From Octopus sinensis (lineage: Eukaryota), in the NCBI RefSeq assembly GCF_006345805.1, contig NC_042999.1, positions 131,998,001-132,062,000 on the forward strand: a stretch of DNA of 64,000 bases, in the 5' to 3' direction. Below, one piece after another: positions 1 through 64,000 of the stretch (positions within the stretch are counted from its first letter, which is position 1; each line of letters starts with the position of its first letter). Made by a program: the position numbers and the translations under genes. The notes beneath the pieces are model-generated. The model ran no database searches and was not told the DNA's origin. It was given only the letters and a program-made list of their open reading frames with translations.

Positions 1-3000
1 TTGTGAGTGGATTTGGTAGATAGAAACTGAAAGAAGCCTGTTGTATAAATATGTGTGTTTATGTGTCTGTGTTTGTCCCCCCAACATCGCTTGACAACCG
101 ATGCTGATGTGTTTACATCCCTGTAACTTAGCAGTTCAGCAAAGACACTGATAGAATAAGAACTAAGCTTACAAAGACTAAGTCCTGGGGTCAATTTGAT
201 TGGCTAAAGATGGTGCTCTAGCATGGTCACAGTCAAATGACTGAAACAAATAAAAGAATAAAGCCCTCAAAGTCATTACAAAACAGTAATCACTACAATC
301 TACAATGATCCCTTATGTTAATCAAAAACTGCATCAATAAAAAAAATTTTTTTTTTGAAATTTGAGAAAAAGGGTTTCCTTTTCAGAGCCCAGGACATCA
401 TACTTCAGCTTTCATCAGTTACTGACCTTCTACAAAGCTTACCTGCTCACATATCTGGGGCAACTGTTGCTGCCGCCACACACAACAGTCTAGACTGCAT
501 CCTAAACAACACTGTCTGTTTGGTTGGTAATGATTCACTCACCAACACATCACAATTGCTGATTCACATGTTTGCCTTTTCTTCTTTGTTCTTCTGCTAA
601 TGTTACTACCAGAGCACCACAGCCTTTGTTCTTCCTCTTGACTTTAACTAAGCTCTGTACTAATGCTACCTAAGCCTGGTTTCCCTTTCTTCATCTCCAC
701 CATGTTTCATTTTTTCCAGATCCTATACTTAATACTTGGTCCCTATCTTTCCTTATTATTACATTCTTCTTACGCTCCCATATTTTCTTCATAAACTACC
801 CTTCAGATGGTTGAAGTGAATATCTGAATTATATGGCCCATAGTTAAGAAGCTTACTTCCCAACCATGTGGTCTCAGGTTCTGTCCCATAGTATGGCATC
901 TTGGGCAAGTGTCTCCTATTATAGCGCCTTGTGAGTGATTTGATAGATGGAAACTGAAGGAAGTTCAATGTGTGGGAGTGTGTGTGTTTGTGTGTACCCT
1001 TGTCTTAGCATCATGTAATGGTTGTACATAAGCATCACTATCTTACAAGTGGTGGTGTCACCCATTTCCAAACTTCCATGGAAAACATGTCTAGTTGTGA
1101 AGAAATATAACTTTGTTTGGAAATAAGTAAATTGGTGACAGAAAGGGCAACATGCCCATAGAAAATCTTCCTCAACAAATTCTGTTTGACCCATGAAAGC
1201 ATGAAAGAGTGAACATGATGATGATGATGATAACGGCGATGGCTGCCATGGTGATTGAGCTTTTTTTTTTATAAATGGCATGTGGGGAAGGATATACTTT
1301 CTTCCCAGTAAAAGAAGAGATAAGTAGATGTGGTGGATGTACACCCAGATTGGATATAACTGCAATGATGTGCTGTCTTCATTATTCACTAACATCATTA
1401 TCATAACATTAACGTCTGTTTTCTATGCTGACATGGTATGAACAGCTTGACAGGAACTGACCAGGCCAGGGGCTGCACCAGGTTACATAGTCTGTTTTGG
1501 CTTGGTTTCTATGGCTGGATACCCTTCCTAGCACCAACAGTTTACAGAATGTACTGAGTGCTTTTTTTACATAGGTACCATCACCATATTACATGGCACC
1601 AGCACTATATTTCCAGAATTCTCATCCAGAAAAGTACAGCATGGTTACTTCAGCCTTTAAATGACCATCTCCATGATAATCTTGTTAGGGAGAATATCAT
1701 CATCATCATATCTGAAATTCAGACAATTAAGTTTGATGATTCATAATCTAATTATTATTTAACCATCTAGCCTTCTGATTACTCTGTCAAATGTAATGCT
1801 TATTTATTCATATTGTTTTGAATTAATCATACATTATCTCATAGCTTTGAGATTTGAATTTTGTGAATGTTTATTTTACAGAATGACATTGTAGGTAGGT
1901 ATGAGAGGCTGGATCCAACAAGTTTGGACATAAACCAGGGAAAATATTTGGGCTTGATATGGCTGGTTTAAATACTAAAGAGTTAGAATAGATTCATGTA
2001 ATTTTTAAAAAAATTATTTTTATAGAAATCTTTTGCTTTTACAATCTTGCTCAGTATGTTGAGAGTAATGTTGCAGATATTGTAATATAGTTGTAGGTAG
2101 TTAAGACTTAGTCATTCTACTTCAGTTGTGATCCATTTCTTAATTTTGCTGTTAGTGTATTGCAGTTTGGTCTGGTTAACAAACATGTGGTCAGTTACGT
2201 AATTGTATAGTCTGTTTAGTAAATCATCAGAAGTCATTTTAATGATCAGTTTATTGCAATTGTGGTTAGCTCAGTATGGTTATAATTAGTTAGTACAATT
2301 GGCATCATAAATACAGGCTTAGCTGTGTCGTAAGAAGTTTACTTCCCAACTGCATGGTTTATATATATATAAGAAGGTAAAGACCCCTTTCAATCATAAA
2401 CGACCATGGGATTGTACCTAGAAAGTTACCCTCCGAGGCACAAGTCTAAGCAAGGCTGGTTATAGATGACCAGCAGTTGCCCATGCATACCAGCCTCCCA
2501 CCTCCATGTCACCAAGGTTATCTAAGGGAAAGGCAAAAGGCAATACAGCTTGGCACCAGTGACATTACAACTCATTTCTACAACTGAGTGAACTGGAACA
2601 ATGTAAAATAAAGTGTCTTGCTCAAGAACACAACGCACAGCTTGGTCTGCGAATCAAACTCGATACCTCATGGTTGTGAGCCAAACACTCTAATCACTGA
2701 GCCATGTACCTTCACTTCATGTGTGTGTGAGTATGTATGGTCATGGAGGCTATCTATGTGTATTTGTGTTTGTCTCCCACCACCACTTGACAACTGGTGT
2801 TGGTTTGTTTACTTTGTAATTTGGCAAAAGAGATCATTAGAATATATAATGGGGTTGATTCATTTGACTAAAATTCTTCAAGGCGATGCTCCAGCATGGC
2901 CATAGTCCAATGACTGAAACAAGTAAAAGATAGAAGATTAAGAGATAACTTTGTCTGAGAAGAAATGATTAGTACTGATGACCTTTGCATGCCTCCCCAA

Positions 3001-3725
3001 ACAGATATACTGGTGTAGTTGATGTGTAGTTCAGTTTGAATGTCTATTGGCCAATATTTGCTGGAAAACTATGGGCAGGAAAAAAATTCTAAAGTTGTAT
3101 GCAAAATGTTTCTCGCAGGGTCTGAGAGGCGAAACAAAGTAAGAGTAGACAGGAAGATGACATATAGTTGGGATGGGGTGAATTGCTACGGATGAAGAGG
3201 ATATGAAGCTAGCTTATTCAGGGAAGCAAAGGTCATCGTAGTAGCAGAAAAGAGGCAGACAGAGAAAGCCATACATTGATGACCCATCGGGTATGCTTAT
3301 GTGAATGAATTATTCTCAGTCATTTTGATGGCCTTTGTATTTAGTCTACGATGTTTGTATATACAGTACAACAGTTATGAGTAAGCTTCAATGTGGGTTG
3401 TTACTCGTGCTTTTTTTTTATAAGGTCAGCAGCTGATCAGGTATTTCCTAACCTTAAACAGGAAACTTGGTCTTTAAGATGCAGTTGTAGCAATGTTATA
3501 TGTATACACACAATTTGTATGTGTGTGCGCGCACATGCATGTATCTATGAAAAATCAGCTAAGATTTTCAAGACTAGCATTTGTAGCAATTTTAGTAGTT
3601 TTACTTGTATGGCTAGAGAGAATGAGATACATGACAGTTTCTTTGATATGTTTAGTGATTTAGTCTGTCTGTTGTTGGAGGTGACAGAGTTGTTTACATC
3701 CTCATTAAGGGATTTTTTTTTTTAA

Positions 3726-3945
3726 CCCTTTAGCATCTAAACCAACCATATGCAGCCCAGATATTCTACCTGTTTTATATTCAAACTGGCCAGATCCAGC
3801 CTCTTAGACCTACCTTACAATGCCATTCTAAAAATAAACTATTACACCATCAAAATCTTGAAGCTACAAATAATGCATGATTAATTCAAAACAATGTGAA
3901 TAAATGAGCCTTACATTTGACTGGGTAATTCTGAATGCTAAAGAG
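3726..3945. mobile_element. piggyBac-type MITE, abundant ccctttagcat family
   Basis: TTAA-flanked, TIR ccctttagcat...atgctaaagag. Other copies at about 1763-1982, 18350-18735, 26221-26662, 29740-29920, 36680-36895 and 38577-38735. Confidence 0.85.
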
Positions 3946-5365
3946 TTTAACACTTCATGATCTCGTGTGGAGTGTCTAAGTTGTGTATCAAAGGTTAAAG
4001 AGTAAAGTAGGGTATCATATCCCATAGGGTTATTATTGTTCTATGTAAGTATAAAGGGCTGCAAAATTTTTACTCTGAACCATTTTTTACTTATGGACCC
4101 CTTGGTTACTATTTTATTCAGGTGGACCCCTATAGCTACTCAGTGTGTAAAAGTTAGTTTTATAGATACTTATTAAAAATTCCTATTTTGTTTTATATAT
4201 GTTTGCAATAACACTTATTGAGGGAACATGGAAAACATTACAGAAAGAAACCTGTTTCTTGCAATAAATATGTCTAAAGCCAAAATGTTTTCCTGGACAC
4301 TTAAAATACTACTTTGGATGCCGAATTTACTATTTTGCTTGTGTGGACCCCAGTTAAGTACCGCCACTCTAGATGTCCACAATTAAGAATTACCACATGC
4401 CACACATTAAAGAATTCTTTTGTTTCATTATCAATACCAAGCATTAATTGCCTTCACTAGTTAACACTTAGTTCCTTTTATTTAGATAAATTACATTGAA
4501 GGCATGAATAGCAACAATGTGGAGAAATTCTTATGACTGGAATTTAAATAGTAGTTAATGTTAGGTATTGTTAAAGAAATAGAGGGAGGAGTTGGGAGAT
4601 GCAGTGTGGTGGTATGGACTTGTAATGAAAAAGGATTCTGTAGAATTAATTAGCTTATTATTGTTTGCAGGCAATAAATGTAAGGTTTGCCACAAGTATT
4701 TCGAGGAAAATAAAAATAAGTAGTTTCATTTTTTTCTGGGACCAGCAGAAGAATTGGATAGCTTCGGGACAGTTGTTGATACTTATCCTGCGGGCTTTCC
4801 ATCTATAACCCTTCATGTGTTTTTCTTCTGTCCAAAGAGCTCAGGATCACATTAGCCAACATTCATTTTAAGACAGCAGGGAGTGGATTTTAGGAAGATT
4901 TGGCTGCTTCTTTTAGCAGATTTACTGTTAAGTCAATGCTCTCTCATTAGTTTGAAATTTGTGAGGGGCTGTGGATTCCCACCCCCACCCCCTCATTTGT
5001 TGGGCACTGGACTACATAGGCCATCTGAGCCCAGTGAGATTGATGCTGTTATATCAAACATTTACAAGGAGATTATGAAAGACCAACATTCTGGGAAGTG
5101 ATGAGTGAACATGGTGGTTAGTATGGAACCATTTTGTAGAAATTGTAGGTGCTGACATAGCTGTGTGCTAAGAAGTTTGCTTTTGCTCCCTAACCTCATG
5201 GTTTCGGGTTCAGTCCCACTGCATGGCACCCTTGGTAAGTGTCTTCTACTGTAGCCACGAGCCAACCAAAGCCTTGTGAGTGGATTTAGTAGACAGAAAC
5301 TATAAAAAACATGTGGTACATATATTTATATGTGTGTGTTTGTGTACCACGCATGCACACACATA

Positions 5366-5556
5366 CAGAGTCTGCCCAAAAAATGTATTCACACTTCAGG
5401 AAAGGAAAAATCTCTATAAATATTTTAATTCAGTATTATTGCAATTTACTCAGTGTGAAAGAGGCATCTATATTTATAGAGGCACTTATACTAGTCAAAT
5501 ATTTATACAGATTTTTCCTTTCCTGAAATCTGTATACATTTTTGGGGAAGTCTTTG
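5366..5556. mobile_element. Tc1/mariner-type MITE inserted in a SINE
   Basis: TA TSD; imperfect TIR cagagtctgcccaaaaaatgtat / atacatttttggggaagtctttg. Confidence 0.7.
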
Positions 5557-6248
5557 TAGTGTGTGTATGTGTGTGTGCATGTGCTAGTGTCTCCCTACCT
5601 CGGCATCACATGGTAGTTGTAAATCAGTGTCACCATCATGTCCTTTGTTTTCAGTCTTCCATGAAAACGTATCAGCCCAGGGGTGAAATATTTATCTTAC
5701 TTGGGAGACCAGTGAGGGTTGATGACAGAAAAGGCATCCAGCCGCAAAAATCTGTCTCAACAAATTCTATCCATTCCATGTAAGCATAGCAAAGTAGATG
5801 TTAAAACAACAACAGAAGGCAGGAGAGAGGGGTGGAAGAGGCAGGATTGTCATCATATTTATGTTCTTTCTAATTACCAAAAGTTTCTTTGCACATTTGA
5901 AGTGATTACATAGCAGAAGATTGATATGCCTGCATAATTTCCTCACTAAATTCTGCACCACCATCAATGCCAACCCATTCAATCAACATTTCCTGATTTT
6001 CATAAAATGTCTGTTTTGTTTTGCTGTGGAAACACAAGCACCAACGATTTCATTCCTCACCTACAGTCAGCTTTATGATATAGTTGTTTTCATGTTGTCT
6101 CCCACAAGTATTTAATTAACGTCGTTAATGATTTGCCTTTAATCATCTTTTTGTTACAGCGACTTTCATCTATTCTGCTGGCACTTTGTTTTTCATCATT
6201 TTTGTTGTATAAATTTGTTTAAATTTTCTGTGCGTGTGTGTATGTATA

Positions 6249-6280
<32 letters not shown>

Positions 6281-6999
6281 ATGTATATATAATGTCTGTA
6301 TTTGTGTATCAGAGTGTATACATGAATTTATGCATTTTCTATTTGTTCGTTGTATTTTCATATCTAGAATTTATATATGAATCATTATGTGTGTGTGTGT
6401 CTTTTACATGTATGTTGTTATGTGCATAATTATGCATATGTTTGTCCCCTTTAACTTCGAAGTTAAATTTCATGGTTATTCTAGTAATGATGTATCTGCC
6501 AAAAAATAGAATTGATATTTTCTGCAAGTTAAGTTGACTCAATAAGCTTGACTTATCTCAACAAAAAGTAGTTTAACACATGACATTCGTCAACAAAAGA
6601 CAGATTGGTTTCCGCAATGCAATGTAATGAAATTTTAAGTATATGTATGTGGTTGGATGGTTTTAGAAGTTCACTTTGCTGTCATGAGATCCCAGGTTCA
6701 TTCCTACCAAGGAGCATCTTGAACAAGTGTCTTTTTTCTATAACTGTAGGTTGGCACAAACCTTGTTGGTGAAATTGTGCATTCAAAAAATCTCGAGGAA
6801 ACCCAATGAACTAACTGTATTTGTGAACCAAAGGGCCAACCTTGTTACAAACTATCATGTGAGTTCTGTGTGAGAATTACATTAAGGTGCAAAATAGGTG
6901 CTGGTATGTCTGTGTCATTAAGAAGCTTGCTTTCCATCCACATGGTTTCAGGTTGTCTCCCACTGAACAGCACCTTGGTCAAGTTTCTTCTATAGGTAC

Positions 7000-7325
7000 A
7001 GGCATGGCTGAGTGGTAAGAAGCTTGCTTCCCAACCACATAGTTCTGGGTTCAGTCCCACAGCATGGCACCTCAGGCTCAGCAAAGCCTTGTGAGAAGAT
7101 TTGGTAGGAAGAAACTGAAAGAAGACTATCGTGTGTGTGTGTGTCTTTGCGTCTCTGTTTGTCCCTTACTACACCACTTGACAACTGGTGTTGGTGTGTT
7201 TATGTCCCCGTAACTTAGTGGGTCGGCAAAACAGACCAATAGAATAAGTAGTAGGCTTTAAAAAAAGAAGTACTGGGGTTCATTCGACTAAAAATTCCTC
7301 AAGCTGGTGCCCCAGTATGGCATCA
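7000..7325 (+). mobile_element. tRNA-derived SINE, the most abundant family in the window
   Basis: Head ggcatggctgagtggtaagaagcttgcttcccaacc...gggttcagtcccac. Further copies at about 1-260, 830-1230, 5153-5810, 14540-14855 (-), 29340-29505 (-), 30040-30210, 32780-33075, 50660-51075 (-), 51960-52320 (-) and 52600-53005. Confidence 0.85.
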
Positions 7326-7524
7326 GCCAACCAGTGCTTTGTGAGTGAATTTGGTAGACAGAAATTATGTCGAAATGCATTGTGTGTGTGTGTGTGTGTG
7401 TGTGTGGAATATTCAACCACTTACATGCTAATTCAATGAGTGTATATTCTACCTGATCGATCAGCTGAGATACACATTAAAACTGGCAAAGATCCATTTA
7501 CTCATATATATATATATATATATA

Positions 7525-7757
7525 AAGCACCATCCGTTCGTGGCCGTTTGCCAGCTCTGTCTGGCACCTGTGCGGGTGGCACGTAAAAAGCACCCACTAC
7601 ACTCACGGAGTGGTTGGCGTTAGGAAGGGCATCCAGCCGTAGAAACACTGCCAGATCTGACTGGGCCTGATGAAGCCTTCCAGCTTCACAGACCCCAGTT
7701 GAACCGTCCAACCCATGCTAGCATGGAGAACAGACGCTAAATGATGATGATGATGAT
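7525..7757 (+). mobile_element. SINE or LINE-tail repeat with (GAT)n tail (ggagtggttggcgttaggaagggcatccagc family)
   Basis: Shared core and gatgatgat tail. Copies at about 1410-1600 (-), 8648-8932 (-), 20320-20595, 28650-29065, 33625-33810, 40270-40470 (-), 46460-46615, 48460-48840 (-), 53845-54200 (-), 55650-55930 (-) and 59940-60103 (-). Confidence 0.82.
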
Positions 7758-8614
7758 GCATACCTCACCCTATGTTGTTAATTGGTTCCAGGAGACACGA
7801 CTCGATTCGAATTAAATTGTCTCTGGGCTAGGCTAGGCAAAATTTACTTGTCTCTAGGTTAAACCGATAACAACCATTCCCAGTTCTGTACTTTATTTAT
7901 GAATGCATTTTCAATAATACATGGTTAATAAAACCCTATCTTAAGCTTACAAACAAATAATTTTTATCTTTTAATACAGTATAGTAAAAAAAAAAAAGTA
8001 ATCTAAATTTACGAATACAATTTGGCAGTATTTACTGTACATCATGAAAGCTTTATTTATGAATGTGCTTTGCAAAGGCATGGTAAAATAAAATCCTTTT
8101 TTTAAGCTTAAAAAACAAATTCAGTAATTATTATTATTTCGCAATAGTAAAACAAACTAAATTATTTTAAATTTACCAATATTTACATACAATTTGGTGA
8201 TTTCATTCACTAAGCTACACTACTTTATGGTGTGTATCTTAACATTTACTGTACGTATTTTAATATGATTTTATATGCTTTTATTCTTATCTATTGTACA
8301 GTAACATGATTTTATGTGGTTTTAACGGTTTTCTAGTGATTTAACGATTTCAATATTTGTGGCAGACAGACGTAAAGTCGAGTAAAATGACTTGACTTGA
8401 TTTTTATTTTCCCATATATTATTTTTGAAAATTGACATATAATCGAGAATGACTTAAGCCTGTATATATGTGTGTGTGTATGTATATATACGTATGTATG
8501 AATGTTTGTGTATATATGTTTATATATGTATATGTTCGTATGTGTGTGTGTATAAATAGGTTTGGTGATGCAAATAGGAAAATAGAATGTGTGGGTGGTG
8601 TATGTGTGTATGTA

Positions 8615-8647
<33 letters not shown>

Positions 8648-9002
8648 CATCATCATCATCATCATCGTTTAACGTCCGTTCTCCATGCTAGCATGGGTTG
8701 GACGGTTCGACCGGAGATCTGGGAAGCCAGAAGGCTGCACCAGGCTCCAGTCTTATCTGGCAATGTTTCTACAGCTGGATGCCCTTCCTAATGCCAACCA
8801 CTCCGTGAGTGTAGTGGGTGCTTTTTACGTGCCACCTGCACAGGTGCTAGGCAAGGCTGGCAACGGCCACGGTTGGATTGGTGTATTTTATGTGCCACCG
8901 GCACGGAAGCCAGTCGAGGCGGCGCTGGCATCATATATATATATATATATTTTATAAAGTTCTTTATAAAATTATTTTAGCATTTTCTATTTTGACTTGT
9001 TT

Positions 9003-9052
<50 letters not shown>

Positions 9053-9864
9053 TGTGTATGTGTGTAATTAGTATTCATTACATGCTTCAGAACATGATAA
9101 TGTGTCCTTAATCTTAACTAAGCTATGGTGTTGTGTAATGGTTTATTTCACTCCTGAATCTTTCTGGTGGTTGCCTCCCCCCCCCTCGCTCTCTCTCTCA
9201 CAGACACACTCATGCACATACAGTAAACAACTTAGCTTCATCGGTAGTTATTACCATGTGACCACCAATACCATTACTGCCATTGATACCAATACTACCA
9301 CCATCACAAACACTATCATTAAAGTACCCCTAATATGAATACTACCATCGCCTCCACTACCAGTATCACCCTCCCACTAATACCACCACGAACAACACCA
9401 CTAATGTGACCACTACATATTCCACCTTATCACCAATATTACCATAACCACCACCACCACCATTTGTCATATCTCTGCCTTAATATGTAAATAGTTCCAC
9501 TAAATATCTAAGTTACTGATCAGTTATCTGTTGTGGAAAGAATTCTTCTTGTCTTTTAGAATCACTGACCTTCTTTTGGGACAAATATTTTAGATACTTA
9601 AGTCAATGACCTGTTAACTTTACTAGATATACTCCTTTATTATTATTGTCTCAGTAGGTTGATGTACAAATGGAGTGGATAACATATTAGACTAGCTGTA
9701 GATGGCTCTTGGGTTCAAATCGGCCACTATCTTATTATTGCGTTTATGACTTGATCACCTAGTCATCAGTAGAGCTATATATATATATATATATGTGACC
9801 GCGTGTGTATCGTTGGCGATTTTTTTCCTCCGTCTTCCCTTCCTTGGATCTTTCCTTTTCCTAT

Positions 9865-9899
9865 GTTTCTGACAAAGAGCTCCGCTCGAAATGTTAAAT
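9865..9899 (+). ncRNA. Minimal type I hammerhead ribozyme motif, decayed
   Basis: guuu [CUGACAA A] GAGC-ucc-GCUC [GAA] AUGU U aaau. It differs from CUGACGA...GAAACGU by two CpG-type transitions. Confidence 0.62.
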
Positions 9900-10265
9900 C
9901 CTCCTTCTTTCCTTTCCTGAGTGTCCAATATCACTATATTTGTTCCACGTCCTCGCGTTGTTGTGTTTTCTCTTTGTGTTTTCATGTTTGGATTAAATAT
10001 ATATATATATATATATATATCTCTACCTGATCAATCTTGTTAAGATTCATACTTAAGAGTTCTCTGACTGTCTCGGTCCACCAAGGTGTCAGATCAGTAT
10101 GGCTTATCATCAGATGGTAGTCTACCTGGATGTCAATGTGAACAGGTGTTCTGGTTCAGAGCTCACTAATTGTCTCATTTCACCTTACTGTTGAATCCCG
10201 ACTCTGGTGGGTGTTGTGATTTCAGATGTGGTGGCACCAGCAGTGGTGGAGTAGTAGTAGTATTG

Positions 10266-10297
<32 letters not shown>

Positions 10298-12519
10298 GAT
10301 ATGAAACTCAGAGTATCCACTCTCGGGTAGACATCTTGATAAAAATGTATAACGACTTTCCATTTGTGAAATAAGTTTAGATAGATAGATATACATACAT
10401 ACATGTACACATATGACAGTGAAACTTGTTTGTCTTTTAAGATGTGTAACACAATGAGGGGTGACCTAAGAAGAGAGAGGGTAGAACAAATGAACTTGAG
10501 TTGAGATTGAATAAATCTACCTGTTTCAGAAAAACAATAAATTATATAAAATTGAAGAGTCTGTCCAGCTGTCACCTTCATGTTATTTAATTAATATTGC
10601 ATTATAGTTTTTTTAAATTTATCTATCAACCTTTCTTTCAAGGCATATTATATCATGTAGTTTATTGTATTCCTTTGTCCTTGAAGTTCTGTTGTGTGTG
10701 TGTGTGTTCTCATATTCATTAACTTATACTTCTGCTTTGTATCTAACAATGTTATCTAGGTTTTTAAATCATATTAAAATAAGCAGGGGTTATTATGAGC
10801 TTTCTAATAATGATAAATCAATAATACAACCCAAACAAAACAACCCACTAACACAAGACACACTCTATATAGCAAATATCCAATAAAATAAACAACCACC
10901 AACAGGCCACAGTACTCTGTGCAAAACCAAAAACATGGTACCCTAGTCATAATACTGACTCGAACTTCTAACTTGTCTCTTGAAGTTTTGGAATCAACTT
11001 GTACTCTAATACAAGGCAAAGGTCAAACATAATAATACAAAATAATGATAATAATAATGGTTTCAAATTTCAACCCAATGTCATCAGTTTTTTAAGGAAG
11101 CTGGGGGGGGGGGATTATATTGACCCTAGATCACAACTGGTACTTATTTCATTGATTCCAAAAGGATGAAAGGCAAAGTTGACCTTGTAGGACTTTGAAC
11201 TCAGTAAAAAAAATGAAATACTGCTAAGCATTTTGTTCACATGCTAAATAATAATATCAATAATAAGCCTGCATGTTAAATAATATAATATTAATAATAA
11301 TAATTTCCAGCATAATTACTACACAGTACATGTGAATATTCTACCTTTGTCTTAATGGTATTCTCTGCCAAACTGCTTGTCCTTGGTGTTTTAACAAACC
11401 ATTAGATGTCAGTGTGTTCTTAGTAAAAACACAGATAATATCATAAAGAATGACTGTGTCATATTGCTTTTGGCAAACTATTGATTGTATTTTCACTCTT
11501 TTTCTCTTCTCTTAATTTTGTTAATCATTCCCCACTTCTTTTGCTTTTCCATCACCACCACACAACCACCGCCATTTAATCATCACCACCAAACCATCTT
11601 AACACCAAACCAACCCTTGTTCTTTTTCCACCTCATATTATTTGTGAATCATTAGTTAATCTATGCGTCATTGCTCCTATTGTATTTCGGTGAGGAGGTT
11701 GTTTTTTTCTGATTTTTACCATGGAATATCATACTTTTTTTTCTTCTTTACTATATTTTCTATTAATATTTTCCACAGCAAAAATAGGATTTTATACAAA
11801 TGTACTTCGTATTCCATTGAATTATATTGCAATTATGTGGTTCCTATGCTGCTTAATTATTTGGCTCTTTGATTAATCAATAATTTGCTTAATGATTAAT
11901 TATTTGTTTTTTTTTTTCCTCCTCTTTTAATATTTCCATGTTGTTAATTAGCCTTTCTGTTGTTCAGAATATTTGTTAATATTCAGCATTGTTCATGTAT
12001 TTATGTCATACATATTGCAGGAATTAACAATATTTATCTAGCTGGTTTAGCTTACTGCTTCTTTACATTCTCTCTCAGTCTCCATTTCTCTGTGTATATG
12101 TCTTCATGGTAGGTGGCATTTCTTCTGACTCTCTACATTCCACCATGTTCAACTTTGCATTTCATCCTTTTAATGGTCAACAAATTAAGTACCAGTCAAG
12201 TACTGAGGTTGATGTAATCAATCTCCTCCTTTCAAAATTGCTGGCCTTGTTCCAAAATCAGAAAGAATTATTATTATTCTTTTTAACTCCTGAAGTTTTG
12301 CATGTATAATGGGTTTGCCATCTGTTCTTTTCAACTATCTAATACTTTCCTGATTATGCAACTTCTTACCACCCAACCACTCCTGTGCCATTTTTTCATA
12401 CTTTCTAAGGGTAAGCAAATAAGAAACAATAGTTGCTAGCCAAGGACCAAAATCGCATTACACAGTGCCATCAATCTGGTGCGCACATCAGATTGATTGC
12501 ATTCTCTCCAGAAATCAGG

Positions 12520-13151
12520 ATACCCAAGGCACACAGAGCTGTGCTCGGTAGTGAAATGAAAGCATGTTATAAAAATAAACCTACTGAATAATAATAATAA
12601 TAATAAATTTTGGGGGAGAGGGTAAGTTGGTTACATTGACCCCAGTATTCAACTGGTACTTATTTTTATCTACACTGAAAGGATGAAAGGCAAAGTTGAC
12701 CTCTGAATGTGAAGATGGATGAAATGCCATTAAGCATTTTGCCCAGCATGCTAATGATTCTGCCTTGTAACAGTTCTACTGGGCACTTTATTCTGATTTC
12801 CTTTATATTCATCTTGATGCCTTCTGATACTGTCCTCAAGGACCCAAGAATAATTGGTGCTATTATTATTATTATTATTTTTTTTTTTTTTTTAAGGTAG
12901 TGACCTGGCAGAATCATTAGCATGCTGGGCAAAATGCTTAACGGCATTTCATCCATCTTTACATTCAGAGGTCAACTTTGCCTTTCATCCTTTCAGGGTA
13001 GATAAAAATAAGTACCAGTTGAGTACTGGGGTCAATGTAACCAACTTACCCTCTCCCCCAAAATTTCTTGTTATTATTATTATTCAGTAGGTTTATTTTT
13101 ATAACATGCTTTTACTTCACTACCGAGCACAGCTCTGTGTGCCTTGGGTAT
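12520..13151. repeat. Inverted repeat: 245-bp arms at 12520-12764 and 12907-13151, 142-bp spacer
   Basis: Manual alignment shows about 8 mismatches and no gaps. Each arm is LINE 3'UTR + (TAA)n + SINE. Confidence 0.93.
12765..12862 (-). mobile_element. Second, older R4/Dong-type C-terminal fragment
   Basis: The minus strand reads APIILGSLRTVSEGIKMNIKEIRIKCPVELLQ next to (TAA)n. The expected continuation IIRKVLDS* lies at about 12330-12360. Confidence 0.6.
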
Positions 13152-14394
13152 GTGCTGTGATGCTCTTATTTTTACTGTATTGAAAGTGTTTTGCATAGGA
13201 TGTGTGCAGTGCCCAGTAGTGCAATTTTCTGTATGTATTGTATATAGTTCTAAGTCTTGGTGTTTTTGTTATATTCTTTTACTTGTTTCAGTCATTTGAC
13301 TGAATATTTGTTTGAATATTTTTTTATTATACCTAATGCACCTACTGTGATAGGAATTGTTTCTGTTTTTAGATTCCACATTCGCGTTACCTCTATCTCC
13401 AGGTCTTTGTATTTTGAAAGTTTCTTCATTTCTTTTAGAGAAATGTTGTCATCTGTTGGTATTGATACATCAATTAGAAAGCATTTTTTTTTCTTCATGA
13501 TCTCTGACAATTATATCTGGCCTATTGGCCTTAATTTCTCTATCAGTGTGTACTGGCATATCCCATAGTATGGTTGCTTTCTTGTTTTCTGTGACCTTTT
13601 CTGGTGTGTGCTTATACCATCTTTTTTCTGTTGTTGTTCCATAGTGTTAGCATAGCTTCCAGTGTATGTAGTTCCCAACTCTGTCATGTCTGTGAATATA
13701 TTCCTTCTTAGCCAGGACTGGGCATCCAGAGATGATAAGATTTATTGTTTCTTCTCCATCTCCACATATTCTTTTCATTATATGATTTTGGTAATTTCTG
13801 GTGGGGAAGCTTTGGTCTTGCGCTGCAATTTAAAATCCCTCTGTCTCTGCTTTGAGTCCTGAGCTTCTCAACCATTGCTGGGATTTTTCTCTGTCTATTT
13901 CTTTTGCATTTAGTTTAGCCCAGTATTTGCCATGAAGGGGTTTTTCTTGCCATTGTTTTATCACGGTCCATTGCTGTTCTAGTTTTAGTTTGGATTTCAT
14001 TTGTTTTATAGCTTTTGTTGTTTCTTCTTCTTCTTCATATTTGTCAGGTAGTATGACTTATTGTTTGTATTTGTCAGCTTCCTTAAATACTGGAAACAGT
14101 TTTTTTGTTTTGCTCCTGTTTTGTGGCTATTTGTATTAGTTTTCCTTGCTTCTGAAGTAGGTATTTTTTCAGTCCTATGGTGGTTATTTTGTAATAGTTT
14201 TCCAGCTGTATAAGGTCTCTACCACCTTCTAAACATTGTATATATATATAGCCTTTCTATGTCAGATTTTGGGTGGTGCATCCTAAATCCTGTCATTTAT
14301 TTTTCTTGTTTTCCTGTCTATTTTCGTTAGTTCATTTAGTGTCCCGTTAAGGATATTGTAGCTGTAACTTATAACTGGGACGGCTAGAGTATTA

Positions 14395-14395
<1 letters not shown>
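13085..14395 (-). mobile_element. 5'-truncated Dong/R4-clade non-LTR retrotransposon with restriction-like endonuclease, frameshifted
   Basis: The minus strand reads NTLAVPVISYS...IDRKTRK.MT..RMHHPKSD, a degenerate zinc-knuckle region (IISGCPVLAKKEYIHRHDRV), then CFLIDVSIPTDDNISLKEMKKLSKYKDLEIE...VGALG and IQKIALLGTAHIL, stop near 13172, short 3'UTR. (TAA)n flanks both ends. Confidence 0.9.
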
Positions 14396-14397
<2 letters not shown>

Positions 14398-14448
<51 letters not shown>

Positions 14449-14519
14449 CATTATTATTATTATTATTATTATTATATTATTATTATTACTATTATCATCA
14501 TTATTATTATTATTATTAT
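14398..14519. repeat. (ATT)n microsatellite
   Basis: About 40 units, flanking the Dong/R4 element. Confidence 0.95.
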
Positions 14520-14629
14520 AAGGCAATACTTATTACTTTTTGTAAACCTGGTACTTCCTCTATCAGGCTCTTTTACCAAACCATTAAGCCATGGGGACGT
14601 AGACAACAACACATAAGACATGGACATAG

Positions 14630-14703
<74 letters not shown>

Positions 14704-14857
14704 TATACAATGGGCTTTCCGTCTACCAAATCCACTCACAAAGCTTTGGTTGGCCCAAGACTGTAGTAGAAGATACTTGTCCATGATGCTTGTGGTAGGA
14801 CTGAACCTGGAACCATGTGGATCAGAAGCAAGCTTCTTACCACACAGCCACACCTCA

Positions 14858-15141
14858 TAATGGGAGATAGGGAAAAAATTGGGCAATCATTGGGCAATCA
14901 TTGGGCACCATTACTCATGTTTCATTTCCTAATAGGAGTTACAACATTGTACATGTAGGAGAAACATTTAAGATATCTCCTTTTAAATTCTACAGACAGA
15001 GAATTTTCTGCCTAAAGAATTTCTAGTAGGAAGTATTATACTATTTTTGTTATCCAGGTACAATTTTGTAACTCCTATTAGCAAATGAAACACATGTAAT
15101 GGTGAATAAATGATACCTAAAATTTCTTCCAATCTCCTATT
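14858..15141. mobile_element. Fold-back (palindromic) MITE-like element, about 280 bp
   Basis: Arms caccattac..tgtttcatttcctaataggagttacaa and ttgtaactcctattagcaaatgaaaca..gtaatggtg; symmetry centre near 15003. Confidence 0.8.
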
Positions 15142-15237
15142 TTGATGTGTAATTTACTCTGCATACAATTTTGGTGTACTGGAAGAAGCTGACATGCTTC
15201 AAGGGGACACTGCTTCGATCATAACCCTATCTACATA

Positions 15238-15275
<38 letters not shown>

Positions 15276-16115
15276 GCATACACACACATACACACACACA
15301 GATTAAAGTAAAAAATGAAAAAGCAAAACATTTGGCACCACTCAAAAAGAAACATTTAATTTAGATAGAAAATATAAACATATAGAGTCTCTCACAGCTG
15401 TTTCTAGAACATCCAAGCATGTGGGTTTTGATATTGAGTAAGGATTCCATAACCTGAGTATTCCATCATCCAAGTTGGAAAAATCAGAGAGATATAAAAA
15501 TAAAGAAATATCTCTAGTCAGTGATATTAGTATATTCCAGTTTGTCAAAAATGAAACGAGGATCAGAGTAAGACGCATTATGCAGTTCAATGATCAAATA
15601 AATAAGTTACAAGTAAGGTCCATTAGCAGTTTCAGGCCAAGGTTTTAGTGGTAAACCAAACTGAGCACTCATAGTACTTACCTATTACATTACATCAGTT
15701 GACAAAAACTCCTTGTATATTCTGTGTGTGTGTGTACGTGTTTTACTGCCTCCTTGCCTTGACATCATGTGATTGTTGTAAGCAAGCATCACCATTTCAC
15801 AAGCAGTGTCCTTTATTTCCAATCTTCCATGGAAAACGTGTTTGGTCATAGAGAAATATTACCTTACTTGAAAACAAGTGAAGGTTGGTGACAGAATGGG
15901 CATCTGGCTGTAGAAAACCAGCCTCAAGAAATTCCTTCCAACCCATGCTGTCATGGAAAGGTGGATGTTAAAACAATGACATATACAATGATACTCATGG
16001 CTAGATTTCATCATCATCATCATCATCAAATGTCTGCTTTCCTTGTTGGCATGGGTTACACAGTTTGAAACTGGTGAGCCAGAGAGCTGCACTAGACTCC
16101 AGTCTGATTCAGCAT

Positions 16116-16508
16116 GGTTTGAACGGCAGTTTTTTCTAGCGGTGTCATATGAAATTGTCACCCATAATTATGACCCTAGTATCGATCTATTGCATTTCAA
16201 TGTTTTAGTGTTCGGGTTAGGGGGTGGGGGGAAGGGTATCTTTTTTTTCTTCACAAATCTGTTTCTTAAATGAGGGACATATTCATACGGCACAGAATGG
16301 TTTTCACCTCAATGGACGTCAGTGATTGGTTGAAATTGCAGAAATTGAAGAAAAAAAACAACAAATATCTTACAAACTATAGAATTTTCTCAATAAAGCC
16401 AAGAGAAAAAGATGTTTTATAAACACATTCTACCAGTAGATGAAGTTTAAAATTTTTTAGTTACCTAGAAATTATGTTAAAAACTGCCGTTCAAACCGAA
16501 AAGATCCC
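16116..16508. mobile_element. Element with perfect 19-bp inverted repeats inserted into a SINE
   Basis: ggtttgaacggcagttttt (16116) / aaaaactgccgttcaaacc (ends 16497). The host SINE is split at gcatggttt...ggatgcccttcc. Confidence 0.8.
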
Positions 16509-16839
16509 GGTCGGATGCCCTTCCTAATGCCAACCACTCCAAGTGAGTAATGAGTGCTTTTTGTGTGCTACCAGTACCCTAACTGACTGACTAGTGGCCA
16601 AACTCCAAATTACTATGTTCCAATTTGAATGGAACTTGAGACTTATTGGGAAGTTATTGTAAAATATCCCTTGTTTGTCTATGCATTCTGATGGCAGACT
16701 TTCAGGCATGTGAACAGAATTTAGTACATTTATTTACTCAGAGTTCAATATTGTAACCTTTGTACTTGCTGTTAACATACAATTCTACTTTCAACATCTC
16801 TCGTTCCATTATAGAAATAGTGTTTAAAAAACTCCTTGT

Positions 16840-17012
16840 GCTCCTGCTACTACTACTAATACTACTAATACTCCCATCATTACTACCACTACTAATGCTG
16901 CTACTACTACCGCCACAACTGCTGCTGCTACTACTACTACTACTACCACCACCATTGCTACTACTACTATTGCTGCCCTTACTACCACCTATACTACTGT
17001 TACTACTACTAG
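16840..17012. repeat. (CTA/CTG/CCA)n compound microsatellite
   Basis: Source of the spurious poly-Leu and poly-Ser ORFs. A similar (TGC/TGT)n tract lies at 17612-17710. Confidence 0.9.
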
Positions 17013-20000
17013 TTTGTGTTAGGTATCTAGGGACACAAAACTGCTGTTGCTGCCACAAATTCCTAAGTACACCAATCATTTACTAGAATCTTGGCTCTTT
17101 CTTCCCTCTTCTCCACCTCCCCTTCCTCCTCCTCCTCTCAATTCTTAGCTGCAAAACTCATTTCAGGTTTGCTTAAGTCACTGTTGCAATAAGTCTGGAT
17201 TATCTACTTGGCTGGCTACAATGGCTTAAGCCTATGAGCATATTGATTTAGGACAAACTGAAGGGTAGAAATGAGATTTTTTCCTATGTCACTGTGACTT
17301 TTTTTGGTTTTTGTTTTTAACTCCTTGCTGTCATCCATGATCCCATGTCTTCATTTATTTTCAGTAGATTGTTTTTTTTTCTTTTCTTCTGGTGGGGCAG
17401 GGGTTTCTTTTTACCCAATCCTTGCAGAAAAAAATCTCTCTACTAATATGCCTGCCTTTCCCACTCACATTGCCAACATGCTGGCCATTGAACCTTTAGA
17501 CCTAGTTGTTTTCCTGCTGCTGACTTGCCTCTTGTTCTTCCTATCAGTTCAATTATCTGCATCAATAAAACAATTGAATGTCATCATCAGCTTCTCAAAC
17601 CATCTGCCTGGTGCTGCTGCTGTTGTTGTTGTTGCTCCTACTGCTGCTATTGTTGCTGCTACTGCTGCTGTTCTTGTTGCTACTGCTGCTATTTTTGCTG
17701 CTGCTGTGTTGCAGCTGTCACATTAGCACTACTGCAGTTGTAGATTCCATTACATCTTTCTCCATTTCCTATAATCCTACTCATATCAATGATTTCTTTT
17801 TTTTTTTCACTTTCTTCTTCCATCCATGAATATTGCATGATAAACTGTTATTAATGCATGTTGTATTATCCTCGTGTCTAGCTTCTAAATTCATAATACA
17901 AGTTATCATTTCTATACACCATCCCCAATATAGTCTGTGTTCTGTTTGCTATTGCTATTAGACAAGACAACACTAACTTATCTCTCCTGAGAACGAAGTT
18001 CACAAGATAGAAAACAGTTATTTTTGAAATAGTATCACTATCATCATCATCATCATTGTCGTTGTCATCATCATCATCACCGCCACTGGTTCAGATACCA
18101 GGTTTTCCATCCTGACAAGAGCTAGAGATTAGATACAACAGTTTCTCTCTTGAATGTCCCTATTCTATGTGTTATCAGCTACAAGGTCCTCTATCTAAGA
18201 TTAAATTTATTTCATCTTACATCTTCTCTGAATAACAACCACCCTCAGCTTGTACCAAGTTACTTTCACAACTACAGCATCTGTTCTGCCTGCCTTCCAT
18301 TCTACCAATTTCTTTAACATTCTAATATTTCCCCTATTTAAAACTATTAACCTTTTAGCTTTTAAACTGGCCATATCTAGCCCAGATATTCTACCCATTT
18401 TACCAGCCAGATCTGGCCTCTCACACCTACCCTATAATGTCATTCTAAAACTATATCATCATCGTTTAACATCCACTTTCCATGCTGGTATTGGTTGGAT
18501 GGTTTGATATGGAGCTGGCTAGTTGGGAGCTGTCCAGACTCCAACTGCCTATTGTGGTATAGTTTCTATGGCTGGATGTCCTTCCTAATGCCAACTACTA
18601 ACCACAATGTACTGAGTGCTTTTTACATGCCACTGGTATGAGTGCATCAAAATTTCAAAATTATATGATAAAGTATGATTAATTGAAAACCTTGTGAATA
18701 AATAAACATTACATTAGACCAAATAATATTAATTGCAGAATGTGATTTCTCTTTGGCTTTTTCTGTTTGTATTTTGTTTTCAGTGCAAGTGACACAACTC
18801 TCACTGTCTTTCTACTACCCACAATCAAGTAACAGCACTCTCATTGACCTACATACAGTTGATAACACAACCCCCAACACAGTTACATAACAACAGTTAC
18901 TGTGCCCATTCTCTGTGACACAACCCTTACTTGTCCCCATGACTTGTCTACAACCCTAATCCTTGCTGTCTTCTCATACATGCTTTATGGCACAACCCTC
19001 ACTGTACCAACATAATCTAACCACACATCAAGAGAATCTCCAGTCTTAATTGACAATGCATTTAGAAGTCAAGGAGAATTATTTTGTCTGTTGATAAAAG
19101 TCAGTGTTTGTAGGTAACTGATAATGTGTATGAGGCAGTAAGGTTATCAAGTTGAGATATTCAGTATTTTACACCAAAGCAAATCTGATCTAAAAATCTA
19201 TAAAGATATAAAGTCGGAACCTGCAAACTCATTAGGTTTTGTTTGTGTGTGACCCGAGATTAGATAAAGGTTATGAGATAGCATTTATATTTATTATACA
19301 TATACAAATGTGTGTGTGTGTGTGTGTAGTAAATATAACAACATTGACTGATTTATACTTTTGGATAACCTGCTCGGGAGAAATTTAATAGCCACCAAGT
19401 TGTGATTAGGCATATGCAAACTTTAGGTTGGTTAAAATATGTTTGGGACATGTTAAAGAGCTAGAAACACTGCGTCTGGGAATCCAATGGACAGCAACGC
19501 TGTGCAGTTATGGTGTGTTTACACTTTTTATCATAAGAGAGAATTTTTCCCCTATATCGGCTGCAGTGAATTTGCCTATAGAAGTTGAAATATGTTACAA
19601 ACATTTTAACTCATCTAAAGTTTGTGTGTGTGTGTGTGCTTGCACATGTGCACACACATTTGTATTTGTGTGTAGGAATCTCCTGCATTCTGGAAGGTTA
19701 AATAAGGAAAAAACCAGTAATATAGGGTGAGGGGAATTTGCTGGTCTGATCAGAAATAAGAGATGGGAAAACAACCATAGATAGTAATTCACCTTCTATC
19801 TAGTGTGTGTATGTGTGTGTGATTGTTTTCACCTTCACGTTTCAATGCTCACTTGGGTCAGATGGAATTCTTTGAGGAAGATTTTCTATGACCTGATGCC
19901 CTTCCCGTCACTGACTCTTACCTGTTTCCAAGGAAGAATTATATTCCACATTGCTGCACTTGGTTTTTTTTTTATCTTTATTTTTTTTGTAAAAGATTGA

Positions 20001-20266
20001 AAACAGACAGCATTACTTCTGTGTTGATGGTACTTGTTTACAACTCTCTCCCAATGTCAAGACAAGGAGACACACACCCGATGGACTTCTTTCAACTTTT
20101 GCTTTCCAAATCCACTCACAAAATTTGGTTGGAGCTATATTAAAAATAAAAACACTTGCTCAATGCACCACTCAGTGGGGCAAAACCCTAATCATATGGT
20201 TGGGAAGTAAACTTAGCCACACATGCATACGCATATATGTACATATATATTACACATAATATCTAT

Positions 20267-20301
<35 letters not shown>

Positions 20302-20609
20302 CAGATACTGAAGTCACACAAATGGCACCCGTGCCGGTGGCACATAAAAGCACCTTTCAAGCGTTGGGCCTCAGAGATGCAAGGACCAAGACCATGGCAG
20401 ATACCAGTGTCATGCAAAAGCCGGTGGCACGTAAAAGCACCCATTACACTCTTGGAATAGTTGGCGTCGGGAAGGGCATCCAACTGTAGAAACCATGCCA
20501 AAACAGACTAGAGTCTGGTGCAGCCTCCAAGCTTGCCAGCCCTGGTCAAACTGTTTAGCCAATGCCAGCATGGACAACAGACATTAAATGATGATATTAC
20601 ATATAATTT

Positions 20610-21440
20610 TACTCATGGGTCAATTTTCTTCAAAATTAGTTCATTATTTTATTGTGAGTGAATTTTGATGATATTTACCTTTCACCTGTTTAATTTTAAT
20701 TCTACTACATGACTCTGACCATAAACTTTACCTAAATGTCAAATTTCATAAAAATCAGATGAATTCTGTAAAAAGTTACAGCATAAAATATTAATCCTAT
20801 GGGTATTTGCATACAAAAAGCCTTTTGATTTCTTAAAATTCACTGCTCTCGTGCAGTTATCGATTTTTTTGTCAACTCTTCATGCTGGCATCAACTAATG
20901 GACATGAACTGTAATCACATGTAAAATTTCTACAAAATCAATAAGAATGTTTCTAAGGAAATGCTTATTTGCATTTGTGCCCTTTTTAAGTCCTTTTGAA
21001 TTAAACACCTTTACTGTCCCTGCTCCACAAAATTTACCTACATCTCAAATTTCATTAAAATCAGAAAAAAATATGAAAGTAACGACCAAAAATAAAATCC
21101 CTATGGGTATTTGCATGCAAAATGCCTATTGATTTTATAAAACCACTGCTCAGGTGCAATTATCAAATTTTGTCAACGCCATATACTGACATCAACTCAC
21201 TGCCATGAGCCTCGCTCACTCATTGATTTTCATCAAAATCAGGCAAAAAATGCAAAAGTTGCATGAAAAATAACATTGTTATGGGATTTCCATTTAAACG
21301 CCCAATTGAGCTCACTAAGATTGATGCCAGCTGCGTATCATCGAGTTTGCGAAAAATTCCAGCTTTATTTCAACTTCAGGGCCAGTTGGACAGTATGGGA
21401 GAAGTTAGAGTAACCCCAAAAACACACGCAAACAGACACC
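20610..21440 (+). mobile_element. Putative Helentron/HINE-like element with about 310-bp internal tandem units
   Basis: Two to three diverged units (from about 20700 and 21010) share caaatttcat-aaaatcag and cctatgggtatttgcat-caaaa. Ends in an acac/agac tract. Confidence 0.5.
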
Positions 21441-21463
21441 ATTACACATGTATGTGTATGTAT

Positions 21464-21509
<46 letters not shown>

Positions 21510-21606
21510 GGCATTAGGAAGGGCAGCCAGCTGTAGAAACCATGCCAAATCAGAATGGAGTCTGGTGCAGCTTACCAGCTCTGGTTACACCATCTAACCC
21601 ATACTA

Positions 21607-21659
<53 letters not shown>

Positions 21660-22048
21660 CTAGCAGTATCGCCTGTCGTTGCTCGGGTTTGTTTTGACCC
21701 GCTGGAATTGGAATTTTTGAAAAGTAAAAATTTTGCATTATGTAGCTTGTTATTCTCTTCAAGTGAACATTTTTCTGGTTGAAATACACCGAAAAGTGGC
21801 GACACAGCAGTGAAAAATCGTAAAAAATAGGGATTTTCATAGAAAAAAGCACCTTTTTGATGTAAATAATTTTTGGTATTAACATGGTCCGATTTGAATT
21901 TTATCTTCTACAGAAGGAAGAGCAACCCTTCTTCTATCATACTCTCAATTTTGGTCAACTTGCACCGTAGGGTCCTGGAGGAGATAGTGTTAGTTGAAGG
22001 CTACCAAACCTGCGCACACAGACAACTTCAGCTTTATATAGAGAGAGA
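21660..22048 (-). mobile_element. Complete non-autonomous Helitron (389 bp)
   Basis: The minus strand starts TC(tctctctatataaag) and ends with a GC-rich imperfect hairpin (cccgagcaacgacagg) followed by CTAG. It sits between A and T with no TSD, inside a TA/CA microsatellite. Confidence 0.8.
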
Positions 22049-22717
22049 TAACACACACACATTTAATACACTTACATACACACACACACACACATGTATG
22101 GATGTATGTATGTATATATGTACATCTGTCCACTTCTTGCCATATTTTTATCCTTCACTTCCTACACACACACACACACCTTCTTAGCTTACGATTTCTT
22201 TCTTTCAACAATTGACAACTGAAGTACGCTCGCAAATTAATACTATGAAAACTTAGCGACAGAAAGTAAATGAAAAACCAATTTACCTTTTCTGTTGAGT
22301 TATCATGGCAATTCGACAGTCTGATTTCCTTAAATCCGTCTCTTTTCTTCAACTGAACTTAGTTCCTATCGTTTCTTAAAGTCCTTTGTGAAATCTAGGA
22401 GTGTTTTTTTTTTGTTATTTCTCGAGAAAGTTTTGTTTCCTCGACACTAAAAACTAACGGGAAGTAGACAACAGTCCCAGTACAATTTGTGTAATAGTGT
22501 AACTCATAATGTGAGCGGCTAGCATCTACTCACCATATGTCAGTGAATTGTTGGTGTGTGTTTGCAAATGTGTTCGAATGAGAAAGTGAATTGTGTTTGG
22601 CGCCTTTTTTACTAATAACAAACACACGTGTGTGTGTGTTTGAGTGTTTGTATGTAGTTGTTTGAAACATTTGTGTTTGTCACTGTCATATATGTATATG
22701 TTTGCGTGTCTATGTGT

Positions 22718-23177
22718 GTAAAGAGAAAGTAGGAGAAAGTGTGGTAATAGAAGGAGTAAAGCATTTGAAGTGAGAGAGGGAAATCGTAAAATATTGAGTT
22801 TTCTCAAATTTTTGCTTAATTGGGGGTCAAATTGAAAGAAATTTATATGCCATGACCCAATGTAATGTACTTCGAAAAATCATAGGTAAATTCCAATTGA
22901 AGAAATTGTGTGAGGAGTAAATCGTTATGTATTTATTTGTTTCTGTTTCCTCTGTATTTTTTTGGGTAGTGGTTTATGGTACACTTGCAAAGAGAAAGAA
23001 GGAGAAAGTGTGGTAATAGAAGGAGTGAAGCACTTGAAATGAGAGAGGCAAATCGTAAAATATTTAGTTTTCTCGAATTTTTGCTTAATTGGGGGTTAAA
23101 TTGAAAAAAAATTTATATGCCATGACCCAATCGAATCTACTTCGAAAAATCATAGGTAAATTCCAATTGAAGAAATT
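22718..23177 (+). repeat. Direct duplication of about 190 bp (22718-22907 and 22988-23177)
   Basis: aaagagaaag..ggagaaagtgtggtaatagaaggagt...aaatcataggtaaattccaattgaagaaatt appears twice at roughly 90% identity. The second copy ends at the junction with the truncated Tc1. Confidence 0.9.
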
Positions 23178-23179
23178 CT

Positions 23180-24266
23180 ATATTGTACAATTGTATGCAG
23201 CTTGAATTCTATGAGGTATGGACTTGTACAAATTTTGAATTGTTTCCAAAGAAATTTTCGTCCACTCTTCAGCTAAAACAGTTTCCATTTCTTGTAGTGA
23301 TGATGGTGGAGGATATTGACGCCTTACTTGTTTTTCTAAAATTGCACCATAAATCTTCAATAATATTGAGATCTGGGGACTGTGGTGGCTAGATAAGATA
23401 TTTAACTTTACTAGAATGTTCCTTGTGCCATTCAATAACAATTTTAGCTGTGTGAGGTGCATTATCATCCTGAAAGATTGCATTTCCTTCCAGAAACAGT
23501 TCCACAATCATAGGATGAATTTGATCATAAAATGCTTAAATAGTCTTGACTATAAATTCTGTCATGAAGAGAAACCATTAGGCTGGCAGATTTCCAAGAT
23601 ATAGCCCCAACAGATCATCACAGATCCTCCTCCACATTTAACTGTTGGAAGAAGGCTGTCTCCACACGTATACTCAGCCGGTAGTCGGAAATAAGGTAAA
23701 AGATTACTCATCCAAGAAAATAACATTCTTTCACTGCTCTAGGGACCAATTCTGTTGTTTTTACTCCACTCTAAACGCTTTGCAACGTTTGTTTTTGAAA
23801 GCAGTGGTTTTCTGATTACAGCCCTCCAGTAAAATCCAGCTTTGTGCAGCTCCCGGCAAACAGTTTTTGTGGAAACTGGGTTCTCGGGGTGGTCATTATG
23901 CTCTGCAGTAATTTTAGAACCTCTGTTTTTGTGATCCTTTCTAACAATTCGCATAGGAGTCCAACAGTCCCTATCTGAAAGTTTTGGTTTTCTTCTGGAA
24001 TTTTGTTTCGACGACAAGGTTTTTCTGTCTTTCTCAAAGGCTGTCATTACTTTTAAGACAGTACTTCTTGATACACCAAACATTTTGGCTGTTTTCATTA
24101 CTCTAGTGCCTGCCATATGAGCACCAACCATTTGAGAGTCCAATAGATCTGTCATTTTAATTAACACTAATAATAAATCAAAGAATATAAAAATAAACAA
24201 GCTGTTGACGGTTTTATAGATATTTCAAAATTATGATGCTAGGTATTTCCGTTATTTTGTCCACCA
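23180..24266 (-). mobile_element. Tc1/mariner DNA transposon, degenerate transposase, one TIR remaining
   Basis: ORF 23739-24200 has the Tc1 HTH (AKMFGVSRSTV...RKPKLSDRD...VSTKTVCRELHKAG...IRKPLLS). Catalytic motifs NVIFLDE, FQDDNAP and PPQSPDLNIIEDLW are read across frameshifts, and the C-terminus is EWTKISLETIQNLYKSIP. TIR-like aggtatttccgttattttgtccacc at 24241-24265. Confidence 0.92.
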
Positions 24267-24966
24267 CCACCCCTTCCCCGGTATACACACATACACACAC
24301 ACACATCACACATAGAGAGAGTGGTGGGGGGAGAGGGAGAGTGAAAGGGAAAGAGAGAGAGCAAATGGGAGAATGGATGGATGGTATGGGTGTGTGTGTG
24401 CATATGCATATCGATTTTTATGTGTGTGTGTAGCTATGTATGGATATATATATATATAGTGGATGGAGAGATAGCTGTATGCTATAATACATATTTGATA
24501 GTGTAGATGAGGTGGTGAGCAGCAACAACAACTGCAGTGTAATGACTGGCCAGTCGGGTGAGGGGGGCACTTATGTTGTCATTTCAACATATCTCGATGG
24601 AGAAAAATTGATGTAAAAGAGAGACTGTAATTGGAAAAAGTCTGCTTCTAACCTAAAAACACTATGTTAAATTTATTGGCAATCAAATCTGAAATACATT
24701 ACAGATGTAAATGACAGAATTATTATGGGTAATTTTCCAAATGTTTATCTACAATAAGAGATATGAAGATAAGTAAAAATTGAGTGTAGTAGAAGAAAAT
24801 TATGTAGATTTAGTTTGATTATATTGTATAACTCCTTTCTTTCTATATGAACTTGCCCTATAAACCTGATTCCGTTGTAACAAACCGTTTTGATTTTTGA
24901 ACATAATTTATTATCAGTTGCAGAAAATATCTTAACTACCAAATCTCATTTTGAAATATGTTGTAA

Positions 24967-24998
<32 letters not shown>

Positions 24999-25141
24999 TG
25001 GCATGTTTTCACAATCACTCTTTACAGTTGAATAAATGGTAATAAAGAAGCAAAGTATATATGTCTATAAGAATACAGTTGCATTAAAAATTTAGAATTT
25101 CTTTTTCTTTTTTTCTTTTTTCCTTTTTATTTCTTTGTTAA

Positions 25142-25362
25142 CCCTTTAGCATTCAGATTACTCTATCAAATGTTATACTTATTTATTCACATTTGTTTTG
25201 AATTAATCATGTACTATCTCGTAGCTTCGAAATTTCAATGATGTGTGTGCTTATTTTTAGAAAGACATTGTAGAGTAGCTGTTAGAGACTAGATCTGGTC
25301 AGTTTCAACATAAAATCAGTGGAACATTTGAGTCAGATGTGACCAGTTGAAATGATAAAAGG
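25142..25362. mobile_element. piggyBac-type MITE, ccctttagcat family, opposite orientation to the 3726 copy
   Basis: TTAA at 25138-25141 and 25363-25366; TIRs present. Confidence 0.85.
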
Positions 25363-26428
25363 TTAATTTGCCACCCCACCCCCACCCTGAAGCTGGTATA
25401 ATTATATATGATTTTGTACCTGAGGTTCAATCTAGTTGTTCCGTCTGGTACCATTCTGTTAATACTTTTTATTTTATTTTTTTTTTTACTAATGTTTAAA
25501 TCGTGGTTTTAACTCTGTTCCTGCAGGCCCATTTTATTTATTTTATTTGTGACTCTCTTATCTTCATAGAGTTTGTGATTTTTCTTTTTTTTTAAGATAA
25601 TAAGGTATAATTTCAGGGGATTTGGTTGCTTTTCTAGTTGGTCAAACTGCCATCTAAAGACCTTCTCTTTTATTTCTTAATTCCATACCTGCAGCAGTTG
25701 TTGTTATTGCTGTTTGGTCTCAGATCAGCTTTGATCATCATCATCTTCATCATATAGCTCCTGCAGTTTTTCTATGGAGAAAAGCATCTCTGCTCTTTAT
25801 TTAGTCTATTCATTTCATCTGTATATGTGTGCATGAGTGTACTACACGTATATATATATATGCATGCATGTATATGTATGCATGTATGTTAGCATACATG
25901 TGTATGTATGCATGCATGTTTAGAATGGCATCCAGCTGTAAAAAACATGCCAAAACAGACACAGAAGCCTGGTGCAGTCTTCTGCCTGGCCAACTCCTTT
26001 CAAACTGCCCAACCCATGTCAGCATAGAATCAGTACTAGGCTTACAAAGAATGTCTTGGGATTAATTTCTTCAACTATAACCCTTTAAGGCAGTGCTTCA
26101 GCATGGCCACAGTCAAATGACTGAAACAGGTAAAAGTGTTCCAACTATGACAAACCCATTCTTTTTTTGTTTTTTTATGTCATAATGTATCGAAGACAAC
26201 TGCTTGTCATCTTTTCTTTAAACCTTTAGCATTTAAACTGGCCATGTCTGGCCATATTCTACCTGTTTTACATTCAAACCGGCCAGATCAGGCCTCTCAC
26301 ACCTACCCTATAATGCCATTCTAAAAATAAACAATCATATCATTGAAATCTTGAAGCTACAAGATAATGCATGACTAACTCAAAACAATATAAACAAGTA
26401 AGCATTAGATTTTGCAGTACTCTGGATG

Positions 26429-26640
26429 TGAGCTGGCAGAAACGTTAGCATGCTGGACGAATTGCTTGGCGGTATTTCATCTGCTGTTACGTTCTGAGTT
26501 CAAATTCCGCTGAGGTCGACTTTGCCTTTCATCCTTTCGGGGTTGATAAATTAAGTACCAGTTACGCACTGGGGTCAATGTAATCGACTTAATCCCTTTG
26601 TCTGTCCTTGTTTGGCCCCTTGTGGATAATAAAGAAATAA
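26429..26640 (+). mobile_element. SINE (gagctggcagaa...gcctttcatcctttcgggg family) inserted into a MITE
   Basis: B box gagttcaaattcc; TSD agtactctggatg / agtaatctgaatg. Other copies at about 11060-11245 (-), 12895-13065 (+), 49020-49210 (+) and 49530-49716 (-). Confidence 0.82.
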
Positions 26641-27382
26641 AGTAATCTGAATGCTAATGGGTTAGGACAATAAGAGGTAATTTGAGAGAGATTTTTGACT
26701 GCTATTTCTAACAGGTTGAATAGGTATGTAAATGCTACATTACCGAAGAAATAGTTTCAGTACAAACACTAGAAGTGAAGTATAAGTTCCTAAATTATTG
26801 TGAATCTTATATTTAATAGGCTGTAATGTAAACCTAACGGCAGTCTTAGTTTCTTAGAATTATAAAAACAATGGGATTGATACTCTAAGAGGGAACAGAA
26901 AAAAAAAACAATATTAAAATTCCAAAGTAAATGTAGTCTCCTGAAGACCTCAAAGTGCCAAGATAGAAAACATAATGAAGAATAGGAAGAGGTGAATGAT
27001 AGAAACACCATGAGATTAGAATCCTGCTAAAGTCAATATCTTAGTTGAATGTAAGGTATTCTTATATTTATTCCTGCCAGATCTCATCAAAATGATGTCA
27101 TTACCTGAACACCCATCTCCCTCTCTCTCATGACATTTAGCTGTAATTCTTCTTCTGCCTTCAGCAACTCTGGCTGGCAAGTCTTTCATATATTCATTCA
27201 CAGTGCTCTCAAGCTTTGTCTGTATTTCATTCAACCTCTGCTAATTAGTGCTGAAGCTTCTTAATGATGATGGTGATTGTAATGATGATGATGATGATGA
27301 TGACAGTGATGACAATGCAGTGTTGTTGTTGTGGTGGTGGTGATGGTAGCAGAAATCACCATGGTTTTCATTGTTATTATCA

Positions 27383-27383
27383 C

Positions 27384-27428
<45 letters not shown>
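27383..27428. repeat. (CAT)n microsatellite
   Basis: Seen directly; a complementary (GAT)n tract lies at 27264-27312. Confidence 0.95.
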
Positions 27429-27429
<1 letters not shown>

Positions 27430-28177
27430 TAATTATATTTGTTGATTGCAGAACATTATTTTAGATAACATCTTACAGATGTTCTCAGTAATATTCCTTT
27501 GTCTCTGTATATCCCCCTCCTTCCACCTCTCATCTGTCTTGGATGGCACCCCCCACCTCACCCCACCCTGTAGTGTTTTCTTTTCCTTCCAGTCCTCCTA
27601 GCCAGTAACTCTTACACTACTCTCCCCACCACCACACATCTACACCATAGCTATTGCCTGCAGTAGACAGGATCTAATTAAAATACACTTTGTACTGTGA
27701 TCTGAGCAGAATATTAAAGGTTAAATATGGCAACTATGTCAACAATCAGGCATTGATGTTTGAAAGTTTGTGATGATATCAAAATTCAAGCATACCTCAA
27801 CTTCCGTTGCTAATTTGTTCCAAGATGTGCAGCTTAACTCATAAAAATGATGTAATAGGTACCAGCATGGCTGTGTAGTAAGAAGCTTGCTTCCCAACCA
27901 CATTGTTCCAGGTTCAGTCCCATTGTGTGGCATCTTCTACAATAACCTTGGGCTAACCAAAGCCGTGTGAATGGATTTGGTAGATGGAAACTGAAAGAAG
28001 CCTAACGTATATGTACCTATGTGTGTGTGTGTGTCTTTGTGTCTCTGTTTCTCGCAACCCAACACTTGACAACCAGTGTTGATGTGTTTATGTGCCCCAT
28101 AACTTAGTGGTTCGGCAAAAGTGACCAACAGAATAAATACCAGGCTTTAAAAAACACAAGTACTGGGTTTGGTTCAT

Positions 28178-28577
28178 TCTCTCTCTTTTACTCTTTTACT
28201 TGTTTCAGTCATTTGACTGCGGCCATGCTGGAGCACCGCCTTTAGTCGAGCAAATCGACCCCGGGACTTATTCTTTGCAAGCCCAGTACTTATTCTATCG
28301 GTCTCTTTTGCCGAACCGCTAAGTGACGGGGACGTAAAAACACCAGCATCGGTTGTCAAGCAATGCTAGAGGGACAAACATATACATACACATACACATA
28401 TATATATATATACATATACATATATACGACAAGCTTCTTTCAGTTTCTGTCTACCAAATCCACTCACAAGGCTTTGGTCGGCCCGGAGCTATAGTAGAAG
28501 ACACTTACCCAAGGTGCCACGCAGTGGGACTGAACCCAGAACCATGTGGCTGGTTAGCAAGCTACTTACCACACAGA
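28178..28577 (-). mobile_element. Young tRNA-derived SINE inserted in reverse into an older copy of the same family (27865-28177 and 28578-28645, +)
   Basis: Family head ctgtgtggtaag...ggttcagtcccactgcgtggcaccttggg and tail atgactgaaacaagtaaaag. The host copy resumes at actaaaagttcttcaaagcggtg. Confidence 0.85.
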
Positions 28578-31062
28578 CTAAAAGTTCTTCAAAGCGGTGC
28601 CTCAGGATGGCTGCAGTCTAATGACTGAAACAAGTAAAAGATGATGACAAGTGACCGAGACCTTTGTCAATATGCCGTGCTTGAAAAGAGTCATCAAGCC
28701 AAATTGTAGTTGTGGCCAATGCTGGTATCACATAACTGGCACCAATGCCAGTGACACATAAAAAGCACCCTTCGAACGTTGGGCCTCAGGGAGGCAAGGA
28801 CAAGTGACTGGAACCTTTGGCAATATGCCGTGCTTGGTAAGAGCCATCAAGTCAAGTGAAATCATAGTTGTGGCTGATGCCAGTAGCATGTAAAAAGCAC
28901 CCATTACATTCTTGGAGTGGTTGGTGTCAGGAAGGGCATCCAACCACTGAAACCATGCCAAATCCAACCGGAACTTGGTACAGCTCTCTGACTTACCAGT
29001 TTCAGTCAAACCATCTGACTCATACCAGCATGGCAAGCAGATGCTAAATAATGATGATGATGATGGTGGTGGTGGTGGCGGCGGCGGTGACGACGACGAC
29101 AACAATGCAGTAGCAGCAGCATTGCTATTTCAGAAAACGAAAAATAGTTTCAGCATTTTGTAGTAAAACGTAGTACTACACTTTGGCAGTTTTTGATATC
29201 TTGGCATCTGACGCAGCTGGTGATATGCTAGGTTGACCAAAAGAACCAGCTGTTGCAAGCAAAAATAAATATTGAAAGAAAATGCATTTGGCCAAATTTG
29301 GACATACAATAGTTTAACATAATAGCGACAATATATATATATGACAGGTTTCTTTCAGTTTCCATCTACCAAATCCGCTCACAAGCTTTTGCTGGGCCTG
29401 GAGCTGTAGTACAAGACACTTGCCTAGTGTTCCACACAGTGGGACTGAACCCAGAACGGTGTGGTTAGGAAGCAAGCCTCTAAGTACACTGCTATGCCTG
29501 CACCTGCATTTAAATTATGTCTTTATTTCTCTGTAGTGTTACTATGATACTAACAGACTGACCATATTTTCATTTAATGTATTGTGTTTCTCAGCAATAG
29601 AAATCAGAATTATGTGAATAACATGCTGAATATGAAACACACAATAATATTTCCATTCATTCTGATTTAATATTCAATAGTAAATTTGATAGTAAATTTA
29701 TAGTATTCTATGTAACACCAGGGTTGAGAGATAATCAAACTCTTTAGCATGTAAACTGGCCAGATCTGGACTCTCACACCTTGTTTACAATGTCATTCTA
29801 AAAATAAGCAATTACATCATTGAAATCTCAAAGCTACAATATTATAATGTATGATTAATTCAAAACAATGAGAAGAGATAAAGCACCACATTTGACAGTG
29901 CAGACTGAATGCTAATGGGTTAACTATAACTGAGTGGAATGTAGGTGTTCTTTGCCCTTTATTGTTTTATTGCCATTTACCAATTGTTTCGGCACACTGG
30001 AACTTTTATTTGTTTATTGATTTATTTTAATGATCATGGGTAAAGCTGTGTTGTTAAGAAGCTGGCATTGCAACCATGTAGATTCAGGTTCAGTCCCACT
30101 GTATGGCACCTTGGACAAGTCTCTTCTACATCATCAGACCAACCAATTCCTTGTGGGTGAATATGGTAGATGGAAACTGTGGAATCATGCCATATGTGTG
30201 TGCATATCTATAAAGAGTGTGTCAGGTTTTTGAGGTCATTTGTACGAATGTAGAAGATGCTTAGCTCGTCGATGAAAAGTTATATTTGAAAACAAATTGG
30301 TACAGATAATCTTGAGAATTCATTTATCACACCTATTCAGAGAATCCACTGTTGGCATCAGAAGCATTGACTTACCCAGTTCGGCTGTGCCGTTTCATTT
30401 GCTGAGTCAACCTCATGTCTGACACTATCTGAAAAATAAGGTAAAAACAAATAAGTTAGAAGGTGCTAGTGTGGAAAATGGACGTTAAACGATGATGATG
30501 AAAGAGCTTTTGAAAGAGGTGTCCTCTACAAAAACTGATACACTCTGTTTGTGTGTGTGTGTGTGTGTGTTTATACATACACACATGTATGTATGTCTTT
30601 GTGTTTGCCCCTCCATCATCACTTTATTTCATTCAATTTGCCATCAAGGAGTAGCTTTGCCATCAAGAAGTAATAGCTGCAGGCTGGACAATAACATTAA
30701 TGAGATGAATGATGAAAAAAAAATGGTATTAATGAGGGAAGGCAGAAGACACCCGCCGATCTCTGCTTCTCTAAAACATCCACCATCACTTGACAACTGG
30801 TATTCATTTGTTTACATCTTTATAACTTAGCAGTTCAAGAAAAGATCCCAATAGAATGAGTACTGAAGTCAATTTGTTCAACTAGACCCTTCAAAGCAGT
30901 GCCCCAGCTACAGTTCAATGACTGAAACAAATAAAAAGAATTACCACACAGACTAAAAGTTCTTTTCACTTGTAGGTAGGGGGGAAAAAAAAAGAATATT
31001 TCAGGTTGTTCTTTAGCCAACTATAGTCACCCCTTCTTTCCTACCAGGAGGTTTATTTAGAA

Positions 31063-31305
31063 GAGTGCTTCTCAACCAGGATCCATATAAGATTTTGCTG
31101 TTAAAATTTATCTGTATTAAGTTGCGTATTACATTTACAATATGCAAAATATTTTAAGTTTTTTTCATACAATTCCTAAAAATATTTAATCATAAAAATA
31201 CCTTAGGATTTTTTTTTTATACATGTATTGAATAGCTATGGAGATCCAGTAAATTAAAATAGGAATCAAAGGGGCCCATAGGCAAAAAATGGTTGAGAAC
31301 CACAG
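31063..31305. mobile_element. hAT MITE, same family as 43162
   Basis: TIR gagtgcttctcaacc / ggttgagaaccacag; TSD atttagaa / atttataa. A degenerate reversed copy lies at about 4055-4365. Confidence 0.8.
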
Positions 31306-32077
31306 ATTTATAACTACATTATCTAATGTACCTCTCCTTTTCTTTCTTTTTTTTTTTTTTAAGTGTTTAAGCTAAAATTTGAGGAAGATTTATTGCTGAT
31401 CAAGTGACAGGCTCTTTTTTTAGTTCATGTTTTGTCCATAGTTAGATTAAAACTCAGTATTGTAAGAAAGCGAAATGTTTATGTGTTAAACTGTTTGTGG
31501 TACAAAAACTCGAGGATTAAGTTGTCACATTCTTAAAACATATCTCTTATTCAAAATTCTTCGAGTCTCTAGAATTGCAATAATAGTGAATGAAAATATC
31601 TGCTAGCATTAAGAATTTTTTAGTTTCATTGACTCTGGTGATTGTAGAAGAGTTGTCATCACTACCATCACCATGACAACATATCACCAATGCACCGATT
31701 CTTCTGTCCCCACAAAAAAATTTCACCAACATTACAACTATCACTACTAACACTGTTGTCAGTCAATCCGGCATCAACAGTAAATAGCCCATGTCTCATT
31801 CTCTTTATTTGCTGTTTGTTTAAAAAAATTTTTTTATTGTAGTTTAATTATTAATAATTTTTTAGTTTACAGGTTATTAAGACATTTGTATGTGCATATG
31901 TGTGTATGTATCAGTCTCTGTCTTTCTTTCTCTCTCTCTCTCACTCACACACACACACACACATGTATGTGCATAGTTAGATTAAATTAGATAGTTACAC
32001 AGACAGATTAGATAGCTTGATAATTATATACATGAGATGAGATTGATAAATAAGTTAGCTAGTTACACAGACAGCTA

Positions 32078-32116
32078 GATGGATGGACGGACAGACAGAC
32101 AGACAGACAGACTGAC

Positions 32117-32157
<41 letters not shown>
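32078..32157. repeat. (GATG)(GACA)n(GATA)n compound microsatellite
   Basis: Seen directly. Confidence 0.95.
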
Positions 32158-32158
<1 letters not shown>

Positions 32159-33883
32159 AATTCACTTGCCATTGATATTTTCATTAGTTATAACATGTAT
32201 GGAAGCCCAGCTTCTGTTTATTGGTTCCTCTCACAGTTAACTCTAACCACTTAGCCAAGACAATTTAAATAATTCTGTGTTTTCAAGCAAGCCAAAATTT
32301 AATCTTAAATAGAAGTTATATAATTATTTCCCATTTTTCACATGTGCAGCTATAACCTGTTACATGGTGACAGCAAATACTCTAGTTAAGTGATGGATTT
32401 AATATGTTACCTGGTTTAATATCACCACCTGGCCCTTGGATGTCTTTAGCTTCAGGATAACTATGTCCTGTTCATCCAGTCTTAGAGACCTTGTAAAGAG
32501 GCCTCAAGCATTGTGCTTCCTTCCTGACTGTGTGTGTGTATGTGTGTGCACGTCCATGCGTGTGGGTGTGTATTTGTGTGTGCGTGTGTGCATGCATTCT
32601 GTCAACCAAAATCACTTGAAATGCATAAGTCAGTAGTAGAATGCTCACCTGGGTGCCATGCTGTAGGTTTGAACCCACAATTATGTGATGTGTTTCTGAA
32701 ACGAACTTCTGGACCACATAACCATACATGTACCTATACACATTTATATATATACATATGTATAAATACATATATGTGTGCATGGCTCTATGGTTATAAA
32801 GCTTGCTTCCTAACTGGGTTTACACCTTAGGCAAGTGTCTTATACTATAACCCCAGACCTACCAAAGCCTTGGGAGTGGATTTTGGTACAGAGAAACTAA
32901 AAGAAACCTCTTGTGTGTGTGTGTGTGTGTGTGTTTTAGTGTCTCCTTGTCTTGACATCACTTGAAGCAGTTTCATTCATTTAGAGTATTTTGAAAGAAC
33001 AGGTGAGGATTGGTGGTATAAAGGGGATCTAGCTGTAGAAAATCTACTTCAAATAAACTTGGACGTTAAATAATGATTAGATATATAATGCACAACATAT
33101 ACATCAGAAGAACTGAAATAAATCTAAACATTAGAAAACCTCACTTTTGATTAAATATGTTATTGATATGGAAAAAACACAGAGGGAGTCTCTGATGGAC
33201 TGTTTAATGATTTGTTTACTGCTCCTCAAAGATAACATACTATGCTCTCTTCCTCAGTCAACAACATAGGTTAGCTGCTTATACAAAGCTGTCATAAATA
33301 AGGCTAGCTCTGTTTTGGATTGTCTGATTTGCATATATATGCTTTTAACAGCTCGTCATTAAAGAATTAATGTTTTCTGAAAATATAGTGTAAAACAGAT
33401 GTGAAATAAATTATGCATTACAAAGCCTCTTTGGGTTAAATAAAAATGTGAAGAAAAGAGAGGTACATAAGTATGTATGTTTCTGTGCGTGTATCATACT
33501 TACGTGTATATCTATATGCACAAATGCAACGCACCCCTTTTAAAATACTCCACACACCACACACTTAGTTGGAAGGGGGCTTTTTTCTTTTTTCCTTTTC
33601 TTGATCTTTTCCTCCCTTACAAGTTACATGGCACCCAGTACACATTGTAGAGTAGTTAATTTTGGAGAAGGGTGCCCAGCCATAGAAACCATGCCAAAGC
33701 TGATGTCAGTGCTTTTGGTGCAGCCTTGTGGTTCACCAAAACATGTCAAACTGTCCAACCCACACCAGCAAGGAAAACAGCAGTTAAATGATGATGATGA
33801 TGATGATGTATCCATTTCAGTTTATATTACTAGTTATAGGTGTGTGTGTGATGATGATGATTATTATTATTATTATTATTATT

Positions 33884-33920
<37 letters not shown>

Positions 33921-34428
33921 TAGGAACGAATTAAGTAAGGCATTTAAGAAAATCCTGCACACAACTGGCTTAAGATCAAAGTTGTAGAAACAACAGATAG
34001 GACTATCAAATCTAGTAAAATCATACCCATTTGATAGAATCACGTGTCAGGATAATTGTGCAGTATGTTCTACAAAGCCACATATGAACTGTAAAAAGAA
34101 AAACACTCTATACCAGATTAAGTGCCAAGAAGGGGCTTGCGCGATTATCCCAGAGTAATATATTGATGAGACTTCTAGGAGCATCAGTGATAGGTTCAAA
34201 GAACACCTGGACAACTACACTGAAAGAAAAAAAACTCCATCTTCTATCAGCATGCTGTAGACTGCCACAATGGCTCCTGAAGGAGACTTAGGTTAGACAT
34301 CTTATCTACACATCCCACTGATGCAATGCTGAGACAAGTCACTGAAGCTGCCTGTCATACAGGAGTACAAACCCACCCTTAACCGTAAATCCAAATGGGG
34401 TAACACCCAGATTCTACTCCCATCTATA
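33921..34428 (+). mobile_element. Penelope-like retroelement fragment: Cys-rich linker plus GIY-YIG endonuclease, disrupted
   Basis: Translation across frameshifts: KIKVVET...LVKSYPFDRITCQDNCAVCSTKPHMNCKKKNTLYQIKC...YIDETSRSISDRFKEHL...YQHAVDCH...AMLRQVTEA..IQEYKPTLNRKSKW. Begins right after a (TG)n tract. Confidence 0.88.
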
Positions 34429-34638
34429 ATCACCCCTTTCTCTCATTTACATGTAGAAATCCATACATGTTGAGATGCATGATACTGGAATATATTTAGT
34501 TATATATAATCGTATGAGTGTACATAGATTAATACGTATATATGTGTAGATGTATGTGTACATGTGTCTGTATGTGTTGTGTGTTGTATGAGTATACATG
34601 CATGCACGAATGTGTGTGTATGTATGTATGTATGTATG

Positions 34639-34670
<32 letters not shown>

Positions 34671-35219
34671 AATAAGAATAATATTAAAAAAGGAGGAAAA
34701 AAGCAAATTTGGATTTTAACCGTCATCCGCGAAAATAGTGACATATGTGTAGATGGATAAGTGTATATGTGCGTGTACTACAAGTTTATACGTATATATG
34801 TGAGTGTATTATAAGTGTGTATATGATTGTGTGTGCTTGTCTATATGTATAGGTAGGTTTATATTTACAAGTATGTATCTAAGACATTGTATCCATTCAC
34901 CGTTAGACGGTGATGAGAGGGACACACACACATGTATATATGTATATATATGTATATATATATATGTGTGTGTGTGTGTGTACGTATATACAACCTTCGA
35001 CAAAGTAACGGAATTGTCAGTGATTAGGTCGCGGTCTCAAAGCGACGAAAATATTTTGGCAAATTAAATTTAAATGTTGAAGTGAATCTAACAGCTTTTG
35101 TGTGTTTTAAGTGGCTTATAAACACCTTCTACGCTACAATTGTTTTTGTTTCAGCTCATGATCTCAGATCAGGTCACTTGCTATGCAAGTACATCTCCGT
35201 AATATGTAATATATATATA

Positions 35220-35271
<52 letters not shown>

Positions 35272-37704
35272 TCTTTCCAGGGATTTGAGAAAAGCTTGTC
35301 ACTTGATTGGGGTTTTAACTAATTCTCCTTCAAATACTATTTGTTTTAGGCAAATTAGTAAACGCTCCCACACACATACATACACACAAGAAAAAGAAAA
35401 GAAGATATCAGAGAATATTCTAATGGCTCCTCCTTCTAAACATACACCCCCTCTCCTCCTCCTCCCCCACCTACTCCCACTAGATTTCAGTTTCCTTTAC
35501 ACAGAATCAACAACCTATTTCAGTTCGGTTTCCTGTCTCACAAGTTTATTCATCTCTCTCGTGTACTCTTAGATATTTCATTTCTTTCAATGATTATAAA
35601 TAGCTAGCCATCTTTTATAAATATAGCTTCATCTCTTTTCCACCTCCCCCCCACATACACCTTCTCTATACATTCGCCGCTACACCATCACCCCCTCTCT
35701 CTCCCATTGACACATATGTTTAGTATCTATTTATAGGCTTAGCTCTCCTCTGTTTCCTGCTATCTAACCTATTATTGCTCAGGTCAGCTAATTTACACAC
35801 CTATCTGCTCTTAGTTTGATCAATCATCATTGAAGCCAGTTTAAATTTGCAGCTGCTTTTGCCCCCCCCCCCCCTTTTTTTTTTTTTTTAAAAACTCTTT
35901 TCTAAATCTAAGGGAAAGATGTCGTTTCTATCTCCAGTCTTTCTTCTCAACCAACCTTGCTTAAATGTGGTTGAGGCTAGAGGCTTCTTAAAAGTAAGCA
36001 CAAGAACCAAACAACAATGAATGAATTATCTTAGATTTTGGCAGATGTCTGTGGTAATATTAAATTAAGAAATAATTCATTATAGCTTAAATAATTGTTT
36101 ACTTTTCAAGCTGCGTCTTCCATCACGACCACCACTGCTGCCCCAGCTTATACTACTACTGCTGCTGCTTATTCTACCACTACTACTACCACCACCACCA
36201 CTGCTACTACTATAGTTACTGTTTTCCTGAACTGGCTAGTTGTCTACCACTTCTGCCTTGTCCCACTAAACACATCAATCTTTTCTCCTTTTGCCATCTC
36301 AAATCATCACTTACCAATCCTTCCTCCCCTGGAATAGAATTTTCCCCCCACCACCACACACACCTATAATTTTTCCAGCAGACATTAATTTACAAATGTT
36401 GAAGATGAATATAAATGCAGAGTAGAGGAAGGTTCCATAGGTCAGAGGTATTGCTCCTTTCTACCTAACACATAAAAATGGTCACAATTAGTGTCTTGAT
36501 TGTTACAATTAAGGTTAATCTCTGTTGCCAATAAGGAAATAGAAACGTGAATCAGCGTTTAATAACTTTTAGCAGCATTGGTTATAAACATCTGCAAGAA
36601 AGACATTTAATGGATGATATATTGGTTATGTGACTGTCTCTTTCTTCCGTTCAGTTGTATCACTCATAGTTTTATCTTAACCCTCTAGCTTTCTGATTAT
36701 TCTATTAAGTGTAATGTTTATTTATTCACATTGTTTTGAATTAATCATGCATTATCTTGCAGCTTCAAGATTTTGGTGATGCAATTGTTTATTTTTGAAA
36801 TAACATTTTAGGGTAGGTGTGAAAGATCTAGTCAGTTTAAACATAAAACAGGTAGATTATCTGGGCCAGATATGGCCAGTTTAAATGTTGATGTGTTAAG
36901 GATGTCAAGAAGCAGATGATATCATGTTTGTTACTTGACTGCAGTTTTGTCAGTAACATGGTAAAATGATATCACTAATATCATTGTTATCAATAACTAA
37001 ATGATATCATTAAAAAAAACAGCAATTGCAAATGTTTAAGATTTTAACAAGAGATATCAAAGATATATATATATATTAGTTAACCCATTTAAGTTTGAAA
37101 ACTTAGTTTATCCTGTGATCAGAGCTTAATTGTTGAGATTAAGTATTTATTTATCTTTCAAACTAGTAAAATAAATAGTAAAATAGTACTTTGTACTTGT
37201 ACAATAACAGTAAATTACTTGATATCATGTAATCAGATATCTCCATCAACACTTTATTTTTAATTCTTTAGTATACAGTATGATTTCCCAAGTTTATCAG
37301 TAGGCACCCACCGCCATCTCTCTCTCGCTCTCTCTCTCTCTCTCCCTCCCTGTCTCCTCATAATATTAATATTGTTATTAGTTGAATGTTACTGATAGTC
37401 TTAGTTTAAAATATCTGGGCTATCCTCATTTAGGAAACAGGAAAATGAACAGGAATATCACTGCTATCAGTACTTGGGAATGAAAGGGGTCTTATCTAGG
37501 TGATATCAGACATATTTCTGTGTGATGTATCAGAATTATCATGGGGAGTGGAGGGGGTTTCTTTGATATGAACTAGATGGTTTTTAACAGATGTTACTGT
37601 GTAAGAAAGGTATCAGGCAATGTCACTGTACAGCATCAAGGATTTCAACTAGCAGAATGAGTTCAAAGATATTACAGTCTCATATCAAGAATATTACTTT
37701 TGTG

Positions 37705-38052
37705 TGGAGGCGCAATGGCCCAGTGGTTAGGATCATGGTTTCGATTCCCAGACCAGGCGTTGTGAGTGTTTATTGAGCGAAAACACCTAAAAGCTCCACG
37801 AGGCTCCGGCAGGGATGGTGGTGATCACTGCTGTACTCTTTCACCACAACTTTTTCTCACTCTTACTTCCTGTATTTCAAAGGGCCGGCCTTGTCACTCT
37901 CTGTGTCACGCTGAATATCCCCGAGAACTACGTTAAGGGTACACGTGTCTGTGGAGTGCTCAGCCACTTACACGTTAATTTCACGAGCAGGCTGTTCCGT
38001 TGATCGGATCAACCGGAACCCTCGTCGTCGTAACCGACGGAGTGCTTCCATC
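37705..38052 (+). mobile_element. Young tRNA-derived SINE with 12-bp TSD
   Basis: A box tggcccagtgg, B box ggtttcgattccc; TSD attacttttgtg at 37693-37704 and 38053-38064; CpG-rich. Older relatives at about 41010-41305 (+) and 42150-42465 (-). Confidence 0.88.
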
Positions 38053-38737
38053 ATTACTTTTGTGCAATCAGATATTTTAATCCCCATAGCAATAAATGCA
38101 GACTTGTCTGAGTAGTTGAGAGCTCCACTTAGAAAGTAATTGGTTTTGGGTTCAGTTCATCTCCTTAATAAAATCTCTAGCAAGTGTCTTTTACTATATT
38201 CTACTGTAGCAACAGGTTGACAAATGTCACGTGAACACATTTGATATGTAAAAACTGTGTGTGCATGTGCATGCAAACATGTGTATGTACATGTTTGTCT
38301 CTCCTACTAGCTTGTCTTTGTGTTGATTTATTTACTTCCCCAATGAGGTCAGTTAAACTTTTCAATGCAATGCCCCAGCATGACCTTAGTCCAGTGGCTG
38401 AAGCCAGTTACAGAGTATATCAGATATATGTGAGGTATCTAAGATTTAGGATATCACATTGGGTGGGTATCAATGATAATTACTAACTAGATATCAGAAG
38501 TATCTGGAATACAAGTATATCAGGGGTAATACAATGTTGTGTACCAGGAATATTGTGTAGGGATCAAGGATTTTAACCCTTCAACATTTAAACTGGCCAT
38601 ATCCGACTCAAGTATTTTACATGTTTTATATTCAAACTGGCCAGATTCAGTCCCTCTTACCTTCCCAACAATGTCATTCTAAAAATAAACAATATTGTTA
38701 AAATCTCATAGCTATGAGATAATGCATAATCAATTAT

Positions 38738-38985
38738 ACTGAAGAGATGATATGGTGGAAGCTACTGAGGGGTAGATGTAGTGGAAACTGTACTGAAGGA
38801 GAGGTCTGATGGAAACTACTGGTGCAAGCTATTGAAGGGATGATATAGTGGAAAACAGCGAGGGGTAGTTGTAGTGGAAACTGTATTGAAGGGATGATGT
38901 AGTGGAAAATAGCAAGAGGTAGATGTAATGAAAATTACTGAGTGGGAAGAGGTATGGTGGAAGATACTGAGGGAGAGATCTGGTA
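38738..38985 (+). repeat. Degenerate purine-rich minisatellite (gatgtagtggaaactgtactgaagg-like)
   Basis: About 9 recurrences of gtggaa at 22-27 bp spacing. Confidence 0.7.
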
Positions 38986-39274
38986 CTGACTATAGTAAAA
39001 GGGTAACTACAAAAAGCAGAAGCAGAGTATTTTTAAACCTTCTCTCGGCATTAGTTTTTTGGGTTTTTTTCAAATAGACAACCAGAATTTGTTCAACTAT
39101 TTCCACTCACTACTTACATTTACCCTCTAATATTATCAAAATATCGCCGATATTCAATTTTATTGATTTCCAGAAGAAATGCTTCTAATTCATGCCTTTG
39201 ATCTCAGATGTTGTTCTGTAATTTATTATTATATTGCATATTCTATATTTTGTTTTATATTTCTTTTATTACAG

Positions 39275-39386
39275 CGCATTTGGAATTGCTTCCAAATGTA
39301 CTATGCCTGCATTTCGGATGCATTTACGAGCCCATGGATGTATCACTAAAATATTCACTGCTTTGCACGATGCCTCTTCCAATCCT
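39275..39386 (+). CDS. WAPL: WAPL internal exon (112 nt): (S)AFGIASKCTMPAFRMHLRAHGCITKIFTALHDASSNP
   Basis: Acceptor ttcttttattacag at 39274, donor gtaagt at 39387. Starts with the last base of a split codon and ends in phase 0. Confidence 0.95.
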
Positions 39387-39676
39387 GTAAGTGTAAATAT
39401 ATATATATATACATATATTGTTTTTTTCATATATCTGAGCGGGAGTGGAGGGGGGAAAAGAAAGTTTTCTTCAAAAAATCTTCACTTTTAACTTCAATGT
39501 ATTGCAGCTCAGTTAAGAACTTCACCATTTTTAATTCATTTTTGCAAAAATGGTTATTCTGGTAATCTCTTTCTTTTCAGAATTAATCAAGTTTTTTTTT
39601 CCTTCTTATTGGTACATGGCTACACAAGAATCACATGAAAATTCATGAGGCATTCTGCATTTAATATATATATATA

Positions 39677-40247
39677 ATTATTTAATAAACACAATATATG
39701 TTTTTATGTGCTACTATTAGTTTCATATGTTGAGAACATGCCAAACATTGTTTTATAACATGTCTGGTATCCCAGCACAATCATCAGGCACTGCCCTCAT
39801 GGCATAACAAACTAAAAAGAGGGTGAGAGAAAAGCGAGAATGAATTTGCCATAGAAAGCCTAGTGCAGAGGTATATAGTGTAATGTTCCATAATGGTAAG
39901 ATCAACAAAAAAAGTGCTCCATCTGGTGAGAGATAAATATTATTTTATAAACACAGTATGTTTTTTTTTTGTACTACTATTAGCTTTCTGCTTGGCTTTC
40001 TACTGCAAATTCATTCTCACTTTTTTTTTTCCCTAACCCCATTTTTAGCTTGTTGTGCCATGTGGGCAGTATCAGATGATTGTGCTGGGACATCAGACAT
40101 GTTATAAAGCAATGTTTGGTATGTTCTCAGCCTATGAAACTAATAGTAACACATAGAAATATATATTGTATTTATCAAATAATATTTATCTCCCAGTTGG
40201 AGTCCTTTTTTTGTTGATCTTACCATCACAGAACAGTACACTATACG
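39677..40247. repeat. Diverged inverted repeat, about 195-bp arms (39677-39870 and 39985-40185) plus an extra rearranged segment
   Basis: ctattagtttcata..tgagaacatgccaaacattgttttataacatgtctg..cccagcacaatcatc pairs with gatgattgtgctggga..cagacatgttataaagcaatgtttggtatgttctcag..tatgaaactaatag. Confidence 0.88.
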
Positions 40248-43161
40248 TGTGTGTGTATATATATATATATCATCATCATCATACTTCCAATTTCCATGGG
40301 TTAGACAGTTTGACAGGAGCCGATAAATGGAGAGCTGTCCAGGCTCCAATTGTCTGTTTTGGCACAGTTTCTATGGTTGGATGCCTTTCCTAATGCCAAT
40401 TCCTTTACAGAGTGTACTGGATGTTTTTTAAGTGGTACCAGCACCAGTGATTTCTACATAGCACCAGTACACATGGTCTTAACATGATGTGTGTGTGTGT
40501 GTGTGTATGTGCAGGTATGTTGATGCAAACAGGAAAAATAGAACTCGAAATATGAGTATATCATAAGAGGCAACTAAAAATATTGGCATCAGGAAGGGCA
40601 TCTGGCCATAAAACACAGCATTAAAAAGGTCCTGTCCAACTCATGCCAACCTGTAAAAGTGGACATAAAAAAAAAGATGGCAATACAATATTAGAATCAA
40701 CAAATTACTTAATAGTTTTACTGACTTATATTTCATCTTAGCATGCCATTGATTCTTTAGTGAATGGTGATGCCAGAATTCTTCAAATATTAACAATCCT
40801 TAAACATATATGCATGCATGCATGTGTTTACTCTTGTGTGTTATTTGTATCTTCTGCAATAGGTGTTCATAGTACAATTGGATGCTCTACCAAAGCAGTT
40901 CTTCAAGGGAGCACTTTATTATGCTATGTTGACACAGAATGCTCTAAATTTTTCAGTAACAGCTATACACCTAACTTGTACACATATGAAATACTCTATA
41001 TGTATATGCATGAAGGTGTGTGGCTTAGTGGTTAGGGGTTTTTGCCTTATGAATATAAGTTTGTGTGTTCAATTCCTGCTGAAATGTGTCCTTAAGCACG
41101 ACACTTTATTTCACATTGCTCCTGTCCACTCAGCTGGTAAAAATGAGTACTACCTATATTTCAAAAAGCCAGCCTTGTCACACTGTGTCACACTGAATCT
41201 CCCTGAGAACTATGTTATGGGTACACATGTCTGTGGAGTGCTCAGCCACTTGCATATTAATTTCCCAAGTAGGCAGTTCCATTGATTGGATCAACTGGAA
41301 CCCTCAGAGTGCCGGTGCCATATGCGCATGTGCACATGTGTGTTTGTGTGTGCGTGTTGTGGACTGCTCTTTTGTAAATGACAGATAAGGAAGCTTCAGC
41401 ACAGATTTGTTTATAGCGATCAATTTTTTGTGCTGTATCTTAAGTTCACTCCCTCCATCAGATCGACATTTCCCTGTACAGAGGTGCACTGTGTGGCGTA
41501 TGTTAGGTATCAAAGTGATCGTACTACAACGTGAAATGAAGTATTTTCCTCAAGAACACAACAAACTGCCCAGTCTGGGAATTGAAACCACAATCTTAGA
41601 ATCATGTGTTCAACACACACACGCATACCACATGCGATGTGTAGAAAGCATCATCAATTTTTAATATGTATAAATAATGAAATGTATGTCTTTCCATTGT
41701 ATCTCTTTGTGTGAATCTGCATGGTGTATAATTATTCTAACATCAACATTGGATGTATGAAATAATTTGTTGAATTAGGAATGTTGGTTTACACCCATCA
41801 AATCTGACAGAGAGATTGATCAGAGATGGAAGGGGAGAACAGATAATTGAAATAACACCCTGAGATTTTTGCCTGCTTCCAAGCCAGATGTGTTATCAAT
41901 TGATCTACCAGCCAATGAGGGCTGCTGTACACACTTGTTATTGCTGCTGCTGCTGTTGTTGTTGTTGTTTTGCCACAGTTCAGTGCTGATTGAGCAGACC
42001 TATGATCAAAGGCATTCCAGCCATAACCATCCCATCTTCCTGTGTACAGAGAAATCTGTACTATATTATCTAATGTGGTATTTGTCTAAAATAGCAGGAT
42101 GAGTAAGATTTCAGAGAAATTTGGCTGCTATTTCAGCAGGTTGGCACTCCATTAGTTATGACAATGAAGGTTCTAGTTGATCCAATCAACAGAGCAGTCT
42201 GCTCAGGAAATTAATACACAAGTGGCTGAGCGCTCCACAAACACATGTACCCTTAATGTAGTTCTCAGGGAGATTCCGCATGACACAGAATGTGATAAGG
42301 CTGGCCCTTTGAATTACAGGTACTACTCATTTTTACCAGCTGAGTGGACTGGAGCAACATGAAAGAAAGTGTCTTGCTTAAGGACACTACACGCTACCAA
42401 GAATCAAACTCAGGACCTTATGATTGTGAGTCGAATATCCTAGCCACAGAGCCACATGCCCTCACCCAGCAGGTCAAGCTACTGTATATTTAGCTTGTTT
42501 GTTGGCTAGTCTTCTGTGCAGTTGTTGCTTGAGTTGCTAAAAAGAGCACCCAACTTTTTCTCAAATTACACTCTTTCCATCAGAAAGCATGTATGGATAG
42601 ATGTAGCTGTTGGACAGTGTAACTGATGGCCTAAAGAATAATAATAATAATATGGTCCAAGCTGTAATGATTTTGATTATAAGTCTACTACTGGATCATG
42701 CCTGATCTGGTTGCTAAGTAACAGCAACATGTTATTCTTGTATTCCACTTTTCCTTTCTCCTGTAATTGTTTTAGCTCAAATGTGCTATAGCATAAAATC
42801 ATAGTAGGTACTGGGATAGCCACCAGATGAAAAGAACAACTGTTTGTACCCTGTCACCAAGAGATCAGTCTGCTTCACTTTAAGGTGTTACTACTTGATG
42901 TAAATAAGTAAACCCTTATAGATAACAGCACTGCTGTGTTCCATTCTCCCACCTCACCCCCACTATGGATTTTTTTTTTTTTTTTTTTTTTAAACATTTC
43001 AATTCCAGCAATGCCCATAGTATTTATTGAACAGTGCTCTTGGATTTGAAACAAGAAGAAAAGCAGGATTCATTGGCCTGGTGTATAAGACAATATAGTA
43101 GGTTGTTACTGACTGATATTGTCACCATTTATCTGACAATAATACATGGATTCATCTAGTG

Positions 43162-43532
43162 CAGTGATTCTGAACCAGAGTCCATATGATCCCTAGTGGG
43201 AGCAGTATAAGATTTGAGCGGAGGAGGGGTCTGTGGAAGCAAAATAGTAAGTTGGGGATTCACAGTAGTATATTAAGGGTCCATAAATAAATTTTGCTCT
43301 AGATGTATTTATGACATGAAACAGCAAGATTTCTTTCTCTAAAGTCTTACATAGTTCAACTTACGCAAGTTAATGTGTGAAAAACAAAATAGGAATTTTA
43401 AACGAAGTATCTCTAAAACCTAACCCTAACCCTAAAACTAATTTTTAAGCATCAAATGGCTATGGGATGGGGACACCAGAGTAAGATAGTAATCAAAGGG
43501 GTCCATAGGTGAGAAATGATTGAGAACCACTG
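43162..43532. mobile_element. hAT (Charlie-like) MITE
   Basis: TIR cagtgattctgaacc / tgattgagaaccactg; 8-bp TSD atctagtg / atctactg. Confidence 0.85.
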
Positions 43533-44404
43533 ATCTACTGCTATGTGTATTAGAAGGTAAAATGCTATCTATAGTTACATTTAGATCTGTACATATTATG
43601 TGTACACATCATACAGAGCTGTACATAGTGTGATATGGTTGTACATGTATACTTCCTCTTTGGATTGTAGTATGTTGAGTGATACATGTTTATACTATAT
43701 ACACTTATGTGTTGAGCTGTTCATATATGTTCACCTTATATGTAGTAGAGCATTGTGTCCTACCTCTGTGTTTATATTGTATATATAGTGATTGTTCAGT
43801 ACTGTATGTTTGTTTATACTTTAGAATTGGTGTAACGAAGGCACATGGCTCAATGGTTAGCGTATTGGGTTCACAATCATGGAGTAGTAAGATCAATTCT
43901 CTGGACTGGGCTGTTGTATTGTGTTCTTGAGCAAGACACTTTATTTCACATTGCTGCAGTTCACTCAGCTGTAGAAATGAGTTGTGACGTCACAGGTGCC
44001 AAGCTGTATCGGCCTTTGCTTTTCTTGTGGATAATATCAGCAGCATGGAGAGGAGAGGCTGGTATGCATGGGTGACTGCTGGTCTTCCATAAATGACTTT
44101 GCCTGAGGCTAACTTTCTAGGTGCAATCCCATGGTCATTCATGACCGAAGGGGCTCTTTACCTAGAGTTGGTGCTGTAAGCATTTTATCAGTTGCTTGAT
44201 CCTACAGCTTAGCTGTCCCCACAAACTGAGAATATTGTTGAAATTATTGCTACCACACTAAAATGTTATTCAAGGTAGCTACAACACAGAAGTGTTCATA
44301 ACTACACCTGACAATATTGATAAAGACTGCTACTAACATTATTTATCCATCCATCCATCTTCTCTACCTACTATTCCTGGAAGGGTCACAGGTGGTAGAG
44401 TAGA

Positions 44405-44788
44405 GATGTTAGTCATCTCTTCCATAAAATACTATCAGAAGTAACTGCCATTAGATTTTCTAGCTGGATGCTCAAGCATGACCATGGATATTATCCAGCC
44501 ATCTCATTGTTAGTCTACTCCTAGGTCTCCTGCCAGTCAACTCAGCTAGAAGAATCCTCTCTTACATTTGTTTTTTTTACCCTGTGAGGTTCTAATCACA
44601 TGTCCCCAGCATCAAAGCTGTGACCTCTCAATGAATTGAAGTAGTGTCTCAACCTGAAGAGACTCTCTGATCTTTGAGCTACTTGTCCCTGTCAAGTAAC
44701 ATTACTCCAGAGATCCTTCAGAGCAAACCTCATTTCTGCCACTTGTATTTGTGACCATGCTCTTTTGGTCATAACCCAATATTCATCA
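44405..44788 (-). mobile_element. RTE-clade LINE 3' coding fragment
   Basis: The minus strand reads EYWVMTKR..SQIQVAEMRF...KIRESLQVE...IERSQL..WGHVIR...GRRPR...RWLDNI across frameshifts. Confidence 0.8.
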
Positions 44789-45573
44789 TCAGCGCCACCA
44801 TCTTTGTTTAATGTCTGTCTTCCATGAGTTGGCATGAGTTGAACAGTTCAACAAGAGCTGGCCAAGCAGAAGACTACACCAGACTTCTGTGTCCATTTTG
44901 GCATGGTTTTTATGGCCGAATGCCCTTCCTAACACCGACCACTCCACAGAGTGGACTGAGTGCTTTTTACATGACATGAGGACAGGCAAGGTCAGTTTTG
45001 GCGTGGTTTTTACAGACAGCTTTGACCAAAGCTACATTTGATAAGACATTATGGTTATATTTGGCAGTATTAATCATAGTTATAGCTGACAGTATTGATC
45101 ATAATTACAACAGTCTAGGTGCTCATAATAACTAACATTAGTGCTTATAGCTACATCTGACACAAGCTCTCAAAGATACATGTGAAACTAGCAGGTTGTT
45201 ATAGTTACAACTAGCCATATTGATCATATTCTTATACAAGAGAAACTCTCAAAGCAACATCTTATGGTAAAGTAAAGTTACCTTCTTGAGTCATACCAAC
45301 TCATAGGGCTGATTTCATGGCATATATATTCCCTACTTGAATAGGACACTAGTCCATTGCAGGATTACTCATTTTTGCCAGCTGATTGGATTGGAGAGTC
45401 ATAAAATGAAGTGTTTTGCTCAAGAACACAACATGTTGCCTAATCCTGGAATTAAAACCACAATCTTATGATCATGAGTTCAACACCCTAACCACTGAGT
45501 TGCATGTCCCCACTGGGAGGTATCGTAATTCTAGCTAAGAATATTGATCATAACTAAAACTGATTGTAATTAA

Positions 45574-45793
45574 CCCTTTCGTTACCGTATTTATTTTGAG
45601 ATGCTCTGTGTTTCTTTCAGTTACTTTAAATATAACAAAGAATTTAGTAAAATAACTTAGTTATCATTCAGCTAGTGTTAGGAACATAAATTGTGACTAA
45701 GGTTTAGTGGAAGATTTTAATTCAAAACTTATGAAAACAAGACATGTGTACTCAAAGCCAGAGCCAGTTTCAGCGAGGTTGGTAACAAAAGGG
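45574..45793. mobile_element. piggyBac-type MITE (220 bp)
   Basis: TTAA TSD at 45570-45573 and 45794-45797. TIR ccctttcgttacc / ggtaacaaaaggg (1 mismatch). A related degenerate copy lies at about 50101-50320. Confidence 0.88.
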
Positions 45794-46222
45794 TTAATCA
45801 TAGCTATCAGTGACAGGTGAGATCATTGTTAGATCTGACAAGTTGTAGATGCTATTGATAGGATTGATCCTAGCTGCATCTGGGGAAAGTGACTGGTTAT
45901 ATCAGACAGACAGTATTATAGGTGTAACTTGATTCCATTGATTTTTAGTTACAACTGACAGGAGTGTTCATAGATAGTGTTCATATCTCAGTTACATTTG
46001 ACAGTGTTGATTATCACTGTATTTGATCATGGTTACTGCTGACAGAAGTTGATAAAGAAGTGAAAGAATGTTATAACATGATAATATTGGAAGTAGTGAA
46101 TAAGTGTAGTTAAGAAAATTAGCCTCTTCAGTCTAGTAAGATAGTTTTGGGTAGAATTATATAAAGAACCTAAAATTAATTGACAGGTAATGGATCAGGT
46201 AAATATTTCGTTTTAGAGAAGG

Positions 46223-46460
46223 TGTCACGTAAAAGCACCCAGTTGGTGCCACATAAAAGCATCTATGCAGTGCTATGTAAAGGCACTCATTTAGTGCCGT
46301 GTAAAAGTACCCATTTGGTGCCACATAAAAGCACCTGTTCAGTACCATGTAAAAGCACCCATGTGGCTCCACATAAAAGTGCCCATTCAGTGCTACATAA
46401 AAGCGCCCTTGCAGCATCACAACAAAGCATCTGTGCAATGTCACAAAAGCATCCAGCACA
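46223..46460 (+). repeat. 24-bp minisatellite, about 10 units (gtgccacataaaagcacccattca)
   Basis: Contiguous units derived from the cacgtaaaagcaccc segment of the adjoining SINE. Confidence 0.88.
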
Positions 46461-46622
46461 TTCTCTATAGTGGTTGGCATTAGGAAGGGCATCCAGCCAC
46501 AGAAACCTTGCCAAATCAGATTGGCATCTGGTGCATCCCCCCAGCTTGCCAGCTCTGGTCACACCATCCAACCCATGCCTGCATGGACAACGGACAGTAG
46601 ATGATGATGATGATGAAATTAA

Positions 46623-47192
46623 CCCCTTAGCATTTAAACCAACCATATCCAGCCCAAATATTCTACTTGTTTTATGTTCAATTCAACCAGATGTTATCTC
46701 TCACACCTGTCATTTTAAAAACAAACAATCGTATCATCAAAATGTCAAATCTATGAGATGATGCATGATTAACTGAAAATAATGTGAGTCAATAAGCATT
46801 ACAGCAATGCATTAGACTGAGTAATCTGAATGCTAAAGGGTTAAACTGGCCATATCAGGTCCAAATATTCTGCATGTTTTATGTTCAAACCAGCCAGATT
46901 TAACCCCTCACACCCACCATACTATGTCTTCTAAAACTATGCAATCACATTACTTAACTCTCAACACTACAAGATAATGCATACTTAACCCTTTAGCAGT
47001 CAGATTTCTTTATCGGATATAATGTTTAATTATTCACAATGTTTAGAATTAATCCTGTATTCAAAGGTTTCAATGATGTGACAATATATATTTGGAATGA
47101 CATTGTAGGGTGAATGTGAGAGGCCAGTTCTAGCCAAATCAATTGGAATAAATAAGGAATACATTTAACAGAGTAATCAGAATGCTAAAGAG
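46623..47192. mobile_element. Cluster of three ccctttagcat-family MITEs, tandem and nested
   Basis: A full copy at 46623-46840 with TTAA TSD, then a second copy at 46845-47192 interrupted at an internal TTAA (about 46985) by a reversed third copy. Confidence 0.75.
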
Positions 47193-49384
47193 TTATACTA
47201 TCAGAACTGGTGAATTGATAGAAATGCTTTCTGAATCAACTAAGATGGAGATTTAATCATTGGATTGTAGTAGTGTATGGTCTTTTAACATTGTTTTATA
47301 GTTGTTGCTAGTATCGTTTAACCCTACCTCAGCCTTGACAAAGCAGGCCTCAGAGATCAAAGATATTAACAGCTCTTGACTAACCTGCCTGTCATATTCA
47401 GACATAGTCAGTCAAGGACTACATTATCCAATGTGTCTTTGCTTGTTATTAAAACAGTAGGGCTGTCATGAGTGAACTCTGGCCCCACAGGACTCTCTGA
47501 ATGGCATGCCTAATCAAAAATTGCCTGTTTTTTGTAGTGTGGCTTTACTTATGATGAGGCATGTCTCATGCAGCCCACTTTTCAAGAAAAGGTGCCCATG
47601 CTTCCAGTAGGGAGTGATTTGGGGTATATGTGGCTGCTAGCAGATCAAATTACCATACCTTCAAATAAGTATCATTTCTTTTATCTTGATTCTTACTCTA
47701 TTTTGACAAAGGGCTCACCTGAAATGTTAGTCTACTGCTTTTCTTTTTTTTCCCCCCAGTTTACTATTTCTTGTGCACAACTTTTGCGTTTACACTTTAT
47801 CCATTATTTTTCAAGTGTTTGTCTACCTGTTGGAAACTCACGTTACCCATTTGTCTGTCTTTTATTCCTCTTATCCCATTTATGTTGGGTTTTTTACATA
47901 CTATACAGGGATTTTTATTTTTATTTTATCTATTTATAATGTAACCATTGGTGGTTACAGGTGATGTCTATATAAAAGATGTACAAATTGTTTTTTAAAG
48001 TCCTGTTCTCATTGAGCTGCTGCTGTTGCAGTATTTTGCTAACATAGAGCACCAGTTGACGACATTGATAATGTTTCTTGCAGCCAGAACCAAATCATAT
48101 TATGCTGAATTTTAAAGTGAATCTATTTTGGAACTCATTGTTATTCATATTGTATTCTGATTCCCACACTCCATCTAACATTTTGTATTATCAAACATGC
48201 AGGACTATTTTATAGTGTCCAGACATGTTAGAAGTATTTCATTAGCAACTGAAGTATTTTCTTAGCAACTGGAATATTTTCTTATAACCACAGGCATGTG
48301 AGAGTATCTTCTAATGTCTAAACATAATTGGGAGTATTTTTCTAAATGTGCTGGCATGTTAGAATGTGTTCTAATGAACTTACATATTAGAGTGTATTAT
48401 GATGCTCAGACAGAGTCTAGTTTTTAGTGACTAGCTATGCTGGATTTGTTTATACTGACATCATCATCATCATTTAACATCCATTTTCCATGCTGGCATG
48501 AGTAAGGCAGTTTGACTGGAGCTGGTAAACTAGAGAGCTGCACCAGGCTCCAGTCTGTTTTAGCTTGGTTTCTACAACTGGATGCCCTTCCTAATACCAA
48601 CTACTCTACAAAGTGTACTGGATGCCTTTTACGTGTCACCAGCTTGGGTGCCTTTTATGTGTCACCAACACAGGTGCCTTTTATGTGTAACCAGTACCAG
48701 CTACAACCACCATTTCAATTAGCATGACATATCTTCTCAAGCACAGCAAATTGTCAGAAGTCTCAATCACTTGTCATCACCTTCATGAGACTCAACATCC
48801 AGAGATCATATTTTTCCACCTCATCCCATGTCTTCCTCAGTCTTACAAGTTTATTAATAGTGTACTGTGCAAGGTACTGTAAAATAGGGCTGCTCAGTAA
48901 ACAAGTCTGGTGGCCCACAGGAATTTGAAGTTCCTACTTGTAAATTTGTACAGATTATAAGAGGTTCCACTCCATCAGTGTCTGGAGCATTAATATTGTA
49001 CCTGCATTACCTTCAGGTCTGTGGATTGGCAGAACAGTTATATACCTTGTGGTAGTTATTCTTATTGCTCTTTATGTTCTAAGTTCAAATCATGTTGAGA
49101 TCAACTTCATCTTTCATTCTTTCAGAGTTGATAAAAATAATACTGGGTTTGAGTTAATTCGTTACTCTTTCCTCCAAAATTCTGGCTTTGTGCCAATGGT
49201 AGAAATCAGTATTATGTTAAGAGTACTGGATTAATAGAATCAGTTGGTAGAGTGTAAGGCTTACGGCATTTAGTTATGATTTTTAAATTGAGTTCAAACC
49301 TTGCCACGATTGACTTTGCCTTTCATCTTTCTAGGGTTGATGAAATAAGTACCAGTTAATTACTTTTATTGATATAATTGCTTA

Positions 49385-49388
<4 letters not shown>

Positions 49389-49468
<80 letters not shown>
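49389..49468. repeat. (CT)n microsatellite
   Basis: About 40 units with one interruption. Confidence 0.95.
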
Positions 49469-49473
<5 letters not shown>

Positions 49474-49802
49474 GTGTTATCTTGTGTCTGCATTAGAAAT
49501 CAATAAATCAATATTGATATTCTTTTCACACAAGGCTTGAAATTTGGGGGGAGGGCACAAGTTGATTAGATCAACTTCAGTATGCAACTGGTACTTAATT
49601 TTTTGACCCCAAAAGGATGAAAGGCAAAGTCGACCTCAGCAGAATTTGAACTCAGAACGTAAAGACAGACAAAATACTGCTAAGCATTTCGCCCTGTACA
49701 CTAATATTTCTGCCAGAAATCAATATTGATATTACTTGTCCTAAAGAGGATTGTTTTGTATGTGTTTGTTGTTTTTTTAGTCTTGTTTTTGTTTTCTTTT
49801 AG

Positions 49803-50030
49803 AGTTTAGCATTGAGCACAGCAACCCTAATGTTTATGTTAATGCGTGACCGACTCAGCTACGATGTTGGCCAGGACACACTTAGTCTTATTGTGCAGTT
49901 ACTGGAAATGGAGAGTGACAGTGATTTAGACAACACTGAATATGTCCGGATGAAAGATAAAGTGATGGAATTGTACAAAGAATGTCATAAAATAGGAATG
50001 GCCAAACAAATTGATCTCGAGTCTATATCA
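49803..50030 (+). CDS. WAPL: WAPL internal exon (228 nt): SLALSTATLMFMLMRDRLSYDVGQDTLSLIVQLLEM...KQIDLESIS
   Basis: Acceptor ttttcttttag at 49802, donor gtaagt at 50031. 76 codons, phase 0/0; overlaps ORF 49812-50084. Confidence 0.95.
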
Positions 50031-50844
50031 GTAAGTATTTCCACTTCCAAATTCTTTTCTTTTATGTTTTGTTTCTCAAGGTAATACTTACTCAGTTTAG
50101 CTCTTCTGTTACCATATTTCTGTCAACATATGCTGCCTTTGTTTCATTTAATTTTTAAAATAATGAAGAATTTAGTGAAATAACTTTTTCATTCATAAGC
50201 TGTGGTCTGGAACAAATTAACATAAAATTTTGGTGGAAGATTATAATTTAGACCATGTTAAAACTGTAACTTTATGTCATAGAACTTCGAGTGGTCTCAG
50301 GCAAGTTGGTATCAAAAGGGTTAATTCTTTTACTGCAGAAATCAGATATGACCACTGAAAATTTCATTACCCTTAACTGCAGAAAGAAGTTTATATACCA
50401 ATCTTTTTTGAGGAATATCACGTCTGAAAACACTCTCTTTCTCGAGAGAGGTAGTGAGAGTGTAACTTGCAAAAAAATTTTTGATTCTATTTTCTTCGTA
50501 GATATTCAACATCATTACTGAAGTAACCATGAAATTTAATTTCACAGTTAAGGGGTTAAGTAAGTGAAGTTTGAGCATTGATTAGAACATTATGAAGGGT
50601 TAACTAATTGAAGCTGTAGGATTTTCTTTCCACCTCTTCCAGATGTATATGCCTTTTGCCTTTTAAAGTTTGGTACTTATTCTATTGGTTTATTTTGTCA
50701 AACCACTAAGCCATGGAAATGTTGACGAACCATAAACAGACTAACTCCAGTTGTCAAACAGACACAAAGACACACATAGACATATTTACATACATGCGTG
50801 TGTGTGTATATATATATACACACACACATATATATGTATGTATG

Positions 50845-50890
<46 letters not shown>

Positions 50891-52773
50891 TGTATGTATG
50901 TATATATATATATATTATACGGCAGTCTTCCACATTTTCTGTCAACCAAATTCACTCACAAGGCATTGGTCAGCCTGGGATTATAGCAAATGATAATTAC
51001 CCGAGGTGCCATGCAGTGAGATTGAACCTGAAATCACATGGTTGCAAAGCAAGCTTCTTAACCACATACCCGTACCCATGGTTACTGAATTTGTTAAAAA
51101 TTTCTATATTGCCAGTGTTCAGTTATATAGTATGACAGGATCGCTGTATCAGTTCATCATTTAATGTCAATATCCTCTTATGTGAGAGGTGAAAGGCTAA
51201 TTGCTACTGTGATATAATGAATATGATTCACCATCATCGACTAATGGGATTATATTAGTAGATGACAGTGCTCTCAACCCCCACTCCACCCACGGCAGTT
51301 AATTGCTGAGTCATTGTATTAATGCACGCACTGATCTATTAGTACTCACTAATTTCGAACCAACTTTGTAAGTCTCTACGCGGCTGCTTGACCTATTAGA
51401 AATAGAAGTTATTCATTGAAATCACTTACTATCATCTTTAAAAGACATAAAAAGAAAAAAAAACATAGGAGAGGGTGGTCATGGATGGACCAATTTTGAT
51501 CATAAGCTTGCTCTGTTAGAGTTAAATTGCTGCTGAACAACAACTTTCAGGTTGTAAAATGCATCTTCAGTTCATGTCGAGTTTTGTAATTTTGCGTATT
51601 TCATAAGCACCAGTATAGGAACAAGGATCAAATAGCTGAAAGCTACGAATTTCTTTTTTGCCATAACAGAAGCACAACCAATGGCAGAATGTATAAGAAG
51701 GGGTAACAACATCAACTGTGATCCTGTAGCAGTGGAATCAATTGTGCCTCCATTTATTTTAATTGCAATATATATTTTTTTTTTTAAATGGACGAGTCCA
51801 CATAAAACTTATAAACGCCATGTGATTGATTGGCTGCCTTTAATTATTTAACAAATATACAGCATTTGTTATATTAATTAGGAGTTTAATACACGGCAGT
51901 TCATTCTTACAGATTATTTTTAGTTAAGTTTAATTGGTGGTTTTTTTTAGCTTTTGTGTTGTACTTGTTTCTGTCATTGAATTGTGGCCATGCTGGGACA
52001 CTTTTTTTTTTTTTTTTTTTTTTTTTTTCCTATTTCATATCTGGTACTTATTTTGTCAATATCTTTTGCTGAACTGCTAAGTTACAAATCAACACCAGTT
52101 GTCAAATAGTGAGAATTTGGGTGATAAATACACACATACACACATATATATGACAGGCTTCTTTTAGTTTCTGTCTACCAAATTCACCCACAAGACATTG
52201 TTCAGCCTAGGGCTATAGTAGAAGTAGAAAACACTTGCCCAAGATGTTGTGCAGTGGGACTGAACCCAAGACAATATGGTTGCAAAGTGATAGTCTTAAC
52301 CACACAGCCAAGCTTGCACCTATTTATCTCTTATCTCTTGCTTGTTTCAGTCATTGGGCTATGGCCAAGCTGGAGCACTGCCTTGAAGTGTTTAGTCAAA
52401 CAAATTGACCTTAGTTGTTATTTTTTAAGCCTAGTACTAATTTTTTAATAAACAAACCAACACCAGTTGTCAAGTCATGGTAGGAGACAACACAGACACC
52501 CACACACATATATATGTGTGACAGGTTTTTTCAGTTTCTATCTATCTATGTTGAAAAAATTATCAATAGTTGAAGAAACTGTATAAATATGTGTGGCTAT
52601 AGGCTCAGGCATGGCAATGTGGTATGAAGCTTGCTTCTTAACCACATGATTCTGGGTTCAATCCCAGTGTGACACCTTGGGAAAGTGTCTTCTACTATAA
52701 CCCCAGGCCAACCAAGCTTTGAAAGAAGCCCATTGTATATATATATATATATTAATATTTAGCAAAAGTAACA

Positions 52774-52821
52774 GAGTGACTCAAGGTCCAAGAGTTTCAC
52801 GTGCTGACACTTACCAAACCC
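52774..52821 (-). ncRNA. Type I hammerhead ribozyme motif (U3-A8, with an A6G lesion) with GUC cleavage triplet
   Basis: Minus strand gggu [UUGGUAA] GUGU-cagc-ACGU [GAA] ACUC-uuggaccuu-GAGU C acuc; all three stems can form. Confidence 0.55.
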
Positions 52822-53558
52822 ATGTGTGTGTGTGTGTGTTTGTCCCCATAACTTAGCATTTCAGCAAAAGAGGCCAATAGAATAAGTATCAGTCTTTAAA
52901 AAAAAAGCACTGGGGTCAATTCCTTCAACTAAAAATTCTTTGAGGTAATGCCCCAGCATGGCCACAGTCTAATGACTGAAACAAGTAAGAGAAAGGATAA
53001 AAGAAAAGATCAGTTACTGTGTAGGTACAATAGGTTTGATCGTATGTCTTCAGGGATACCAGAGGACCCATCTATAGATACAGTTACATATCAACCCCAT
53101 GTGGTAGTAGATTGAAAGTGGTACCACTGCAAATTTGAACACCATGCATGTTCTTGTTGTCATTGTTTAGCTCAACATCTACTCTGATCTAGTAGACATT
53201 CCAGCTATGACTATCTCATCTATTTAGGAGTTTGCAGGACTACATTATCTATCTATTGAGACTTTTTTTTTTTGAAAAGACAATGAGGGTGTAGTCTTAA
53301 GTGGAATGTGGCTACTGTTTCTAACATGTCAAGTTAGAGATTATCTCCTTGGCTCATGGTATCTTCGCCTGGGCATTTATCTGCTTGCTTATTATACAGT
53401 ATTTGTTTAATCATTATCCAATATTATTTCTCTACCATATCTTGGTTATAATTAAAAATTTCTTTTCTGTGTCCCCCTAATGTCACTAAGTGGACTAGTC
53501 TGTCCTACCATGACTATACAGAGATTCATTTTGATAATGGAATCACCTTTACTTTCAG

Positions 53559-53673
53559 ACGGGTAATTTGGCAATGGAATCATTGTTGACTATAGCTGCA
53601 TCTCGTAATGCATCAGATGTCTTCAAGAATGAGCTACGATCCCTTGGAGCTCTCGACCATATTGTTAATGCTG
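53559..53673 (+). CDS. WAPL: WAPL internal exon (115 nt): [38 protein letters not shown]
   Basis: Acceptor tttactttcag at 53558, donor gtaagt at 53674. Phase 0/1. Not listed in this frame in the ORF track; translated by hand. Confidence 0.94.
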
Positions 53674-54373
53674 GTAAGTTATGTTAACACTGTATTGTTT
53701 ATGGTGGTAGGGTTTCTAATCTCTCTATCACCCTCTCTTTCTCTCACTCTCTCTTTTGTTCTCTCTGTCTTTTTTCTCTTTCTCTCACTTTCTCTTTCTC
53801 TTCTATTGTTCTCTTTTGCCTCCCACATTCTTTCATTATCATTATCATCATCATCATCTGTTGTCCGTGCTAACATGGGTTGAATGGTTTGACCAGGGCT
53901 GGTAAGCTGAGGTGCTGCGCCAGACTCTGGTCCGATTTGGCATGGTTTCTACAGCTGGATGCCCTTCCTAACACCAACCACTCTGAGAGTGTTTTTACAT
54001 TCCACTGGCACAAGTGCCAGTTGCATAATACCTTTATCTGCATAATACCTTTATCTGCCATGACTACAATTTCTTCTCAAGCACAGCATATTGCCAAAGG
54101 TCTCAGTCAGTTGTCATTGCCTCCGTGAAGCCCAATGCTCAAAAAATGCTTCTTACATGCCACCAGCACAGCTGCTAGTTACATGACACCAGCATTGGCT
54201 ACATTGCCTCTGTTAGGCCCAACTCTCTCACCCTCCACTTCCATTCATCTTCCTATCTCTCTCTCTCTCTCTCTCTCTCATCCCTGTTATTATCATCATT
54301 ATCACCCACCATTCTGTTAAATTTTGTCAATGATTACAAATGTCTATAATACTCCCTCCCATCTCTGTTTCAG

Positions 54374-54480
54374 TGTGTTCTTGTGTAGAGTCATTAGAAT
54401 CCCACTACATAAATACCATGGACCATGCACACAGAAGGAAGTTAGAAAAAGTTGACAGATGCCTTAGGGTTCTGGAAAGT
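54374..54480 (+). CDS. WAPL: WAPL internal exon (107 nt): (V)CSCVESLESHYINTMDHAHRRKLEKVDRCLRVLES
   Basis: Acceptor ctctgtttcag at 54373, donor gtaagt at 54481. Phase 1/0; conserved RCLRVLES. Confidence 0.94.
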
Positions 54481-54744
54481 GTAAGTTTATCTGTAATTTT
54501 TCATTTTATCATTGTGGCTTACAGGTGGGAGTGTAACTATAGGCTCAGGCATGGTTGTGTGGTAAAAAGTTAAAGTAAATTATATATGACAGGCTTCTGT
54601 ACAGTTTCCAGTTCTGAAATTTTGTTCTCAAAGCATTCAAGAATATATTAGAAGACACTTGCCCAAGGTGCCGTGCAGAGGGGCTGAACCGAGAACCATA
54701 TAATTGCGAAGGAAACTTTCTTGAACGCATAGCCATTCCCAAAT

Positions 54745-55035
54745 TTTTGTGTATGTGTGAGATTGTGTATACTGATTACATGTTTGTGTGTGTGAGAGAG
54801 AGAGAGAGATATTGTGAATACTGTTTGTACATGTGTGTACAAGATTGTATATACTGTTTACATGTATGTTTGTATGTGTGTATACGATTTGTATATTGTG
54901 TGTGTATGACATTGTGTATAATCTGTACATGTGTGTGTGAAATTGTGTATACTATTTACATGTGTTTGCGTGAGAGTGTGTATACTGCTTGTACATGTGT
55001 GGGTATGAAAATGTGTATACATGTGTTTGTGTGTG
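54745..55035 (+). repeat. Degenerate about 30-bp tandem repeat (gagattgtgtatactgtttacatgtgtgt)
   Basis: Recurrent attgtgtatact...acatgt units. Confidence 0.7.
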
Positions 55036-57544
55036 TAGGTACTGGCAAGGTATGTGGTTAAAATGTTTGCTTTTGCAACCATGTAATTCCACTGTACAAC
55101 GCATTGGTGAGTGTCCTCTAGTGGAGTCTCCAGTTGACCAGTGCTTTGTGAGTGGAAATTGGTAAACAAAATTTATGTAGAAGCCTGGAAGTGGCAGTGG
55201 CAAGGTGGAGAATTTGATTTAATAGATGCCTCTCCATCTGGGTTTTTATATTTTCTTTTCAACTTTATATCACTTTATCATACAGTAGTACCTCTCTCTT
55301 CTGTGGCTTTTGAAGCTTACATAGCTTGTAGGTTTATATCATTGGGATATTCCTCCTTGCAATGACTGTTTGTTAATTGCTGTTTATTGGTTCTTCTCCT
55401 GTGTCTTGATTCTGATTGGCTTTTTGACTGGATTGATAGAACTGTTTTATTGCTAGTTAATCCCAGATTTTATAAAACTGAAGGCATTTCAACTTATGAC
55501 CTTCTTGCCTTATTTATTGGGCACAGTATACCTAGGACTGCTTTAGTCTGTATTCCTTTCTTTATTGAAGATGGTATGGTATGATTTAAGAGATATTTGG
55601 CTGCTATTTCTAGCAGGTCAATCAACTACATCAAGACTTCCTCCTCCTCCTCATCATCATCATCATTTAACGTTTGCCTTCTATGCTGGCATGGGTTGGA
55701 TGGTTTGACAGGAGCCAGCCAGGTAGAAGACTACACCAGGCTACAAGGTTTTTATAGTGGGATGCCCTTCCTAACACCAACCACCCTGTAGAGTGACCTG
55801 AGTGTTTTCTTACGTGGCATCAGCACAGGCGAAGCCAGTTTTGGCATAGTTTTTACAGCTGGATGCACTTCCAAATGCCAACCACTTCATATTGTGGACT
55901 GGATGCTTGTTACGTGGCACCAGCACTAGCAGGGCCACCAAGTAACTTGCATGACAAGGAATTTTGAGAAGGCGAGGGGGCATTAGAGGAGGTGATCTTG
56001 TGTCAGATGATGAAAGATTAGAGTATGACAGAGGCAGAAACAGGTGTCTTGCTATAGAGGAGGTACATGGTTACCTGACCGAGAGAGACAGAGAGAGGGG
56101 GGGTAGGAAGAGAGAAGGATACATATTTGTATTGTCTATTAATTATTTATTGTGATGACTGTTCAGATATAAGTATGATTCTAAGGCTAGATATTGTAGG
56201 AGATTAGTGTTTTTTTGTATGTATGTATACAGGCATGCATAAACTGACAACACTGTGTAGCTTCTTTTTTTCTTTGTCTTTGGCCAGTAATTGTATTTCC
56301 TATTTTCTTCCTATCTAGAAATTAAAGGAAATGACTACTATTCCCTTCAAACTTTGTTGCTTTTCTGACCTGGACATCAATGTTTTGAAACTGGTCTATT
56401 TTCCACTACATTTCAGAAATATAATTCTAGCAAATATTCTGCTCAATACAATAGATTTTCTTGTCAGTTGCTTGACCTTAGTGGCATCTCTGATCATGAG
56501 CAGGAGTATTTAGGGAGCATCATAGCCATATGTTGAGAAGAATTCTTTGAGGTTTGAATAAATGCAACAAGAGCAAAGTTTGAAGGAAATATTAGCTAGT
56601 TTTCATACTTTCTAGAAGTAAGCAAATAGGAAATAACAGTTGCTACCCAAGGATAAAAATCATGTTACATAGTGTAATCTTTTTGGAAACATATTTTGTC
56701 ATACAGTATAACAGAAAATTGGTATGCTCCTTTTGATTAACAAAAGTAAAATTGATGCCCTGAGCTCAAATTATTGGCAGAAAGAATTTGAACATAAAAG
56801 ATGTGTGTGTACCTATATATATTCATATATTTTTACATTAAATTAAAGGATTACTCAATACATCTTAGTGAAGTACATATATATTGTCACAAAGAAAAGC
56901 TTTCCTTGTACAAATTATTATAATTTTTAATAATAACAGTAGTAATATGTTTGTGTATTTATATGATATAATTTACATATATGTGTGCTTTTAAGAGTGA
57001 CACTTATTAATATAGTGTTGGTGTAAGTCAGTTGATGGGACTGAATGGTGATTGTCATTTAGTCACATATAATGAAGTGGTTGCATTTATTGAGTGACCC
57101 AGTAGGTGATAAAGTAGGCATGTCTGTTGATGTCAAAGCATCTTGATGGATGAACAAGTTGTTGCTGCCCGAAGTGATTGGTCTGAAAGCTGGTGATACT
57201 GATGTGTCTGTTGATACCAGTCTGTCAGTTTGTTTTATTGACAAATGAAAACTGCCTGCCCAAGGGTCTATGTTCATGTCTCCAGAGTATACGTGTTTGT
57301 CCATTGGAAAAACAAGCACCACCAAGTCTTTCTTAAATATGCTTGATGACTTGTGCAGTGACTTTGTTTAAAGTGAAGGGTTGCACACTGTCATCCCCAT
57401 TCTCTTGTCCATGAGCTTCTTTAATCTATTGCCAGACCAGTTCAAGATGACTGGGGATGGAAACATGATGCATTGGACAACCAAGATGTCTTACTTGTCA
57501 CATCTTGCTCTCTGCACTCCACAGTGTGTTGCTACATTGTTGCA

Positions 57545-58240
57545 GAGTAAAAAATGGTTCACATTTGTGTTTCTCTTTTGTTTATTTTTCAAAGTTTTCT
57601 TCATTTTTATGATGTATTTGTCCTCCGCTTATTTACTTTTTATATCTTGTACTGTGACTGGCAACTCCTGAATGACATTACACATAATGTTTTTAATTTC
57701 CTTTTCTGATTGTAATACGGCTATCACTGTATCTTCTAGTGGTTCCACATTCTTCAGAATTAGCTGAGATAAACAATCCGCATAGCCAGTTTCCTTAGAA
57801 AGAATGTACTCCATCTTAAAGTTGTAATTTAACAATATTGTACCCTAGCATTGTAATCTGTTGGCTGTATGGGTAAGAATTCCTTTCTTCGATCCAAAAA
57901 TTGGTAGTAACGGTTGGTGGTCTGTCTGAAGCCACAGACTTCTACCATAGAGAAATCTGTAAAATTTCTTCCCAGCAAAAATAATCACTGGAGCTTCTTT
58001 CACTACCTGACTGTATTTTTTTTCTTCTGCAGTCAGAACATGTGAGGCATGAACCACTGCCTTCATATTACCATCTTTATGTTTGTGTAGCAAAATTGTT
58101 CCTACACTGTATTCAGAAGTGTTAGAAGCTACAACAGTCTATGCTGCTGGATCGAAATGAGCCAGTGACAAATCTGAAAGTAATATTGTTTTAATATCCT
58201 AAAATGCCACATGCAATTTTTGATGTTTTTCTGAACATAG
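57545..58240 (-). mobile_element. Ty3/Gypsy LTR retrotransposon pol fragment (RNase H region)
   Basis: ORFs 57845-58093 and 57629-57835: AVVHASHVLTAEEKKYSQVVKEA..IIF..KKFYRFLYGR...LQTDHQPLLPIFG...TANRLQ...LLNYNFKMEY....GYADCLS. No LTRs recognised. Confidence 0.9.
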
Positions 58241-59136
58241 GTTTCCCAATTCTTTTCCACATGTCAGTATTAATATATAAGTGAAGCAGGGTAGCAACAA
58301 CTTAACAATCCAACAAACATTCCATGAACTATACATAATCCAACAAACGATATTTCGACAAATTATTAAAACGACACCTTACGATTTCCTTCAATTAATG
58401 CCTATTCTCCATCTTTCTCTCTCAGACCGCTACTATTTAAAGTTGTTTGGTCAAGTTTATTCTTGCAGGGAGTGTTGTGACCCTCATCACAACAATCTAT
58501 TTCTAGAATCTTCTCTACTGACTTACTTTACAGACATACCTTTGCTTTACAACCATATGGCTTCTGGTTTAATCTCACTGCATGGAATTGGGGCAAGTGT
58601 CTTCTACCATGCCCTCAAGTTTACTAATAACTTGTGACTAGAATTTGATTGATGGAAACTGTAGAAGTACTTCACACACACACATACACAAATGTATTCT
58701 AGGATGGTTCCCTGTCATATGTGGATGAGGGTTCGATCAACTGAATTACCTGCACCTAAATTAATGTAAATCTCTGTTAGAATCATTGTGACATTGTGTG
58801 TGTGTGACAAATGTGTACCTCTGGGTCACCTGTACAATCCATTTGATGGGCTTCTTTACTGTTTCCATCTACCGAGTTTCAAGCACAAAGTGTATGTTGA
58901 CCCTAGGTTACAGAAAATGACATTTACTGAAAATGCTATGCATTGAAGTCAAGCTGAGGACCTTGTAGCTGTAGAGTAGACCTCCCCCTCCATACAGAGG
59001 AACTGGTCATTGGTCCATATGAAACTTTTAACTACTGTTTCAAAATTGTGATGGAAAATGAAATATGTAAATAAATAAAAACTGTTTGTCTCAGTTATAT
59101 ATGTTTACAACCCAGACCGATGTTAGTGTATGTCTA

Positions 59137-59167
<31 letters not shown>

Positions 59168-59587
59168 CATATGTATGTGTATCATTTGTTTGCTTTCCAT
59201 GCTGGACATTTTGACCAGATCTCATGAGTTGGAAGACCATGTCATGCTCCATTGTCTCAGTTTGGAATAGATTCCTCTCTTCTTATTATCATGCAATATA
59301 TATTGATAATTTAAATATGAATCTACTTTAGCTGTTTATAAAATCTTGGTTTGTTGGTGAGATTGAATTTATGTAAAGAATTAGCTTTACATTGAATCAT
59401 CAGAATGAGATGATATTTTATGATTCAGGGAGTGGTTTCCTATTTCTGCCATTCAGTTTGTTGCTTAATGAGTTTCTTAAATATTCATAAAGTGGATTAA
59501 GTTTTACATTTTATGAGATTGCAAAACACTTAATTGATATGACCTTCAAAGCTAGTATATCATGTTCAAACCCATGTCTTAATGGAA

Positions 59588-61276
59588 TTTCAACTCACAG
59601 CATGTGTCAATATAGAAATGTTGTAAACTGGTGTAGAACTTATTTTAATCACTGTTTCAGCAGAGTAGAATTTACTTTCACCACAGTCTCACTGGAATAG
59701 AACTTACTTTAGCCAGTGTCTCACTAGATTTGCGACTTACTCTAGATATTGTCTAAACAGAATCGAATCACTATGTATAAATGGCAATTGATTACTTGAT
59801 AAATCAATTTTTGTGCTCCAATTAAATTTATCTTGTCAGCATTGTTTAACTCACTTTCTTCTCATTCTCTTTTCTCACTAAGCCTTTTTTTTCTTTATAT
59901 GCGTGTATAGATAGGTAGACTATTTATTTATATATATATCATCATCGTCGTCATCATCGTTTAACGTCCGCTTTCCATGCTAGCATGGGTTGGACGGTTC
60001 AACTGGGGTCTGGGAAGCCCGAAGGCTGCACCAGGCCAGTCAGATCTGGCGGTGTTTCTACAGCTGGATGCCCTTCCTAACACCAACCACTCTGTGAGTG
60101 TAGTATATATATATATATATGTATATGTATGTATGTTTCGTTTTTGGATTTGGATTTGGTTTGCAAGATTCTTTATATGAGACTATTGAAAAGGTTGCAA
60201 TATGCAACGAAAATTTTAGAAAATAAAAATAAGAAATAAGTGGAAATTTTACCGGTGTGTGTGTGTGTTAAATAATAAGGCACTAAAAGAGAATGACTCT
60301 CCCCAGACACAACAGAATATGTATGTATATAGTAATAATAACAATAATCCTTGGATGGAATGCATAGCTGCTCACGTTTCTACAGACTACATCTTTTAAG
60401 ATCACAGTCCGTATTCCTGGGACGATTACAATGTAGTCCATAGTATCCATAGGCATCAGTTAGATCATCCTTGTGTGTGTGTGTTCATGTATGCTTATGT
60501 GTACATATTGAAATGTATGTATGTATAGGAGAGTGTGCTGTACTCCACTGTTTGTTTTGGTATGATTTTCACATGTCCACACCCTTCCTGACACTAACCC
60601 CTTCACAGAGTGCACTGGCTACTTTTTTCAAAGCACCAGCATTAGTGAGGTTACCATGCAATTTGCAAGACCAAAGACTAAGTGGACATGTGATAGACAA
60701 GGAGGCAGCTTTGTGCTAGCTGTTTGGCAGTTGAAATATGAAAGAAGGGATAGGAACTGACTTTTTGCTGCAGAAGAGATATAAGGCTTACCTTTAGATT
60801 ATATGAGGGTAGGTGGCTATAGTTAGTGTACTGCCAGAAGGAGAGGTAAAGATGGTTGGGACTAGTATGTCTGCAAGATACAGGAAGGCAAATAGAAGAA
60901 AACAGAGGACAAAAGATTAAAACGGATAATAAGCAGGGGTTGAAGGAGTGTGTGGAGAGGGTAAGGGATGATTAAAGATGGGTGTAGTGGTGAATAGTGA
61001 ATAAGGGCATAAAGAGTGGAACAGTGGTCTATGGTAGATATGAATTGTTTGCAAACGCTAAAAAATTTGAAAGAGATAAGTGATCCTTAAGTTAAGGATA
61101 ACAAATGCACTTTTGTCACTCAAGTGAAAATTGTAATGTTTGATATTAACGGTTGGTGAATTGTGGAGTCTAGAGACCAGATTTTTTTTTCAACTCACAG
61201 CATGTGTCAATATAGAAATGTTGTAAACTAGTGTAGAACTTATTTTTATCACTGTTTCAGCAGAGTAGGATTTACT
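59588..61276 (+). repeat. 89-bp direct repeat at 59588-59676 and 61188-61276
   Basis: tttcaactcacagcatgtgtcaatatagaaatgttgtaaact...cagagtag.atttact occurs twice with 3 mismatches. Confidence 0.92.
60183..60219 (+). ncRNA. Minimal type I hammerhead ribozyme motif, U3-A8 core variant
   Basis: cua [UUGAAAA G] GUUGC-aauau-GCAAC [GAA] AAUU U uag: 3-bp stem I, 5-bp stem II, palindromic 4-nt stem III. Confidence 0.6.
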
Positions 61277-61342
61277 GATTGATTTTTTTTTTCTCTTGTT
61301 GCTATTTGTGTGTGTGTTTGTGCACACACACATATATATATA

Positions 61343-61383
<41 letters not shown>

Positions 61384-62305
61384 CTATAATATTACTACTA
61401 TTATTATTAAAAATTATAATAATTTGTACAAGGAAAGCTTTTCTTTGTGACAATATATATGTATTTCACTAAAATGTATTGAGTGATCCTTTAATTTAAT
61501 GTAAAAATATATGAATATATATAGGTACACACACATTATCCTTTATGTTCGAATTCTTTCTACCAATAATTTGAGCTCAGGCATCAATCTTACTTTTGTC
61601 AATCAAAACTTATTACTGTTTTGTTTTCACAACCAGCAAAAGCATTTTTATTTTAATTCAAAAAATTTGTTTTTTGTCTTCCCAAAATGATGAAGTTAGT
61701 GATTGCCATGTCGATGCCATTCATTAACTGAATAATTTATCTTACCTCTGTGCACAGTAAACCAATGTAAACAGTGTGATGTAATCATTGATCCACTCCG
61801 AATTACAACCCAAAGTACACCCAACCCCTTGACAAAAGCATACTATAAAATTGTATATATTTCACTTGGTCTCACATTGCAGCTTAATCAAGTAAAAAAA
61901 ATTAAAAAAACGTTATAATTGATGTTTTTAGATGTGAAAAAAAACAGTAAAAAGGAAAAAAATGCACTTCAAATTATTCCTTGATTACTACACTTAACAG
62001 AAAGCTCTGTTTATGTTTCAAGTTTTCCCATACTTTTCTAAACTTATTGACCATGTATCTATGTTCATATGTAACCTTTTTTGTGTACATGGATGCATGT
62101 TTCACTTTATTTGCTATGAATGAACTTTTCTCATGAATATAGCATCGCAACATATCCTCATTACTTATAAGATTTTATCAGAAGGATTTGTGTGTATTGA
62201 GTGTTAATATGTACTTCAGTATAATATTTAATATAGATAACCAATAAATGTCATAATCAGATGCTTCAGTCTCTCACTGTTTCTTGCTTTCTCTCTTTCT
62301 CTTAG

Positions 62306-62382
62306 GTAACTGTTACTAATATTGAAAATCAAAGTTTTCTGATCTCATACAAACAATGTGCACTTGTGAATTCACTCAACAC
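62306..62382 (+). CDS. WAPL: WAPL internal exon (77 nt): VTVTNIENQSFLISYKQCALVNSLN
   Basis: Long polypyrimidine tract and ttag acceptor at 62305, donor gtaagt at 62383. Phase 0/2; continues RVLES into VT..N.ENQS.LI.YK. Confidence 0.92.
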
Positions 62383-63326
62383 GTAAGTTGTCATTAAACT
62401 TGTTTCCATGATTTTTTCTTTTTTCTTTCTTTTTTGCTTTTTTGTTTGTTGTTTTTTTGTTTTTGTTTTTGTTGTCACCCAACATCTGCCCTCTCCCTCC
62501 AACTCTAATTATTTGTCAGGATTGTTCGATCAAGTACTTTATCTGGTAAAGATGAGGTTTTAAGACTTGACTGATGCTTATAGAGAATTTGAAATGACAA
62601 TGTCACCGTCATCACCATCATGTTATAATCTGGAATAGATTTCATACCTTACCACTCAAGACAAATTGTTTAGTGTTTGATACACTGCACCTGTTAAAGC
62701 CATAAAACTACTTCTAACCTCTTATTCCATCATTTCATATCTGGATAGAGAATTCTTCAGGTTTCTATCGATATTTTTTGTATTTTATTTACTTTTCACA
62801 GAGAAGCTGAAAGAGCTTTTGATTGCTTGTAAATTCATAAAAATACTAGATGATGCTTATGACAGGTGGGGGGAGGGGATGGTAGTTTATAACAGACGAA
62901 AACTTAGCAGTTTTTACAGGTCAACCTGCCTATGGCTACAGAATAGATCTGTGTCTGTTGCAAGTTTCTAGCCAGTTGAGAGGCAATGTGGTGGTGGAAC
63001 ATTACTGTAGGTAGAGCTATAAAAGCGAGGAAACAGACTAGGAAAATCAGGAGGAAAGGAGTACAGGGCAGAACAATACCATGTAGCACGAAGAGATGGT
63101 TTGCTTAGCTGGAGATGCAGAAAATTCTTATAACTGAATTTATTGTAGATTTAGAGAAGAAATTTCATAATTGAAAGCAAAACTTAGAATGGTGAGGCCT
63201 CAAAATAAACTTAGTGAAGTTTTGGTAAATAGGAAGATAAAACTCTATACCCATCAAGGAAATGACCATGCTTGAAGTGCCACAAAAAAGTAGTAAAATT
63301 CTATAGAATATATACTTAGTGTAAAC

Positions 63327-63471
63327 CAGTGCTCTGCAATTGGGAGGCCGCAGTGTAACCTGAATATAATTTTTTCCCCTGTACTTTTAGTTATATTTTT
63401 AGTTCAGGTATGCTACCAAATCTTGAAAAGAAATAAATGTACTGCAAGTGAAAAAAGGTTGCAGAGCATTG
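63327..63471. mobile_element. Short hAT-type MITE
   Basis: TIR cagtgctctgcaa / ttgcagagcattg; TSD gtgtaaac / gtctaacc (6 of 8 match). Confidence 0.7.
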
Positions 63472-63654
63472 GTCTAACCCTTAGATATACAAGAGGTGTT
63501 GTTGAATCACAAGCAAGCTAACAGAGAAAGTAGGGTTCATGTGCCTAGTTTAGTGCTTATTGTACAGGTACAGTAAGCACTAAAAGTGCACATGAAATAG
63601 ATTCTCTTAAATACCTGAAAGGCTCTCTAGAAGTAGTTGCTAACTTTTGTTACT

Positions 63655-64000
63655 AATCAGCTGTGGAGGTGGCTGCTCCAAAAGCAGAGTCGTTAGAATA
63701 TGGATAGGATAGAAAAAGTTCAGGAAGCTATTATCTGTGCTGGTAACAAAATGTTTCACTCTCTGAGTGAAGGGCAATTTGTATGGGGGTTGTATACAAA
63801 CTGTGGTGCTGCTTAGTAATGGAATGTCGGCCTTGATTGCAGTGGATTTGCAAAGACTAATAAAAAATGAAGTGAGTGTGTTCCGCTAGATGTGTAATAT
63901 TAGTGTACATGAATTGAAGGTTGATCTCAAAATGCTGAAGCTTATGGAGGAGCTGGCAGAGGACTATAATATGTGGTGCATTGCTGTACTCGAGAAGACC
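63655..64000 (+). mobile_element. RTE-clade LINE fragment, degenerate
   Basis: GGGCSK...RIWIG*KKFRKLL....K...L*VKGNLY...DLQRLIKNE.SVFR*MCNISVHE matches the RTE post-RT region. A related WWWN..V.RAIK segment lies at about 62980-63130. Confidence 0.65.

Follow-up and report, generated by a model that had tools for sequence, protein, structure and literature searches.

The 64,000-nucleotide stretch of Octopus sinensis DNA analyzed here (the window) carries a minimal type I hammerhead motif within an intron of WAPL. This motif very probably belongs to the 3′ pLTR of an octopus Penelope-like retroelement, and the WAPL copy is best read as a truncated and likely inert insertion. The assignment was obtained from the sequence and fold of the motif, the structure of the insertion, the linkage of the motif to reverse transcriptase (RT) and GIY-YIG endonuclease (EN) frames across the genome, and the comparison of five subfamilies.

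The hammerhead motif and its insertion in WAPL

The host intron, the insertion, and the segments of the motif are listed below in window coordinates.

54372..54480, + strand: WAPL exon 5′ of the host intron (exon mapping)
54481..62305, + strand: WAPL intron, GT..AG, 7,825 nt, containing the insertion
60123..60134, no strand assigned: left 12-bp target-site duplication, within a TA/TATG tract
60136..60181, − strand: inverted 3′ tail of the element, with a 6-nt internal duplication
60180..60321, + strand: forward 5′-truncated pLTR (3′ end) of the Penelope-like element, without the tail
60183..60219, + strand: minimal type I hammerhead motif with U3-A8 core (sequence, fold, descriptor search)
60183-60185 (CTA) and 60217-60219 (TAG), + strand: stem I
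60186-60192, + strand: core TTGAAAA
60193, + strand: extra G after A9
60194-60198 (GTTGC) and 60204-60208 (GCAAC), + strand: stem II, 5 bp, with a 5-nt loop between the strands
60209-60211, + strand: GAA
60212-60215, + strand: palindromic stem III, AATT (AAUU in RNA)
60216, + strand: U17, with the predicted cut between 60216 and 60217
60317..60328, no strand assigned: right 12-bp target-site duplication, first 5 bases shared with the element
62306..62385 (end approximate), + strand: WAPL exon 3′ of the host intron

The geometry of a minimal type I hammerhead had been claimed for 60183-60219 in the original prediction, and it is borne out by the sequence, the descriptor search, and the fold. 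The minimal-hammerhead descriptor matched once in the window and in none of 300 second-order Markov copies of the window. A z of −2.25 was obtained for the fold of the motif. In the folded window copy the pair probabilities exceed 0.91 for stem II and are only 0.04-0.34, varying with context, for the 3-bp stem I. The core and stems of this copy are intact, and its differences are confined to loop II. The core residues U4 G5 A6 N7, A9, G12 A13 A14, A15.1-U16.1, and H17 are those of the Penelope minimal hammerheads. The same holds for the 3-8 pair (U3-A8 here, a U3-G8 wobble in two sister subfamilies), for the extra nucleotide between 9 and 10.1 (a G) followed by G10.1-C11.1, and for the palindromic stem III (AAUU here, A-G-N-N-C-U in two sister subfamilies). 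With TTGAAAA as its core, the motif does escape CUGANGA searches, as had been anticipated. Rfam gave no match over the entire window at the gathering score, and none of its hammerhead families matched 59500-61000 at E values up to 10.

WAPL was identified on the + strand by matches to Pfam PF07814 and by the full-length Octopus WAPL protein, with which the exons were mapped over approximately 199 kb. The claimed position on the sense strand of a WAPL intron is confirmed by the GT donor at 54481 and the next exon at 62306, with both exons on the + strand. A PDB sequence search using a WAPL exon gave no match.

The motif had been placed in an element of approximately 190 bp flanked by TA/TG microsatellite. 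The element is present as a composite of an inverted tail (45 nt) and a forward 3′ end, which overlap by 2 nt at the junction. The short TA/TATG tract is likewise present and contains the 12-bp target-site duplication rather than being a simple microsatellite flank. The forward part, 60180..60321, is 142 nt long and shares 94% identity with the main-subfamily majority, an ordinary value for a family with a median of 91%. An unrelated interspersed repeat of approximately 180 nt adjoins the insertion at 59925-60104 and is matched more than 15 times across the window. By eye, broken Tc1/mariner-like transposase frames were recognized inside a WAPL intron at 23181-24224 (− strand), and fragments resembling the C-terminal part of a non-LTR retrotransposon protein at 13083-13914 (− strand).

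No second sense-strand motif of the clade occurs across the 199-kb WAPL coding span, where the window copy is the sole one; a cleavage-competent dimer therefore cannot form in cis. Further remnants of the clade lie near WAPL at 78596-78670, 112707-112827, and 130026-130172 (window coordinates, contig C3). Only the last of these has the motif, on the − strand and beyond the WAPL coding span. A conserved segment approximately 80 nt 3′ of the motif (60297-60303) is complementary to a 7-nt segment that sits 7-13 nt upstream of the core in intact copies and is lost from the window copy. These segments could form a distal helix I or could provide microhomology for inversion junctions.

It is highly improbable that the WAPL copy works as a ribozyme, active or co-opted, and cuts the pre-mRNA of WAPL either by itself or together with a partner RNA in trans. 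The sense orientation within the intron, the intact core and stems with changes in loop II only, and the many family copies that could supply partners all speak for such activity. They are outweighed by the missing cis partner, by a stem I of 3 bp with a probability of 0.04-0.34 whose distal helix is missing through 5′ truncation, and by an identity to the subfamily majority that is ordinary for the family. In the preferred reading of an inert insertion, the copy would be transcribed passively with the WAPL pre-mRNA and, having no cis partner, would not be expected to cut. This prediction follows from the single sense motif, the 3-bp stem I, and the weak palindrome. Any role in WAPL implied by the original prediction is not supported, since there is no cis partner and the copy resembles the thousands of other insertions that look dead.

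The parent Penelope-like retroelement

The genome was searched at the DNA level using the element, which gave 1,038 candidates, 40 of which were scored and 30 of which were read as loci. The anatomy common to these 30 loci is a forward 3′ end, often 5′-truncated, with a tail of approximately 50 nt present or absent; an inverted copy often precedes the forward 3′ end. Direct repeats of at least 9 bp surround 19 of 24 copies with an inverted tail, or 16 of 21 once (TA)n words are excluded, and the mismatched flank pairs used as the control gave a mean of 0.2. On the strand of the motif and upstream of it, the long copies encode an RT with DKG and YVDD, followed by the CX4CXXC linker and then by a GIY-YIG domain with CCHH. 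The order RT-linker-GIY-YIG was read in loci L031-L033, whose frames are broken. The GIY-YIG domain was identified as Pfam PF01541 (30.7 bits, cut-off 22.6), and the RT piece falls under the Pfam cut-off (E 0.04).

The endonuclease was used as the query for a second genome search, which gave 7,766 candidates; 150 were among the matches listed, and 110 of these, selected by the endonuclease only, were examined. The 3′ end of the element appears on the endonuclease strand at a distance of at most 1.6 kb in 83 of these 110 loci. The motif is covered in 75 of the 110, and the median distance to it from the upstream GIY-YIG frame is 637 nt. The motif accordingly has the pLTR location, sense to the RT-EN frame, of the Penelope minimal hammerheads. 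These endonuclease-linked loci support what had been proposed, namely that the motif is the minimal hammerhead of a Penelope pLTR and that the octopus repeat family to which it belongs is large, and the suggested search for links to Penelope ORFs succeeded with an RT and a GIY-YIG domain on the motif strand. A scan of metagenomes using the endonuclease returned 2 weak loci, in which the motif is absent. The end of a Helitron or DNA transposon, considered for its hairpin and TTAG, was dropped in view of the RT-EN link and the target duplications.

Typical Penelope-like elements, according to Craig et al. (2021, PMC8557442), have lost their 5′ part, come with an inverted copy and a tail on one side, and use (TA)n targets. 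The octopus element has the features of the EN+ members of this group: its RT is followed by a C-terminal GIY-YIG domain with CCHH, and its insertions show one-sided tails, inverted copies, 5′ truncation, and target duplication. It resembles the Neptune and Nematis C-terminal EN+ elements (PMC8557442) in its RT with DKG, its linker zinc finger, and its GIY-YIG domain with CCHH, and also in 5′ truncation, the inverted copy, the tail at one end, and insertion at (TA)n. The CX2-5CxxC linker 5′ of GIY-YIG that is a feature of Neptune and Nematis (PMC8557442) has its counterpart in the octopus CX4CXXC, and this part of the sequence points to an assignment of the parent element to Neptune or Nematis. 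The octopus tail of approximately 50 nt differs from the 30-40 bp published for EN+ Penelope-like elements (PMC8557442).

A relationship to the non-LTR retrozymes (bioRxiv 10.64898/2026.07.22.740005) was also considered, as these carry a type I hammerhead related to those of Penelope pLTRs. Retrozymes are head-to-tail tandem units, whereas the octopus copies, linked to an RT-EN frame, occur as dispersed monomers or as inverted pairs. A single copy was found in the window and WAPL coding span, and the 30 loci read contain no short tandems.

A tandem duplication of 5,044 bp on contig C10 (L031:2966-10000 and L032:1-3275) contains a long Penelope copy and its flank, with repeats 97.5-98% identical. 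It was rejected as a Penelope partial tandem, as it takes in flank that does not belong to the element. Frames for an LTR-retrotransposon-like RT, RNase H, and integrase adjoin this tandem at L031:231-2558. A 228-aa frame at L009:2460-3142 presumably resembles the RT of another Penelope lineage.

Subfamilies, the 3-8 pair, and structural constraint

Copies were counted in the whole genome by exact patterns, for which the backward controls gave 0. U3-A8 appears in 3,705 copies, C3-A8 in 201, U3-G8 in 119, and C3-G8 in 13. The rare C3-G8 class compares with 7 copies predicted under independence, so that any copy-level signal for the pair is slight. For comparison, 96 copies carry a control T-to-C change in stem II, approximately half the number with C3-A8. 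On a rough tree, 30 C3-A8 copies scatter among 20 U3-A8 copies with 14 changes (shuffled mean 15.8). Seven C3-A8 copies were flagged; the C is derived from the junction in six, and one copy belongs to another subfamily. A C3-A8 master lineage was rejected on account of this scatter and the junction-derived residues, and the sequences of the C3-A8 copies fit decay after insertion.

Four subfamilies were recovered in addition to the main one, the first (sister O) using a C3-G8 copy as the query and the other three using the downstream flank only. The five majority sequences are 75-93% identical. The pairs found at 3-8 are as follows.

Main subfamily: U-A in 60 of 63 scored endonuclease-linked copies (75 examined)
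Sister O: U-G in 18 of 28, U-A in 6, C-G in 3 (query included), C-A in 1 (30 examined)
F232: U-A in 12 of 14 scored (30 examined)
F244: U-A in 6 of 9 scored, C-A in 3 (30 examined)
F230: U-G in 7 of 8 scored (30 examined)

All five subfamilies have U as the majority base at position 3; at position 8, three have A and two have G. A double change from C3-G8 to U3-A8 had been proposed; within the family U3 is instead fixed and position 8 alternates between A and G. This alternation agrees with a 3-8 pair that has been kept, as judged from the majority sequences. An ancestral C3-G8 in the sister subfamily was rejected, because the C3-G8 query brought mostly U3-G8 relatives (18/28). A further relative, L165, lies outside the sampled subfamilies; its core is C3-G8, its stem I differs, and its stem III resembles ACGU.

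Compensatory changes were found across the subfamily majorities at pair 2.2-1.2 (U-A to C-G), at pair 2.3-1.3 (C-G to U-A), and at pair 15.2-16.2 (A-U to G-C, alongside a loop longer by 2 nt). These make up three or four events in all, in subfamilies related to one another, and were counted with two stem III loop columns removed by hand. The stem I cells are Watson-Crick in 15 of 15 cases, a result matched by 4 of 120 permutations. Position N7 varies freely (A, C, or U), and loop II is different in all five subfamilies. Among the five majorities, 15 of 15 columns fixed by the model and 3 of 13 free columns are invariant, for rows chosen using a fuzzy anchor that overlaps the core and so fixes it partly by selection. 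For the most distant subfamily, 13 of the 15 columns survive in the majority taken without filtering; the two lost, C11.1 and G12, decayed as a CpG.

Individual copies were compared in a set of 48 rows, comprising the first ten per subfamily by fuzzy anchor, minus two duplicates and one false match, plus the window. Pairing in these rows reaches 91% for stem II taken together with the 3-8 pair, which is not above shuffles (263/500), and their covariation at the copy level is not above shuffles either (236/500). Invariant columns number 22 of 32 in the motif region and 41 of 66 in the shared 3′ block, so that the former is not clearly the better conserved. Conservation of core and flank within the family is approximately 0.92-0.99 for both, away from CpG and subfamily sites. 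The expectation that the stems and core would be conserved or covary holds for stems I and III, which compensate, and is not borne out for stem II and the 3-8 pair, which show no excess. The compensatory changes and the free position 7 are sequence evidence that the motif has been under structural constraint in the parent elements.

A chance hammerhead look-alike within an AT-rich repeat is the least credible explanation, short and AT-rich as the stems are and unmatched as the motif is by Rfam. It is largely refuted by the 0/300 Markov windows, by the endonuclease-linked pLTR position, which is where Penelope hammerheads occur, and by the compensatory changes across subfamilies.

Catalysis, 5′ ends, and significance for the family

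Minimal hammerheads in Penelope pLTRs were described by Cervera and De la Pena (2014, PMC4209133), who observed no cleavage of monomers and low cleavage of dimers and proposed processing of a tandem precursor RNA; a review gives the same picture of cleavage and processing (PMC6765202). The octopus motif shares with these hammerheads, including the U3-A8 form of S. mansoni Cercyon, the type I topology, a helix I of 3-5 bp, the extra base between 9 and 10.1, G10.1-C11.1, a palindromic 15.2-16.2, the pLTR location, and thousands of solitary truncated copies (PMC4209133). The same paper reports approximately 1,300 U3-A8 matches in Schistosoma mansoni, the UUGAAAA core in the S. mansoni(4) Penelope element, UUGAAGA (U3-G8) in the Saccoglossus(1) Penelope element, and AAUU with U17 in Crassostrea gigas. 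Natural U3-A8 hammerheads were also described by Perreault et al. (2011, PMC3088659), who mention earlier in vitro activity. U3-A8 is thus no surprise, having been published for Penelope hammerheads. The octopus motif differs from the published set in its extra base, a G where the consensus has H (one row, Nasonia, has G), in the alternation of U3-A8 and U3-G8 inside one clade, and in its host, the searched part of the supplement having no Octopus row (PMC4209133). No description of this octopus family was found in the open-access literature searched (including PMC6962438).

By analogy with this system, two motifs of one tandem transcript of the parent element would pair through the palindromic stem III. 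The paired motifs would then cut after U17 and free a unit-length RNA, probably slowly. Calculated self-pairing of AAUU is weak, at +2.2 kcal/mol compared to −1.7 for ACGU, and on this estimate the main U3-A8 subfamily may be a poor catalyst. De la Pena and Flores are said to have found in 2001 that an extra G after A9 reduces the activity of a viroid hammerhead.

The 5′ ends of copies bear on the same question. Of 50 pattern-picked copies, 12 have homology that starts exactly 13 nt before position 3 and 26 have a start within 9-17 nt of it; in 8, homology continues more than 50 nt upstream. In three sets of 30 retrieved by flank only, 5′ ends formed no clear cluster where the cut is predicted. 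Among 24 distinct copies that break at the 13-nt cluster, a G precedes the break in 14 (background 10%); an inverted arm can explain this G in 8 copies, leaving 6 of 16. The element itself has a C where short copies (e.g. L355-L374, L335-L354) often show the preceding G. A capped start site inside the pLTR is possibly the source of the cluster, to judge from these breakpoints. A much bolder scheme would have abundant short capped octopus RNAs that start 13 nt upstream and pair in trans through AAUU with intronic sense copies, such as that in WAPL, and so cut host pre-mRNAs. The more than 3,700 motifs would then form a genome-wide self-cleaving layer in which U3-G8/U3-A8 shifts occur without loss of activity; this scheme is scarcely believable.

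It is also conceivable, although rather unlikely, that the motif, though derived from a Penelope hammerhead, is no longer catalytic even in the parent elements and is kept as a structure for promoter function, packaging, or RT binding. Since thousands of copies extend across the cut site, they were made from RNA templates that had not been cut; the model of cleavage by dimers also expects uncut templates, from monomers. Loss of catalysis would suit the extra G, the U3-G8 wobble in two subfamilies, the weak AAUU, and the clustering of short-copy 5′ ends 13 nt upstream of the core and not at the cut site. The published work, with no cleavage of monomers and low cleavage of dimers, also leaves room for other functions (PMC4209133). 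Against this loss, U4, G5, A6, A9, A13, A14, A15.1, U16.1, and H17 are kept in five subfamilies, and N7 and loop II vary while the catalytic positions stay. The non-catalytic structure and the preferred minimal hammerhead differ in activity alone; the identity of the motif is equal in both.

Each of the odd features is already published, and the octopus motif is an additional family of Penelope minimal hammerheads. The class was correctly recognized in the original prediction, the variant is a known one, and the WAPL insertion is an ordinary intronic one. The five subfamilies provide a natural series with U3-G8 and U3-A8, three stem I sequences, and two stem III lengths, which is useful for testing the core pairs tolerated by a minimal dimeric hammerhead. 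The cluster of 5′ ends at 13 nt is a lead to the transcription start of the element and hence to the part of the hammerhead in Penelope transposition.
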